From: Candidatus Latescibacterota bacterium
GTDB taxonomy: Bacteria; Latescibacterota; UBA2968; UBA8231
Assembly (NCBI GenBank): GCA_965197905.1
Contig: CBDAOB010000003.1
Coordinates: forward strand, 544,001 to 608,000
Direction of reading: 5' to 3'
Length of the DNA stretch: 64,000 nt
Shown here piece after piece: positions 1-64,000 of this stretch (within the stretch, counting starts at the first letter, position 1; every line of letters begins with the position of its first letter). The position numbers and the translations under genes were made by a program. The notes beneath the pieces are model-generated. The model made no database searches. It saw only the letters and a program-made list of their open reading frames with translations, and was not told the DNA's origin.

Positions 1-1722
1 CACCACTGATTCTTCGCCGATCTGCACATTGATGTAGAACCCCGGCTCCAGTCCCGATGGATCGAACGGGTTGGCGGTGATGCCCACCCCGTTCGCTTCT
101 TCATCGGGGAACGAGTTATGCACCAGCAATGCCATGCCGACCGCCTGGTGGTCGATGCCGCGAAAACTGCGTTCCTCGAAAGCCCGAAAGTTCCACACGC
201 TAGCCCAGACCCGGCGCACCGCATCTAGTACGGGATAATTGCGATCATTGGGATCGCCGCTCCGCGAAGTGAAGAGGCCAGCACCGGTGAAACCGTCCAG
301 ATCCTCGGCGTTAGTGCTGGAGCGGAATCGCATTCTGATGCCGGGATAGTCGGCGTTAAGTTTTGCCAACAACGCCGCCTCGAACTCGGGATCAACGATC
401 GCCTCTCTCATCGCCACGCGCAGCTCTTTGAGACGTTTGTCGCGAATGGCGGGATCGTCCTGAAAGGAATGGTCGGCCAGCAGCTGCGTGACTTGCTCGT
501 GAAAACCGTTCTGAACCATGAACTGCCAGTAGTAAAAAACCGGTACGGCAAACGCCTTGGGGAAAGGCACCTTCTCGTTGTCCATGTGCGGGAAAGCGGC
601 AAAGTGGCTCGCTTTTCCACCAAAGGCGAGAATCGCCAGCGCCAGCGCATCGCCGAGGGCATGGCTCTTGAGATCGAGAATATCTTCGATGTCGCGAAGC
701 TCTCGGGTCTCCAGATCCAAAGACGGTACTGAGATTTCTTCTAGCTTGTCCTGTTCCCACCAGGCATCGGCCTCTTCTTTACTCACCTCGGCGATTGAAA
801 ATTCGAAAGGTCCGACATCGAGCCTGACCCATTTTCCTTCGAGGGCCCGAAGATCTTCTCTGGAATAGGCGCCGCGCAGTGCCATATTGGGCGTGCCGCG
901 ATTCTGCGAGAGGACGTTGATGTGTGCCAGAGGGGTCTGAAACTCCTGAGTGATGATGCCGGCGACGGCTGAGATATCGTTGGGCACTTGGTCCAGCACG
1001 GCGATGTCGCGAAAACCGACATACTCGGTCTCGAGCTCTCTGGCAGTAATAAAAACCAGCCTGCCCAGGCTCGATCCATAATTGAGCGCCTGGTAGTCAA
1101 TGCCTTCGTAGAGCTCGTCGGTCGTGATTAATTGCACCGAGTTGGGGAGGTTTTGCGCCTCCAGCTCTATTGCTTGGGAGGTCGGATGGAAGTAGAGCTC
1201 ATCGCCGCAGAAACAGGACTCGATGATTTGCTGAAAGGCCGCGCTGATCATCTCGGCGTCGGCGTTATCGTACGGTGCGACTTCATAGGTCCAGACCCCG
1301 GGCCCTTCGTAGCGGGTGATTGCCCCCAAGACAAAGCGACGATTCGGATCATAATATTCTGTGAGATTGAACTGGGACAGAGCTGGGACGATAGGTCTGC
1401 CGTCCCCGGAAAGGTTGGCTGACGTGAAATCCCAATGGATCGGATACCTCTTGCTGTTCTGGAAATAGAGCGTGTTGGCGTCAGCCCGATCGATGACGGT
1501 CTTGGCTGAGGTGGCACCGGGTATGGATGCGTCAGCCGGCTCTGATGCCAGGGTAATGAAGTCGGCTTCACAGCCAATGGTGTTCGTGAAATCCGGCGCA
1601 TCGCCGGCGGCGATCACGCAAGCCCCTCGCAACGGCTCCGGACCGGTCGTGGAGTCGTCACCGCACGAGAAGGCGAGCAGGGCGAGAGAGAATACGAACG
1701 ACTGTCCTGTCCTCACTGGCAT
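1..1722 (-). CDS. Lipoprotein with PEP/pyruvate-binding (PPDK_N / PEP-synthase-like ATP-grasp) domain; runs off the left edge
   Basis: Not in the ORF track because it is open to the edge. Manual translation from ATG 1722 or GTG 1716 (overlapping the upstream stop) gives ...FVFSLALLAFSCGDD (lipobox). The same frame later reads MRFRSSTNAEDLDGFTGAGLFTS and VRRVWASVWNFRAFEER, hallmark PPDK_N motifs. Confidence 0.85.
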   Translation of the reverse strand, partial: MPVRTGQSFVFSLALLAFSCGDDSTTGPEPLRGACVIAAGDAPDFTNTIGCEADFITLASEPADASIPGATSAKTVIDRADANTLYFQNSKRYPIHWDFTSANLSGDGRPIVPALSQFNLTEYYDPNRRFVLGAITRYEGPGVWTYEVAPYDNADAEMISAAFQQIIESCFCGDELYFHPTSQAIELEAQNLPNSVQLITTDELYEGIDYQALNYGSSLGRLVFITARELETEYVGFRDIAVLDQVPNDISAVAGIITQEFQTPLAHINVLSQNRGTPNMALRGAYSREDLRALEGKWVRLDVGPFEFSIAEVSKEEADAWWEQDKLEEISVPSLDLETRELRDIEDILDLKSHALGDALALAILAFGGKASHFAAFPHMDNEKVPFPKAFAVPVFYYWQFMVQNGFHEQVTQLLADHSFQDDPAIRDKRLKELRVAMREAIVDPEFEAALLAKLNADYPGIRMRFRSSTNAEDLDGFTGAGLFTSRSGDPNDRNYPVLDAVRRVWASVWNFRAFEERSFRGIDHQAVGMALLVHNSFPDEEANGVGITANPFDPSGLEPGFYINVQIGEESVV

Positions 1723-2681
1723 CGGAAGTCCGGCCGGCAGCTCTGCCCTCCGGGACAGTCGGCGTCGCCATTGCAGGATATGACCCCTGGGATCTCCAGG
1801 ATCTTCGTGACCATCGACTCGACAACGAGGTCTACCTTGGCGGGCGGATCGGTCGAACCGATCGTTCCGCGAGCGATTTCGATCTTTGGGAACCCCGAAA
1901 TGCCGAGCGCCTTGAGCTGCTCAAGCAATGAAGCGGACACGTCCAGCGACCCCGTGTCGGGGCATTCGCACACCACCCTGCCTTTTGTCCCACCATGATA
2001 GCTGATATCGAATGCGACCGAGATGGTGGTCACATCCATCTGTGCCGACGGTGTCCATTCCAGCAAAACCGGCTCGCCGCCAAGTTCGATGGATTCGTTG
2101 GCGATCTCGAGGGGGCTGATTCCTTTGGCTGTGACCGCGAAGGTCGACACCGATTTAGTGCCGTTGGCGGCAAAGGTGATGTCGTCTCCTGCGGAAAAAG
2201 CGGGAAATGCTAGACGAGTACCACCTGGTGGCTGGTAGTTGTTGGCAATGGGCTCCATGGAAAAAGCGGTCTCGCCGGCAACCGTCAGCAATCCGTCCAC
2301 CTGCACCGTACCCACGGTAATGGCCGCAGGAAAGGATTGACACCGACCATCCTCGACGCAGAGAGCGCCGCCGTCGCACGGTTGCTCACAAAAGGGCACG
2401 CGCGGAGTAAGCAGCCGGCAATCGCCGCTGCTCGCCGCTTCCTCCCAGATTATGGCACCAGGGGTCGGGCCGTCTTGAATACGGCCCAATACCGCGGTGA
2501 AACCAGGCTTCGTACCCTCCGGAGCCACGAGAGAAACCTGAAACGTGCCAAAAGGCTCAACACTGCCCGAGGACGAATTTCCATCGCCTGAAGAGCTGTC
2601 TCTACCGCACGAATTGGTACAAAGAAATAGGGCGAGGATCCAACCCGGGAATCTCGCTCCACGAAACAATGTCGTCATCAC
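1713..2681 (-). CDS. Cys-rich hypothetical lipoprotein
   Basis: 322 aa with a signal peptide ending TNSC, Cys clusters, and C-terminal CNGDADCPGGQSCRPDFRC. Confidence 0.75.
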   Translation of the reverse strand: MMTTLFRGARFPGWILALFLCTNSCGRDSSSGDGNSSSGSVEPFGTFQVSLVAPEGTKPGFTAVLGRIQDGPTPGAIIWEEAASSGDCRLLTPRVPFCEQPCDGGALCVEDGRCQSFPAAITVGTVQVDGLLTVAGETAFSMEPIANNYQPPGGTRLAFPAFSAGDDITFAANGTKSVSTFAVTAKGISPLEIANESIELGGEPVLLEWTPSAQMDVTTISVAFDISYHGGTKGRVVCECPDTGSLDVSASLLEQLKALGISGFPKIEIARGTIGSTDPPAKVDLVVESMVTKILEIPGVISCNGDADCPGGQSCRPDFRCQ

Positions 2682-2721
2682 ACCTGAGGTCGGAGATTCA
2701 GTCAGAAAGAAAGCTCCTTCC

Positions 2722-3570
2722 TTAGGGATTTAGAGCGAAGCAGTAGAACCCACCATACCCTCCACCGGATCCGACTTTGTCGGAACCGGGAGGTGGACGT
2801 CCCTCGGTACCGACCCCCGGTGCGCAACCAGGAGCAGCCAGTTCGGAGATCCAGTGAGCACCCCGGGTACCCCTTCCGCGGGGCCAGGACATGCCGGAAC
2901 GGGGTTGTCCGTTGGAGGACGAGCCGTCGGCGGTGGTCCAATCACGGCAAGTAGCCTCCGCAGCATAGAGTTCGCCAATGGTGTTAGAGCCGGTCAGCAT
3001 GTGATGGTTGTCCTGGGGCGGCCGGTTGGGGTCTGGCCGGTGATTGGGGACACCATCCTCGTTGGGGAGGTCATTCTGTATCTCCGGGTCCCCGTTTTCT
3101 GGGCGGATGTGCAACAGGTCCGCCTTGGTGGGAGCCACCAGTCTGCCGAGGCGGTCATACCACGGCCCTTCCCCAACTCGATCGATCGCATTCACCGGCT
3201 GGCCATTCTCGTCAGCTGTGACACTCAGGAACGCACGCCATTGCTTGGCCGACGAACCTGGCATGCTGCGGTCGGCGATGGCGGCACAGATCTTGTCGGC
3301 CCCACGCAGACCGGACCCTGGTCCGGTCTCGCCGAAACGGAGATCGCCCCCAAAGCCGTCTTCGCTGCCTGATAGGTCCTGCATCGCTTTGAGGCTGGTC
3401 ACAAAGAAACTGAAATGAGGGAGTGGTTCGGTATCGTTTCCGCCCGTCGAAGAGTCACTGCAGCCCCCCAATACCATGCCGGCCGCCAACATGCATAGGA
3501 GTGCGGTTCTGGCGCTTCTAGTGGAATGCAACGGTGTTCCTCCTCCCGGGATTGAAAGACACATCTGCAT
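2722..3570 (-). CDS. Lipoprotein with endostatin/DUF1554-like domain
   Basis: Lipobox LGGC and motifs SFFVTS, GGDL, GADKIC, WRAFLS and C-terminal GGFYCFA, typical of this C-type-lectin-like fold family. Confidence 0.7.
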   Translation of the reverse strand: MQMCLSIPGGGTPLHSTRSARTALLCMLAAGMVLGGCSDSSTGGNDTEPLPHFSFFVTSLKAMQDLSGSEDGFGGDLRFGETGPGSGLRGADKICAAIADRSMPGSSAKQWRAFLSVTADENGQPVNAIDRVGEGPWYDRLGRLVAPTKADLLHIRPENGDPEIQNDLPNEDGVPNHRPDPNRPPQDNHHMLTGSNTIGELYAAEATCRDWTTADGSSSNGQPRSGMSWPRGRGTRGAHWISELAAPGCAPGVGTEGRPPPGSDKVGSGGGYGGFYCFALNP

Positions 3571-3626
3571 TCACGGAGGTGCGGACGTGGTCACGATCCT
3601 GTAAATGAGAAATAATTAGGGAAGGC

Positions 3627-3650
3627 GCGGGGTTCTCAGCGGGGTTCTCA
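3627..3650. repeat. Perfect tandem 12-mer (GCGGGGTTCTCA)x2 upstream of the lipoprotein operon
   Basis: Seen directly at 3627-3638 and 3639-3650. Confidence 0.8.
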
Positions 3651-3714
3651 ATGGCGCTGTCACCCTTGGCGTCGAAACCTGGAACTTCGGCCCACGTGTC
3701 AATTTGCCGTGTGT

Positions 3715-4746
3715 TCAGTCCCGCGACTCGTTCGCCGCGGCCTGGCGCCGGCGGATCCCCTCGGTGAATTCGTCCAGGTCCCAGCCGGCGCGCACAATCG
3801 CAGCCTTCAGCCCATCCGACCACTCTTCCGGAGGCATGCCCATCGCCCGCTCAGCAACCGCACGCCGGAACTCGCGCAACCGATCGATCCCATCGCCACC
3901 ACCCTCATCCGCCAGACTCTCGCGGGCTGCTTGGTAGCGCGCACGGCCTTGCTCGGGAGTCATCTCGCCGGCGGCGACTGCTGCCCGGATACGACGCCCG
4001 AGGTCGTCGAGTCCCGGGGTTGCCGCGTCGGGTGTCGCCGCCGCTTGACCCTGGCGAACTCGTTCGGCGATCGCCTCAACATCGTGACCGGCAGCAACGA
4101 TCTGGGCTTTCAGCTCTTCCGACCACTCTTCAGGCGGCGTGGAGCGAACCGCTGCCCAGTCGACGCCGTCATCTCTTTCTGAGCGCCCCATCTGCTGGCG
4201 CAGGCGGATCCCCTCGGCGAATTCGTCCAGGTCCCAGCCGGCGCGCGCGATCGCCGCCTTGAGCCTATCCGACCACTCCTCCGGCGGCACGGCCATAGCC
4301 CGCTCAACGACGCCACGCCGGAACTCGCTTAGCCTGGCGCTATCCTCGTCTTGCTCGGTGCGAGTCGCCTCTCCCTCCAGACGCTCGCGCGCCGCTTGGT
4401 AGCGCGCACGGCCCTGTTCGGGAGTCATCTCGCCGGCCGCGACCGCCGCCCGGATGCGACGCCCAATGTCGTTGAGGTCCGAGGCCGCATCGCGTGCCGC
4501 CACTTCTCCGGCCGTACCGGTTTGGGTTTTCAAGGCCTCTGACGACACTTCTGCTCCCGCACCGGCCGCGTCGGTGCCAGTGCTCTTGTCGTCGGTGCCA
4601 CAAGAAGGCAGGGTTACCGCGCAAGCTGCTGAAAAAAGAATGGCGGCCAGCAGGCGGGACCCCGCGCTCATGCGACGGGCATTGCCGCCGAGTGACCGAC
4701 GGATTCTCAGGGTCAAATCGGACTCCGTAGCGCCAATAACGTTCAT
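3715..4746 (-). CDS. Hypothetical membrane-anchored protein/lipoprotein with internal helical repeats
   Basis: GAGGAG RBS and a hydrophobic segment ending LPSC. IRAAVAAGEMTPEQGRARYQAARE occurs twice and a PPEEWS module three times. Confidence 0.75.
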   Translation of the reverse strand: MNVIGATESDLTLRIRRSLGGNARRMSAGSRLLAAILFSAACAVTLPSCGTDDKSTGTDAAGAGAEVSSEALKTQTGTAGEVAARDAASDLNDIGRRIRAAVAAGEMTPEQGRARYQAARERLEGEATRTEQDEDSARLSEFRRGVVERAMAVPPEEWSDRLKAAIARAGWDLDEFAEGIRLRQQMGRSERDDGVDWAAVRSTPPEEWSEELKAQIVAAGHDVEAIAERVRQGQAAATPDAATPGLDDLGRRIRAAVAAGEMTPEQGRARYQAARESLADEGGGDGIDRLREFRRAVAERAMGMPPEEWSDGLKAAIVRAGWDLDEFTEGIRRRQAAANESRD

Positions 4747-4813
4747 GGGATTCTCCTCTTGAAATGAATCTTCAGGTGAGCCAGCTTGACGGCCCCCATC
4801 GCGCGCCGAATCG

Positions 4814-6295
4814 CTACCCGCTGACGTCGTGCAGCGGATAGAGCTTTCGTCCCAGCCTGCGAAAATTGATGTGGCTGGAATCGTGCAGGCTCGGCTCTGA
4901 GACCGCGTATACTGCTCCCGCCCAATCCTCGAAGCCGGCGCGAAAATGAGCGGTCGACTTCACGCCGATGTAGCGCATCTGCTGCGGATCCAGACCAAGC
5001 GTCTTTGAAAACGCCGTGTCGAACGGCTGTTCGCGCACAGTTGCCAGAATGACATGTATCCCGTCTTGTCGAATATAAGAGGATAAACCCATGCTGCCCT
5101 CGAGCCCTTCGTACATGGAGCCACCATAGCGGAACTTGCCGTCTGACAGTCCCACGACCTCGAATGTCATCGGCACTGGCTCCCCCTGCATGGGCGTCGA
5201 CTTGCCGCCTACATCCATTGTCAAGGTGGCGCCGATTCCAGCCTCATGGCACTCCGCGATCACTTCCGGGTCGACCATATACAGGACGCAAGCGTCCTGG
5301 AGACCGGCCTCAACGAAGGTCCGCAGCATGCCGGTACTGTCGCCTGGCGATCCCCCACCTGTGTTATCGTGCCGGTCGGCAAACACGATCGGGTATTTTC
5401 CTTCCGCGTCGCCCTGGGCGAGCGCTTCGCGCGTGGTGGGTACGTGAAAATGCCAGTCGGCGCGTCGTTCGTACAACCACGCGCCCAGCTCGTCGGCGTA
5501 GGATTGAGCCAGGGCCTGGTCGTTGTCGGTGGCGATGTAGACGGAAGCTCCCATGTCGGGCACATCGGACAGCGGGTAACAGGTCGCGATCGATCCGCAG
5601 ATGACCCCTGGTTGGGCCTCGATCCGGTGGAGCTCGTCGATCGCCTCCTTCATGGGTGAATGTGCAGTTACCTGATTCATGCCCCATATCATAGGAATCT
5701 GATGCAGGGCCATGGTCGGTTTCACACCTTCCTCATGGATTCGCATCAGGACATCGGCGCACTCTCTGCTACGTTCGGCCATGTCGGTCTCCGGATAACT
5801 CTTGCGCCCGATGAGCACGTCGGCGACCTCGACCATTCGGGCTGACACATTCGAATGGATATCCAGCTGTGCAAGAATGGGTGTGCCCGGGCCAACGACT
5901 TCGCGGATGGCGGCCATAATGTGGCCCTCCGGATCATCAATTCCGTCCACTTCGCCCAGGTTGCCCACCACCATCGAGCCATGCAGATCCAGCAGAACCC
6001 CATCGACTTCGCCGGCGTCGGCCACGCCCTGCAACAGGTCGTTCAGGATGCTGTCGAAAACCGGTCGCGGTGCGGGTGCGCTGGGCTGCGCTTCGGCGAA
6101 TGCCGTCGGAACGAGTTCGAATCCATGTTTATCGGCTCCGTCGATGAAACCGCCGATGGGGCTGTTGGTACCACGGTAGGTCTCGAGGATTTCGGCGCCC
6201 CGCTGATATCCGCGCTCTCGAAAGGAGTCCAGATTTGTCTGTACCAGGGTAAAAGTGCTCGTTTCGTGGCTAATTCCACCGGTTGCTACACGCAT
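4814..6295 (-). CDS. M81 family metallopeptidase (MlrC-like)
   Basis: Motifs GGISHETSTF, LDLHGSMV, LDIHSN, DRHDNTGGGSPGD and VKSTAHFRAGF. Confidence 0.93.
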   Translation of the reverse strand: MRVATGGISHETSTFTLVQTNLDSFRERGYQRGAEILETYRGTNSPIGGFIDGADKHGFELVPTAFAEAQPSAPAPRPVFDSILNDLLQGVADAGEVDGVLLDLHGSMVVGNLGEVDGIDDPEGHIMAAIREVVGPGTPILAQLDIHSNVSARMVEVADVLIGRKSYPETDMAERSRECADVLMRIHEEGVKPTMALHQIPMIWGMNQVTAHSPMKEAIDELHRIEAQPGVICGSIATCYPLSDVPDMGASVYIATDNDQALAQSYADELGAWLYERRADWHFHVPTTREALAQGDAEGKYPIVFADRHDNTGGGSPGDSTGMLRTFVEAGLQDACVLYMVDPEVIAECHEAGIGATLTMDVGGKSTPMQGEPVPMTFEVVGLSDGKFRYGGSMYEGLEGSMGLSSYIRQDGIHVILATVREQPFDTAFSKTLGLDPQQMRYIGVKSTAHFRAGFEDWAGAVYAVSEPSLHDSSHINFRRLGRKLYPLHDVSG

Positions 6296-6430
6296 TGAAG
6301 GCTCCAGAAGCCAATTTTCCAGCTGCCGAATTGACGAAATTCGCCTAATTACCGCTGGTAGCTCATCTACCGGGGAGGAGATGTCGGCCTGGCTGCCGAT
6401 TGTGGCACACCGCTACCTGAGAGATAACCC

Positions 6431-6460
6431 TTGCAATCCATCCAATATTCCCCATATTAA
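6431..6460 (+). promoter_or_regulatory. Putative sigma70 promoter of cspA
   Basis: TTGCAA at 6431-6436 with an AT-rich CATATTAA element 16-18 nt downstream; this implies a leader of about 225 nt. Confidence 0.4.
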
Positions 6461-6525
6461 GGCAATCGCGTTTTTCTGCAAACGTTGCAGAAGAGCATAA
6501 TCTGTTGGCAGTCGTTCTAATCGAA

Positions 6526-6635
6526 GTAGAGTCCTATCCTGGGCCGGAAGTAGTCTCCTACCCTGTGTAGTTTGCTACCCCCAAAGTAGAGCCTACCCCG
6601 TAGTGTCCTACCTAGACTCAAGTATAGATTCCTAC
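6526..6635 (+). repeat. Array of six mini-palindromes GTAG-N3/4-CTAC in the cspA leader
   Basis: GTAGagtcCTAT 6526, GTAGtctcCTAC 6550, GTAGtttgCTAC 6567, GTAGagcCTAC 6586, GTAGtgtcCTAC 6600, ATAGattcCTAC 6624. Confidence 0.85.
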
Positions 6636-6692
6636 CGAAGTTATTGGAGCGCCCTGTACCAGCCTCAATCTATCGTGAAAGGATAGGACACC

Positions 6693-6902
6693 ATGGCAGA
6701 ACGCGAGACCGGAACCGTCAAATGGTTCAACGATGCTAAGGGCTTCGGGTTCATCGAACGCGCTAACGACGCAGACGTGTTCGTTCACCACAGCGCCATT
6801 CGCGGCGAGGGATTCCGTTCCTTGTCGGAAGGGCAGCAGGTTGAATTCGAGGTCGTTCAGGGACAGAAGGGTCCCGCCGCTGAAGGAGTTACGCCCCTCT
6901 AG
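6693..6902 (+). CDS. cspA: Cold-shock protein
   Basis: 69 aa with [15 protein letters not shown] (RNP1) and DVFVHHSAI (RNP2). Confidence 0.98.
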
Positions 6903-6920
6903 CGTGCATCAGAAATAGAT

Positions 6921-6968
6921 TGAGAAAAGGGGCGGTGTACGTCGATACATCGCCTCTTTTTCTTTCTT
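6921..6968 (+). terminator. Intrinsic terminator after cspA
   Basis: GAAAAGGGGCGGTGTA / TACATCGCCTCTTTTTC stem followed by a U-rich tract. Confidence 0.8.
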
Positions 6969-6992
6969 ACAAAAAATTAGAAGGAGAATATT

Positions 6993-7208
6993 ATCGCCAG
7001 ACCATCCCAAAACGCCATAGCAAAACGAAACCGGGAACAAGCCAAGAGGCAAAAGCGAGAGGAAAAAGCGGCTCGCAAGGCGCAGCGCAAAGCAGATAAG
7101 CTTGAACCAGAATTGGAGCATGCAGTGGATGGAGAGTTGGCTGACGGCGAAGGCACCGAAGAAGATGGAGCCGCTACAGACGATTCTACCCCCCAGGTCG
7201 AAGCCTAG
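6993..7208 (+). CDS. Small protein (71 aa) with a basic N-half and acidic C-half; non-canonical ATC (or ATT 6990) start
   Basis: AAGGAG at 6981-6986 then ATT/ATC, with an in-frame TAG at 6978. Reads (M)ARPSQNAIAKRNREQAKRQKREEKAARKAQRKADK...DDSTPQVEA and resembles small K/R-rich proteins found beside csp genes. Confidence 0.7.
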   Translation: MARPSQNAIAKRNREQAKRQKREEKAARKAQRKADKLEPELEHAVDGELADGEGTEEDGAATDDSTPQVEA

Positions 7209-7297
7209 GACAACACGCCGCGAACAGCCTTTGGACGGAACCATAGGCTGGACTTAGAAAGAACACACAGAACCACGGCGCAGCACCGCTGCCCCCA

Positions 7298-8107
7298 TTG
7301 GGACGTGATCCGAGTCCCAAGAAATTTGGCCCTCTGTTTTTCACCGCGGTAACCCGCTTGAAGTTATCTCCGAAACAGATTGAGCAGTTCCACGTCAACG
7401 GGCTCCTTGTAGTCGAGCAGCTTCTGACTGCCAAGGAGGTCGAGGTTGTGAGCGTGCGCGCCGAGTGGATCGCCAGCGGCAAGGCAGAGCATGTTCCACG
7501 GGAGCGGCTTCAGGTAGAGCCGTCAGGCGAGGCTGACGCTTACGCCGACTCCCTGCGCAAGATGAGCCACATTGCCTTCTACGACGACGTCTTTGAGGCG
7601 CATGCTCGCAATCCGAAGGTTCTGGACGTCATCGAGTCCCTCCTGGGGCCCGACATCAAGTTTTACCAGGACCAGCTCTTCATGAAACCGCCGAAGATTG
7701 GTTCGCGCCAACCCTACCACCAGGATGCTCCCCTTGGATTTCACATCGACCCTCCGGACATGGTGAGCTGCTGGGCGGCCCTGGACCAAGCCACCATCGA
7801 AAACGGGTGTCTGTGGGTGCTTCCGGGCACGCACAAACAGGGTATCACCGAGCGGTCCGAATGGAAGAAATTCGAACAGATGGCGCTGGACGGTCGGCTG
7901 CCGGAGCAGCAGCCGGTGGAATTGAACCCGGGCGACTGCAGTTTTCACCACGGCCTGGTTCTGCATAGCAGCAGGCCCAATCTTACAGATCGACGACGCC
8001 GGGGATATGCAACCCACTATGTGAGCGCCCGCTGCCGCTATACCGGGCCTCCCGAAAAACACGACGCCATGCTGGTGAGAGGCCGTTCCTTCTCAGGATG
8101 TATATGA
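7298..8107 (+). CDS. Phytanoyl-CoA dioxygenase family Fe(II)/2OG oxygenase (true start possibly TTG 7358)
   Basis: FMKPP, PYHQD, WAALDQATIENGCL, LHSSRPN. Confidence 0.92.
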   Translation: MGRDPSPKKFGPLFFTAVTRLKLSPKQIEQFHVNGLLVVEQLLTAKEVEVVSVRAEWIASGKAEHVPRERLQVEPSGEADAYADSLRKMSHIAFYDDVFEAHARNPKVLDVIESLLGPDIKFYQDQLFMKPPKIGSRQPYHQDAPLGFHIDPPDMVSCWAALDQATIENGCLWVLPGTHKQGITERSEWKKFEQMALDGRLPEQQPVELNPGDCSFHHGLVLHSSRPNLTDRRRRGYATHYVSARCRYTGPPEKHDAMLVRGRSFSGCI

Positions 8108-8162
8108 ACGACTATCACCGTTGCCCCGTACCCGCAAGTTTCAGCAAGGAGCCAGGAGTGCC

Positions 8163-9806
8163 ATGAGTAGCGCAGTACAGTCGGAACGAAAACCATCCAA
8201 AGTCGCCGCCTGGAGCACACTTCAAGATCGGCAGCCAGCTTACGCCCTGGTGGGTAGCGTCGACCTCGTAGTCGTACGCTACGACAACCAGGTCTCCGTG
8301 CTCTACGGACGCTGCCTGCACCGAGGCGCGCTCATGTCCGACGGCACCGTTGAAGGGGACAACCTGATCTGCGGCGTGCATCAGTGGGACTACCGACTGG
8401 AGACTGGCGTCAGCGAGTATGACAACGACGAAGCGCTTGAAAAATTCGAGGCCTGGATCGATGAAGAGGACGATGCAGTCTACGTGGATGAGCACGAAAT
8501 CAAAGCCTGGGAAAGGCAGCATCCACAGCCCTACAAACGAGACGAGTACCTGGGACTGTATGCTGATCCCGAGGGAACGTCCGCCGAACCGTTCAACGCG
8601 TACATAAGGGAGCTGGCCGGACACGGTCTCGATGCGTTGGGTCACCATGGAAACGTGTCGGCGATGGGCATCGCCCTGACCGAGCTGCCGCGCACCGATG
8701 AGATCCAATTGTTAACCGGACAGTTCGCTCGCAAGCCGTTGCTCGACGACGTGCCGGTCGCCAGCGAGGTGGTCATTGGTCCGGCGGCGGCAAAACCGCT
8801 GCGGCTTGAGATCCCGGTCTTTGTCAGTGACATGAGCTTCGGTGCGTTGAGCGAAGAGGCCAAGGTGGCACTGGCCAAAGGGGCGGAAATGGCCGGCACC
8901 GGTATTTGCTCGGGAGAGGGCGGCATGCTGCCCGAGGAGCAGGCGGCCAACTCGCGCTACTTCTACGAGCTGGCCTCCGGTTATTTCGGTTGGGACCTCG
9001 AAAAAGCGGCTCGTTGCCAGGCATTTCACTTCAAGGGGGGACAGGGCGCCAAGACCGGGACCGGCGGCCATCTGCCTGGCAGCAAGGTGCGGGGAAAGAT
9101 CGCAAAGGTGCGCGGTTTAGAAGAAGGGACTCCAGCCATCAGCCCGTCCACTTTCCCCGATTTGCATACGGCAGCCGATTACCGCACGATTGCCGCTGAC
9201 GTCCGCAAAGCCAGCGGCGGTGTTCCAATCGGCCTGAAGATGTCCGCCCAGCATATCGAGGAAGATATCGATTTTGGTCTCGACGTCGGCGTCGACTACA
9301 TCATCCTCGACGGCCGCGGAGGTGGGACCGGCGCCGCCCCTGAGATCTTCAAGAAGAACATCTCCATTCCGACGTTAGTTGCGCTGGCGCGCGCCCGCCG
9401 GCATCTGGATGCCCGCGGTTGTCGGGAGATTTCATTGATCATAACTGGCGGTCTGCGCACGGAGTCAGACTTCGTCAAAGCCATGGCGATGGGGGCCGAC
9501 GCAGTCGCGGTGGCCAATTCGGCGATTCAGGCGATCGGTTGTTTGGGAATGCGCGCCTGCCATACCAACAACTGTCCCGTCGGTATCGCGACGCAGAAAG
9601 ACCACCTGCGCGCACGTCTTTCAATCGATACGTCGGCAAAACGTCTGTGCAACTACTTCGAAGCAACGGTGGAGTTGATGAAGATTCTGGCACGGGCATG
9701 CGGCCATGGTCATCTCAATCAATTCTGTGGCGACGATCTGACTACCTGGAAGCGCGATGTTGCCTACCTGACCGGGGTCGGCTATGCCGGCGTCGTGCCG
9801 CTCTAG
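8163..9806 (+). CDS. Rieske [2Fe-2S] domain fused to FMN-binding glutamate synthase-like domain
   Basis: CLHRG...CGVH Rieske ligands; MSFGALS, SGEGG, KGGQGAKTGTGGHLP; CLGMRACHTNNCPVGIATQ Fe-S motif. Confidence 0.92.
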   Translation: MSSAVQSERKPSKVAAWSTLQDRQPAYALVGSVDLVVVRYDNQVSVLYGRCLHRGALMSDGTVEGDNLICGVHQWDYRLETGVSEYDNDEALEKFEAWIDEEDDAVYVDEHEIKAWERQHPQPYKRDEYLGLYADPEGTSAEPFNAYIRELAGHGLDALGHHGNVSAMGIALTELPRTDEIQLLTGQFARKPLLDDVPVASEVVIGPAAAKPLRLEIPVFVSDMSFGALSEEAKVALAKGAEMAGTGICSGEGGMLPEEQAANSRYFYELASGYFGWDLEKAARCQAFHFKGGQGAKTGTGGHLPGSKVRGKIAKVRGLEEGTPAISPSTFPDLHTAADYRTIAADVRKASGGVPIGLKMSAQHIEEDIDFGLDVGVDYIILDGRGGGTGAAPEIFKKNISIPTLVALARARRHLDARGCREISLIITGGLRTESDFVKAMAMGADAVAVANSAIQAIGCLGMRACHTNNCPVGIATQKDHLRARLSIDTSAKRLCNYFEATVELMKILARACGHGHLNQFCGDDLTTWKRDVAYLTGVGYAGVVPL

Positions 9807-9860
9807 GTGGTTGCCGGAATCGGCTACACATAGCTATCTTGGCGCCACAAGGGGAAACCG

Positions 9861-10535
9861 ATGCCAACTACCCGCCTGCTTGTAATCCCGATGATTCTGT
9901 TCCTGTTCGGCTGCGACCAGGACGAAGCAGAGCCTGAATCTTTGAGCGTTGAGACCGAGGAGGAGAAGAAGCTATACGCGTTGGGACAAGCGGTCGCTCG
10001 CCAGTTCGTGTTAGCCGGACTTTTTGACGATGGCGAAATGGCGATCGTGGGCCGGGGATTCGTGGACGCGGTCGCCGGCCGCGACACGTTGGTCGACTTC
10101 GACAGTCTTGTCGAGCCGATGAACGCGATGCTGACCGCCCGTCGCGCCGTGAAGAACCTTCAGTGGGGAATCGAATTCCGGGAGACGGCGGCAAGCTGGC
10201 CTGGCGCGATTACCACAGATACGGGGCTCATCTTCCAATCCGTTGAGGATGGCACCGGCGCCACTCCCGCCATCGACGATACCGTCTCCGCACACTTCAA
10301 TGGAAAATTCATCGACGGCAGAACATATGACACCTCCGCCAATAAGGGTGCAGCTAGCTTCGCGCTCAATCAGGTAATGTCGGGTTGGACGGAGGCCTTC
10401 CAGATGATGAAGGTGGGCGGAAAAGCTCGATTTGTACTGCCCCCTCACCTTGCTCATGGAGAACTGGGAAAACACCCAACCATCCCGCCTAACGCCACGC
10501 TTATTTTTGAAGTCGAGCTATTGGCAATCCAATAG
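9861..10535 (+). CDS. FKBP-type peptidyl-prolyl isomerase, lipoprotein
   Basis: LFGC lipobox, VMSGWTEAFQMMKVGGK, IPPNATLIFEVELL. Confidence 0.95.
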   Translation: MPTTRLLVIPMILFLFGCDQDEAEPESLSVETEEEKKLYALGQAVARQFVLAGLFDDGEMAIVGRGFVDAVAGRDTLVDFDSLVEPMNAMLTARRAVKNLQWGIEFRETAASWPGAITTDTGLIFQSVEDGTGATPAIDDTVSAHFNGKFIDGRTYDTSANKGAASFALNQVMSGWTEAFQMMKVGGKARFVLPPHLAHGELGKHPTIPPNATLIFEVELLAIQ

Positions 10536-10580
10536 TCGCGAGTCGCGCAACTACGAGATTCTTTTCCTGTCCAGTAGCCG

Positions 10581-10614
10581 AAGGAGACGGTTGAACAACA
10601 GTCTCCTTTTGTTT
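10581..10614 (+). terminator. Intrinsic terminator
   Basis: AAGGAGAC...GTCTCCTT stem followed by TTGTTT. Confidence 0.65.
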
Positions 10615-10663
10615 AACTAACTATCCGCCTGTATCACTCAGTCACACCCCTGGAAGGCTCGCT

Positions 10664-11104
10664 ATGAAGACCATCGTGACGGTAGCACTGAGTCTGCTAG
10701 TAGCGTTGGAATCAGTGAGCGCCGTCGAGCCCATCTACGCCGTTCGATTGGCCATCGACGGATATGATGTCGTCGCCTATTTCAACCAGGGAGAAGCACG
10801 TCGGGGTTCGCCCGAATTCGAACACAAGTGGCAGGGCGCGAAGTGGTTTTTTTCGTCGCGTGAGAATAAGAGCGCTTTCGTTGCCACTCCGGAGCAGTTT
10901 GTCCCGCGGTATGGCGGCTACTGCGCCTATGCCGTAGCCAGGGGGAATACGGCTCGGGTCGATCCGAAGGCTTGGAGGGTGGTGGACGGAAAGCTGTATC
11001 TGAATTTCGACGCGGAAATCAAAAAGCGGTGGGAAAAGAAGATGGATCAGTATATCGAGCAGGCTGACAAGAATTGGCCCGGTCTACGAGGCCGCAAAGA
11101 TTAG
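10664..11104 (+). CDS. Secreted YHS-domain protein (Cys form)
   Basis: Signal peptide; AIDGYDVVAYF, PRYGGYCAYAV, VDGKLYLN. Confidence 0.9.
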   Translation: MKTIVTVALSLLVALESVSAVEPIYAVRLAIDGYDVVAYFNQGEARRGSPEFEHKWQGAKWFFSSRENKSAFVATPEQFVPRYGGYCAYAVARGNTARVDPKAWRVVDGKLYLNFDAEIKKRWEKKMDQYIEQADKNWPGLRGRKD

Positions 11105-11116
11105 GAAGGTAAGAAA

Positions 11117-11884
11117 ATGTCGAATAGCAGCGGAACAGACTATGCGAAAATTTCCGAGCAGGTGTGCAGGAGCCTGCGACTGGAACAAACTCCGATCGCT
11201 GTCTCTTTGACGGATGAAATGCCTGACGGAATCCCCGCCTTCAAGGGCACCGCGCCAGCAGGATGCCAATTCTGGGAAAACGCCGCTAACGGTCCGATTG
11301 CGACTTCGACGCCGGACCACGAAATGTGCGCCATCGGCGTCCACACTCACCAGATGGCTGGCGCTTCAGAAACGTGCCAGCAGGAGCTCGGAGAGGTGCT
11401 GGGAATCCTTGGTGAGCTCGACTATGTTCGCGAGGAAGACGTAGCGCGGATCCCGGTTATGTCCCGCACCACAAAACACGCGGTGTACGCCCCGTTGGCA
11501 GAGGCCCCCTTGCCACCCGACGTCGTGCTTCTATTTGCAGACGCCAGCACCGGTCTCATTATCGCCGAAGCGGTAGAGCAGGTGGAAGAAGGAATCCCTC
11601 CCGCCCTTGGCCGCCCGGCGTGCGCCGCCGTGCCTCAGGCCATCAACACCGGTCGCGCCGCCCTTTCCCTCGGTTGTTGTGGAGCGCGTGCGTATCTCGA
11701 TGTGATGAAAGACGAGATCGCTATGTGGGTTATTCCCGGCGGAAAGATCGCGACCTACGCCGAACGCTTCGACGCTCTCGCCAAAGCAAACGACATCCTC
11801 GGAAAGTTCCACACCATGCGCCGAGAAGACGTTGAATCGGGAGCGCGGCCGTCGTTGCAGGAGAGCCTCGCGCGTCTCGGCTAG
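11117..11884 (+). CDS. DUF169 family protein
   Basis: PIAV, GCQFW, CAIG, PDVVLL, PACAA and SLGCCGAR pattern. Confidence 0.8.
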   Translation: MSNSSGTDYAKISEQVCRSLRLEQTPIAVSLTDEMPDGIPAFKGTAPAGCQFWENAANGPIATSTPDHEMCAIGVHTHQMAGASETCQQELGEVLGILGELDYVREEDVARIPVMSRTTKHAVYAPLAEAPLPPDVVLLFADASTGLIIAEAVEQVEEGIPPALGRPACAAVPQAINTGRAALSLGCCGARAYLDVMKDEIAMWVIPGGKIATYAERFDALAKANDILGKFHTMRREDVESGARPSLQESLARLG

Positions 11885-11993
11885 CTCAACACAGAGCCAC
11901 CTTTGAGGTAACTTCAGGCGTACCGCCGTGCTCGGGCGCCCCCTGCGAAAAACTCTTGTCAGTTCCCCCGGTATTCTTGAGTTGGATAAACAA

Positions 11994-12034
11994 AGATCAA
12001 GGCCCCGGAGAAGAATCTCCGAGGCCCTGATTCT
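11994..12034. terminator. Hairpin between convergent genes (likely bidirectional terminator)
   Basis: ATCAAGGCCCCGGAGA / TCTCCGAGGCCCTGAT imperfect inverted repeat. Confidence 0.6.
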
Positions 12035-12080
12035 GTCTGGACCCGATCTCTAGGTCAGAAGACCATGTTGAGTGGAACTC

Positions 12081-13496
12081 TTACTGGTCGACGGTCGCAC
12101 CGCGGGCTTCCAGCGCCGGTATCTGGGTCGTTTTGGCATCGTCGCTCAGCGGATTATCGTTAACGCCGATGTAGTCATCCGTACCAATTCCTGTATTGTC
12201 GACCAGCGCCGTCAGGTCGGTGACCTGATTGAGGTGGAGCGAGACGGAGCCTAACTCGGTCAGGTTCTCGAGCGCGGTTACATCGCTGATCTGATTTTCA
12301 TTCAAATTCAGCGTTGTCAGCGCCGTGAGATTCGCCACCGCTGATATATCGCTGATCTGGTTTGTGACCAAATCCAGAAACGTGAGCGCCGTGAGATTCG
12401 CCACCGCTGATATATCAGTGATCTGGTTGAAGCCCAAACTCAGGAACGTGAGCGCGGTGAGATCTGCGACGGGCGAGATGTCGCTGATCATGTTGGTCGC
12501 GAGGTTGAGAATCTCGAGGTTCGTGAGGTCAGCAACAGGAGAAATATCGGTAATCTCGTTGGTGTGAACCCACAGTATCGTCAGGTTGGTAAGATTCGCC
12601 ACTGGCGAGAGGTCGGTCAACTTACCCCTAACCGCCACGATAATTTCCAGATTAGTGAGACCGGAGACAAACGAGATGTCAGCCAAGTTTTCGTCCCACA
12701 TATCGAGCCGTATCAGTGAAGTCATCCCGGCTATTGGCGAATAATCATCGATCGGATTTTCGTAGAGACGTAGGTAGATAAGCGGAATCCCGGCGACGAG
12801 CGAGAGGTCGCTCACCTGATTACGTGCAACATCGAGCGAGTCGAGCGCGGGGAGTCTATCGATCCCGTCCAGGTCCACAATCTCCCTGTCAGCGGCGAAG
12901 AGGTAGTTCAAATCCGCAACGTCCGCCGAGAAGATATCTCCCGAGGACTTGCCTATCGCGTCCCGAACGGCTGCTTCCAGCCCAGCGTCGGGAAATTCGA
13001 TCGCCAAAACCACATTCAGACTCGTACTCTGAAATTCGCTCCTATCATTGAAGGCCGTTATCGTGACCGTATAGGCGGCCGAACCGTCGTAGGTGTGCTC
13101 GACCGGAAAGGAGAGGTCTTCGGTGGTGCCGTCGCCCCAGTTGAATGGCAACCGCGTGATCTCCGTTCCTGGTTGCGCAGCAGTCACCGAGCCATCGATG
13201 GTCACGGTGAGATTCTCCTTGTCGATCACCGGCGTCTCCAGCGTTATCCGCGCCACTCTGTCCGGTTTTCCGCCAACGGCGGCGGACGAAACTGCCAATC
13301 CTGATGGTGAGCTCGTTCCTTCCACCTTTCCGGTTGATGCCGGGCGGTAGGGTGCGCCACCAGCCTTGCCGCCTGATACGGTCAGCTTGGCCGTAGGGGA
13401 AGTAGTGTCGTCATTGGACGACACCGGATCCTTGTCACCACAGCTGGAAATTCCGACTGCAGCAACCATCGCCAGATATATGGCGAGTTTTCTCAT
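12081..13496 (-). CDS. Internalin-like leucine-rich-repeat lipoprotein with PKD domain
   Basis: GAGGAGG RBS, lipobox ISSC, PKD motif WGDG...HTY, FPDAGLEAAVR cap, and about ten 22-aa LRRs (NQISDISAVANLTALTFL). Confidence 0.92.
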   Translation of the reverse strand: MRKLAIYLAMVAAVGISSCGDKDPVSSNDDTTSPTAKLTVSGGKAGGAPYRPASTGKVEGTSSPSGLAVSSAAVGGKPDRVARITLETPVIDKENLTVTIDGSVTAAQPGTEITRLPFNWGDGTTEDLSFPVEHTYDGSAAYTVTITAFNDRSEFQSTSLNVVLAIEFPDAGLEAAVRDAIGKSSGDIFSADVADLNYLFAADREIVDLDGIDRLPALDSLDVARNQVSDLSLVAGIPLIYLRLYENPIDDYSPIAGMTSLIRLDMWDENLADISFVSGLTNLEIIVAVRGKLTDLSPVANLTNLTILWVHTNEITDISPVADLTNLEILNLATNMISDISPVADLTALTFLSLGFNQITDISAVANLTALTFLDLVTNQISDISAVANLTALTTLNLNENQISDVTALENLTELGSVSLHLNQVTDLTALVDNTGIGTDDYIGVNDNPLSDDAKTTQIPALEARGATVDQ

Positions 13497-13716
13497 GATA
13501 CACCTCCTCAATAGGGGAAAAATGAGGCACCGAATCTACTCAACTGCTGCGACGATTCAATGTAGTACTTATACTAGGTTTTTTCACGATCGGTTCCGTC
13601 TTCGTCCCGATTTCCACTTCGTGCAGAGGCCAAAGTTTACCTTGGCGTTCAGGTGCTGTAGAATAAGCCTTCAAGTGTTTGGACGATTCAGACGGAATTT
13701 TTCTCGGAACCTACCT

Positions 13717-15624
13717 TTGCGCAAGCCATACAAGCAAGTCATCTACAAAAACCTCATGCTCGCCATGCGGGACGGAGTCCGGCTCGCCACCGATATATAC
13801 CGGCCTGCCCGGGACGGCGAACCCCTGTCCGAACCCGTCCCCACCATTCTCTCCCGCACCCCCTACGACAAGAACAGCCAGCGCTACGTAGAGGTTGCCG
13901 ACTACTTCGTGCCTCGAGGTTACGCGGTAGCACTCCAAGACCTGCGCGGCCGTGGCGATTCCGAGGGTTTGGGCCAGTACTTCCACGTGTGCAACGAGCC
14001 TGAGGGGCGCGACGGTTATGACACCATCGAGTGGATCGGCACTCAACCCTGGTCGAACGGCAAGGTGGGCATGGTGGGCAGCTCATTCGCCGCACTTGTA
14101 CAAACCCGCGCCGCGTTCGAGCACCCCCCTCACCTGACCGCCATCTGGCCCGACGTCACACCGACCAACAGCTATCACCACCAGGCGCGCGAGGGTGGCG
14201 CCATGGCTTTGCACATGTTCTGGGCTCTGTACCTTCATGCCCAGGATGCCCAGGAGATTGGCGGCGACGAAAAAATCATCGCAGAGGTCTGGGACGATCT
14301 TCGCAATCTGAGACAGCTGTTGGTTTCCACGCCGTTTCAGAGAGGCCAAACCGCTCTTGCCCATGTGCCCAATCTGGAGAACGTCCTTTTCGACTATTAC
14401 CATCGCGGGGAGTATGACGAATTCTGGCAGCAGGAGTTCAACGATTTCGAGCGCAACTTCCATCGCCACGCCGACATCCCCGGCACTTTTACCGATGGAT
14501 GGTTCGACCCCTACGCGGTGGGCATGGCGGCTTATTTCGCCGCCATGGCGCAGCAGAACAGCACACCCCAGCGTCTGGTCCTAGGACCTTGGACCCATGT
14601 CGGAATGCGGGGCGAAGGTACTTCCATCGGCGACGTGGACTTCGGACCTGGCTGTATCTGGGGAATCGAGCAATACTTCGACGAACAATTACTTTTCTTC
14701 GATCGCTGGTTGAAAGACCCACCCAGCCAAGTAGCAACCGAAGCACCTGTACGGATCTTCGTTATGGGCGGCGGAAGCGGCCGCAAGACCGCAGAAGGCA
14801 AGCTCGACCACGGCGGTTGCTGGCGCCAAGAGCAGGAGTGGCCGCTCGCCCGCACGGAATGGTGGAAGTTGCACCTTCAACCCCACGGTGCCCTGGATGA
14901 GGCAGCTCCATCCCAAGATGGCAAACCGCTGAGCTACAGCTACGATCCGGAACACCCGGTGCCCACGATCGGCGGCAATTCCTGCGGTATGATGGAACTG
15001 CCCGAAGACACCGGCGATCTCGACCCCATGTGGAAGCGCTATCTCCATCCTGTGACGCGGTTGCGTCATATTGTGACTCCCGGCCCGTTGCACCAAAAGG
15101 AAGAGGCGGAGATCTTCGGCGCTCGTGCCCCTTTTCCGCTGCTGGCGGACCGCCCTGATGTGCTGGTCTTTCAAACTTCTCCGTTGACGGAAGCGGTGGA
15201 GGTGACTGGCTCGCCGCGGGTGGAGCTGTGGATATCGTCCTCAGCGCCCGACACCGATTTCACTGCAAAACTGGTGGACGTCTACCCGCCCAACGAGGAC
15301 TATCCCGACGGGTACCACATGAACCTCGTGGACTCCATCCTCCGGGTGCGTTACCGCAACAGCTGGGAGAAGGAAGAGCTCATGGAACCCGGAAAGATCT
15401 ATCAGATCAAGATCGCGCTTCCCCCCACGAGCAACCTTTTCCAGGCCAGGCATCGAATCCGCCTGGACATCTCCAGTAGCAACTTCCCGAGATTGGATCT
15501 TAACCCCAACACCGGGGAGCCGGTAGGCCGCCACACCCACACCGAGATCGCCCGCAACACGGTTTTTGTCGACCGCGACCGGCCGTCGAACCTGGTGCTG
15601 CCGACGATTCCCGATCAATCCTGA
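13717..15624 (+). CDS. CocE/NonD family hydrolase (start uncertain; TTG 13717 chosen)
   Basis: MRDGVRLATDIY, RTPYDK, QDLRGRGDSEG, GSSF nucleophile elbow, GPWTH, DTDFTAKLVDV, ISSSNFPR. Confidence 0.93.
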   Translation: MRKPYKQVIYKNLMLAMRDGVRLATDIYRPARDGEPLSEPVPTILSRTPYDKNSQRYVEVADYFVPRGYAVALQDLRGRGDSEGLGQYFHVCNEPEGRDGYDTIEWIGTQPWSNGKVGMVGSSFAALVQTRAAFEHPPHLTAIWPDVTPTNSYHHQAREGGAMALHMFWALYLHAQDAQEIGGDEKIIAEVWDDLRNLRQLLVSTPFQRGQTALAHVPNLENVLFDYYHRGEYDEFWQQEFNDFERNFHRHADIPGTFTDGWFDPYAVGMAAYFAAMAQQNSTPQRLVLGPWTHVGMRGEGTSIGDVDFGPGCIWGIEQYFDEQLLFFDRWLKDPPSQVATEAPVRIFVMGGGSGRKTAEGKLDHGGCWRQEQEWPLARTEWWKLHLQPHGALDEAAPSQDGKPLSYSYDPEHPVPTIGGNSCGMMELPEDTGDLDPMWKRYLHPVTRLRHIVTPGPLHQKEEAEIFGARAPFPLLADRPDVLVFQTSPLTEAVEVTGSPRVELWISSSAPDTDFTAKLVDVYPPNEDYPDGYHMNLVDSILRVRYRNSWEKEELMEPGKIYQIKIALPPTSNLFQARHRIRLDISSSNFPRLDLNPNTGEPVGRHTHTEIARNTVFVDRDRPSNLVLPTIPDQS

Positions 15625-15760
15625 GCAACTGTCCCGATTGAATCGCTCCCCAGTTGCACGCAGGCACGGAATCTGACTGATTATGTATGAAACACCCGGT
15701 GTCTAGCCCCGATCCTCGACACACTTCGGAGGCTTGACGGGACGCACAGTGGAGGGATGC

Positions 15761-18043
15761 ATGAGATCCTTTGGTGCCACGCTGCAACAGAAGCTTTTGT
15801 TGCTGAACATGGGCTTCCTGCTGGCGTTCGCTGGCTCGACCTTGGCATTTCAGGTTGCCGGGACGGTGCAAAAACTCGACCCGATCATGCGGTCCGGAGA
15901 GATGATCGGCGTCTCCGGTGCCGAGGTACTTTTCATTAACGAGCGCAACTCCGAAGAGGTCTTCGCCACCACGACTGACATCTATGGCAACTTCGAGCTC
16001 GATCTGGATGCCGAAACCTCGGTTGACTCTCAAGGCAGCTCCAAACCGGCGATCTTCAAGCTCAACCAAAATTTCCCCAATCCGTTCAATCCCGGAACCG
16101 TGATCTCCTACGAATTGCCGAGCGACTCCCCCGTTCAACTGGAGATCTACAACAGTCTTGGGCAACGGGTGCGAACCATGGTTGATGCCTGGCAGGAAGC
16201 CGGATACCACGGATTAATCTGGGAAGGTACCGATGATAACGGCCGCGGATTGGCATCCGGCGTCTATTTCTATCGCTTGCAGGCCGGATCCTTGACCGAA
16301 TCGCGGAAGATGGTGTTGGTGGATGGCGCCGCGAACCGCGCACCGGGCGTTGCGGAGCTCTCGGGCGGCTCCGCCGTCCCCCGAGGTTTGGCCGACGCGG
16401 CCGCGTCTTCCGGGTCAACAACCAAGAGTGCCGTGGACGCACGCTTTGGCGATCTCGCCGAATTCGGCAACCGGAGCGTTGGCCAGCTCCTTTCGCCTGC
16501 TCACAAGCTGCTCGATGAACGCAGCTACAGCGTAATCATCGACGGGTTCAAGTTGGTTCCGTTCGAACAAAGCGGCATCGTCGTCAGCGCCGACACCGCA
16601 CTCGCCTTCACCGTCGATGAAGACCAGCGGGAAGGCATCGTGTTTCTCAAGGAGGGTGAGCGCCAGCTCTTCATCGACAACTACTCCATCCAGGAAATGC
16701 AGGGACTGCAGCAGTCCATGCATCAGCCGGTGAAGAAGGGCGCCGTCATCCGCCCCAATTGGCCCACCGGAGAGACCTCGCTGCAGACCCGTAGCGCTCC
16801 ATTTTGGGACCCCATCGCAGGGGTGTTCAAGATGTGGCTCATCGACAAGATGTGCCGGATCAGCACCGACGGCCTGCATTGGACCCTCTGGGAGCCGGAC
16901 AGCCAGTCCACCGGCGAGGTGATCTTCGATCCGATCGATCCCGACCCGGAACGGCGGTACAAATCGTTCCACCCACGCAACATGTCCTATTCGTCAGATG
17001 GTTTGAATTGGACGCGAACAACAAAGACGCGGACAGTCCGGGTGAACGGCCAAGATCGTACCATAACCTCGGGGGTGACCATCCAAAGCTCGGACGAGTG
17101 GAACTTCTCCCTCGACGTGGACGAACGTCTCTACATCGCAACGGTCAAGCAAGGAGGCCCGTACGGTCGTTCCGTCTATCTGGTGACCAGCCGCAACTAC
17201 GAGGATTGGTCGGAACATGAGTTGATCTTCCATGCCGACGACCGGGACCAGGAGCTCGGCAGGCAGAATATCGAAGAGCGCTTCGCCGACGAGAGCATCC
17301 TTGCACCGCCCTGGAACGACCCAAACGTCTACAACGTCGACGCCTACAACATGGGCCTCTTCCGCTACGAGTCGGTCTACATCGGCACGCCGGCCCTCTA
17401 CCACGCCGTCGGTATGGTGCACAACTATCCCAACACGGTCGGATTTCATCTGGTCCAGCTGATGGTGAGCCGCGACCTGAAAAACTGGGAGCGGGTGGCT
17501 GACCGCAAGCCGTTCATCGGTCCCTCGCGGATCGGTTCCGGCGCCTATGATTTGACCCAGCTCATCGGCCCCTCCAACGCCCTGGTGCGCGGGGACGAGC
17601 TCTGGTTCTATTACACCGGCATCAAGTACCGCGGCTTCAATTACGTGGGTACTTTCCCAACTGGTCAGTACCTGCCGCTGCCGGGACATGAGCTAGACAC
17701 CGGGGCGATCTGCCTGGCGGTGTTGCGCCGCGACGGTTTCGTCTCCGTCGACGCCGGAGATACCGAGGGAGTATTGTTGACCAGGCCGCTGCTTTGGCGT
17801 GGGTCAAGCTTCTGGGTCAATGCCGATGCGGAGGATGGCGAACTGTCGGTGGAAGTGCTGGACGAAAACGGGGATCCGCTGGATAACTGGTCGCGATCTG
17901 TAGTCGTTCCCGTCACCGAAGACGGGGTACGACAGGCGGTCAACTGGAACAGTGCCGGCAATCTAGAAGACCTCAAGGGGCAGCTGGTGCGGTTGCGCTT
18001 TTACCTGCGAGACGCGGAGCTCTACGCGTTCTGGAGCGAGTAA
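15761..18043 (+). CDS. Secreted protein: FlgD-Ig/sorting-type domain near the N-terminus plus GH32/43-like beta-propeller
   Basis: Signal peptide; LNQNFPNPFNPGT...ASGVYFYRL; RQLFIDNY, STDGLHW, SRDLKNWER, LRRDGFVS, VRLRFYL. Confidence 0.8.
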   Translation: MRSFGATLQQKLLLLNMGFLLAFAGSTLAFQVAGTVQKLDPIMRSGEMIGVSGAEVLFINERNSEEVFATTTDIYGNFELDLDAETSVDSQGSSKPAIFKLNQNFPNPFNPGTVISYELPSDSPVQLEIYNSLGQRVRTMVDAWQEAGYHGLIWEGTDDNGRGLASGVYFYRLQAGSLTESRKMVLVDGAANRAPGVAELSGGSAVPRGLADAAASSGSTTKSAVDARFGDLAEFGNRSVGQLLSPAHKLLDERSYSVIIDGFKLVPFEQSGIVVSADTALAFTVDEDQREGIVFLKEGERQLFIDNYSIQEMQGLQQSMHQPVKKGAVIRPNWPTGETSLQTRSAPFWDPIAGVFKMWLIDKMCRISTDGLHWTLWEPDSQSTGEVIFDPIDPDPERRYKSFHPRNMSYSSDGLNWTRTTKTRTVRVNGQDRTITSGVTIQSSDEWNFSLDVDERLYIATVKQGGPYGRSVYLVTSRNYEDWSEHELIFHADDRDQELGRQNIEERFADESILAPPWNDPNVYNVDAYNMGLFRYESVYIGTPALYHAVGMVHNYPNTVGFHLVQLMVSRDLKNWERVADRKPFIGPSRIGSGAYDLTQLIGPSNALVRGDELWFYYTGIKYRGFNYVGTFPTGQYLPLPGHELDTGAICLAVLRRDGFVSVDAGDTEGVLLTRPLLWRGSSFWVNADAEDGELSVEVLDENGDPLDNWSRSVVVPVTEDGVRQAVNWNSAGNLEDLKGQLVRLRFYLRDAELYAFWSE

Positions 18044-18195
18044 GAACCAATACCCCATCCCATTCGGCTATCGCCACACGGCAGGCCAATCAATGTATGC
18101 GCCTGCGGTTGACCGCCGGTCACGTCGGAGGAAACCTCGCCAGACCGCAGCGCATCTAAAACTGTAACGCAGCATCCTCGTTCGACCCCATTCAC

Positions 18196-19374
18196 TTGCC
18201 CATGAACTCGAACCTTTCTCGCGCTCTTCCAGCGCTTCTCGCCTTCGCCCTACTCTGCTGCGGCGACGGCAACCGTTCCACCAAATTCTCTGAGGACTCC
18301 AGCGCGACCGAGAATGCGTCCGTTGTCTCCTCCCCAGGTACCCTCGCCGAACCCCAGTTACCCGAAAGCTCGCTGCTGCGGTTCAGAGACACGGCAACCG
18401 GAAGTATCTGGAACCTGCGCGGCGAGGCGCTTAGCGGCGACCTGGCGGGGGCGCAGCTGCAGCAGATGCCTGCCTACAGCGCTTACTGGTTCGCCTGGTC
18501 CTCTTTCTGGCCCAACACCTCGGTGTGGAACGCAGTGGAAACCGACGGCGTTATCGAGCGTGAAATCTTCACCGCCATTCCCCAGCGCGAATATGTGGGT
18601 GACGTCCCCAAGGACGGCATTCCGCCACTAGACGATCCGCCTCGCGACCTCGGGGCAGCACAGTTCGTAGCGGCGGAAGACGCCATCCACGTCAATGACG
18701 AGCACATCGTTATGGGAGTGCACATCGAGGGTGATGCGCGCGCCTATCCCGTACGCATCTTGAATTTCCATGAAATAGTCAATCATACCGTGGGCGGGAC
18801 GAAAATCAGCGTGACCTGCTGTCCGCTTACAGCGTCCGGGATCAATATTTCAGGGGACGGCATCGAGTTCGGCAACACCGGTGGCCTCTACAACAACAAC
18901 ATGGTGATGTACGACCGGGAGACCGAAAGCTTCTGGGCTCAAATGCGGCTGGGTTCGATCCTTGGTCCTCGCGCCGGCGAGCGTTTGAAACATCTGCCGG
19001 TCTATCAGGGCACCTGGAAAGCCTGGCACGAGCTGTATCCGGAAACCCAAGTGCTGTCGACCGACACCGGATACGTGCGCAACTATGCTGGCGATTTTTA
19101 TGTCGACTCGGGCTACACGACCAGCGACGGGTACTGGTTCTGGCAAGCCGACAGCTACGATACCCGTTTCCATCCCAAGGAGATCATTCTCGGTCTGCTG
19201 GGAGAGCGATCCAGTCGAGCCTACCTATCTGCCAAATTGCGGGAAGAACCAGTCGTGAACGATCGCTTCGAAGGAACTGATCTGGTCGTCGTCTACGATG
19301 AAACGGCAAAGGCGGCACTGGCCTTCGAACGCGAGTTGAACGGACGCACCTTGACCTTCGAACCTGTGGATTGA
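18196..19374 (+). CDS. DUF3179 family lipoprotein, apparently circularly permuted
   Basis: PKDGIPPLDDP, ARAYP, HEIVNH, CPLTASG, GLYNNNMVMYDRETESFW. The WFAW-containing segment lies at the N-terminus. Confidence 0.85.
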   Translation: MPMNSNLSRALPALLAFALLCCGDGNRSTKFSEDSSATENASVVSSPGTLAEPQLPESSLLRFRDTATGSIWNLRGEALSGDLAGAQLQQMPAYSAYWFAWSSFWPNTSVWNAVETDGVIEREIFTAIPQREYVGDVPKDGIPPLDDPPRDLGAAQFVAAEDAIHVNDEHIVMGVHIEGDARAYPVRILNFHEIVNHTVGGTKISVTCCPLTASGINISGDGIEFGNTGGLYNNNMVMYDRETESFWAQMRLGSILGPRAGERLKHLPVYQGTWKAWHELYPETQVLSTDTGYVRNYAGDFYVDSGYTTSDGYWFWQADSYDTRFHPKEIILGLLGERSSRAYLSAKLREEPVVNDRFEGTDLVVVYDETAKAALAFERELNGRTLTFEPVD

Positions 19375-19410
19375 GCCGGCGCTCACTGCATGGAGCCGAG
19401 GGGCGAGCAG

Positions 19411-21333
19411 CTAGACCGTCGCCACTTTTTCAGCAATAGATACGGCCAGCTCTCTGCGCCGAGCCGACACCCGGTCGATTTGTACGCGGACCCGGTCCCC
19501 CGTGTCGACGTTGCGCTCCCTACGCGTCGGCACAAACGTCCGCAGCCGGTCGCCCAGAAGACCGACGATCACACCGCCGGCCAGACGCTCAATGACAACA
19601 CCTTCGGCCACGCTATCAATGGCTTCCAGGTACTTCAGCAGCCAATAGCGGCGGGACGTCCGCTCCACATCTCGCTTCACCTCGCGTGCATAGGCCGTCG
19701 TTTCCAACACGCGACTCAGATCCGCCTCCCCCTTGACGGAGGTGCCCTTGCATATCCACTGCAGTAGCTGACGCTGCATGACAAAATCGACCGCCGAGCC
19801 AAACGGATCGGAAATAGGTGTGCCGATCTCCCTCCCTGAATCATCCCTTCCCAGGTTTTCGTTGATTGCCGGAATCCCGTTCTCGGCGCAGAACCTGCCC
19901 GCCATTGAATCTGCCAGGAGGTTCAACTCCTCGTAGATGGTTCGTGCGGGCTCTTCCGAGGTTAGATCCAGGAGGGTGGGCTCGCCACCCACCACAAGTA
20001 CATCCGAGAGTGTTGGCGTCGCCCCAGAGCTACCGTTTTCGCCTTCTGCCAACCTGTGGTCTTGGAGGTGCTTGGCGTATCGCAAGAGTCCTCGAAGCAC
20101 GGCGTCGTGATCTGCGGCTTGGCTGGCGCTTGTGAAATCCAGCAGTTTGTCGGCACGCATTCGGCGTATCCGAATCGTACTGCGCCGGAGTTTAAAGTGC
20201 CGGTCCAAGAGGAGCTCGATGGAAAGAGCGGTCGTCTTCCTTCGATCCGACCATTCCGCGGCTTCGATGACCTGCGGTGGAACCAGGGGAATCGTCTGTT
20301 CGGGAAGGTTCAAGGTAGTTCCTCTTGCCATGATCTCGGCCTCGACGAGGCCCCCGTCTTGAACCAGCGCGCCAGGCAGCGCCAGATGAATGCCGACACG
20401 GTAACCACCAAGAAGCTTCCTACGGAAACTGAATGCCCGATCCTTTACTCCAGACCTAGGCGAAATCGCCAATACCTTGCCGATCCACCAGGGTCGAGCT
20501 CTCGGTAGCGGCCCCCGACAGCTTGCTTCGGCTTCTGCCAGTACAGCGGTTGGAAACTCGATCGGCACGTCATTTCGCAAGAGCTCCAGGTTTTCGTCGG
20601 GCTTCCAATGACCGAGCTCGACCAATAGGTCGAAAGCCGCCCACCGGCCATGGAGATGAGCCGCCTTCATCAGCTGGCTGATCTCGCCCCGGCGTTCGCT
20701 ATCGGCCCCGTGCAACACGAACTCCTGAAGCAAACCGATAGCTTCTCCGGCACCGGGTGGTTCGCTCACGACTTCACCGTCCGCCACGGCGCGCAGCCAG
20801 TCCGCAATGACCTGCTGCTCCAGCTGACGTCTGGCGGCGCGGCCGGTCCGTTCGCGACCACGCACCACGGAGTCGCGCGTGCGGGGGGCGTACGACCTGC
20901 CGTGGCGGACGAACCAGATGCCGTCGTCGAGGGCACGGGCAAGCACGGCCATGTCGTCGTGACCCTCTTCACCGAAGTAGAGCTCGGTAAGATCCTTCAG
21001 CTCGAATTCGTGGGTTGCGCTTTCGATGGCGAGTTCCCACAAAATTTCGAGTTCCACCAAGTCCTTCGCCCGCTCGCGGCGGGCATGGATCTCGGTCAAC
21101 TGTTCGATCAGTAAATGTCGTTGTTTGCCGTTGATCCTCTCCGTGCCAAAACTCACGATCTTGGAGCGGCGCAAAGAGTACTCGCGTCCGGTGTGGTCCA
21201 GGATCGTAAGGCCCTTGCGGCCAGCCGGGTTGGGGCGGACGACACCGCAGATATGGCGACCACCTCGGAGAAACTCGACGATCCTCCCTACGTCCGCGTT
21301 GCGATCCGGCTTTTCGCGACGCTGTCCGGTCAA
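19411..21333 (-). CDS. RNase II/RNB-like protein with degenerate active site and C-terminal S1-like domain
   Basis: LEILWEL, AFDLLVELGHW, ENLEL, VGIHLA, RGTTLNLPEQTIPLVP and RYWLLKYL match the short RNase II subfamily; catalytic motifs are altered. Confidence 0.75.
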   Translation of the reverse strand: MTGQRREKPDRNADVGRIVEFLRGGRHICGVVRPNPAGRKGLTILDHTGREYSLRRSKIVSFGTERINGKQRHLLIEQLTEIHARRERAKDLVELEILWELAIESATHEFELKDLTELYFGEEGHDDMAVLARALDDGIWFVRHGRSYAPRTRDSVVRGRERTGRAARRQLEQQVIADWLRAVADGEVVSEPPGAGEAIGLLQEFVLHGADSERRGEISQLMKAAHLHGRWAAFDLLVELGHWKPDENLELLRNDVPIEFPTAVLAEAEASCRGPLPRARPWWIGKVLAISPRSGVKDRAFSFRRKLLGGYRVGIHLALPGALVQDGGLVEAEIMARGTTLNLPEQTIPLVPPQVIEAAEWSDRRKTTALSIELLLDRHFKLRRSTIRIRRMRADKLLDFTSASQAADHDAVLRGLLRYAKHLQDHRLAEGENGSSGATPTLSDVLVVGGEPTLLDLTSEEPARTIYEELNLLADSMAGRFCAENGIPAINENLGRDDSGREIGTPISDPFGSAVDFVMQRQLLQWICKGTSVKGEADLSRVLETTAYAREVKRDVERTSRRYWLLKYLEAIDSVAEGVVIERLAGGVIVGLLGDRLRTFVPTRRERNVDTGDRVRVQIDRVSARRRELAVSIAEKVATV

Positions 21334-21565
21334 CGCCTCGGCGATCCCCTGCCTGAGCTCTATATCCCCTTTATCTTAGAACGTCAGCGTACCAGGTTTT
21401 CATAAGCTAAAGGTCCTTATCCCAACCCTATCCGGGAGGTTGAATAGTGTCAAGAAAAATGCGGAGCGTTGCCCAACACTGAACCCAGATGTCTTTTCAT
21501 GATATGATCCAGGAATATCGTTAGATTCGGCACTACCGAGTACCTTCTTTAGCAGGAGCGATCAA

Positions 21566-22309
21566 ATGTTGGAGCTGAGACTTCGAGAACAGACGTTTGG
21601 CCAGGACGAATCCGGACACAACGAATGGAAGGTGAGGGAATGGTCTGAAATGATTCCCGCCGCCGGCGCGGCGCTGCTTCTTTGTGACGTGTGGGACGCC
21701 CACTGGTGCCGGGGCGCGGTTGAACGGTTGGAAGCCATGATTCCGCGCATGAACGAAACCGTTGCGGCCGCTAGAAAGTCGGGAGTCTTGATCGTTCACG
21801 CACCCTCCGGCACGATGGGCCAGTACGAAGGGACCAAGGCAAGACAACGAGTCAGGGAAGTGCCATCGGCGCTACCTCAAGAGCTTGAACGCGACGATCC
21901 TCCAATGCCGGTTGACGCCTCCGACCATGGCTCCGATACCGGCGAGATAAAATCCGGCCAGCCGTATTCAAGACAGCACTACGGAATCGAGATCGATCAA
22001 ACCTCCGATTTGATTTCCGATGACGGCAGAGAGGTCTACAACGCCCTCGTCCACGGTAAGCGAGATAGAATGCTGATCCTGGGGGTCCATACCAACATGT
22101 GTGTGGTGGGCCGGAGTTTCGGCATCAAACAGATGGTGTGCTGGGGCATCAAACCCGTGTTGATTCGCGATCTTACGGATGCCATGTACAACCCGGCCAT
22201 GCCGCCCTACGTTAGCCACGAGGAGGGCACCCAACTGACCATCGGATATATCGAGAAGTTCTGGTGCCCGTCGGTGTTGAGCGAGGATATCATCAGTAGT
22301 AGCAAGTAG
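21566..22309 (+). CDS. Isochorismatase-like cysteine hydrolase
   Basis: CDVWDAHWC, IVHAPS, GVHTNMCV, RDLTDAMYNP. Confidence 0.85.
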   Translation: MLELRLREQTFGQDESGHNEWKVREWSEMIPAAGAALLLCDVWDAHWCRGAVERLEAMIPRMNETVAAARKSGVLIVHAPSGTMGQYEGTKARQRVREVPSALPQELERDDPPMPVDASDHGSDTGEIKSGQPYSRQHYGIEIDQTSDLISDDGREVYNALVHGKRDRMLILGVHTNMCVVGRSFGIKQMVCWGIKPVLIRDLTDAMYNPAMPPYVSHEEGTQLTIGYIEKFWCPSVLSEDIISSSK

Positions 22310-22533
22310 TTATGAATTTAGGTGCGCTGGGCGTACCACACTGGTACCACATTGCTTGCAGTATCTGCACTTTGAAGGGGCACTGAAAAAATCTGGTCGC
22401 CCGCTTTTTTGGTAGATATTCAGCAGCATCCGGCATCAGGAAGGTACCCCGCCGGATGACAGCTGGATAACAAAGAAACCCTCATTGAGGGAAACGCATC
22501 TGACCATGCACGGATTAATTCAGGAGACTTCCT

Positions 22534-22998
22534 ATGAAATCCGCTGGTGAAATTGGATGGATCAAAGTCATCAAGAAACTGGAGATTTTCCACCAGCTCG
22601 GCGAGGAAGAATGCGTTCACATACTTGGGCTATGTAAGCGTAGAGCGTTTGATGCAGGTGAGATCATATGGAAGCCGGGAGATCCTGGTGTGGATATGCT
22701 CGTGCTGATCACAGGCAGACTTCATGTAACCAACGCGAAAGGAAAACTGATTGGCCAGGTCTTACCGGGGGCTTCCTTCGGCGAGATGGCCTGTTTGTCG
22801 GGAGAGAGAAGGTTCGTCGGTTTTGAGGCCGTCGAGCCGTCAATCGCGTTGTCGTTGTCCCGCCGCGATCTGCTCGCGTGTGCTCTCCCTGGGCTCTACT
22901 CTCAGATATTGGAGACGACGATCGGGCTGCTCGGACAACGTATCAGCCGTACAAGCACCGGAGTAGATACTGCAGATGGGGAACCCGGCCTCTGGTAA
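22534..22998 (+). CDS. Cyclic nucleotide-binding domain protein
   Basis: GEIIWKPGDPG, FGEMACLSGERR; AGGAG RBS. Confidence 0.85.
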   Translation: MKSAGEIGWIKVIKKLEIFHQLGEEECVHILGLCKRRAFDAGEIIWKPGDPGVDMLVLITGRLHVTNAKGKLIGQVLPGASFGEMACLSGERRFVGFEAVEPSIALSLSRRDLLACALPGLYSQILETTIGLLGQRISRTSTGVDTADGEPGLW

Positions 22999-23147
22999 GG
23001 TCACGTGTCCTGCGCGTGAGGACACTCCCTCCGATAATTCTTTGTAGGAGTAAGGCCGCAGAATAGATAGAGGTTCAGAGAATAGCCCACAGTCCCTTGT
23101 CGGTTTGCGGAAACTCGACCTGGCGCCGCCCCGCTACGCTCAGGGTC

Positions 23148-23722
23148 CTACCCCTCGACACGGAACAGACCCACCACATGTCGCCCGAGGCCGGGGCGAA
23201 CCAACCGCAACCGGGTCCACACATGTCGCCACAGGAGACGGCGCAAGGGTGCCACCTCCACGACCCAAAAACGGTTTAACGTCGAGCGCGTAACCGCATC
23301 TAGGAGCCAGCTGCCACCGTAGACGTGATCGACGTGGACACATTCCAGATCGTTGTAGGCGACCTGCTCTCTGAGTAAGGCCTCATCGTAGTGGCGGTAG
23401 TGCTTGGCATGTATGGGCGCCACCGTACTCGGCACCGAGAGCAATAGATGTCCGCCAGGCGCCACTCGCTTCCGCAGCGAGGCCACGAAGGCGTTGACGC
23501 CATCATCCGGGATGTGTTCGAGGACCTCCACCGCTGAAACAAACTCAAAGCGCTCGCCATCAAGGTCCGCCAGGTCGGCGCAGAAATGTGCCTGCGGATT
23601 GAAAGCACGAGCGTAGTCGAGTGCCCGGGGCGAGAAGTCGACGCCGTTCCGTTTTCGACGTGCGGTAGGTAGTGGTAGGGAAATTCGTACTCCTCTTCCT
23701 GTATCTGCGCTCTATCTGTCAT
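23148..23722 (-). pseudogene. Class I SAM-dependent methyltransferase with internal deletion and frameshift
   Basis: N-terminal MTDRAQIQEEEYEFPYHYLPHVENG joins out of frame to GVDFSPRALDYARAFNP...VEVLEHIPDD...LLSVPS...KHYRHY. The Gly-rich SAM motif I is absent. Confidence 0.8.
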
Positions 23723-23924
23723 GCTCCGCCTATCGCTTCCCACATGTGTTTGGCCAGTCCGGCGCAGCGCACCCACGTGAACAGAACAGCATGTACGCCG
23801 CCGAGGTGCCCAAGGCTGGCCAGGACCGTCGGGCGGCCGTTTGCCAACTACACGCTAACCTGCGCCGTGTTTGGGGAGGGGCGGACGCGAAGATATCGTT
23901 CATTGTCCGATCTGCGTGCTTTGC

Positions 23925-24416
23925 TCAACGCGTGCGCTCATAGGTCTTTTGAATGACCAGCGCGTCCAGGCTCGCCCGATGCCTCTTGATATCCATCTCG
24001 GCAACGATCTGGTCTTTGGTTTGATGCCACTCTTCCATCTGTTCCTCGGACAGGATAAAATCGAGGGCACTGAAGTGAAACCGGCAGGCTACACCCGCCG
24101 CCTCAAAGAGCTGGCTAAGCCACGGACTGTCTACCTCCCAACCGTCGCTGAAGACCGTCTCAACGTCGACGAATTTATTCAGATCATTGGCGACTTCCTC
24201 GATCGGTCGTCCGTGTGTTTCGAGGATATCGCGGGGAATGCGGTGCACGCGCTCGGCCCCTTCATCCCAAAAGGTCCAGTCATCTTTGGGCAGAACCAGA
24301 TAGCAGAGAGTGTCACCCGACTCCAGGGCAACACCGATCTCGATCGGATAGCTTCTCGGGCCGAATCCCGAGGCCTCCACGTCGATTATCGTGGGCGTTG
24401 AAATAGGGCCGAACAT
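23925..24416 (-). CDS. DEDDh 3'-5' exonuclease-like protein
   Basis: IIDVEASG, YPIEIG, HRASLDA; AAGGAG RBS. Confidence 0.8.
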   Translation of the reverse strand: MFGPISTPTIIDVEASGFGPRSYPIEIGVALESGDTLCYLVLPKDDWTFWDEGAERVHRIPRDILETHGRPIEEVANDLNKFVDVETVFSDGWEVDSPWLSQLFEAAGVACRFHFSALDFILSEEQMEEWHQTKDQIVAEMDIKRHRASLDALVIQKTYERTR

Positions 24417-25457
24417 GGCCAACACTCCTTTGGCGGCGTTGTCAACTTATCCATCTGCAGACACATCGATTCGCGCCCAACGTGCGCTCTTGATGATATT
24501 GTCACCCGCGTAGAAGACAACGAAAACGGTGCCGTCCGCTAACAACTGACCCCGCGGATGACCGAAGCGCCAGGTCTTCATGTCATCGAATTTTTCCTTG
24601 GTGCTGCGGCCTTTCCTGGCTCCGGGCTCGGTGCCGGCACCACTCTCGTAGACGATGAGGTCCTGGTTCCGGTCTCACGTCCTACCGAAGTCCTCGCTGA
24701 TAGAAGCGTGAATGCCGGCGGGATCGTCATCCCGGTTTGGGTGCACCGCCAGCAATCGCTCCCCACCGAGAGCGACCGGCTGGCAGTGTTGGCCGTGCAA
24801 GCCCGTCTCGACCGGGATTGTCCATGAGCGCGCGTCCGGTGTTCCCCAGCTGATATGAATGTCGATGTCACGACCGCTGGCCGGCTCATGGGTCCAGAAC
24901 ATGGCCACCCATTGGCCCGTATCGGGGTGTTGTGCAAGTCTCAGATCCCAGTAGAACAGCTCGTTGTTCGGATGCTGGGCGACCGGCACGTACTCGGGCC
25001 AAGTCGCCCCGTTATCCTTCGACAGGCGAAACCAGCATCCCGGCACTCCTGGCGACGTATCATCGTACTCCTTCCACTTCTCGTACGGCTGGCCCAGTTC
25101 GCCGCCGGGCAGCAGATAGGAAGGTTGCGTCGCACAAGAGGCGGCCAGATGGGGCGCCGTCTCCATCTCGCGCCACTCATCCCAGGTGCGCCCGCCATCC
25201 GTCGACGTGGTGTGGAGGATCCGCATCGGTAGAAATCCCTGTGTCTTCGGGTTGGCCATGGGCAGCTCCGGACGCGAGCGGTCGATCCACAATCCGGTGG
25301 CGGTGAGGACACCCGGCTCGTGTTCGACCGGCGTCAGGCAGAGAAGCTCTCCTGGAGTATCGCCCCACGCGCCTTGGTTGCGGCTATTGGATCGCATCTC
25401 CCAGGTTTCGCCCAGGTCGGTGCTCACGAACAGGCCGTGATGGCCCCCGAGGGTATC

Positions 25458-27598
25458 GTGCGCCACGAGGCGCCAGAGAACCGGGTGGGATGCAAGGACC
25501 CACCAACGGGCTGTCGCAGCAGCCCGTTGAAGCTGGAGGCAGCCTGACCCTGGGAGCGCAGGGGAAGGTGGAAGCAGCCTCGACAACGACAGAGTGGAGT
25601 GGCACCTCCAGACACTCCACGTCTGGCAAGCAAGACGGAATGGTGTAACCCGAAGTGAACCAGTGATGGAACCCCCTTTAGCGGCCCGCCAACCCAAACC
25701 TGGTGGATAAGGGTTGGTACGCAACGCACGTGGTCGGATATATGACCGACTGCGACTCTGGGGAGGTGTGATACCCACCGAAGCAGAGGCCTTGGAGAAT
25801 GCCTGCGGCGTACCCAAGGCGAAGTTGCAGGGGAAAAGCTGGGCACCTCCCCCGTCAAACGGTTCATGGTGAACGTGGGAACCGAGCCGAGTCCGACCGT
25901 TATCGGGGCAGCGCGCTGTCCGCTGTGGGGCTTGGCAAGGGACGGAGCCTCTGTAGTAGTCCGCGAGCGGGAAAGCCGCTTACATGGCGAAGGGAGGCAG
26001 CAAGTTGCGCAGTGGGGTACTGGAAAAACAGGAGGACGCCGGTGAATGCCAGCGCTTCGTGGCCCGAGGCAGAACAAGCCCGTAATCGAGTACTGGAAAT
26101 CCAGACCAAACTGCACCGTTGGGCTGTAGAGGATCGAAGCAAGTGCTTCGACGACCTGTTCAACCTGGTGTGTGACCCGGCGTTTTTGAGTGTAGCCTGG
26201 CGTCGGGTGCGCAGCAACAAGGGTGCTCGTTCGGCCGGAGTGGACGGACAAACGGCCTACTCTGTGGAGACGGAACGCGGCGAGGAGGCCTTTCTCGCCG
26301 AGGTGCGGGTTGATCTGAAGACCCGCAGTTTCCGGCCTCTGCCCGTACGCGAGCGGTTGATTCCGAAACCTGGCACAACGAAGAAGCGCCGGCTCGGCAT
26401 CCCAACCGCTCGGGACCGAGTGGTCCAAGCCGCACTCAAGCTGGTGCTCGAACCGATCTTCGAAGCGGACTTCAAGCCGTGCTCCTACGGCTTCCGCCCG
26501 AATCGGCGGGCTCAGGACGCCATCGCCGAGATTCATCAATTCTGCTCCCGCTCTTATGAGTGGGTGGTGGAGGGCGATATCCGTGCTTGTTTCGATGAGA
26601 TTGATCACGCAGCCCTCTTGGACCGCGTGCGTCGACGTATCGGTGATAAGCATGTTCTGAGGCTTGTAAAAGCGTTCTGCAAGGCCGGTGTCCTCACGGA
26701 ACAATCGGTGTTGCAAGAAAGCACTTCGGGCACTCCGCAAGGCGGTATTCTCTCACCGCTGGTGGCAAATATCGCCTTATCCGTCCTCGACGATTATTTC
26801 ACTGAGGTCTGGAGAAAGGTGGGCGCTACCTCCAGTGCGCGACAAGCGCATCGGCGAAAGGGGCTACCGACTTGTCGGCTTGTCCGTTACGCTGACGATT
26901 TCGTGCTGCTGGTGGCGGGCACCGAAGCTGCAGCGTATGACCTGCGCGACCAAGCGGGGGTGACTCTCACCCCCATGGGTCTGCACCTGTCGGAGACGAA
27001 GACCGCCATCACGCACATCAGCCGTGGCTTCGATTTCCTGGGCTTTCGCATTCAGAAGCGACGGAAACCGGGCCCGGTTGGCGCACGCATCTATACGTGG
27101 CCAAGAAAGGAATCTCTGGCCCGGTTGAAGAGCACGGTGCGCGCAGTCACGAGAACGGGTCGGCAGAGGCCGTTGAAGAGCCTTCTGCGCCAACTCAATC
27201 CGGTGTTGCGGGGGTGGGCCAACTACTTTCAGTACGGGGTGTCGAAGGCCACTTTCAACTACGTGCGGGGCTTCACTTGGCGCCGCGTAGTGCATTGGCT
27301 GCGCCGCAAGCACCCGCGCTTTAATTGGAGGAAGCTGAAACGCCGCTACCTGCCAGGATGGTGGCCCACCGAGGACGGGATTGCTCTTTACAACGTCGGC
27401 GAAGTAGCAGTGACTCGTTACCGCTATCGATCGGCGCGGATCCCTTCTCCCTGGCCTGCGACAACCGGATGAGACTCTGCGGTCACACGGCACCTTGTGG
27501 AGAGCCGGATGCGTGGTAACGCGCACGTCCGGTTCGGAGGGCGGGCCGGAGAAACCCACATCACGCGTGTGGCGCAGGGCGCTCCGGTCCGACCCTAC
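25458..27598 (+). mobile_element. Group II intron (IIB-like, 2141 nt)
   Basis: 5' end GTGCG; domain V GAGCCGGATGCGTGGTAACGCGCACGTCCGGTTC; domain VI ending CCCTAC; EBS1 GATACC pairs with the flanking GGTATC; removal restores the host reading frame. Confidence 0.96.
26042..27472 (+). CDS. ltrA: Group II intron reverse transcriptase/maturase lacking an endonuclease domain
   Basis: AGGAGG RBS and GTG start; GVDG, IPK...RRLGIPT..DRVVQ, SYGFRP, GTPQGGILSP, RYADDF, FDFLGF; X domain LNPVLRGWANYF; ends with no HNH domain. Confidence 0.96.
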   Translation: MNASASWPEAEQARNRVLEIQTKLHRWAVEDRSKCFDDLFNLVCDPAFLSVAWRRVRSNKGARSAGVDGQTAYSVETERGEEAFLAEVRVDLKTRSFRPLPVRERLIPKPGTTKKRRLGIPTARDRVVQAALKLVLEPIFEADFKPCSYGFRPNRRAQDAIAEIHQFCSRSYEWVVEGDIRACFDEIDHAALLDRVRRRIGDKHVLRLVKAFCKAGVLTEQSVLQESTSGTPQGGILSPLVANIALSVLDDYFTEVWRKVGATSSARQAHRRKGLPTCRLVRYADDFVLLVAGTEAAAYDLRDQAGVTLTPMGLHLSETKTAITHISRGFDFLGFRIQKRRKPGPVGARIYTWPRKESLARLKSTVRAVTRTGRQRPLKSLLRQLNPVLRGWANYFQYGVSKATFNYVRGFTWRRVVHWLRRKHPRFNWRKLKRRYLPGWWPTEDGIALYNVGEVAVTRYRYRSARIPSPWPATTG

Positions 27599-27733
27599 GC
27601 GCTCCTTGTCCAGCCGGCAGGTCGCCATCAAGGTGCCATCCTGCAGTTGCGTAATGGTGGTGCGCGCGCAGGACCGTTGGTACTCTGGTGCCTTGCTACC
27701 GTCGTGTATAAATCCGGAACCGATAACTCGCAT

Positions 27734-29974
27734 TCATCCTACTCCCTTAAGCTTCGCGACAACAACCTCGTGCAGATGCACCCGAGGCACGGTGACAGAC
27801 GACCCTCCCCCAGCCACCTCCAGGGCGACGCCTGCCAGAGGCAAGCGGGCGGCAGCGACCTCAAAATCATTGAAGCAGAGCTCGATGTCGTGCACCGGCG
27901 TCACCTCCTCCACAAAAAAATGGGTCGAGGAGGCGCCGCCAATACTGTTGGGCAGATGGGGCGCCGGATTATTGATCAGATGAATCATAAGCTCACCCGA
28001 CTCGCGTTTCGCGGCGGTAACCTCCACCGTCTTCGGAGCCTGAACGGCGATCGGAGGCGGCACTCGTTCTACGATTCGGGCAACAAACCGCTTGAGCGCG
28101 GGATACGGGTTGCGCTCGAAACTGCCACCCACATCGCCGTTGATGTAGATCGCCTGTCCCTTGCCGACCGGACGAACGGTTACCACCGGTTCCCCCGAAT
28201 CGAACTCCCCGTTCCGATCGTAGTGATCGACCGGATTGGGTTGATCGATACTGCAACGGGTAGCCAACACCTCCAGCTCTGCTCCGCCTCTTGGGGTCAT
28301 CTTCGATGCGCGACCGGTGAAACACATGAGCGGCCCGAATTCCGTGGCGAGGCTCTGGTCCTGCAGTACGTAGACCACCGCATGGTCATCGCCGTCGGCT
28401 GCGGGTCCGGCGTAGTCCAGCCCAAAGAGCTCCGCCAGGCCGAAGTTCTCCCGTTTTTGTCCCAGCTCGTCCAGCAGGGAGGTTTGGTGGGTGGCGATCA
28501 ACGTGCCGCCATTCTGGACAAACCGGTCGATAACGCCGCACTGCTGGTCAGAGAGGCAGGCGCTGTTCGAGAGGAATAGGACCTTGAACGGAGCGAGAAT
28601 TTCCTCGGTCAATTGTTCATCAAAAACTACGTCCGTCAATAGTTGGGACGGACCCAGCATGTCGTAGGTGGCGCGGACGCGGTCGGCATAGACGTTGCGC
28701 ACGTATTTGTTCTTCTCGGCCCACTTCTGTTTCTCTTCGGTGTCGTAGAGCTCCGCATCCCGATGGCCAAACTGAAACTCACCGGGCAGGAAGTCCATGG
28801 AGCTCTGGGAGAGATGAAGCGCCACGTACTTGACCGTCTCTCCCCCCATATAGTCTACCCGCTGTTTCACTTCCGCGAAGACTCGCTTGATGAAATCGGC
28901 GCGCAGATCGACGGCGTACTGCATCCCGCAGAAGAAGAATCCACCGCCGTGCGCAACGGCGGTGAGACCGTAGAGCGCCGGGCTGTACGGTTCCGCGTGC
29001 GGCGGGAATCCCCAGCACGATCCATCGAGGCCCTGGGTGCTGGAGCGCCAAAGACCGAACGGCGAGCCGTGGGCGCGGGCGATCTTGGCGCTGAAACCGC
29101 CCCGGTGCTCGATGGTCCCCCATCCCGACTCGATAAAGAAGTAGCCACCCACCTTCTCCAGACCCAGCGGATTGAACGGCGCCGCCATGCCCCACTTGGC
29201 CTGCTCGCCGTAGTAATTGAAATCCATGATGGTAAGGGGATGGTTGGTGCGCACGCCGCTGACGACGTGGACAAGGAACTCGCGCACCTTGTCGTAGCGC
29301 CACACCACAAAGCGCCGGAAATCAATGGAATCGAAATCGATCTTCTGGGGAATCTCTCGTCCGGTTTCGCTGGCGTAGATCTCCTTGCAATAATCGCAGG
29401 TGCAGGCGGTGTATAGGGGCTGGCCTTCATGGGAGCCCCAGTTCATGTCATCGAAGAAGAACCCGTCCAGGTCCAGATGATCGAGGTACTCGCTGAGGTA
29501 CTTCACGATCCAGTCGCGATACGGAGTATTGAAGCAGAACCAATCCAGGTTCTCGGGTCCCGGCCCGATCCCTTCCGGCCGGTCGTCTTCCAACCACTGC
29601 ATCATCCATTCCGGGTGCATCGGCTTGAGCGGTTTGGTGTAGATCATCGGATAGTAGGCGATGACCAGCATGCCCCGCTCGTGGGCCAAATCCAGGAATC
29701 GCGGAATGAGATCGTAGTCGGCTTTCTCGTACGGAGGCAGGATCTTCGACGGATAGTACGGCGTGCCCCGGTCGTGTTCGCCCCCGATGATCTGGACGTC
29801 GAGACCGACCTCCTGCATCAGGTCAAAGTGCTCCTCCATGGTTGGGGCCGGATAATGCTCGTCGTCCGAGCCGTAGGCCAGACAGAGTGGATAATGCTCC
29901 GATCGGCAGATCTGCTCTTCGTACGGTTTCGCCGTGAGACGTTCTACTCTACTGGGAATCTTGCCTATTGCCAT
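27734..29974 (-). CDS. Putative glycoside hydrolase (GHL6/GH42-like TIM barrel plus trimerisation domain)
   Basis: YYPSK, CFNTPYRD, DGFFFD, CTCDYC, LSNSACLSD, FVQNGGTLIAT.TSL.DE.G. Confidence 0.75.
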   Translation of the reverse strand: MAIGKIPSRVERLTAKPYEEQICRSEHYPLCLAYGSDDEHYPAPTMEEHFDLMQEVGLDVQIIGGEHDRGTPYYPSKILPPYEKADYDLIPRFLDLAHERGMLVIAYYPMIYTKPLKPMHPEWMMQWLEDDRPEGIGPGPENLDWFCFNTPYRDWIVKYLSEYLDHLDLDGFFFDDMNWGSHEGQPLYTACTCDYCKEIYASETGREIPQKIDFDSIDFRRFVVWRYDKVREFLVHVVSGVRTNHPLTIMDFNYYGEQAKWGMAAPFNPLGLEKVGGYFFIESGWGTIEHRGGFSAKIARAHGSPFGLWRSSTQGLDGSCWGFPPHAEPYSPALYGLTAVAHGGGFFFCGMQYAVDLRADFIKRVFAEVKQRVDYMGGETVKYVALHLSQSSMDFLPGEFQFGHRDAELYDTEEKQKWAEKNKYVRNVYADRVRATYDMLGPSQLLTDVVFDEQLTEEILAPFKVLFLSNSACLSDQQCGVIDRFVQNGGTLIATHQTSLLDELGQKRENFGLAELFGLDYAGPAADGDDHAVVYVLQDQSLATEFGPLMCFTGRASKMTPRGGAELEVLATRCSIDQPNPVDHYDRNGEFDSGEPVVTVRPVGKGQAIYINGDVGGSFERNPYPALKRFVARIVERVPPPIAVQAPKTVEVTAAKRESGELMIHLINNPAPHLPNSIGGASSTHFFVEEVTPVHDIELCFNDFEVAAARLPLAGVALEVAGGGSSVTVPRVHLHEVVVAKLKGVG

Positions 29975-30102
29975 CGTCGCCTTCCTCGGTCTGGTGAGTC
30001 GAAGTCGCAGCAGGCAAGATCGTCATTCCTCATCACGCCGGAAAGATGCGGCTACATTTTCGCTTGCTTTCGCTTTGGGCAACTTCCATTACCTTTTTTG
30101 AT

Positions 30103-32037
30103 ATGATTGCCATCTCCAATCTCGCCAAAGCCTACGGCGACCGAACCCTCTTCGCCGGCGTGTCAGTGCGTCTGAACCCCGGCGAAAAGTACGGTCTCGT
30201 CGGTGCCAACGGCTCTGGAAAGACAACACTCCTGGACATCCTTGCCGGCGACCTCGAGGCCAGCGAAGGCGAGGTGATGTTGCCCAAGCGAGTCCGCATG
30301 GGGGTGTTGCGCCAGGACCAATTCCTTTACGAGAATCAAAAGATCATCAACGTTGCCCTGATGGGGAATCAGGAACTGTGGAAGGTGATGGAACAAAAGG
30401 AGGGGCTGCTGGCAAAGGCGGAGAAGGAGTTCGACGCCGACCGGTTCTCGGCGCTGGAAGAGACCATCGAGCGGTTGGACGGATACTCGGCGGAGTCACG
30501 GGCGGCGGCCATTTTGGAAGGTCTTGGATTGCCCGCCGAGCTGCATTACGATCCACTGTCTACTCTATCGGGGGGGTTTAAACTCCGGGTCCTGTTGGCG
30601 CAGGTGTTGGCCAGCAATCCGGACGTGTTGCTGCTGGATGAGCCCACCAACCATCTGGATATCCTGTCCATCCGTTGGCTCGAGATCTTCCTTCGCGATT
30701 ACGCCGGGACGCTGGTCGTGATATCCCACGACCATCGGTTCCTCGACAATGTGACCACCCACATCCTCGATGTGGATTACGAGACCGTGCAGCTGTACCG
30801 CGGCAACTACACCTCTTTTGTCGATGCCAAACGGACCGAGCGCGCTCGGCGAGAGAAGGAGATCGCCGGCCGCGAAAAGGATATCGCCCACCACCAGAAG
30901 TTCGTCGACCGATTCAGGGCGAAGGCATCTAAGGCGAGGCAAGCCCAGAGTAAGCTGCGCATGATCGAAAAGAAAGCGGAGGAGCTAGACGTATTGCCTA
31001 CCAGCTCCCGCCGGTACCCCACCTTTCGGTTTGAACAGATTCGCGACAGCGGCCGCGACGTGCTCAAGATCGAGGGGATCAAGAAAGCGTTCGGCGACAA
31101 CGAGGTGCTGCACGGGGTCGACCTCCTGGTGCGTCGCGGCGATCGGCTGGCGATCATGGGCCCCAATGGCATCGGCAAATCTACGCTCCTGAAGATCGTC
31201 ATGGGCGACCTGGAAGCGGACGCCGGCGAGGTCGAATGGGGCTACGAAACCCATCCTGGTTATTTCGCCCAGGACCACCGGGAGCAGTTCGAGTCACCCA
31301 ATGCCAGCGCCGAAAGCTGGCTGGGTCAGTTCTGTCCCGACAAAGGGATCGGGTTCGTGCGCTCGCAGATGGGCCGGGTTCTTTTCACTGGCGACGACGG
31401 CAAGAAACGCTTGAGCTCGCTCTCCGGTGGAGAGGCGGCGCGCCTGGTCTTCAGCCGGCTGGCGATCACCCAGCCGAATGTGCTCGTGCTGGACGAGCCG
31501 ACGAACCACCTGGATCTGGAGTCGATCGAGGCTCTTGTGGGTGCGCTGAAGCACTACGCTGGCACGGTCATCCTCGTTTCACACGATCGCTGGCTGGTGG
31601 GACAGCTGGCAACTCGGATCGTGGAGATCAAACCGGATGACATCCTCGACTACCAGGGAACCTACGAGGAGTACGTGCACTTCTGCGGCGACGACCACCT
31701 GGATGCGGACCAGGTTATTCTGAAGGCGCGCAGAGAGAAGCCGAAGAAAGGGTCACGGCAAAAGCAGTCCGCAAGCAACGGCAAGTCGAAGCAGCAACAA
31801 GAGCGAGAGCGGCGACAGACCGAGGAGCGCAGAACCGAGCTCTTGGTAAGCATCGAAACGGCGGAGTCGCGTATTGCCGAGATCGACGGCATCTTTTGCG
31901 ATCCGAGCTATTACGAGCAGACTCCCCGTGACGAAGTGAACGCGCTGGAAGCAGAACGCTCGCACTGCGAGCGCGAATTGACCGCGCTCCTGGAAGAGTG
32001 GGAGAAGATCGAGGAAAGGGTCGAGACCGAGAGCTAG
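30103..32037 (+). CDS. ABC-F family ribosome-associated ATPase
   Basis: Two NBDs (GANGSGKTT, GPNGIGKST; LSGG; LLLDEPTNHLD twice), no TM segments, C-terminal coiled coil. Confidence 0.96.
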   Translation: MIAISNLAKAYGDRTLFAGVSVRLNPGEKYGLVGANGSGKTTLLDILAGDLEASEGEVMLPKRVRMGVLRQDQFLYENQKIINVALMGNQELWKVMEQKEGLLAKAEKEFDADRFSALEETIERLDGYSAESRAAAILEGLGLPAELHYDPLSTLSGGFKLRVLLAQVLASNPDVLLLDEPTNHLDILSIRWLEIFLRDYAGTLVVISHDHRFLDNVTTHILDVDYETVQLYRGNYTSFVDAKRTERARREKEIAGREKDIAHHQKFVDRFRAKASKARQAQSKLRMIEKKAEELDVLPTSSRRYPTFRFEQIRDSGRDVLKIEGIKKAFGDNEVLHGVDLLVRRGDRLAIMGPNGIGKSTLLKIVMGDLEADAGEVEWGYETHPGYFAQDHREQFESPNASAESWLGQFCPDKGIGFVRSQMGRVLFTGDDGKKRLSSLSGGEAARLVFSRLAITQPNVLVLDEPTNHLDLESIEALVGALKHYAGTVILVSHDRWLVGQLATRIVEIKPDDILDYQGTYEEYVHFCGDDHLDADQVILKARREKPKKGSRQKQSASNGKSKQQQERERRQTEERRTELLVSIETAESRIAEIDGIFCDPSYYEQTPRDEVNALEAERSHCERELTALLEEWEKIEERVETES

Positions 32038-32039
32038 TG

Positions 32040-32354
32040 CTATTCCTCCTGCACGAGTCTTTCCACGATTTCAGGACAGTCGGGCGCTAAATTGTCTCGT
32101 TCGTTGTTGCGTAAATCGTAGAGTATGGGCGGTCGCTCCCGCTGCAGTCGGGCTGCCTTCTCAGGCGTGACCACCATCGGTTCCAACTGAAACCCGCCCG
32201 TGCGCAATTTCGGATCGTACCCCAGGATCAACTTGAACCGCCCATCGTAGGCCAGTCGCCACGATCCCAACCCCGAAGCAGCAGCCTTTCGGTGATATTC
32301 CTCCTCGCCCGACAACGTCGCGAAACAGCTTGAAGACGAACTCCTGAAGCTCAT
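32040..32354 (-). pseudogene. C-terminal fragment of a sulfatase-like gene
   Basis: SGLGSWRLAYDGRFKLI...PILYDL...DNLAPDCPEIVERL resembles sulfatase C-termini; there is no catalytic N-terminal part. Confidence 0.55.
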
Positions 32355-32510
32355 CTATCGGAACCAACTTCTCGCGATGGGATCGATCTTCCCAGTCTGC
32401 GAATCCTTCTCAATCTTTCCCTGGCTCAGCCATTTCCGCACCATCGCCTCGCTGGCACCTCGCTTCTTGGCGTACGCACGGTTGGACAGGTGTTCGGCGG
32501 TATCAATCAA
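32355..32510 (-). pseudogene. 51-aa HTH fragment resembling the N-terminus of phage terminase small subunit (Nu1-like) proteins
   Basis: GGAG plus TTG start; reads LSNRAYAKKRGASEAMVRKWLSQGKIEKDSQTGKIDP, similar to the SxRAYARHRGVSxxAVRKAIxxGRI pattern. Confidence 0.5.
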
Positions 32511-32814
32511 AGGGATAACTCCAAGCTACCGGGAAGCCGTCACCTCCCCGGCAGCCCAGAACACGAAAACGGGCACCGCACGCGTGGCGACGGCACCCGT
32601 TATTTCGTTGAAATGCTCAAATGCTAACTAAGACGGGCACATCCTCTCTGTCAAGACAGGGTTGTGAGAGCGCAGAATTTGCTTGGTGCTATTAATCTCG
32701 AAATCTATCTTGGGGAAATGGATTCGATCAGTACGTGCGGGCGACGGCCTGACGCGTGTTGACGAGATTCTTCTTTGCCAATCCTGATCGAAACCGCCAT
32801 CCAACGAGACGAGC

Positions 32815-35800
32815 ATGATCGGGGAAGCTGGAAACCCGGGACACACGGTGTCCGTACGGTCTAGTTCCGGATCGAGTCTGATCTTTCCAGCCACGGTTTT
32901 TCTTACTGCGGCCATTATTGGTATCGCTGCTGCTGTCTCGCAGGCCGAATCTTTGCCCCTCTTCATCAGCGCGGACCACGGCGCCGGAGATGCTCGCGAA
33001 ACGAAAGCGCACCAGCCGCTATGGTTCGAAGTCGGCGATCCATCGTGGCAACCCAGGATTCAACCGCGCGGAGATCTCAGCGGTGAAACAACGGTCCGCG
33101 TTCGTTTTCCGGTACCCGCCAAGAAAGCGCCCATTCGCTTCGGCATCCCACTCGGCCAGGTACCCTCGGCTCGAAACGTCGCTCTCTTCGACGACGCCGG
33201 CCGCGAGATTCCGGCGGACGTGTTCCCTCTGGTCAACTTCGACACGTCAGCGCTCAACTGGGTGCTGATCGCCGCGGTGCTGGATGCCCGTGTCGCCGGT
33301 GAAGCGGAGCTAACGATTCACTGGGGACCCGAGGTGAAACGTTCCGATCCGCAACGCCAGATAAGGACCGTCGAATCGGACACGGAGGTGCAGTTCGCTG
33401 CAGGCGCAGTGGAATTCACCTTGTCCGGCGCTAATCTGATCTCTGACATTCGATCATCTACGGGCCAGCAGTTCTTCGGCGCGACCGGCGGAAGAGTGGG
33501 TTTCGAAATCAAGGGAAGACCTACGGCTAATTCGGCCCCTCTTGGTGTCTATCGCCAGGAGCGGGACGAGGCTGCCATCGTGAAGCTGTTCGATGGCCCA
33601 CACTACAAGAGGTACCGAGTATCATCCCGATTTTTTCACAGCCAACGGCTCAACCGACCATTTCGGTTGCACTTCGAAGTGGAGACCTGGGCGGACAGCC
33701 CCTACCTGATGGTCCACTCCCGCTTCATCAACGAAACCTTCAAGGAAACGATGAGCGATCTGGTCCTGTTCGCTTTTGCGCCCGGCGGCGCCAACCATAC
33801 GGCCGCAGTATCGGGCGTTGATGAGGACGAATTTTCAGGAGGGACGGAGATGTCGGTACGCCAGCGCCGCGATGAGTGGGTGGTGCGCGCGGACGGCGCC
33901 GACTTGGCTCGCGGACTCGAAAACGATCTGGGAGAGTGGGCGCGGATCGCGCGAGACGGCGAGGCCGTTACCCTGGTGGTTCCCGATTTTCAAGGCTTCG
34001 GTCCCGCGGAGCCCGATCTCGAATCGGTCCTGAGCGCCACTGCAGGCGGTGGCCTGGAGCTGCGGCATTACAGCCCGCTCAATAGCGGAACGAACACTGG
34101 TGGTACGATCACCTTCTGGAACTCGGCGGCGCGCACCTTCCGCATGGCGCTTCATGCCGGCCCCGACTCGCTCTCGGGCCCCGCCGTAGCGGTGCCGATC
34201 AGGCAGCTGCCCTCAATTCAGTACGACCGTGCGTTTCTCACGTCACAGGGTACCTTCGCCGAAGACCGCGTCACCCGCATTTACGACCAGGTCACGCTGG
34301 AGGGCACTCGTTACTTCGACCGCGCCCGGGCGTTGCGACAGGATTACCCGCGTCTGGGACGGGGAATGCCTCCGCAGAAAGGGGAGGGATTCGAGAAGCC
34401 GTTCACCAATACCGGCGGCATGCTGTTCGGCGAGGTCTGGCAATACATGGAGCCGAACGGCGCCTGGAACAAGAGTTGGATTCCAAAGCAGAAGAGCGAG
34501 GGCAATCTGCCCCACTGGTACGAGCCGGTGGACCGCGCCGGTTTCGCCACCTACCGGGTCGGTGATCACTCCATGGCGATGGCCTACAGTTACCTGCGCA
34601 CCGGCGATCGCCAAGTCTTCGAGATCTTCCGCGACCATTCCTTGCTCTATGCTGATTGGGCCGTCTCCCATCCCACCGGCAGCGTCCACTATTACGCCAA
34701 CTGGACCGGGAAACCTCACGTCTACGTGCGGTTGGCGGGACCGATCATCGCCTATCTGGTGGACGGCGACCCGTGGCTGTTGGAAACGGCCGAGCAAATG
34801 GGTGCCTACCTGGTGCGGCAGTGGAACGGGAAAAACCCGTCCGATCGCGAATCCCGCTCTGCCTATCCCATCCGTGGATTGACCTGGCTCTACGAAGTGA
34901 CCGGACATCGGGGTTACTGGAACGATGCCGTCGACCGCGTCTTGTGGTTCATCGACGGCGCCCTAACCGACAGCGATCAGGTTCGCGGCGTCGTCAGGGA
35001 AAACGATCGACTGAGCATGTTGTATGCGGGATACGCCCTCGTAGGATTGAGCAATGTCCACGAGCGCACCGAAAACGAATCGCTGTTGGCTTCCATGAAG
35101 AGGGTGGGGGATTGGCTTATTCAGGTTCAAGGCAAGTACGACGGTCCCTTCACTGTCAACACAGGCACCTGGGCGGCGGACGAGAAGCGCGGCTCGCGAA
35201 CCATGGTGGGTCCCGGCAATGTGGGAACGACAACTCTCTGTGCAGAGGTCCAGAGCTACCTGGCCCAGGTAACCGGGGAGCAGAGATATTTCTACAGCGG
35301 CGCAGCGGCGTGGGCGAACATCGTGACCGCCAGTCGCCACAACTGGATCAAAGGCGGGTTGCCGATGCAGACGGAAAACCGCTGGCGCACCGGCACCTGG
35401 TCGGATAAGCTGGCTCCCTACCTGCATCGGATGCCGGCGCTGGCGACGAAACATGGGTGGCCGTTCGTGGTCGAAGGTGTGTTCGATCCCAATGCGGCGG
35501 AAGGTCAGACCGTCGTGGTATTCGTCGGCGCCGAAGGCCGTTTCGAGAACGACACCCTGGTTCAGCCGATGTTTGCAGGGAACAAAGAGCCGGTCCGGAT
35601 CCCGTTGTGGTCCTCCGCCACACCGACCGAAATGCGCTACAACGGCGAAGCAATCGAATTCTCAACTAGGAATGGCGACGGTGTCACTTACCTCACCTTG
35701 CCAGGTGAGGCCGAACCTGGTATCCTCGAGGTGCGGTTCCGTGGTACGGGCAACACGAGTGTGAAATCGCACGAAGCGGGTCTGCCCGGACGGTTTGTCT

Positions 35801-36066
35801 TGGAACAGAATTACCCAAACCCGTTCAACGGTGGTACGGTGATTCCTTTTGCAGTTCCAGATGAGACCGAGATTGCGCTGGAGGTCTACAATCTCGCCGG
35901 CCAGCGATTGGTAACCCTCCGGCACGGGCCAGTTCAACCGGGCCGGCACGAGGTGCACTGGAATGGCCGACACGCCAACGGCCGGCGACCCGCCAGCGGC
36001 CTCTACCTCTATCGTCTGTGCGTCGGACAGAGGGAGCAGGTGCGCAAGCTTCTCTTGATACAGTAG
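32815..36066 (+). CDS. Large secreted protein (possible (alpha/alpha)-barrel glycan lyase/hydrolase) with C-terminal FlgD-Ig/sorting domain
   Basis: N-terminal hydrophobic stretch, PIRFGIPLG, helical repeats YLRTGD/YEVTG/QVTGEQRY, C-terminal LEQNYPNPFN...ASGLYLYRL...RKLLLIQ. Confidence 0.75.
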   Translation: MIGEAGNPGHTVSVRSSSGSSLIFPATVFLTAAIIGIAAAVSQAESLPLFISADHGAGDARETKAHQPLWFEVGDPSWQPRIQPRGDLSGETTVRVRFPVPAKKAPIRFGIPLGQVPSARNVALFDDAGREIPADVFPLVNFDTSALNWVLIAAVLDARVAGEAELTIHWGPEVKRSDPQRQIRTVESDTEVQFAAGAVEFTLSGANLISDIRSSTGQQFFGATGGRVGFEIKGRPTANSAPLGVYRQERDEAAIVKLFDGPHYKRYRVSSRFFHSQRLNRPFRLHFEVETWADSPYLMVHSRFINETFKETMSDLVLFAFAPGGANHTAAVSGVDEDEFSGGTEMSVRQRRDEWVVRADGADLARGLENDLGEWARIARDGEAVTLVVPDFQGFGPAEPDLESVLSATAGGGLELRHYSPLNSGTNTGGTITFWNSAARTFRMALHAGPDSLSGPAVAVPIRQLPSIQYDRAFLTSQGTFAEDRVTRIYDQVTLEGTRYFDRARALRQDYPRLGRGMPPQKGEGFEKPFTNTGGMLFGEVWQYMEPNGAWNKSWIPKQKSEGNLPHWYEPVDRAGFATYRVGDHSMAMAYSYLRTGDRQVFEIFRDHSLLYADWAVSHPTGSVHYYANWTGKPHVYVRLAGPIIAYLVDGDPWLLETAEQMGAYLVRQWNGKNPSDRESRSAYPIRGLTWLYEVTGHRGYWNDAVDRVLWFIDGALTDSDQVRGVVRENDRLSMLYAGYALVGLSNVHERTENESLLASMKRVGDWLIQVQGKYDGPFTVNTGTWAADEKRGSRTMVGPGNVGTTTLCAEVQSYLAQVTGEQRYFYSGAAAWANIVTASRHNWIKGGLPMQTENRWRTGTWSDKLAPYLHRMPALATKHGWPFVVEGVFDPNAAEGQTVVVFVGAEGRFENDTLVQPMFAGNKEPVRIPLWSSATPTEMRYNGEAIEFSTRNGDGVTYLTLPGEAEPGILEVRFRGTGNTSVKSHEAGLPGRFVLEQNYPNPFNGGTVIPFAVPDETEIALEVYNLAGQRLVTLRHGPVQPGRHEVHWNGRHANGRRPASGLYLYRLCVGQREQVRKLLLIQ

Positions 36067-36247
36067 TACCCGCCAGATCTTCTTCTCCAGCTCTGCCTGG
36101 GATTGAACGCCCTCGCATGTACCATTGGTGCGAACTAGGCACGCACCTTTTCTCCGTCAGATCTCCTGATCTCGCGCGATCTATCTCTTTGTCGCGGTTG
36201 CACTTACCTGTCCACGCTGATCAACTTGCACCAGACAGGAGTTCGGT

Positions 36248-37240
36248 TCAGACCTCCAGCGCGCGCTCCACATCGATGCGACCGGCGGCGACCGCGCCCC
36301 TAAAATGCTCGACGGTATCGCGCACCCCGTCCCCCAGCGAGCGCCAGCGGATTCCCGGTATGGCCGCATTGAGGGCAGAATCATTCACGTCATCGGGATG
36401 GGGCAGAATCTGTGGATCGTAGCTGATGCGTCCCCGGGATTCGGGAACTACCGTCTCGATGGCATCGACCACCTCCTGCATCGGCGCCGCACTCCCACCC
36501 AGATTGAAGACCGGAGCCCCCTCGAGGCGCGTGCGCGCTGCAAGAATCATGGCGGCTGCCACGTCGTCGGCATGGTGAAACACCAGTTGACTGCCGTAGG
36601 TGATCCGATATCCCCGTCCGATGGCCGCGGCCAGCATCGCTTTGGTGGGAGTCGAGGTCCAACCCTGATCACGCCCGGGACCGTATACGACACACGGTCG
36701 CAGGCCGATGCTATATAGTTGCTGCTCGCGCCAGTAGATGGCTGCCGTACCCTCATTGGCCTGCTTGAAAACGGCATATAAACTTGGGGGTGTAAGGGGC
36801 GCGTCGTGGGCAATTGGTCCCGGCGGATAGTTCACCGGATCCCCGTAGACCGCGAACGAGCTAGCGTAGACCAGGCCCTCTACCTGATCGGTGTGCCGGT
36901 GAGCAGTTTCCAGCACGACGGTAGTACCCACCACATTTACCCGAGCCCCACCAACCGGATCGGCGCGCACCAGCGGTACCTGCAAGGCAGCCAGGTGAAT
37001 GATATGGCTGATGCCGTTTTCCACCACGACCCGATCGAAATGGTCGGCGTCGGTGATGTCGCCATCCACCTGCTTGACCTGCAACATGGTTTCGTCGTCC
37101 ATCACGAGCCGGAAGCGGTGGGGATCCCCGGGAAGATCATACGTCCACACCGGTACACCCTCGGCCACCAGCCTGCGTACCGCCCACGCCCCCACACATC
37201 CGTAGGCCCCGGTGATCAGGAATCGTTCCTCCGCCATCAC
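36248..37240 (-). CDS. NAD-dependent epimerase/dehydratase
   Basis: LITGAYGCVG, IIHLAA, YAVFK, VYGPG. Confidence 0.92.
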   Translation of the reverse strand: MMAEERFLITGAYGCVGAWAVRRLVAEGVPVWTYDLPGDPHRFRLVMDDETMLQVKQVDGDITDADHFDRVVVENGISHIIHLAALQVPLVRADPVGGARVNVVGTTVVLETAHRHTDQVEGLVYASSFAVYGDPVNYPPGPIAHDAPLTPPSLYAVFKQANEGTAAIYWREQQLYSIGLRPCVVYGPGRDQGWTSTPTKAMLAAAIGRGYRITYGSQLVFHHADDVAAAMILAARTRLEGAPVFNLGGSAAPMQEVVDAIETVVPESRGRISYDPQILPHPDDVNDSALNAAIPGIRWRSLGDGVRDTVEHFRGAVAAGRIDVERALEV

Positions 37241-37479
37241 CTATCTCACTCCGGAATCTTCATGAAATTCAAACGCTTCGGGGTAAATCATCAAACTCAC
37301 ATCGCGCGAGTAACTAAAGCTACTTCTACGGGCGTGCAAGCACCCGAGCCCGGCCCGGCTTGACTCACTCTTCGCCGTTGGCGTAGGTTGGACGGCCGGA
37401 GATGCGTGCCCGCATCAGGTTCCGGCGAATTCAGTGTTGATACACCGGTCACACAACAAACGAACACAACCGATCTGAC

Positions 37480-38013
37480 ATGCCAGACACCTCACAGCTT
37501 CCCCACCTGTTGAAGCTGCTCGATGACGAGTCGGCGACCGTACAGAAAGCGGTGGCCGGTGCCCTGGCAGCGTTCGGGCCGGAGCTGTACGCAGAGCTTG
37601 GACGACTATCTGCACCCCCCGATGAGTTGCAACTGCTGCAGATTCGCCAGTTGGTCGCAGCCCACGCCGAGGACATTGCCCCGGAGGATCCGGACGCTTC
37701 GGAACCACACTTTCGCCCGGGACAGCTGGTCAAACACCGCCGGTACAACTATCGGGGCGTGGTTGTGGATCTGGACCAGAGCTGCCAGGCCGACGACGAT
37801 TGGTACCTCGCCAACCGCACCCAACCCGGGCGGGACCAACCGTGGTACCACGTCCTGGTGCACGATTCGAACCAGGTCACCTACGCTGCGCAGACCAGCC
37901 TCGAGGAAGATGACTCACAGGCAGAAATCGCACATCCTCTGGTGCCCCACTTCTTCTCCGACTTCGGTAATGGCGAGTACCTCCGCAACGACACGCCCTG
38001 GCCCCGTTCGTAA
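37480..38013 (+). CDS. hspQ: HspQ/YccV-like protein with N-terminal helical extension
   Basis: FRPGQLVKHRRYNYRGVVVDLD, QPWYHVLV, TYAAQTSL, HPLV..FF. Confidence 0.85.
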   Translation: MPDTSQLPHLLKLLDDESATVQKAVAGALAAFGPELYAELGRLSAPPDELQLLQIRQLVAAHAEDIAPEDPDASEPHFRPGQLVKHRRYNYRGVVVDLDQSCQADDDWYLANRTQPGRDQPWYHVLVHDSNQVTYAAQTSLEEDDSQAEIAHPLVPHFFSDFGNGEYLRNDTPWPRS

Positions 38014-38034
38014 CCGTCCCGCTTATCGACAACC

Positions 38035-38475
38035 TCAGGAAGCAGTCGTTTTAGGCTGTACCAGGTTATCCGGTAGCTCCCGCACGAAATCGTGAATCTC
38101 GTCACGCACCCGGCGATAATGTGCGAGCCCCGCTTCTTCTGACGTCGCATCTTGGGCAAGCCGAGGCGGATCGTCAAAGGGAACGTGTACTAGCGTGCTG
38201 CCGGGAAAGACGGGACACTTTTCTTGGGCTTCATCGCAAACCGTTATTACATAATCGAACGCAACGCCGGCGAACTCTTCCACCTGTTTGGAGCGATGCT
38301 GCCCGATATCAACCCCGGCTTCCGCCATCACCTTCACGGCGTTGGGGTTCAAACCGTGGGTCTCGACGCCCGCCGAATCTGCTTCAACCTCCGTGCTCTT
38401 GAGAGCTCGTGCAAACCCTTCCGCCATCTGACTGCGACAGGAGTTTCCGGTGCACAAGAACAGGATCTTGACCAT
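38035..38475 (-). CDS. arsC: Arsenate reductase (LMW phosphatase family)
   Basis: ILFLCTGNSCRSQMAEG, VITVCD, CPVFP, FDDP. Confidence 0.92.
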   Translation of the reverse strand: MVKILFLCTGNSCRSQMAEGFARALKSTEVEADSAGVETHGLNPNAVKVMAEAGVDIGQHRSKQVEEFAGVAFDYVITVCDEAQEKCPVFPGSTLVHVPFDDPPRLAQDATSEEAGLAHYRRVRDEIHDFVRELPDNLVQPKTTAS

Positions 38476-38561
38476 TTCGAAAAGTAGAGCTGCTTGAAAG
38501 CTTTGTCTAAATTGACTCCCAGGGCAGCCATGACGGTCACGAAGCTTCGAGGTTTGCAACC

Positions 38562-39344
38562 ATGAACGAAAATCAGCGGGTCCCGATTCTGGTCTACCAC
38601 CACGTCTATTGCGAGGGTGAGCCGGAGTTGAAGTTTGTCGGTGATGGGGCCGGTATCATCGGTGAGGAAGAGTTTCGCGCACAGATTCAGTACGTGTCCG
38701 ATAATGGCTGGTCTGTGGTTTCCACGTCGCAGGTTGCCGACTGGCTTTTGGGGGAGGGTGACCTGCCAGAGCGATCTGCGGTGTTGCATTTCGACAACGG
38801 CTGGTCGGATACGATTGAAGTCGCCTTCCCGATTCTCGAAGGACTGGGCATGACAGGAACCTGTTTCCCGATCACCGACGGCATCGAGGCCACCTCCGCG
38901 GGGGGCACGGCCGCCGTGCGCACCTTAACTGAAGGTGTAGTGAGCAAACCGTTCATGACCTGGGATCAACTGCAACAGCTGCTGGATGCCGGCTGGGAAA
39001 TCGGGGGGCACACCGCCACTCATTGCAAGGTTGCCGACAAACACGAAACCGACGGCGACGCCGGCGTCGTCGAGGAAGTCCGGTTATCCAGCGAGCTCTT
39101 CGAACGGCATCTCGATCATCGTCCGGTTCATTTCGCCTACCCCAGCGGCTCGCGCAACGATGCGACCGATCGCGTCCTGGCCGAGTTCTACCGGACGCTG
39201 CGGTTGTGGCACGTGGAAGATCCAATCGAATGGAGCTTTACCGATCGCAGCACCTCTCTGCAGGCGATCGATTGTCAGAATATCGATTTGAAGGTCCCAT
39301 TCCCAGAGTTCACGCGAATTTTTGAAGAAGCTGGAGTCCCATGA
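38562..39344 (+). CDS. Polysaccharide deacetylase family protein
   Basis: PILVYHH, LHFDNG, EIGGHTATH, FAYPSG. Confidence 0.88.
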   Translation: MNENQRVPILVYHHVYCEGEPELKFVGDGAGIIGEEEFRAQIQYVSDNGWSVVSTSQVADWLLGEGDLPERSAVLHFDNGWSDTIEVAFPILEGLGMTGTCFPITDGIEATSAGGTAAVRTLTEGVVSKPFMTWDQLQQLLDAGWEIGGHTATHCKVADKHETDGDAGVVEEVRLSSELFERHLDHRPVHFAYPSGSRNDATDRVLAEFYRTLRLWHVEDPIEWSFTDRSTSLQAIDCQNIDLKVPFPEFTRIFEEAGVP

Positions 39345-40207
39345 AAAAACGAAGGATTCTACTGACCGGAGCAGCCGGTTATCTGGCCGGACGTATGTTA
39401 TCCCAGCTGGGCGAACGCTACGACCTGGTTTTGTTGGATCGCAAGACGGAAAACCGGGAGGGCGACGAAGTGCCCGGGGTTGAGGTGGTGGATCTGATCG
39501 ACCGGAACCGCGACAACTACCGTCAGTTTTTCCGCAGCGCGGACGCGGTGGTTCACTGCGGGTTCACCCGCGAGCCCGATCCGAATGCCTATTGGGGCGA
39601 GGCGGACAACATCAACATGGCTTACAACGTCTACCACACCTGCGTTGAAGAGAAGGTGAAGCCCGTGGTCTGTTTCAGCTCAAACCATGCCACCGATTTC
39701 TACGAGCGGCTACTTTGGGAGAATAAGATCGGCTTCATCACCCCGGATCTCCCGCCTCTGTCTGATAACTTCTACGGCTGGGCGAAGGGGGCGTACGAAG
39801 GGCTCGGCTTCGTCTTCGCCACTGGCAAGATCGGCGGCGTGAAGCTGGAGGTCCTCCAGCTCAGAATCGGGGGTCCGCGGGAGACCGACATCGATGACTT
39901 CCGCACCAGGAATGCCGGCCTGGGTGGAGATTTGAAAAGCCTACACCGCGCCCTGGGGGCCTATCTGAGCGTGCGCGACCAGGTGCAGCTGGTGGTCAAG
40001 AGCCTCGAAACGGAGAACATCGACAACGAGCACGGGATCCCGTTTCAGGCGTTCTACGGTATCAGCGGCAACTCTCACAACTTCTGGTGCCTTGCCAATG
40101 CTCGCGAAGTGATCGGCTATGCGCCGGAAGACAACAGCCAGATCCGTTTCGCCGACAAACTCTCCTCCATTCTCGTGGAGGCTCAAGCCGAGGCGGACAC
40201 CCCATGA
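39341..40207 (+). CDS. NAD-dependent epimerase / uronate dehydrogenase-like oxidoreductase
   Basis: LLTGAAGYLA, SSNHA, YGWAK, LRIG, YGISGN. Confidence 0.85.
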   Translation: MKKRRILLTGAAGYLAGRMLSQLGERYDLVLLDRKTENREGDEVPGVEVVDLIDRNRDNYRQFFRSADAVVHCGFTREPDPNAYWGEADNINMAYNVYHTCVEEKVKPVVCFSSNHATDFYERLLWENKIGFITPDLPPLSDNFYGWAKGAYEGLGFVFATGKIGGVKLEVLQLRIGGPRETDIDDFRTRNAGLGGDLKSLHRALGAYLSVRDQVQLVVKSLETENIDNEHGIPFQAFYGISGNSHNFWCLANAREVIGYAPEDNSQIRFADKLSSILVEAQAEADTP

Positions 40208-41463
40208 ACTCGAGCGCAAAAGTAAAGAGCGTTGAACGTTTCCTGGTGCAGATCCCCATCATCGATCGCGTGCGGCGGGAGATGGAACGGGCCGACATCC
40301 ACACCTGGTCCGAGCTGGAAATGACCCGGGTGGAAACCGACGGGGGCATCGTCGGCTGGGGTGAAACGGTGCAGAACTACACCTGGGGACGGGTGAGCGA
40401 AGAAGAGCGCGCCATCGGGCGCCCGCCGGCGGAGCTGATGTGGGACGATTCTCTCGGAGCCGGTCTGCAGATGGCGCTCCTGGATGCAGCGGGCAAACTG
40501 GCCGGCGTCCCGGTCTACCGGCTGCTGGGCGCCAAGTGCCGTGACTGGTGCGCCATATCCTTCTGGGATCATGACATGTCCCCTGAACTTTATGCCAGGG
40601 AAGCAGTGGAGTCGGTGAACCTGGGCTACACCTGCATGAAGATCAAGACACGTCCGTGGCACGATGTGCGGGAGACCATCCGACAGATCAGCGACGCTAC
40701 CCCCGACCACTTCCACATCGACGCAGACTGGAACGGATTCCTCAACAACGCCTCCAACGCAGTGCCAGTGCTCAGGGAGCTGGAGCAGGCGTTTCCCAAG
40801 ATCAAGATCTTCGAGGACCCGATTCCGCGGAACGATGCCCCCGGGAATCGTTTCTTGCGCACCCAGATCGAAAGCGCCATCGCTCATCACTACGGGTCCA
40901 TTCCGGCGCGCACGGGGCTGGAAATGGGTGGCGTGTGCGATGGGTGGGTCATCGGCGGCGGGGTGTCCCGGATCACCCGCGACGCCCACGTAGCAGCGGA
41001 GGCCAACATGCCGTTTTTCCTACAGATGGTGGGTGCCGGCCCCACCACCACCCTATCGCTGCATTTGAGCGCGGTTCTCACCCATGCCCAATGGCCCACC
41101 GTCACCTGCCACGAGCTCTACGAACACAGCCTGCTGACCTCGCGCATTCCGGTGGTGGGCGGGCACGCTCGCGTGCCGGAGGGACCGGGCCTCGGTATCG
41201 AGATCGACGAAGCTGCGCTGGACCGCTATCGGGTTGAAGAGGCGGATCATTCCCTGCCCCACCGCCTGATCAAGCTGACCCGACCCGGAGGCGTCAACCT
41301 GTACTTTGCGACCCAACGCCAGATGTGGGAGTTCTTCGAGCTCGGCAACCAGCCGGTGGACGACTGGGGCTGCATCACGGAGCTGCTGGACGACGATGGC
41401 AGCGCCGAGTTCGACGACCTGCACCGGCGCGCTCCGGAATCGCCGGTCCTCGTCGGCCCCTGA
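40204..41463 (+). CDS. Mandelate racemase/muconate lactonizing (enolase superfamily) enzyme
   Basis: ATGA overlap with the upstream gene; GWGET, ALLDAAGK, KIK, DAD, FEDP, VPEGPGLGIEID. Confidence 0.88.
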   Translation: MNSSAKVKSVERFLVQIPIIDRVRREMERADIHTWSELEMTRVETDGGIVGWGETVQNYTWGRVSEEERAIGRPPAELMWDDSLGAGLQMALLDAAGKLAGVPVYRLLGAKCRDWCAISFWDHDMSPELYAREAVESVNLGYTCMKIKTRPWHDVRETIRQISDATPDHFHIDADWNGFLNNASNAVPVLRELEQAFPKIKIFEDPIPRNDAPGNRFLRTQIESAIAHHYGSIPARTGLEMGGVCDGWVIGGGVSRITRDAHVAAEANMPFFLQMVGAGPTTTLSLHLSAVLTHAQWPTVTCHELYEHSLLTSRIPVVGGHARVPEGPGLGIEIDEAALDRYRVEEADHSLPHRLIKLTRPGGVNLYFATQRQMWEFFELGNQPVDDWGCITELLDDDGSAEFDDLHRRAPESPVLVGP

Positions 41464-41542
41464 GCGATTGCGGTCGCAGGGTACTCACCCTATCATCAAT
41501 TGTGCGTGTCCTTTTCCAGCCCGACGTCGATTTCGAGAGATC

Positions 41543-42442
41543 ATGAGCGCTAGCGATCGAAAACCGGTCATCGCCCCCTGCCCCGAGCAGCTCGAGCAGT
41601 CAGACATCGACCAATTTTACCAGCAGGGCTATCTGGCTTTCCAAGAGGTGTTGAGTCGGGAAGAAGTAGACGAAGCCAGAGAGGCCGTGAGTGGCATTAC
41701 CAGAGATCTGTTGAGGCGCGCCCACTCTGGTCAAACCCAGATCGAAGACGCTAGCAAGGTCGCGACGCAGAACTACTCTGGCATCCAAGTCGTGGATCCG
41801 GACAGCGGATTTGGTATCTACTTCGAAGAGGGAGTCGACCCCCTAGCATTGTCGCCTGAAGAGGCGGAAACGAAGTACCGCAAACTGTCGGGTTACCACC
41901 AGGAGCATCCGGCACTGGTCGCCCTCGTCAAGCACCGTCGAATCAAGGGATTCGTCGAACAGCTTCTAGGTGAAGAATCGGTGATGCAGGCGGACATGGC
42001 GCTGTGCAAACCGCCGTTTATAGGTTCGGAAAAACCGTGGCATCAGGACAATGCCTACTTCAACTTCCTGCCCTTGGAAAAGCGGGCTACAGCCTGGGTG
42101 GCCTTGGACGACGCGACGATCGAAAACGGCTGTATGCACATGCTGCCCGGCAGCTACACACCGTTGCGGCACCACCACACGACCGACTGTGAGATTGTTG
42201 CGGACCGGATCGACAAATCGCAGGCGGTTCCGGTGGAGCTCCGCGCCGGAGGGGTGATCTACTTCACGGCAATGATTCCGCACCAGACCCCTCCCAACCG
42301 AACCCCTCATCGGCGGCGGGCTCTGCAGTTTCAGTTTCGCGGGATCAGCACAAGGGAGGTTTCCAGGCAGGAGTTCGGCAAGGTGTTCGCCGAAGCGGAC
42401 GGCTCCCCCGCCACCTGCGCCCTGGCCCGCGAGAACGGCTGA
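41543..42442 (+). CDS. Phytanoyl-CoA dioxygenase family oxygenase
   Basis: KPPFIGSEKPWHQD, WVALDDATIENGC, PHQTPPN. Confidence 0.92.
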   Translation: MSASDRKPVIAPCPEQLEQSDIDQFYQQGYLAFQEVLSREEVDEAREAVSGITRDLLRRAHSGQTQIEDASKVATQNYSGIQVVDPDSGFGIYFEEGVDPLALSPEEAETKYRKLSGYHQEHPALVALVKHRRIKGFVEQLLGEESVMQADMALCKPPFIGSEKPWHQDNAYFNFLPLEKRATAWVALDDATIENGCMHMLPGSYTPLRHHHTTDCEIVADRIDKSQAVPVELRAGGVIYFTAMIPHQTPPNRTPHRRRALQFQFRGISTREVSRQEFGKVFAEADGSPATCALARENG

Positions 42443-42444
42443 GC

Positions 42445-43341
42445 TCAGTCGTTCTCGGTCTTCACCTCCGTCAGCGCTTCCCGATCCTCTTGCTTCCACT
42501 TTTCCCAACGACCTTGGTCGGGTTCCTGAAAACCGCTGTTGGCACGTGCCTGCAGATGGTCGTCCGCGCCCAGTAGCCGCAGAGCCCGATGGTCCTTGCG
42601 CTCGCGGGCCCAGTGAATCAGCTGGCGGCAGTTGGGTCCGTCGAAGGTGTCGGTCTGTTTGAGCCAGGTGAGATTGTAATAGACGCTGAAGAAGAACCGG
42701 CGCTTGCCCGAGGTGTTGGGCGTGCCGGCGTGCAGCAGGCGGTTGTGGGTCAGCACCACGTCTCCCGCCTTCATATATACCACCAGCTCGTCCGGATGCG
42801 GTCGCATCTTCATTTCCTCTGGCACTTCCACCGGGTTGATGTGCGAGCCCGGAATCATCCGCAGAGGACCGTAATCGTCGGTGAGATCCTGGAGGTAGCA
42901 GATGGCGTTCATGGAGAGCGGACGCTCGTACTGACCGGTTGCCATGCCCCCCCAGCGGTCGCGATGCCAGTGGGAGGTTCGGCCCTCCGCCTCCTCTTTG
43001 GGCACCGAGGGAAAGGCGGCCAGGGTCAAGTTGTCCAGCTGCACGAACGGACCTACGACCTCCTCGGCGAAATCCAGGATGAGCGGATTGCTCAGCGCCG
43101 GCCACATGAGCGACGGCGACCGTTCCAGCATGTTTCCGAACCACCAGCTCAGCTTCTGCGCGTGAATCCCCGTCGAGGACTCCTCCAGTCGCAGCGCCTC
43201 CCTGCGCCAGCCCTGCATCTGCCCTTCGCTGTACACCCCTTCGAAGATGGTGTAGCCGTTTTTCTTGTATTCCTGCAGACGGGCGCTGTCGCCGGAGCCG
43301 GCGTTGTTCTCGACCGTGCACTTGGTAGCGGTGCTTGACAT
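42445..43341 (-). CDS. Phytanoyl-CoA dioxygenase family oxygenase
   Basis: WHRD, YLQDLT, IPGSH, LLHAGTPN. Confidence 0.9.
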   Translation of the reverse strand: MSSTATKCTVENNAGSGDSARLQEYKKNGYTIFEGVYSEGQMQGWRREALRLEESSTGIHAQKLSWWFGNMLERSPSLMWPALSNPLILDFAEEVVGPFVQLDNLTLAAFPSVPKEEAEGRTSHWHRDRWGGMATGQYERPLSMNAICYLQDLTDDYGPLRMIPGSHINPVEVPEEMKMRPHPDELVVYMKAGDVVLTHNRLLHAGTPNTSGKRRFFFSVYYNLTWLKQTDTFDGPNCRQLIHWARERKDHRALRLLGADDHLQARANSGFQEPDQGRWEKWKQEDREALTEVKTEND

Positions 43342-43353
43342 TGCGGGTCGAAC

Positions 43354-44223
43354 CTACGCCTTGTCGCTCTCCACCAGATTTCCAGCAACATGTACCGGTC
43401 GGTACAAGGTCTGCCTCTTGGGAGGCATCGCCGCAACCAGCTCGGGAGGTGGATCCCAGTCGTGCCACTTGCTGTTTACCGTGTTGTAGCAGCTGAAGAT
43501 GGCGATCCGGGGCCGATCGGCATCGATCCAGGGCCGCGCGCTGTGCGTGAGCGCCTCTGTGAACAGGATCAGCGAACCCTCAGGACAGGTGTAGGAGTCC
43601 CAGATCGGTGAATCGGGCGACCACACCGCCTCCGGGGCCGGATAAACCGCTTTGTGACTCCCGGTTATCAACAGGGTGCCATTGCCCTCCGTCACGGGAT
43701 TCAACTCCCACACAACCCGGGTCAGCCCGGAGTTTGCTTTTCCGGGTATGCAGCGATACAGATGCGAATCCCCCGGTAACCGAAACATGCCGTTGCCGTT
43801 GTGCGGTTGGAAGTTGCCGTCGCCGACTTCGCGGTAGAATACCTTGGCCGACTCCTGACGAAAGCCATAACATTCCTGGCTGGAGAGCCCGGGGTAAGCG
43901 ACGAACTCGTTCATGAAGCCGACCACAATCGGATGATCCGTCAACTCTTGCAACGGTCCGGCAATGGCGCAGCGCTCGTGTTCGGGCAACGATTCGGGAT
44001 CGTGGTGCAGCTGCTCGCCGAAGGCTCTCATGTCCGCGCACTCGGAGGCCGACAAGACTCCCGGTAGCAGCAGCCAGCCGCGCATGTCGAAGAGATACTT
44101 CTGCTCTTCGCTTGGAGCTACGGCGGGAATCCCGGCGGAATTGGTCTTCGGAAGGTCTGCATCCTCCTCATTCCACCTTGCACCGAGATTTTTGTCGATT
44201 ACGAAAGCTTGGCTAGTAGGCAT
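43354..44223 (-). CDS. PhyH-like Fe/2OG enzyme with HxG motif
   Basis: QKYLFDMRGWL, PHNG, VVWEL, ITGSHK, FTEALTH. Confidence 0.85.
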   Translation of the reverse strand: MPTSQAFVIDKNLGARWNEEDADLPKTNSAGIPAVAPSEEQKYLFDMRGWLLLPGVLSASECADMRAFGEQLHHDPESLPEHERCAIAGPLQELTDHPIVVGFMNEFVAYPGLSSQECYGFRQESAKVFYREVGDGNFQPHNGNGMFRLPGDSHLYRCIPGKANSGLTRVVWELNPVTEGNGTLLITGSHKAVYPAPEAVWSPDSPIWDSYTCPEGSLILFTEALTHSARPWIDADRPRIAIFSCYNTVNSKWHDWDPPPELVAAMPPKRQTLYRPVHVAGNLVESDKA

Positions 44224-44241
44224 GATCGTTCTGTTCGGATG

Positions 44242-44508
44242 TCATGCGTTTTGGCGCAGGTGCGCCCGCATTTTTTGCACCAGTGTCTCGTCGTCCGGAG
44301 ACGACAACACCATCTCGAAAAAATCGTCTGACGGAATCCCCACTTCCTCCAGGAAGCGCTGGTCAGCCCCTCACGGAAAGACGTACTCGCCGATGCGGCC
44401 TGCTTTGATGGCTCGAACCTTGTCGGCGATACGCGCCAGCCATGGGATGTCGCCGGTCACCAGGCCACGGGCACGCGGTCTGAAATCCAGGCTGTTCGAT
44501 TCGTTCAT
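44242..44508 (-). CDS. DUF5069-like small protein with in-frame TGA at codon 46; candidate selenoprotein (88 aa)
   Basis: GAGGAG RBS. Reads MNESNSLDFRPRARGLVTGDIPWLARIADKVRAIKAGRIGEYVFP-(TGA)-GADQRFLEEVGIPSDDFFEMVLSSPDDETLVQKMRAHLRQNA, with family-like sequence on both sides of the TGA. Confidence 0.85.
44328..44366 (-). promoter_or_regulatory. Putative bacterial SECIS element
   Basis: After the UGA: GGGG CUGAC CAG CGCUUCC UGGA GGAAGUG GGGAUUCC GUCAG. This gives a 7-bp upper stem, a G-containing tetraloop 19 nt after the UGA, and a 5-bp lower stem. Confidence 0.75.
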
Positions 44509-44509
44509 G

Positions 44510-45610
44510 TTATTTCTCCTCGTCAAGTCCGGCTAGCGCCGCAATGGATCTCCTGAATCCGGTGCACAGCGGATCGTCGCTGAGCGGTCTGGCGACCGCT
44601 TCGGTCAGTTGCCGCAGCCGCCACCGGGGCCGACGCCAAACAGCGAGCAGGGCCCGATTGGCGGGTTTGTCCGGATTGTCCAGAGCAGCGGCAAGCATGG
44701 CGAACGCGTTGAGATTAAAGTGGAGGTGGTGGCCGTCCAATGCCAGCGCCCTTCCGCAGCGGTCGTCGGGATTCCTGGCGGCGTAGAAACCGGCAGATTC
44801 GCGCGTAATCAATCCCACAAACTGACCCTCGTCGTACCCCGCGCCCAGGCTCGTTCCGTACTGCACCAGTCTGCGTTCCGGCCAATCCCAACCGATTTTG
44901 GCGAACTCGATGAAACAGGGCCGGTGTGTGTTTTCCTCAACGACGATATTCCGGGCGTTGTAGTCCATACACCCCAGGGTTGGGAGACGCGAGCCAAGCC
45001 GCTCGTTGATGGCGCGCAAGAGATCGATCAGATGCCGGATCTCTGCTCCGGTCGCACCCAACCGTCGTGCGAGATTGTCCACACCTTCTTCAGCGCCCAG
45101 CAACGACCCCCCATCCCTCGATGTCAGCTGGCGGCGTGTTCCCGCCGGGGATGTCAGGGGGATGAGCTCTCTGCGCCGTGCGGCAAAAGCAGACTCGATC
45201 TCACAGAAACCATCGATGACGGATCTATTCAGTTCCGCGCTCGCGGCCGGAATAGTCTGACAGAGATCGTCGATGGTCGACCGGCCGCGGTGCTCGAAAA
45301 AGATGAATCGGGTATCCGGAACTGTGCCCAACACGCGCGGCACCGGGCAGTTCGCCGCCGCGAGCAGTTCCAGCACCTTTTCTTCCACCGCCAGCAGGTC
45401 GTCGGGTGGACCGGCGCAATCTGCAAACACCTGGTGCTTGGCGACCACCCGTTCGCCACCCACCATCTCCACGTCCCAGACTCCAGCTGAGATTTCGGCG
45501 ATTCGAGCTACGGCCGGCGTCTCCGGAAAACAGGCTGGAACCCGAACTCGCAAGTAACCCTCGACGGAGCTCGGCGTTATCCGAGGTTCGGTATGTGGAA
45601 GGCAGTTCAC
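44510..45610 (-). CDS. Aminoglycoside phosphotransferase/kinase-like protein
   Basis: VVAK, E..VL..L, PVPRVL, MDYNARN (Brenner-like), FIEFAKIGWD. Confidence 0.7.
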   Translation of the reverse strand: MNCLPHTEPRITPSSVEGYLRVRVPACFPETPAVARIAEISAGVWDVEMVGGERVVAKHQVFADCAGPPDDLLAVEEKVLELLAAANCPVPRVLGTVPDTRFIFFEHRGRSTIDDLCQTIPAASAELNRSVIDGFCEIESAFAARRRELIPLTSPAGTRRQLTSRDGGSLLGAEEGVDNLARRLGATGAEIRHLIDLLRAINERLGSRLPTLGCMDYNARNIVVEENTHRPCFIEFAKIGWDWPERRLVQYGTSLGAGYDEGQFVGLITRESAGFYAARNPDDRCGRALALDGHHLHFNLNAFAMLAAALDNPDKPANRALLAVWRRPRWRLRQLTEAVARPLSDDPLCTGFRRSIAALAGLDEEK

Positions 45611-45981
45611 GGATCGTCGAAAAGGATAACGTGGGAGGTGAGCTTTCCAGCCTGATTGTTGTAGAGTGGATTTTCGTTCATGGCCAGGTGGAGAACTCCT
45701 TCCTGTTCCGATATGAAATCATGGCGGCTGCCGACCGCGAACACCGGATAGTCGCCGATGCGGGCGATCAGAGCGCCCACATTGGTTCCCGGTAAGAGAT
45801 ACTCGGCCCCGGCAGTGTGGTTGTATACGCCGTCTGCCCCGCACCAGACGATCTGATTGCGCATGTCCGGTGACCAGACTTCCTCGGTGTCGATCACGAC
45901 CCGCTGTCCTGCACGGATGCGGATCAAGGTGTCCTGCCATTCCGGACTCGGTCGCACGGTGCGAGCAATGGTAACTGCCAC
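45607..45981 (-). CDS. Small beta-sandwich protein, LecA/PA-IL-like
   Basis: WQDT.I.I.AGQRV, GALIARIG..PVFAVG, GVLHLAMNE...NNQAG; no signal peptide. Confidence 0.7.
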   Translation of the reverse strand: MAVTIARTVRPSPEWQDTLIRIRAGQRVVIDTEEVWSPDMRNQIVWCGADGVYNHTAGAEYLLPGTNVGALIARIGDYPVFAVGSRHDFISEQEGVLHLAMNENPLYNNQAGKLTSHVILFDDP

Positions 45982-46104
45982 GATTCCTGCGTTCGGGTGT
46001 CGGTTCTTAGCAGGTAAAAGAAACGCCCACAGTCAATCCATTCAAGGACCGAACTGTGGGCGTATGCGTAGGTGTGGTTGTAATACCGGTTCTGTAACAG
46101 GCCG

Positions 46105-47139
46105 CTAAACGAACTGGTCGTCCGAATCGCCGCGGACGATTGTAACCTGGCCCTGTTCCTCCAACTGCCGTACTTGCTGCACGATGCGCAGCTGCACCTC
46201 TTCCACTTCGCTCAACCGCATCGGGCCCTGAAACTCCATCTCCTCGGTGATGAAGGTGCGAACCCGTTCCGACATGTTTCCCAACACCTTGTCCTTCAGT
46301 TCGTCGTCGGCACTCTTGAGCGCCACCACCAGGTCTTTCTGATCGACCTCTCGCAGCAAGGTCTGAATTTCCCGGTCTGTGAGCTTCACGATATCGGCGA
46401 ACACGAACATCAGATTTCGGACCGCCTCTGCGATCTCAGGATCTTGGGCATCCATCTGGTCCAGCACGCTCTTTTCCACGCTGGAACCGGTAAGGTTGAG
46501 GATATCGGCCACCACCTTGGGACCACCCACGTCCTGATCTCCGCCCAACATGTCGCGCAGGGACTGCTCCAGGGCTTCCTCGATCTCTTTGATCACGTTG
46601 GGGGTGATGTTCTCCATCGTCGCCAGTCGGTAGGCCACATCCGCCTGCAAGCGCTCTGGAAGCTGGGCCAGGATTCCTGCCGCCTGCGCCGAATCCAGCT
46701 GCGAGAGAATAAGCGAGATCGTCTGGGGATGCTCGTTCGAAATGAAGGGAGCGATCTGGTCGGCGGCGACGTTCTTGAGGATATAGAAACCGGAGGACAC
46801 CTTGCTCCCCACCCGTTCCATAATCTCCTGGGCACGCCGCGGTCCCACGGCGCGTTCCAGCGCCGCCCGCCCGAAATCTATACCTCCCTGCGCAATCCAC
46901 TCGCCGGCCATAAGGTGCTGCTCGAATTCCTCCAGCACCCGGTCGATTACTTCGGTCCCGATATTTTTCAGTGCCGCAATGGCCCCGGTAATCTCCTCGA
47001 TCTCGAAATCGCTGAGGTGTTTCATCACCTCACCGGAGACCTCCTCGCCCAGAGCAACCATGACGATTCCAACCTTCTGTCGTACTGGGAGTTCAGGCTC
47101 ATCGTCCTCTCCCTGTTGATCGACATCTGCTTCTGCCAT
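46105..47139 (-). CDS. fliG: Flagellar motor switch protein FliG (isolated)
   Basis: QGGIDF, EHPQTISLILS, GGPKVVADILN, MFVFAD, NMSERV, GPMRLSEVEEVQ. Confidence 0.95.
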   Translation of the reverse strand: MAEADVDQQGEDDEPELPVRQKVGIVMVALGEEVSGEVMKHLSDFEIEEITGAIAALKNIGTEVIDRVLEEFEQHLMAGEWIAQGGIDFGRAALERAVGPRRAQEIMERVGSKVSSGFYILKNVAADQIAPFISNEHPQTISLILSQLDSAQAAGILAQLPERLQADVAYRLATMENITPNVIKEIEEALEQSLRDMLGGDQDVGGPKVVADILNLTGSSVEKSVLDQMDAQDPEIAEAVRNLMFVFADIVKLTDREIQTLLREVDQKDLVVALKSADDELKDKVLGNMSERVRTFITEEMEFQGPMRLSEVEEVQLRIVQQVRQLEEQGQVTIVRGDSDDQFV

Positions 47140-47296
47140 AACCTTCGATCCTTGGTATCTGATCAACCTCGGTCACACGAGACATTCCAGGTTGATCGCA
47201 TTCATCAATATCGGGTTCTATTGTACTAAACTTCAACCAAAAATTCTATACGTATTTGGATAGGACGATTTCTACTCGAGAGAAAGGGACCGAAAA

Positions 47297-49210
47297 TCAG
47301 GGTGAAACCGCCGGATCGCGCGACCAATAGGTGCGATATATCTCTCGGGCAGCCGAGGAATGAGACCCCTTCGAGCTCAGCAGCTCCAGATGCCCGATAA
47401 CCCCGAGACGTTCCGCTTCGGCAATCCCATAGCGCTCGAAGGCCTCCCTGTAGGCGGTGCGGGCGTCGTCATAGGCACCGTCAGCGAGATGACACAACGC
47501 AAGGTTGAAGTGGGCAATGCTGTGCGGGGCCCGGGCGAGCACGAGGTTGTATTGTTCGACGGCGGCACGGGGCCTGTTGGCCGTCAACAATGCCCAGCCG
47601 AGATTGATCCTGGCGGAGAGCCGCTCCGGATCGAACCTGAGCGCGCGTTCATACGCTTCGATCGCGGCCTCGAACTCCAGGTTCTCGTAGTGGCCGTCTC
47701 CCGCGTTGTGGTAGGCCTGGGCGATCAATGCCGCGTTTCCCGAGGCGTATCCCGAGATAGCGGTCAATCTGGCGTTCGCCAGCCCCCGCACCAGCGAATC
47801 GGGATCCATCGACCTCGAAACCTGCTGGTAGATGTGGAGCTTTGCATTCTCGGGAAACCGTGTCGTCGCCGTCTCCAGCATCGCCCGCACCTCTTCTTCC
47901 CCACTCCCGATAAGCAGAAAACAGAGACGGTCGTAGGCGTCCTCCAGATCGATGAGGTCCGACTCCATAGCCACGGACTGCCGCAGACGATCGATGCCGA
48001 TGGCTATCTCGTTCCGGGCTACGTAACTCCGGGCGGAGGTGTAGAGCGATATCGCTTCCGTCCGTTTGAGCGCCACGTAGCTGCTGAAGACAAGGCCGGC
48101 AAGCCCGACACCGAGAGCGAGATTCTCCCAGTGTCCGAATCGACGTGCGACGAGCCACAGCCCGTGTGCCAGCAACAAGGAGCTGCCCGCGGTGGCGAGA
48201 TAGAGATACCGCGAGGGACCCGCCGGTAGATTGACAACGATCGCCTCGTTGATGATTGCGAACGGTACCAGCGCGAATAAGGTCCAGCATGCGAACACCG
48301 CCTCGGGAACCGCCCGACGACCCGCGATCGCAAGCAGTGCTACCAGAACGGCACCTCCCGCATACAGCTCCCACTCGGCCAGGCGGTACAACGGCATGGG
48401 CACCCAGTGGGCCGTGGTGAAGGTTCGACCAGCAAGCCACAGCAGGACCCGCCAGAACTCCAGGGACAGCTCGGCGGCGCCATCGGTGCCATAGGTCAAC
48501 AGCGCCTGCCCGGTGCTGGTATCGCTGGAACTGCTGGCCAGCAGATAGGCCGTCAGAGGCAGGTGGACCCCCACAGCAACGACTAGCACCCGCCAGTGAT
48601 TCCTGAGCGTTAGCCGGGAGGAAAACCCCCAGTAGATACAGACTGGCAGAACCGCGCTGGCGGCGAGGTGCGCCATGGTGGCTGCCGACAGCAGAATGAC
48701 AAATGCCATGACCCAGCGCAACTGCTCGCTGGCGAAATATCTGCCACAGCAGATGAGGGCGCCCAGCCCCAGTGCCAGGGCCAGGGGATAGTCCAGGGCC
48801 GAGATGTGGTGCACCGCCCGGAAGTGGGCCACGTTTAGCAGAAAAAGCAGCGATCCGGTGCAGGCTAGTCGACGCTCAAGCCCGGCCAGATGCGCCCATG
48901 CCGCGAGCAGAATGGACGCAGCTGCGTGCAACGCGACTACGAGGAGGTGAAACCAGAACGGATCGTTGCCCCAGACGAGATAGGCCAACCACTTGATCAG
49001 CTCCGCCAGCGGACGACCAAATGGTTGCTGCTTTTTCACGGCGAAGAAGACGGAGAAGTCTTCGCTGATGGCGACGTTGTCGTGGAAGGTTTCGGCGTCG
49101 TGGGTGTCCAGGAGGTGTTCGCTGAGGCTGCCGAAACATATCCCCGCCACGACGGCGGTGAGCAGACTGAAAGGGATCCAAGTCCCCTTCACAGTGAGGG
49201 GCGCTGGCAA
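47297..49210 (-). CDS. Polytopic membrane protein (GT-C-like) with C-terminal TPRs
   Basis: Multiple TM segments, RPL, FH...LH, RYLY motif, TPRs (AYHNAG, ARINLG, AHFNLA). Start uncertain. Confidence 0.8.
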   Translation of the reverse strand: MPAPLTVKGTWIPFSLLTAVVAGICFGSLSEHLLDTHDAETFHDNVAISEDFSVFFAVKKQQPFGRPLAELIKWLAYLVWGNDPFWFHLLVVALHAAASILLAAWAHLAGLERRLACTGSLLFLLNVAHFRAVHHISALDYPLALALGLGALICCGRYFASEQLRWVMAFVILLSAATMAHLAASAVLPVCIYWGFSSRLTLRNHWRVLVVAVGVHLPLTAYLLASSSSDTSTGQALLTYGTDGAAELSLEFWRVLLWLAGRTFTTAHWVPMPLYRLAEWELYAGGAVLVALLAIAGRRAVPEAVFACWTLFALVPFAIINEAIVVNLPAGPSRYLYLATAGSSLLLAHGLWLVARRFGHWENLALGVGLAGLVFSSYVALKRTEAISLYTSARSYVARNEIAIGIDRLRQSVAMESDLIDLEDAYDRLCFLLIGSGEEEVRAMLETATTRFPENAKLHIYQQVSRSMDPDSLVRGLANARLTAISGYASGNAALIAQAYHNAGDGHYENLEFEAAIEAYERALRFDPERLSARINLGWALLTANRPRAAVEQYNLVLARAPHSIAHFNLALCHLADGAYDDARTAYREAFERYGIAEAERLGVIGHLELLSSKGSHSSAAREIYRTYWSRDPAVSP

Positions 49211-49250
49211 TGTCAGCTCGTGTTCGGTATGCAGATGCTGCCTTGTGCAC

Positions 49251-50498
49251 TCAGCGGGCTGTCTCGACCGCGGGTTTTTCGTAGACTAGCTTTCCCGCCT
49301 TGAATACCCGAAGAGGATCACGCAGCGCATCCAGTGACTCCAGGGGATTCGTCGAAAGCATGGTCAGATCGGCTCGGTATCCTTCCCTGACCTCGCCCAC
49401 TTCACCCAAACGCAGCAGCCTCGCGTTGCCGCACGTGGCCATGGCCACAACCTCGGGAACCGGGATGCCGGCTTTTTCGTAGGTGAGCAGCTCGTCCACC
49501 AGCGAATCGAACGGTGTATCGGTGCAGCCGCAGTCGGTGCCTGCCATCATATCGATGCCGAGTTCGTAGAAGTGACCCGTATTGACGAGACGACCTTCCA
49601 GCCGCTCCACGGCCGCCAGATCGGAAGGGTTGTGGGAAGCGCCCGACTCACGGAACCGCTGCGCCGTCTGCAGGGCGCCGTATACCGTAGGCCCGATGGC
49701 GATGCCCGCGTCTTTGATGCGCCGGGCGATCTCCTCGTTGTAGCGGTATACCCCGGGCGGCTCTACGAAGGTAGCGTGTTCGATCATAGGGAGGCCGGCG
49801 GCGATGGCTCTTTCGATGCTCTCGGTAGCGTGGCAATGCGCGGTGGTGGTCAATCCATTGGATTCCGCGAAAGCGGCAGCCTCGCGCATCAGCTCGAACG
49901 CCAGATCAGCTTCGTGGGGCACCGTACCCGGGGTCAATCCACCGCCAGAAGCCATCAACTTTACGAACCCAGCTCCCTGATCCAGCAGCCAATCGAGTCT
50001 TTCGCGCAGCTGTCCGAGGTCGGCCACCTCGCCTCCGAAAAAGTGGCAGTGACCTTGGGGACGCATAAGCGCGTATCCGCAGGCAATAATGTGCGGACCA
50101 ATAGCTTCGTCGCGATCGATTTCCGCCTTGAAGGAAAACATCAGCGGCGCCGGTGCGCCGGTATCACGCATGGTGGTGATGCCGGCTGCGACCGCTTTCC
50201 TGGCATTGCCCCGGGCCCACTCCGTCCTTTTTTTGTCGCTGGCCTCGAGATAGGTGGAGCGAGGGTCGGAACCAGCATCGAGAAAGAAATGAACGTGGGA
50301 GTCGATGAGACCCGGGCACAAGAAGAGACCGGTGCCGTCGACGTTTCCGGACGCTCCCAGAACGTCGAAACTCGATCCGTTGACCGGCTGCACAGCTTCG
50401 ATGTGCTCGCCCTTCAAGAGAACATCGTGGTCTGGAAGCAGGGTCCCGGTAACCACGTCCACCACGGTTACATTGTTGACACAGGTCGTTGCACTCAT
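49251..50498 (-). CDS. Amidohydrolase family protein
   Basis: PGLIDSHVH, GITTMRDTG, KLMASGG, AHCH, IEH, AGTDCG, GYRADL. Confidence 0.92.
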   Translation of the reverse strand: MSATTCVNNVTVVDVVTGTLLPDHDVLLKGEHIEAVQPVNGSSFDVLGASGNVDGTGLFLCPGLIDSHVHFFLDAGSDPRSTYLEASDKKRTEWARGNARKAVAAGITTMRDTGAPAPLMFSFKAEIDRDEAIGPHIIACGYALMRPQGHCHFFGGEVADLGQLRERLDWLLDQGAGFVKLMASGGGLTPGTVPHEADLAFELMREAAAFAESNGLTTTAHCHATESIERAIAAGLPMIEHATFVEPPGVYRYNEEIARRIKDAGIAIGPTVYGALQTAQRFRESGASHNPSDLAAVERLEGRLVNTGHFYELGIDMMAGTDCGCTDTPFDSLVDELLTYEKAGIPVPEVVAMATCGNARLLRLGEVGEVREGYRADLTMLSTNPLESLDALRDPLRVFKAGKLVYEKPAVETAR

Positions 50499-50595
50499 CG
50501 CGATCTCCACAGCGAGGATGGGTCGGAACCATCGATTCTTTGAGCAAGCTAACCGCAGGCGAAACGCGCGGCAATAGCATCCGGGTGATGCCCAC

Positions 50596-51774
50596 GTGAC
50601 CGTTGCGCCTACTCCCAACCTCAACCGCACCATCGCCTACTTTCTCGCCTTCGCCGTATTCGGCCTGGGTTCCGCCTCGCTCGGTCCCACCCTGTCTGCA
50701 CTGGCCGACCAAACCGACAGCCATCTGAATGCCATAAGCAGCTTGTTCGTCAGCCGGTCGTTGGGATATCTGCTGGGGATCTTCCTTTCGAGCCGACTTT
50801 ACGATCGAATCGCGGCCCACCCTTTGATGGCCCTGGGAATCGCTGTGGAAGCAGCGGTCCTGGCGGCGGTGCCATTGTGCCCGTCTGTCGCGACTCTGGC
50901 GGTAGCTATGGTTGTGATGGGTGTGGCGGAGGGGACGATCGAGGTGGGCGGCAACTCGTTGTTGGTGCGCAATCACACCCACAACCTCGCCCCGTATATG
51001 AACGGCTTGCATTTCTTCTTCGGTGTCGGTGCGTTCGTTTCGCCTCTGGTGGTCGCCCAGGCGATCGGAATCACCGGCGGCATCGCGTGGGCATACTGGG
51101 CGCTCGCGGCCATTACGCTGCCTGCGGGATTGTGGATCCTGACCCTGGCGAGCCCGGCGTCGGCGCCCGAGCCGGTATCGCCGGCTTCGAACGAGCCACG
51201 CACACTCACCCCATGGCCCACGGTAGTTCTGGTGGCAGCTTGTTTCTTCGTTTTCGTTGGCGCCGAGGTCGGCCTGTCGGGATGGATCTATACCTACGCC
51301 TACGAGATGAATCTGGCGAGCAAGACCACCGCCGCGTACCTGACCTCGGTATTTTGGGCAGCATTTACCTTTGGCAGGCTGCTCGCCATCCCGCTCTCCC
51401 GGAGAATTGAACCGCAGGTGATGCTGGCAGCCGACATCGTGGGGGCCGCCCTCAGCATCGGCATTATTCTATTGCTTCCAGGTTCGGTCTGGGTGCTGTG
51501 GATGGCCACCTTGGTAGCCGGCCTCTCAATGGCTTCCATGTTTGCCTCCCTGTTGACTCTGGCCCAAAGCCGGATGCCCTGGAGCGCGCGGATTTCAGGT
51601 TGGTTCTTCATCGGTTCGAGCCTTGGCGCCATGGCCGTGCCCTGGATTATAGGGCAACTGTTCGAAGCGTGGGGCGCCCACAGCACCATGATCGTGCTGC
51701 TGGCAGACCTGGGACTGGCGCTCGCCGTGTTTGCATTCGCTGTGCAGATCCCTGAACAAGCTTGCGCCTGTTGA
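50596..51774 (+). CDS. MFS transporter (FucP-like)
   Basis: About 12 hydrophobic segments; LGPTL, LHFFFGVGAFVSP, VGAEV, GRL. Confidence 0.9.
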   Translation: MTVAPTPNLNRTIAYFLAFAVFGLGSASLGPTLSALADQTDSHLNAISSLFVSRSLGYLLGIFLSSRLYDRIAAHPLMALGIAVEAAVLAAVPLCPSVATLAVAMVVMGVAEGTIEVGGNSLLVRNHTHNLAPYMNGLHFFFGVGAFVSPLVVAQAIGITGGIAWAYWALAAITLPAGLWILTLASPASAPEPVSPASNEPRTLTPWPTVVLVAACFFVFVGAEVGLSGWIYTYAYEMNLASKTTAAYLTSVFWAAFTFGRLLAIPLSRRIEPQVMLAADIVGAALSIGIILLLPGSVWVLWMATLVAGLSMASMFASLLTLAQSRMPWSARISGWFFIGSSLGAMAVPWIIGQLFEAWGAHSTMIVLLADLGLALAVFAFAVQIPEQACAC

Positions 51775-51908
51775 CAGGTAGCCTATCGAACAAAGCCAGC
51801 ACTCGACGCAATTTGGGTCGCGAATTGCGTTGTCTTCGTCGATGCATCAGTTTGCTCCGTGTATCTATCTACACCGAAGCTTGAACCGACTCAGAAAGAG
51901 CGCCGAAT

Positions 51909-53087
51909 ATGAAGATTACCAAGATTGATTGTCATGTCCTTCTGGTTCCCGATTTCGACTCCGAAGCGTGCAGCTCCGCCCAAGATGATCTGGTCGTGGT
52001 GGTACACACCGACGACGGTTTGGTGGGCATCGGCGAAACCGATACCAATCCATGGATTGCCCGGGCCTGCATCCGCGCCCGGGGCACCCATTGTATGGGT
52101 CTTGGGCTCGAAGAGATGTTGATCGGCGCAGATCCTCTACAGCCCGAGGCGATTTGGCAGAAGATTTACTCCGGCTCCAAAATGACCGGCCGCCGGGGCG
52201 CGCTCATCTGCGCCATGGGCGCCATCGACATGGCTCTCTGGGACATCCGCGGCCAGGCCCTCGACGAGCCGATTTACCAGCTATTGGGTGGCCCGGTAAA
52301 GGAGCATATCACACCGTATGCCAGCCTCTTACCCGCCGGCCGCTCGGTGGCAGAATGCCGCGACAGCCTGGTGCATAAAGCGGCTTCGGCACGACAACGC
52401 GGTTTCCGCGCCGGCAAGATGGAGGTGTGTATCAAGGGCCCGTACACCCACAACGCGGTTGTCGGCACCGACGAGCAGATCGTCGAAACCGTAGCCGCCT
52501 GCCGCGAAGCGGTAGGTCCCGACTTCGAGCTGATGGTTGACGTCGCCTACTGCTGGTCCAATGCAAAAGAGGCGCTGCGGGTGCTGCAGCGATTGGAACC
52601 GTATGACATCTTTTTCGTGGAAACGCCGATCGACATCGACGATCTTGCCGGTTACGCCCAGCTGGCGTCGCGCTCGCCTATCCGCATCGCCGCCGGTGAA
52701 TGGCAGAACACCCACTGGGAATTCCTCGACCTGGCGGACCGGGGAAAGGTCGACGTGCTGCAGCCGGACGTGGGGCGGGTCGGTGGTTTCACGGAAGCCC
52801 GGAAGGTGCGCGATATCGCTGCGGACCGCGGGCGGCTGATCGTGCCCCACTGCTGGAAGAGCGGTATCGGCATTGCCGCCAGCGCCCACCTCTGCGCCGC
52901 CAGCAGCTGCTGTCCGTTTATCGAGTTTCTGCCGGCAGAGCTATCCGAGAGCGCGTTGCGCCGGGAATTGGTCGCTGAAGAGCTGGCGATGGAGAACGGC
53001 CTTCTGGCGCTTCCCCAACGAGCGGGCCTGGGGGTCGAGCTCAACCTCGAAGCGTTGGAAAAATACGAGGTCGACCCCGAGGTCTGA
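51909..53087 (+). CDS. Mandelate racemase/acid-sugar dehydratase family enzyme
   Basis: AIDMALWDIRG, YAS, LMVD, FVETP, AAGE, LQPD.GRVGG, VPH. Confidence 0.92.
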   Translation: MKITKIDCHVLLVPDFDSEACSSAQDDLVVVVHTDDGLVGIGETDTNPWIARACIRARGTHCMGLGLEEMLIGADPLQPEAIWQKIYSGSKMTGRRGALICAMGAIDMALWDIRGQALDEPIYQLLGGPVKEHITPYASLLPAGRSVAECRDSLVHKAASARQRGFRAGKMEVCIKGPYTHNAVVGTDEQIVETVAACREAVGPDFELMVDVAYCWSNAKEALRVLQRLEPYDIFFVETPIDIDDLAGYAQLASRSPIRIAAGEWQNTHWEFLDLADRGKVDVLQPDVGRVGGFTEARKVRDIAADRGRLIVPHCWKSGIGIAASAHLCAASSCCPFIEFLPAELSESALRRELVAEELAMENGLLALPQRAGLGVELNLEALEKYEVDPEV

Positions 53088-53144
53088 TCGTCGTCGTCGC
53101 TTGGAGCCTCCCATAGTGGCCTGTCGCGGAAATAGCTTATGGAA

Positions 53145-53249
53145 TTCGGGGGCCGAGGCGCCCTGCCCGCAAGGCGCCTGAGCGAGCCGTACTGGTCGAG
53201 TACGGCGAGCCAAGGCAACGCCACGGGTCGGGATAGATCGGCGTCCGAA
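53145..53249. repeat. REP-like nested palindromic element between convergent genes
   Basis: Outer arms TTCGGGGGCCGA/TCGGCGTCCGAA, inner arms CCCTGCCCG/CGGGTCGGG, and a perfect core GCCGTACT-GGTCG-AGTACGGC. Confidence 0.65.
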
Positions 53250-53276
53250 AACGCAATGTATTGCTGCGACAGGACA

Positions 53277-54074
53277 CTAGTACCCGGCGAGGTTTTCGCG
53301 CAGGTAGGCGGCCGCCAGGCGCACCTGTTCGATCCGGTCTTCCGCTTGCCCTTCGTAGACGATCGAGATACAGCCGTTGTAGTTGGCCGCCTTCAGGATC
53401 GGCAGGATGCGATCGTAATCTATCCACTGCTCGACCCCGCTCTCGATCTCGTAGAATTTGGTGCGCACGTATAGGGCATGGGGCATCACCTGCTCCATGA
53501 AGGCGTAAAAGTCCACGTCCCGCGGATCCTCGTCCCGCGGATAGCCGCCGGGAGACCCGATCCATTGCCCTGTGTCCATGATGAAGTTGAAGTTCTCGCG
53601 GTCGGTTTCGCGGCGAATGCGCAGCATGTCATCACCTGTGGAAGGGTGATTCTGCAGCCCCACCGAGATCCCTTTGGGAGCGGCGTAATCTGCTGCCTCC
53701 TGGTAACCGGCGATCATCGACGGCCAGGGATCATTGCCATTCTCGTCTTTTTCCGGAATTCGGCCACAGAATACCCGGACTATCGGCGACCCCAGAAACA
53801 GCGCCAGATCCGTCGCGCTTTTGAACAGATCGAGGGACTCCTGGCGTTGCGTTGAATCACCCCCGAAACCGATGCTGCAGCCGATGTATCCAATCGGCAG
53901 GCCGTAGCGCAAACAGGTCCGTTTGATATTGGATAGGTAGGCCGGTTCGGATGAGGTGAAACCGCGAAAGTGGAAATCGACACAGTCCAGCCTGAGGTCG
54001 CGTGCGGTCTCAAGAAACACCTCGATGGGGGTCTTCTTTTCCAGGCTTAGCAGATTGGTTCCGATCTTTATCAT
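53277..54074 (-). CDS. Sugar phosphate isomerase/epimerase (xylose isomerase-like TIM barrel)
   Basis: VRVFCG, LQNH, MDTGQW, YNGCISIVYEG. Confidence 0.85.
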   Translation of the reverse strand: MIKIGTNLLSLEKKTPIEVFLETARDLRLDCVDFHFRGFTSSEPAYLSNIKRTCLRYGLPIGYIGCSIGFGGDSTQRQESLDLFKSATDLALFLGSPIVRVFCGRIPEKDENGNDPWPSMIAGYQEAADYAAPKGISVGLQNHPSTGDDMLRIRRETDRENFNFIMDTGQWIGSPGGYPRDEDPRDVDFYAFMEQVMPHALYVRTKFYEIESGVEQWIDYDRILPILKAANYNGCISIVYEGQAEDRIEQVRLAAAYLRENLAGY

Positions 54075-54116
54075 GGTTCGGTTGTCCCTTCGCTTACGTC
54101 TTTAGGCGTGCCATCG

Positions 54117-55082
54117 TTAGACGGCAACATTGTTGCGTGGGTGTCCCTCGAGGAACGCAATAACGTTGTTGACCGCCCCTTCGTTCAGGAGATCGATCCC
54201 TTCGGGAGTTTGATCGGCCAGGTGTGGCGTGAGGACGACCTGTTCGCAGGTCTTGATCGGATGTTCGCTGACGAATGGTTCCTCACTGAAAACGTCGAGC
54301 GCGGCACCGCCCAAATGTCCCCCCTGCAGGACCTCGGCCAGGGCGTCCAGGTCGAGAACGTCTCCGCGGGCGCCGTTGAGAAGAATAGCATCCGGCTTCA
54401 TGATCTCCAATTCCCGGCGCGATATCAGATTTCGAGTCTCCTCCGTCAGCGCCACGTTGAGGCTTACAACGTCTGCGGTTTCGAGCAGCCCGTCCAGGTC
54501 CACGAAGCGGACTCCAAGTCTTGCCGCACGTTCCGCGGAAGGCCGGAAGGTCCACGCGATCACCTCCATGCCGATGGCGTTGCCCAGGCGAGCCAGCTCG
54601 GCGCCCACATTTCCGGTGCCCACGATCCCCAACACCTTGCGCTGCAGGGTGATATTCATACGACTGGTCCAGCGATCGGATCTGAGCTCGGCGGTTTGAA
54701 AAGCCGCGCGTTTGGCAACGGCGAACATCAAACCGAACATGTGCTCGGCGACCACCGGCGCGGTACGTCCCGGCTGATTCGACACCACGATGCCGAGCTC
54801 TCGCGCGACGTCGAGATCGATCATATCGGTGCCGATGGAGCAGGTGGCGATCATCTTCAAGCGGGGCAGGGCGCGCAGCTCCGGCTCACGCCAGGAAACC
54901 GCGCCGCGCGAATTGATTATTACATCGCAGTCCCGTGCTCGTTCCAGCTTGTCGGCTGCATCGACCGGCCGGTTCTCGAAGACGTTTACATCGCCGCACG
55001 CTTCCAATCGCGTCAGGTGTTTCGAACCGGCGATCTGTAGCGGCTCGTCACCTGGAACCACGATCCTTATTCTGTCTGGCAT
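54117..55082 (-). CDS. D-isomer-specific 2-hydroxyacid dehydrogenase
   Basis: GIVGTGNVG, NGARG, LDVFSEEP, LTPHLA. Confidence 0.93.
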   Translation of the reverse strand: MPDRIRIVVPGDEPLQIAGSKHLTRLEACGDVNVFENRPVDAADKLERARDCDVIINSRGAVSWREPELRALPRLKMIATCSIGTDMIDLDVARELGIVVSNQPGRTAPVVAEHMFGLMFAVAKRAAFQTAELRSDRWTSRMNITLQRKVLGIVGTGNVGAELARLGNAIGMEVIAWTFRPSAERAARLGVRFVDLDGLLETADVVSLNVALTEETRNLISRRELEIMKPDAILLNGARGDVLDLDALAEVLQGGHLGGAALDVFSEEPFVSEHPIKTCEQVVLTPHLADQTPEGIDLLNEGAVNNVIAFLEGHPRNNVAV

Positions 55083-55155
55083 AGTCCTCCCGTGACCGAT
55101 CAGGTAACTTGGAGGAGCCGGCCGTCAGATGCAAGTGGGTTGTGGGTTGGAAGCT

Positions 55156-55389
55156 CTATCGCGCCGGGGTCAGACTGTCGGCCTTTTTCACGGACCCGTA
55201 CTCGTCAATCTCCAGATTCACCGCTTCGAACGTCAGTTCGATAGCGCCGTGCTTCTTCTGCAGATAGACGATGGGAGCAAGGCCGGGAAGAATGCTGGAG
55301 AACTCCGTACCGGGCATCTGATCACGGATTTCCCGGACCAGGTAATCTTTGTTGTCGGATACGTAATTGATCCATTCAGCGGGGTTCAT
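55156..55389 (-). CDS. Small hypothetical protein
   Basis: 77-aa ORF filling an intergenic gap, with protein-like composition and a purine-rich upstream sequence; no motif recognised. Confidence 0.45.
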   Translation of the reverse strand: MNPAEWINYVSDNKDYLVREIRDQMPGTEFSSILPGLAPIVYLQKKHGAIELTFEAVNLEIDEYGSVKKADSLTPAR

Positions 55390-55751
55390 GTCCCTTGTCC
55401 TGCGTTGATGGCGCTGAATCCGCTCGATGATCTCGCGATGCCCGCATGTGCCGCCCCAATAGTTGGACGTGAGTTTTCATAGTGCGGTTCCACAATCATC
55501 TCGAAATTCAGGGTAGCCTCAAGCCCTTTTTCTATTTTGCTTTGCACGACCTTCGAGTGGCGGATAAAACTCATTGCTCTTGTGCCAATTCTCTGGCACT
55601 TTTATCGGAATATCTTTTGCTGACCAGCCACGTATCAAGCTATTCCAGGCATCTCGCAGGTGACAACGATCACGGTCGAGTCGTCCCCATCGATTGGACC
55701 CGATGCCCAAGTTTTTCGTAGTTTTGGCGCCTACTTCGATCGAGAGCTTCC

Positions 55752-56702
55752 ATGGCAGCTGAAATCAGCAAAGACTTCATCAAATCACTCAGAAAAATTC
55801 CGATATTCAAGGATTTGTCGCCCAGCCAATCCAGGGATGTGCTCGGCATTTGTAAACTTCGGGAGTTCGCGGTAGGAGACATCGTTTGTACGCGCAACTC
55901 CACCAGCGAAGAGATGTTCATCCTGGTCTCGGGCGAGCTTGCGGTTCTCAGTGAAGACGGTGTCGTGCTCGCCGATCTGCATCCGGTCACCACGGTGGGA
56001 GAAATGGGTTTGATTACACGGCAGGGTCGCTCGGCGCAGGTCGAGGCTGTAAAACCTTCGAAGGCGATGGTTATCGAGCGCCGTCCGTTCAACGCCCTGC
56101 TGAAGAGTGATGAAAATATCAAATTGAAGGTCTACCACAGCGTCGTAGAAGAGCTGTCGAGCAAGATCGTCAATGACAATGTTCGGACCCGAGACCATCT
56201 GTTGCAGAGGGTGAGGTCTGAGGAGAAGATTTTCGAATTCCGCAAGAAGCTCGAGTTCGTCTTGGATTTGCTGATGGAGTACGCCCAACTTTCGCGCGCT
56301 GAGGCCCAAAAAATCATCGACGAAATCTTCGAAGACACCACGCTGTCCATTCTTATCGTGGACGACGAACCTGCAATACGCGAGTTCGTGAAGGGCGCGC
56401 TCACCGATTATAAGATCCTGGAGGCCCGCAACGGCGAGGAAGCCATGACCGTGGTAAAAGCAGTGGAGCCGGACCTGGTTATTACCGACATCCGGATGCC
56501 GCGTATGGACGGATACGAGCTCGCCAATCGGCTCCGCGAAGAGCGACCGGAGCTGCCGGTGGTGGCACTTTCCGGGGTAGTAAAGAAGGAGGACACCCAG
56601 GGCCACAATTTCGTGGATTTTATCGACAAGCCGATGCGACTGGAAGATTTTCGTAGAGCCATTGAACTTGCCCTCGGCCAAGAGGAAGATTCCAGCGAGT
56701 AG
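55752..56702 (+). CDS. cNMP-binding domain plus C-terminal response-regulator receiver
   Basis: VGEMGLITRQGRSA; ILIVDDE, DLVITDIRMPRMDG, KP. Confidence 0.92.
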   Translation: MAAEISKDFIKSLRKIPIFKDLSPSQSRDVLGICKLREFAVGDIVCTRNSTSEEMFILVSGELAVLSEDGVVLADLHPVTTVGEMGLITRQGRSAQVEAVKPSKAMVIERRPFNALLKSDENIKLKVYHSVVEELSSKIVNDNVRTRDHLLQRVRSEEKIFEFRKKLEFVLDLLMEYAQLSRAEAQKIIDEIFEDTTLSILIVDDEPAIREFVKGALTDYKILEARNGEEAMTVVKAVEPDLVITDIRMPRMDGYELANRLREERPELPVVALSGVVKKEDTQGHNFVDFIDKPMRLEDFRRAIELALGQEEDSSE

Positions 56703-56723
56703 GTTTGCCGTGCGAGGGCGCTC

Positions 56724-57551
56724 GTGATGATCGACGCAGCCCTGCGCTCGACGGTCGAACGCTGGCTGGAGTCCCACCTCAACGTCGAACTTTCCCGCTG
56801 TGGCATAGAAACCATCCCCGTGGTGGCGGTGCCGGATCCGGCGTTCGAGCTCAGGGCTATTCGGTTCGGTGACAGGCACCTGGTCGTCGCCCGCGACTCC
56901 TGGACACCGCAGTTACAGCAGGTCTGCGCGACTCTGGAACCGGATCTGCTGTTCTCGGTCTTCGGGGCATACGAGCTCGGTCGAGTCGCGGTTCCCCGCG
57001 GTTTCGGAATCTGGGGTCCCACATGGTGGCTCTTTGCCGATGAATCATCGTGGCGCCCTCGAGTTGATCACCAGGTGGCGTCGTTGTCTGCCGAACAGTG
57101 TTCCCAGATCGATTTCGGGATCTTCTGGCATTGCTATCCCGCTGATGAACGTGTGGCTTCGTTTGGCATATACCGCGACGATCGACTGGTAGCCCTGGCC
57201 ACCGTGCGAGATCGAGGGCAGCCGTTTATGGAGATCGGTGTCGATGTCGTCCGCGGGCAGCAGACGCGAGGATTGGGGTCGTCGGTGATCTCTGCGGCCG
57301 GCAACTGGATACTGGACCAGGGTCACTTGCCGGTGGCTTCGGTTGGTCCGTTCAACGTGCCCTCCACGCGTGCTCTGCGCAGCGTCGGACTGGCGTATGT
57401 ATTCAGCGATCTGGTCGCCGCCTCGGGATCCTTCAGGGTGCCACCCCAACCGCTGGGGAAACCAATTCCCGAAGCGGATCTGCTGGATTATTACCCCAGC
57501 TGGGCGATGAATCCCGACATCCGGCAGTGCCCGCACCGCCAGCCGGACTGA
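56724..57551 (+). CDS. GNAT family acetyltransferase-like protein
   Basis: EIGVDV...QTRGLG, NVPSTRALRSVG. Confidence 0.75.
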   Translation: MMIDAALRSTVERWLESHLNVELSRCGIETIPVVAVPDPAFELRAIRFGDRHLVVARDSWTPQLQQVCATLEPDLLFSVFGAYELGRVAVPRGFGIWGPTWWLFADESSWRPRVDHQVASLSAEQCSQIDFGIFWHCYPADERVASFGIYRDDRLVALATVRDRGQPFMEIGVDVVRGQQTRGLGSSVISAAGNWILDQGHLPVASVGPFNVPSTRALRSVGLAYVFSDLVAASGSFRVPPQPLGKPIPEADLLDYYPSWAMNPDIRQCPHRQPD

Positions 57552-57672
57552 GCCGACGTCCCACCTTTCCCGGGCCTGAGGGTCCTCCCATCTGGCGCTG
57601 GCGCGCGCCTGCCCATTGAGTACCTTCGCCCGTCGACCCCGACTTCCACACCTACGAAGGAGAGTACCAACC

Positions 57673-58152
57673 ATGCTCGCTCGCACTAGCCGCATTTCTG
57701 CCTGGATCGCCGCGCTGCCATTTACCCTTCTGTTCGCCGCCGCCGACCTGCAAGCCCACTGCCAGGTTCCGTGCGGCATATATGATGACGATGCCCGCGT
57801 CACCCAGCTCCGGGAAGATGCCACGACGATCGGCAAGGCGATCGTCAAGATTGGCGAGTTGGCCGGCAAACAGGACGCACAGTCCGCGAACCAGCTCGCG
57901 CGATGGGTTGCCAACAAGGAGAAACACGCGGCCAATATCATCGAGGTTGTGGCGGAGTATTTTCTCGCGCAGCGCGTCAAGCCCGTCGCCGAGGGCGCCA
58001 ATGGTCACGGGGCCTACCTGGAGAAACTGGGAGATCACCACGCGGTCATTGTCGCCGCGATGAAAACGAAACAGACGGGGGAGGACGGCACCGTCGACGC
58101 CCTGAACGCCGCCCTCGACGTGCTCGGCTCGCACTACAAACCCGATCACTAA
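57673..58152 (+). CDS. sodN: Nickel superoxide dismutase precursor
   Basis: Ni-hook HCQVPCGIYDD directly after a hydrophobic leader ending LQA; RWVANKEKHA, YFLAQRVKP; AAGGAG RBS. Confidence 0.93.
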   Translation: MLARTSRISAWIAALPFTLLFAAADLQAHCQVPCGIYDDDARVTQLREDATTIGKAIVKIGELAGKQDAQSANQLARWVANKEKHAANIIEVVAEYFLAQRVKPVAEGANGHGAYLEKLGDHHAVIVAAMKTKQTGEDGTVDALNAALDVLGSHYKPDH

Positions 58153-58171
58153 GGGCGCTGGAAAAGCTCCA

Positions 58172-58205
58172 TTGACTTCGACTTTGAATAGTATACATTT
58201 GTGCA
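58172..58205 (+). promoter_or_regulatory. dnaE2 promoter with putative LexA box TATAC-N4-GTGCA overlapping the -10 element
   Basis: TTGACT at 58172-58177, TACATT at 58194-58199, imperfect palindrome TATAC-ATTT-GTGCA at 58192-58205. Confidence 0.6.
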
Positions 58206-58247
58206 GGTATCGGCAGCGAGCCGAGACCGGGTCGACTGAAAGAAGAG

Positions 58248-61200
58248 GTGGAGCTCTTGGGTTTCGTTTCCCTTCATTGTCACTCCGTATTCTCTTTCCA
58301 CGCGGGGGTTTGCACCGTTCCGGAGTTGGTGGACAGGGCCAGAGTGCTCGGCATGCGAGCCCTGGCTCTGACCGATACCAACCGCATGAGCGGGCTTATT
58401 CAGTTCTATCTAGAATGTCGCCGTCAAGGTCTGAAGCCGATACTCGGGGTGGAGCTCACGGCGCCGGAGCAACCGGAGGAACACGTCGTGCTCCTGGCGC
58501 GAAACGCCAGGGGGTATGGCGATCTCTGCGAAATCGTCACCCGGCGCCAGCTGGATCCGTCAAGCTTCGCGTTGCGCGAAACCTTTGCCCGGCCCTGGCC
58601 CGATCTCGTATTGCTGACCGCCTCGCCCTGCCTGCTGGAGGTTCTGCATAGGTCGCCGAATCGTTCCCGCCTGTATGGCGAAATCGTGCGCAATTCGCCG
58701 GCTACGAGAGCTCGCGGACGCGAGCTCCAGCGCACTGCCGACACCCTCGGTGTCCCCCTTGTCGCGTCCAACGACACCTACTTTCTGGAACCGTCCGACC
58801 GCGAGATCCACAAAACCCTGCGCGCCATCGGCCTGAACGCTACGATCTCCCGGCTACGGGAGGAAGAGCTGCAGCCGGCTCACGCCTATTTGAAATCACC
58901 CCACGAGATGGGGCGCATCTTCGCCGACCGTCCGGAGACGATCGCACGCACCCAATGCGTGGCCGACCTTTGCGACGTTCGTCTCGATCTGGGCGAATGG
59001 AAACTGCCTACCATCGCGGTCCCTGCCGGGTTCACCCCCGAGTCGTATCTGCAGAAGCTGGCCGACGAAGGTCTGCGGGCGAACTACGCCGGGTCGGAGC
59101 AGTACGAACGAGCTAGGTCGGTACAGGAAATGGAGCTGGAGGTGATCTCGAAACTGGGGTACGCCTCTTATTTTCTCTTCGTCAAAACGATTCGCGATTG
59201 GGGCAATCGCCGCTTCCGCTCGACCTACCGCAAGCCGGAAGACTGCACCATCCTCCGCGGCAGCGCCGCTAATTCCATCACCTTCTACAACATCGGCGTC
59301 AGCGATCTCGATCCGATTCGCTACGACCTGTATTTCCAGCGGTTTCTCAACGAAGACCGGGCATCCCCCCCGGACGCTGACCTCGACTTCGCATGGGACG
59401 AACGCGAGGAGGTGTACGACTATATGGTGGACACCTGGGGTCAGGACCGGGTCGCCGTCACCTGCACGACCAACCATTTTCGCCAGCGCGCCGCCTTTCG
59501 CGAAACCGCCAAGGTTTTCGGCTACAGCGAAGAGCAGATTTCAGCCATCCTAAAGAGCCACAGCTCGCTCACCAGGAAGATCCACGACCGAGAAATCGAC
59601 GAGATCTTCGCCGTTGCCGAGCGGATCGTCGGCAAGCCCCGTTTCTTGGGGCAGCACCCGGGCGGGGTGATCATCACCAACGAGCCGATCTGGCGCCACG
59701 TCGCCTGCGAATTTTCGAGCGGCGAGAAGAACCGCATGATCACGCAGATCGACATGCACAACGGCATCGATGAGCTGGGCCTCATCAAGTTCGACATTCT
59801 CGGCAACGGCTCTCTCGCGGTCCTGCGCGATGCCCTAGCACAGCTCGAGGACCAAGGCATCGAGGATCCGCAGGTGTGGAACCTGGAGAAATGCTACTCC
59901 GACCCGCAGGTTCGCGGCATCCTCAAGAGCGGACGGACGCGGGGCATATTCTACATCGAAAGCCCCGCCCAAATCAGGCTGAACCAGAAAGCTCGGGCGC
60001 AGACGTTCGAGGAGATCACCGTCACCTCAAGCCTCATTCGGCCGGCCGGAACCGCCTACACCCAGACCTACGTGGAGCGCCAGCGCAAAGCGACGCAGGG
60101 TGTGCGAGACTGGGAGTTCGTACATCCGTCTCTCGAATCGATCCTCGGCGAAACCCACGATGTGTGTGCCTTTCAAGAGGACGTAACGAAGATCTGCCAC
60201 CAGATCGCCGGACTCAGCTATAAGAAGGCCGACAAAATCAGGAAGATGATGAACAGCCTGCACGAAGGGGCTGTGCCGCCGGAGGAATGGGAGCGCACCC
60301 AGCGGGAGTTTCTCGACGGCTGCCGCCGCCACAACGGGCTCAACGAGGATCAGGCGGCCGAACTCTGGCAGCGCGTCAGCTCGTTCACCGGCTTCAGCTT
60401 CTGCAAATCCCACAGCGCCACCTATGCCCAGCTATCCTTTCAATGCGCCTACCTCAAGACGCGGTTTCCCGCCCAGTTCCTGGCCGCGGTCATCAGCAAC
60501 GGTCACGGTTTCTATAGGAAGGAAGTCTATCTGAACGAAGCGCGTCGATGGGGCGTGCGCATTCTGCCCCTCCACATCAATACCTCGCAGATTCGGTTCT
60601 ACGGCTGCAGCGACTGGATTCGACCCGGCTTGATGCACCTGCGCAATCTGAGACGCTCCAGTATGGAGACCGTGATCGAGGAACGGACCGAAGGGGGACC
60701 GTTCCTCGGCCTGGAGGATTTCGTCCGGCGAGTGCCTATCCACAGGCAGGAGATCGAGAATCTCGTGCTCGTCGGGGCGTTCGATGGTTTTGGGTTGACA
60801 CATCCGGAGTTGCTCTTCCAGCTGGACGGTCGCGGCTCAGCGGCGAACGGGAACCAGGTGGAGCTCCAGCTCTTCGATTCGGCGGCGCCCGGATTTCAGC
60901 GTGGTCTCATCGATTTCACCCTCACCGAGCGCTGCCTGAACGAGCTTCGCCTGCTGGGATATATGTTGTCCGGAAACATCCTTGACATCCTCGATCTTCA
61001 CCCCGCTTCCAAAGGAGCGGTGCCGACGCGGGAGATTCGGTCCCACGTGGGTCGGCGCATCAAGCTGTTCGGCTGGCCTATCACCGAGCGTGGTCATCGC
61101 GTCGCGCGCTCGCAACAGCTCATGATGTTCATCACCCTGGAGGACAAGACCGAGTGCGCCGACGTCATCCTGTGGCCCGACGTACTGGAGCGCTTCGGCG

Positions 61201-61400
61201 ACGAGCTGGTAGAGCCCGGACCTCTGGAGATTTGGGGCACGGTAAGTGAGGACTGGGAAACCTTCTCTGTCGAGGCCGACTTCGTGCGCGCCGTAGAATG
61301 GTCGCCGGCGTTGATCGACTTCGAGCTGGCGGCGCAGCGTTTGAAAGATTCCTTCGAGGAGAGTACCTATGCGGACATCCGGCATCTCGGCGCAGCCTGA
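58248..61400 (+). CDS. dnaE2: Error-prone DNA polymerase III alpha subunit
   Basis: PHP domain LHCHS.FS and ALTD; RGSAANS, PDADLDF, HPGG, KFDILG, FQED, FCKSH; C-terminal OB fold; about 1050 aa; coupled to an imuB-like gene. Confidence 0.92.
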   Translation: MELLGFVSLHCHSVFSFHAGVCTVPELVDRARVLGMRALALTDTNRMSGLIQFYLECRRQGLKPILGVELTAPEQPEEHVVLLARNARGYGDLCEIVTRRQLDPSSFALRETFARPWPDLVLLTASPCLLEVLHRSPNRSRLYGEIVRNSPATRARGRELQRTADTLGVPLVASNDTYFLEPSDREIHKTLRAIGLNATISRLREEELQPAHAYLKSPHEMGRIFADRPETIARTQCVADLCDVRLDLGEWKLPTIAVPAGFTPESYLQKLADEGLRANYAGSEQYERARSVQEMELEVISKLGYASYFLFVKTIRDWGNRRFRSTYRKPEDCTILRGSAANSITFYNIGVSDLDPIRYDLYFQRFLNEDRASPPDADLDFAWDEREEVYDYMVDTWGQDRVAVTCTTNHFRQRAAFRETAKVFGYSEEQISAILKSHSSLTRKIHDREIDEIFAVAERIVGKPRFLGQHPGGVIITNEPIWRHVACEFSSGEKNRMITQIDMHNGIDELGLIKFDILGNGSLAVLRDALAQLEDQGIEDPQVWNLEKCYSDPQVRGILKSGRTRGIFYIESPAQIRLNQKARAQTFEEITVTSSLIRPAGTAYTQTYVERQRKATQGVRDWEFVHPSLESILGETHDVCAFQEDVTKICHQIAGLSYKKADKIRKMMNSLHEGAVPPEEWERTQREFLDGCRRHNGLNEDQAAELWQRVSSFTGFSFCKSHSATYAQLSFQCAYLKTRFPAQFLAAVISNGHGFYRKEVYLNEARRWGVRILPLHINTSQIRFYGCSDWIRPGLMHLRNLRRSSMETVIEERTEGGPFLGLEDFVRRVPIHRQEIENLVLVGAFDGFGLTHPELLFQLDGRGSAANGNQVELQLFDSAAPGFQRGLIDFTLTERCLNELRLLGYMLSGNILDILDLHPASKGAVPTREIRSHVGRRIKLFGWPITERGHRVARSQQLMMFITLEDKTECADVILWPDVLERFGDELVEPGPLEIWGTVSEDWETFSVEADFVRAVEWSPALIDFELAAQRLKDSFEESTYADIRHLGAA

Positions 61401-62640
61401 TCCTCTCCATCTCGCCGTCAAGCTGCGCGACGTCGCAGCGCAGGCCATAGAATCCCGGGAGGTCGCTTTCCAGGGCCGCCCATTCGTTGTCGTTCGGCAA
61501 CGCGCCGACAGCCACCGCAGCAGCGTTTTCGCGCCTTCGAGAGAGGCAAAGAAACGCGGCGTCGAGGCGGGCATGCCGGTTTTCATCGCCAGACGAAGAT
61601 TGCCCAATTTGGAGGTCGTGTTGCGACCCAAGGATTACGAAGAGGATCTACGCGCCGAAATGCGCCGACTGATGGAATCGATCACCCCGGCTTTCGGCTG
61701 CCACGGAAGGGACGTGTGGTTGCTGGATCTTACCGGAACCCCGGCGCAACGTGGCCCCGACGCGCGGGCATTCGCCGAGTCACTTCGCGCCGATCTGGCT
61801 GAGCGCGCCGGTTTGCAGGGTGCGACTATCGGTATTTCCAGGTCCGAGCTTCTTGCCCGCATGCAGGCAGCCGCCGGCGAGACGGACGAGATTTGCATCT
61901 GTGAGGACGGGGAGGAAAGCCAGCTGTTGGCCGGATTCGAGGCTCGCCTTCTGCCCGGGCTGTCTCGATCATGCCGCGCTCTGCTGGCCAAGTACGGTCT
62001 GAAGAAGGTGGGCCAGATACGTCTGCTCGGCAGAAAATCGCTGGTGAAACGCTTCGGAACAGAGGGCGAGAAGCTGTTCGAACTGGTTCGCGGCGTCAGC
62101 TCCCTTCGCGTCGGACCGCGCCACCAGGGTTTCTTCGCGGAAACGATTCTCGATTGGGATGTGGTCGACCGGAACGTCCTCGAACAGTGCGTGCGTTATA
62201 CCGCCGACAAACTCTGCTACGAGCTGCGTCAGCGGGATGTCCACCTGTCTTCCTTTGCGTTGGCGGTGCAATATTCCGACGGAGGACGGAAACAACGATC
62301 CAAGGTACTGGCTCGCCCGGCCAACACCTATGTCGTCGTTGCGGACGCTGCCGCCGAGCTGTTCGAGCAGCTGTGCCAGCGGCGAATCGCCGCGAAGTCC
62401 GTACGGATCAACGCCTCCAAGGTTCGCCCGGAATCCCCTCAGCTGGATCTGTTCGAATCGAGCCAGGACAGAAGGAGCCGCTCCCTCGGCGGGTCGATCC
62501 GCAAGATTCGCGACCGCTCCGGGTTCGGCGGCATTCTCGCGGCTTCGATGCTGCCGGTCTACGAGCGCGACCCGACGGAGGCTCTGCAGTCAGCCGCCGC
62601 GCGATCCAGGGGTCGCGCTAGAACTTCGCGTCGATCTTGA
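61369..62640 (+). CDS. imuB: ImuB-like inactive Y-family polymerase
   Basis: SREAKKRGVEAGMP, LLDLTG, little-finger region and QLDLF clamp motif; lacks the DxDxF and SxDE catalytic motifs. Confidence 0.8.
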   Translation: MRTSGISAQPDPLHLAVKLRDVAAQAIESREVAFQGRPFVVVRQRADSHRSSVFAPSREAKKRGVEAGMPVFIARRRLPNLEVVLRPKDYEEDLRAEMRRLMESITPAFGCHGRDVWLLDLTGTPAQRGPDARAFAESLRADLAERAGLQGATIGISRSELLARMQAAAGETDEICICEDGEESQLLAGFEARLLPGLSRSCRALLAKYGLKKVGQIRLLGRKSLVKRFGTEGEKLFELVRGVSSLRVGPRHQGFFAETILDWDVVDRNVLEQCVRYTADKLCYELRQRDVHLSSFALAVQYSDGGRKQRSKVLARPANTYVVVADAAAELFEQLCQRRIAAKSVRINASKVRPESPQLDLFESSQDRRSRSLGGSIRKIRDRSGFGGILAASMLPVYERDPTEALQSAAARSRGRARTSRRS

Positions 62641-63797
62641 ATGCCGCTTTGTAGAATCGGTCGCCTTCTTCGTCGGCGCCGGAGATGACCTTGGCGCCGA
62701 GATCGATATTCCTGTTGTAGGCGTAGCGAAATCCGGTGGAGACTTGAAAATAGGTGCCGGCGAAGCGGTAATCCAGATCCTTTTCCAGGTCTATCTCCAG
62801 CAGCTCGGAGTCGTAGGTCTCGAAGAAAATGTTCCACCGGAGACCTTCCATGAGCCGCTCGCTGAGGTCGTAGTTTCCCTGCACGTAAAAACCCTTGGTT
62901 GCCACATCGATGACGTCATTGCTGATGTAGATCAGCTCTCCGAGCAGGGTCAATCTGTAGGTCGTGCGATAGCGATAATACAGACCGAAGGCGTGATTCG
63001 GATCCGGAAAGTCGTGAGCATATGTAGTTGGCACCGAAATCGACCCGGTCGAGGCTGGTTCCGAGCTTCATCACGATGTCCTTGCGGTTGTTGTCGTCCC
63101 GATTGGACAGCGTATTGGAGCCTTGAAGCACGGCGGCTTCATAGGAGAGCCCGTGGTCGAGCAGATGGCCTTGGGCGACCAACCCCAGGTCGGTACGCCG
63201 CAGCGCCACCCCGAGAGAGATCGGATCCGTTTTCAATGCGCTGAGATTGCGAAAGATGGAATAGTCGTCCCAGAATCCGAACGGGTTGCGCACTCGGCCG
63301 AGCTGCAACCCGAACTGGTCGCTGAAGAAGAAACCGACCTGGGCTCTCTCGAACCCGGACTTCTCGCTCTCCGCATCCAGTTCCCGAATCTTCTTCGTAA
63401 TCAGGTTGTCAATGCGCGTCTTTCGCGGGTTGGTATCGTCGTCGCCGACGCCCTCCAGCGCCTCGGCAATGGTCAAGAATCCACCCAGCAGGTAAAGATC
63501 GGAGGTTAAAGGCCTGAATTCGATGATGAAGTCCGATTTGGAACCGAGATCACCCTCTAGATTGACGAAGATGTTGTTGAAGTAAAATCGACTGTTCTCC
63601 TTCAGCCCTTCCCTGATTCGGTCGGTCAGATTGTGGAAATAGATGGTCTCCATGCGACCGGAAAGCAGCAGATTGTCGTAGCTGTCTGTGCCTTCGTCTA
63701 CCTCCCCGAAAACGGCGGACACGACCACCAGCGCAGACGAGAGGATCCACCGCGCCCGCGAGAATTCCGACCGGGTTTCATTCATGGAATTCACCAT
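62618..63797 (-). pseudogene. Porin-like outer-membrane beta-barrel protein, frameshifted near 63023
   Basis: Signal peptide, LQLGR..NPFG, DLG, DDNNRKD. One extra base in GCC AAC TAC A TAT GCT CAC links the two track ORFs. Ends in a terminal Phe (KIDAKF). Confidence 0.7.
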
Positions 63798-64000
63798 CTT
63801 TGTAGCGCCTCAGGATGGTCTTGGCGACTTGAGAGCTGACCTTCCCCGCCTGCAGCAGCTCGTGTATGGCGACGGAAAGCAGCTTGGGTTTCAACACCAC
63901 CATCGTACCTTGCGAAATATAGATATCTTCCAGGTAGATCTGCAGCTTCATGGTGACGAACTGAGCCTCGGTGCCGTTCTCCTTCTCGACGAGACTCAAG
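63778..64000 (-). CDS. 3' end of a hypothetical protein (partial)
   Basis: Frame open to the right edge; the stop overlaps the start region of the downstream gene. Confidence 0.55.
   Translation of the reverse strand, partial: LSLVEKENGTEAQFVTMKLQIYLEDIYISQGTMVVLKPKLLSVAIHELLQAGKVSSQVAKTILRRYKDGEFHE

Follow-up and report, generated by a model that had tools for sequence, protein, structure and literature searches.

Between two minus-strand genes of the window (the whole stretch of DNA analysed, 64,000 nucleotides from a Candidatus Latescibacterota bacterium) lies a gap in which an earlier note had proposed an overlooked selenoprotein gene. The locus raises the question whether the one internal TGA of the frame in this gap is read as selenocysteine (Sec), and what a Sec residue might do in DUF5069, a domain of unknown function. 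The features discussed below are:

44242..44508, minus strand: short-form DUF5069 gene, 88 codons, Sec predicted at codon 46
44516..44521, minus strand: ribosome-binding site GAGGAG, 7 nt ahead of the ATG, within the last codons of the kinase gene
44371..44373, minus strand: in-frame TGA, predicted selenocysteine 46, at the start of model helix 47-56
44341..44358, minus strand: SECIS stem-loop CGCUUCC-UGGA-GGAAGUG, 7-bp stem, loop UGGA at 44348-44351
44328..44366, minus strand: possible lower stem CUGAC/GUCAG (44362-44366 with 44328-44332), can form here, outside the SECIS
44510..45610, minus strand: APH/choline-kinase-fold phosphotransferase, 366 aa, translationally coupled upstream gene, proposed partner
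45607..45981, minus strand: 124-aa protein that matches no known family; in this class its presence and absence largely follow those of the DUF5069 and kinase genes
43354..44223, minus strand: PhyH-family dioxygenase, directly downstream, outside the proposed module

A short-form DUF5069 frame with one internal TGA

The frame runs from an ATG at 44506-44508 to a TGA stop at 44242-44244. It fills the intergenic gap, since the stop codon of the kinase gene (44510-44512) precedes its ATG by 1 nt and its own end lies 18 nt short of the ATG of the downstream gene at 44223. The coordinates thus bear out the earlier description of an 88-codon frame with a GAGGAG ribosome-binding site and one TGA filling the gap; most of the DUF5069 orthologues listed have a purine-rich ribosome-binding site as well. 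The single internal TGA, codon 46, stands in the context GEYVFP-U-GADQRFL. A base-calling error at this codon is unlikely, because a contig from a public sequencing run, possibly of the source sample, spans 44308-45700 with zero differing letters and a genome of the same genus with 97% identity has TGA there too. Neither TGC, TGT nor TGG was found at codon 46 in this covering contig. No RNA run was among the sequencing runs listed as containing the locus.

The read-through product matched the Pfam family DUF5069 (PF16798) with 52.2 bits against a cut-off of 27. The family assignment of the earlier note therefore held, but not for a whole domain: the match covers only positions 4-79 of the 133 profile positions, and we refer to the protein as a short form. 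No NCBIfam 20.0 model came near its cut-off. The structure model (pLDDT 80) is nearly all helical and matches PDB 3OMD with Z 9.9, rmsd 2.3 A over 76 residues and TM 0.71 by query, while the next match has Z 4.7 and nothing else stood out in the fold search. 3OMD is also the only clear sequence match (E 2.6e-8), and its Cys aligns with Sec46. In the model Sec46 is placed just ahead of helix 47-56. The helix at 24-35 carries the invariant residues Arg26, Asp29, Lys30 and Arg32 (R-x-x-D-K-x-R-A), which are conserved throughout the wider family. No thioredoxin chain was among the fold matches listed, a motif of the type UxxC, CxxU or UxxT/S is replaced here by U-x-A-D, and the short form has no second Cys.

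Sec machinery, orthologues and the predicted SECIS hairpin

The genome holds selA, selB, selD and a tRNA-Sec gene (selC, anticodon UCA), all parts of the machinery on which the earlier proposal depended. selD has an in-frame TGA of its own, and the selD element (loop GGUC, 17 nt, -9.0) is near the DUF5069 hairpin in geometry. Further Sec candidates are plentiful, comprising one SelW-like gene, AhpC/TSA matches, of which 8 of 15 have an in-frame TGA in UxxC-like motifs, and three DUF3179 genes; judged from its genes, the genome carries a large selenoproteome. The three DUF3179 genes stand in tandem (G000:C4:1987225-1989122), each with a TGA in AVAY-U-P and a downstream hairpin. As an aside on the tRNA complement, ARAGORN finds no tRNA gene on one contig of 1.2 Mb (G000:C3) and 53 on the other four.

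For the comparison of codon 46 among orthologues we collected 129 loci, one source supplying the best 80 of 245 confirmed stretches, and after duplicates were dropped 94 distinct coding sequences remained. The closest relatives with a name bear the label Candidatus Latescibacterota. The column contains TGA in 79 of these, TGC in 10 and TGT in 5, with no TGG or other codon, and the frame past the TGA is open and conserved for at least 40 codons across the orthologues. Metagenome loci (67 distinct from the best 80 of 137) gave 37 TGA, 29 Cys and 1 that is cut off at the site. In a survey of 140 genomes of the phylum the DUF5069 gene was found in 105, 92 of them with one TGA. Among 41 related genomes, those with the TGA form possess selB in 27 of 27 and selA in 26 of 27 cases. 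Three of the seven genomes with the Cys form have neither selA nor selB and four have both, so that Sec is dispensable at this site; the three orthologue-bearing genomes without selA or selB all have Cys.

Sec and Cys have exchanged repeatedly. A tree of 81 columns with column 46 masked (90 rows, including 6 Cys proteins added to the set; rows more than 90% alike or too short left out) requires 6 Sec/Cys changes, 5 of them forced by starred branches, and as it is unrooted it does not separate gain from loss. One locus identical to a Poribacteria-labelled protein (L143) has TGA and the same hairpin. Another (L216) carries TGA in a clade that elsewhere has Cys and in which the named members bear the labels Chloroflexota or Actinomycetota; here a kinase gene is followed by the TGA form with a different hairpin of loop GGC (L216:1878-3250). 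This one long-branched row suggests an independent gain of Sec. All 92 of 92 short database proteins end one residue before the Sec column, from which it follows that gene callers have truncated the family. A Planctomycetota-labelled entry (P0147), seen as protein only, likewise ends just before the column.

The hairpin starts 12 nt past the UGA and places its loop UGGA 19 nt after it, with a folding energy of -8.0 kcal/mol and a pair probability of about 0.6. This agrees with the earlier account of a hairpin 12 nt 3' of the UGA with a G early in a small apical loop. In a custom scan (not bSECISearch) with a loop of 3-9 nt, G in its first two places, a stem of 4-16 bp, a spacing of 16-37 nt and at most -7.5 kcal/mol, it falls within all these limits, with loop UGGA, 7 bp, 19 nt and -8.0. 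We rejected folding energy as evidence for a SECIS element, as it is no better than that of shuffled sequences (z between -0.12 and -1.15 in each of four segments). Of 4000 random genomic TGAs 255 passed the generic scan at -7.5 or lower, and in many orthologues the uninterrupted stem reaches only -4 to -7. The exact spacing and loop together with at least six pairs occur at 4 of the 181,814 TGAs of the genome, codon 46 among these.

It is conservation that lifts the hairpin above chance. A UGGA stem-loop with five core pairs is present in 78 of 79 TGA genes versus 0 of 15 Cys genes, and TGGA occupies the loop position in 79 of 79 TGA genes. In the metagenome set the core hairpin was found in 31 of 35 measurable TGA genes (2 TGA loci and the cut-off locus being too short to count) versus 1 of 29 Cys genes. 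Homologues that combine TGA with a conserved hairpin, on which the earlier proposal also depended, are thus common in both sets. Where the hairpin overlaps the reading frame, the choice among synonymous codons is frozen: 79 of 79 genes use CTG for Leu53 compared to 40 of 79 for the equally invariant Leu24, and 77 of 79 use TTC for Phe52 compared to 42 of 79 for Phe9. Stem pair 15:28 is C-G in 54 of 79 and G-C in 25 of 79 genes, which reflects few events rather than 25 as the rows are related. The extension of the stem by CUGAC/GUCAG, part of the hairpin in the earlier note, forms in this gene, but all five pairs are present in only 8 of 78 TGA genes, and we rejected it as part of the SECIS.

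These observations also bear on the reading in which the TGA truly ends translation or is decoded as Trp or Cys, leaving a 45-residue peptide, a pseudogene or an alternative genetic code. Gene callers do give 45-residue products, the half before the TGA scores 23.3 bits on DUF5069 by itself, and one database entry (P0002, seen as protein only) carries Trp in the column of Sec46, which may be how a gene caller translated TGA. Set against this are the open and conserved frame past the TGA, its alternation with TGC and TGT only, and the hairpin tied to TGA. A general reassignment of TGA does not apply, because TGA is the commonest stop in this genome, ending 637 of 1299 long ORFs; with this use and 0 of 94 TGG at the column, the genome does not belong to the TGA-reassigned codes (tables 4 and 25). 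We regard this alternative as very improbable. The DUF5069 gene almost certainly encodes an 88-residue selenoprotein with Sec at codon 46, as judged from the machinery, the 79 of 94 TGA codons, the TGA-tied hairpin and the exchange of Sec and Cys. The four findings named beforehand as fatal to this proposal (missing Sec machinery, a column other than Cys, no homologue with TGA and hairpin, reads with a sense codon) were looked for and none refuted it.

The kinase and other neighbouring genes

The gene directly upstream encodes a predicted kinase with the invariant Lys, the helix-C Glu and the catalytic-loop Asp and Asn in 23 of 23 rows compared. At the position of the DFG Asp there is Glu in 16 Latescibacterota-type rows and Asp in 7 rows from other clades. 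The solved structures closest to it in fold are those of small-molecule phosphotransferases; the identity is 11-17%, too low for their substrates to be transferred to this protein. Among loci with at least 400 nt of upstream sequence (13 with less were dropped), 57 of 79 from genomes and 26 of 68 from metagenomes have the kinase gene immediately ahead of DUF5069 in the same orientation, and stop and start of the two genes often overlap or nearly touch. This adjacency was found in three distant clades, namely family f1, the Chloroflexota/Actinomycetota-labelled clade and one further clade. Fusions of the two proteins, with DUF5069 at the C-terminus, make up 5 of 9 members of one protein cluster and 2 of 2 of another, and could have arisen just by loss of a stop codon. 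In the remaining 22 of the 79 genome loci and 42 of the 68 metagenome loci, among them every Poribacteria-type locus inspected, the kinase gene does not adjoin DUF5069; an unlinked kinase was sought within Latescibacterota, where the two genes are separate in families f2-f4.

Presence and absence of the two genes go together. In 116 genomes of the class both are present in 103, neither in 8 and one only in 5, these five all being fragmented drafts of 150-780 contigs, and 24 genomes from other classes of the phylum have neither the kinase nor the short form. Four of the eight double-absent genomes (G030, G065, G066, G090) belong to families in which the genes lie far apart, and a single deletion can therefore not explain their common absence. 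Nothing of the pair was found at the syntenic positions of G011, G065 and G066. The eight genomes are not simply depleted, as a control gene of unknown function is present in 6 of 8, although this is one useful control among related, non-independent genomes; a second control gene (7 of 22 genomes) was too patchy to inform. When a kinase and a DUF5069 protein that naturally has Cys were modelled as a complex, the score of 0.01 gave no answer. Taking adjacency, fusion and co-loss together, the DUF5069 protein and the kinase quite probably form one module.

Several gene orders around the pair were recorded in passing. Four loci (L163, L169, L170, L173) show the order kinase, DUF5069, Nif3-like, in some with a TIGR03936 gene upstream. 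In L228, L231, L232 and L233 (families f2/f4) UbiA-family and DUF362 genes come before the kinase, and in L224, L225, L229 and L230 (f2/f4) an NMT1/THI5-type ABC transporter comes after the 124-aa gene, with ThiT near the DUF5069 slot. Thiamine kinase of E. coli has the APH fold, and a thiamine link was considered and found not supported across clades.

The 124-aa gene is missing from 7 of the 8 double-absent genomes and from 2 others, and its product is a possible third member of the module in this class. It had no match among Pfam families and PDB sequences; it may resemble LecA-type beta domains. In one genome the gene has an in-frame TGA (G026:C441:1583-1948).

The PhyH gene was rejected as a module member, being a neighbour only in this genus; it is one of three adjacent PhyH-family dioxygenase genes (window 41306-44223) directly downstream of the selenoprotein gene. 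In many f1 relatives an FNR-like gene lies downstream of DUF5069. We rejected it as a dedicated reductase, since it occurs in 5 of 22 genomes, was not found in this genome (G000) and is present in the module-less G011. Upstream of the module lies a full-length fliG (TIGR00207, 347 bits; window 46105-47166, minus strand), with no other flagellar gene beside it among the ORFs scanned in 32815-56879. From viral contigs, 0 of 8 candidate stretches were confirmed.

The Sec column, its possible role and known systems

The column aligned with Sec46 is Cys in 15 of the 94 orthologues, in 3OMD and, across the wider family, in 107 of the 154 domain rows filled at this position, in agreement with the earlier note; 34 of 34 Cys short forms chosen by hand have it as well. 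The remaining domain rows have Ser (30) or other residues such as Gly and Asn (17). Ser, Cys, Asn and Gly are ordinary residues of helix N-caps. Within this genome a triple-repeat paralogue (G000:C5:2615512-2616762) has Ser at the column, and a single full-length paralogue (G000:C4:121657-122043) has Cys. The fold can therefore function without a thiol, given the 47 of 154 rows with other residues and the Ser of the triple-repeat paralogue, and the redox or catalytic role that the earlier note assigned to residue 46 is one we infer, as the column is Ser in 30 rows. The short form retains Cys or Sec throughout, and a cell that pays for Sec at codon 46 argues for chemistry at that atom. A second Sec form, the triple-repeat DUF5069 of G002 (L043:3172-4491, minus strand), was rejected, as its TGA falls on a Gly position and points to a nonsense or assembly error. 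Elsewhere DUF5069 is appended to methyltransferase, cupin, DUF2249 and metallo-beta-lactamase domains.

The explanation we prefer combines a Sec-containing short-form DUF5069 protein, a kinase module and a role as single nucleophile, and we give it a probability of roughly 0.6 as a whole. SelB would bind the UGGA stem-loop 19 nt downstream and bring Sec-tRNA to codon 46 by the standard bacterial mechanism. The product would correspond to the helical N-terminal half of the DUF5069 domain and present a single reactive chalcogen, Sec or Cys, where a helix begins, preceded by the invariant R-x-x-D-K-x-R-A helix, and in this class the 124-aa protein would probably join it and the kinase. Given Sec and the kinase module, there is about an even chance that the selenolate acts as single nucleophile on an anionic small molecule. 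It would attack, reduce or carry a compound that the kinase makes or uses, with Arg and Lys residues of a putative pocket holding the anion beside Sec46. An improbable variant has Sec46 itself taking a phosphoryl group, held by Arg26, Lys30 and Arg32, as the phosphatase or phospho-relay counterpart of the kinase. If true, this would place a selenoprotein in phosphoryl-transfer chemistry via a selenium-phosphate intermediate, outside the redox roles of nearly all catalogued families, with selenium recruited to the site at least twice with different SECIS hairpins.

Two other accounts accept the selenoprotein and differ in what they make of the kinase. The protein could be a stand-alone single-selenol redox protein that reduces peroxides or disulfides, with glutaredoxin/thioredoxin reductase or an FNR-type flavoprotein regenerating it; the kinase would then be no more than an old operon neighbour. 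A redox role is ascribed to most catalogued selenoproteins (PMC13188914), and Sec thiol oxidoreductases are numerous in this genome (the AhpC/TSA matches above). Family f1 has two different FNR-type genes in the downstream position, and a glutaredoxin-thioredoxin reductase fusion lies directly upstream of a Poribacteria-type Sec gene (L148:1750-2976, L149:1753-2976). Yet a thioredoxin-type motif and a second Cys are both absent, the FNR-like gene does not track the DUF5069 gene, and the kinase and DUF5069 genes are missing together even in families where they are unlinked, and are fused twice. We consider this account unlikely. Somewhat less likely again is that the Sec protein regulates the kinase as a redox or metal sensor, or accepts a phosphoryl group on Sec/Cys46, instead of being a small-molecule enzyme. 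Translational coupling, the C-terminal position in the fusions, the small size, the invariant Arg26, Lys30 and Arg32 and the attachment of DUF5069 to varied domains, as of a portable regulatory domain, would suit such a role, but the nearest solved folds of the kinase are small-molecule phosphotransferases and the two genes are separate in families f2-f4.

Table 1 of PMC13188914, which lists 119 selenoprotein families, has no row for DUF5069 or PF16798, in line with the earlier remark that this is not an established selenoprotein family; the families of Haft and Tolstoy 2025 appear in the same table. The name and motifs did not occur in four supplements of the deep-Sep study (PMC12013277), and a literature search for DUF5069, PF16798, IPR031849 and pfam16798 found no paper. 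We take IPR031849 to be the InterPro accession of DUF5069. The family is apparently uncatalogued as a selenoprotein family; the candidate lists of Deng et al. 2026 could contain it.

The recoding mechanism itself is ordinary, and what the locus would add to the bacterial selenoproteins is an apparently non-thioredoxin, mainly helical family of unknown function. It occurs in most genomes of a Latescibacterota class and in Poribacteria-type sequences, and public protein sets end it at the UGA. Sec singles out one residue, the first to test, in an unstudied domain with a solved structure. The link to the kinase offers a first testable context for DUF5069, and the natural Cys forms and the fusions would ease an assay.

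The prototype of a bSECIS selenoprotein gene is fdhF of E. coli. Bacterial SelB-dependent selenoprotein genes carry the bSECIS just past the UGA, for which a consensus model is given in PMC13188914. The DUF5069 gene resembles them in having a UGA opposite Cys, a stem-loop inside the coding sequence, a G at loop position 2 and selA, selB, selC and selD in the genome. It differs from them in that it lacks a UxxC or CxxU motif and apparently a thioredoxin fold, and in that its proposed partner is a kinase. That partner shares the fold and the invariant Lys, Glu, Asp and Asn of APH/ChoK kinases (PF01636; e.g. corramycin phosphotransferase 8AGY, YtaA 2Q83), and differs from the solved members by the low identity given above and, in Latescibacterota, by the Glu at the position of the DFG Asp. 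Its gene is present in single copy and vertically kept, which sets it apart from a mobile resistance gene. With 3OMD, an uncharacterised protein from Leptospirillum rubarum, the short form has in common the fold and the Cys aligned with Sec46. It differs from this structure and from DUF5069 in general by its short length (80-97 residues, without about 50 C-terminal profile positions), by Sec in place of Cys and by its link to a kinase.
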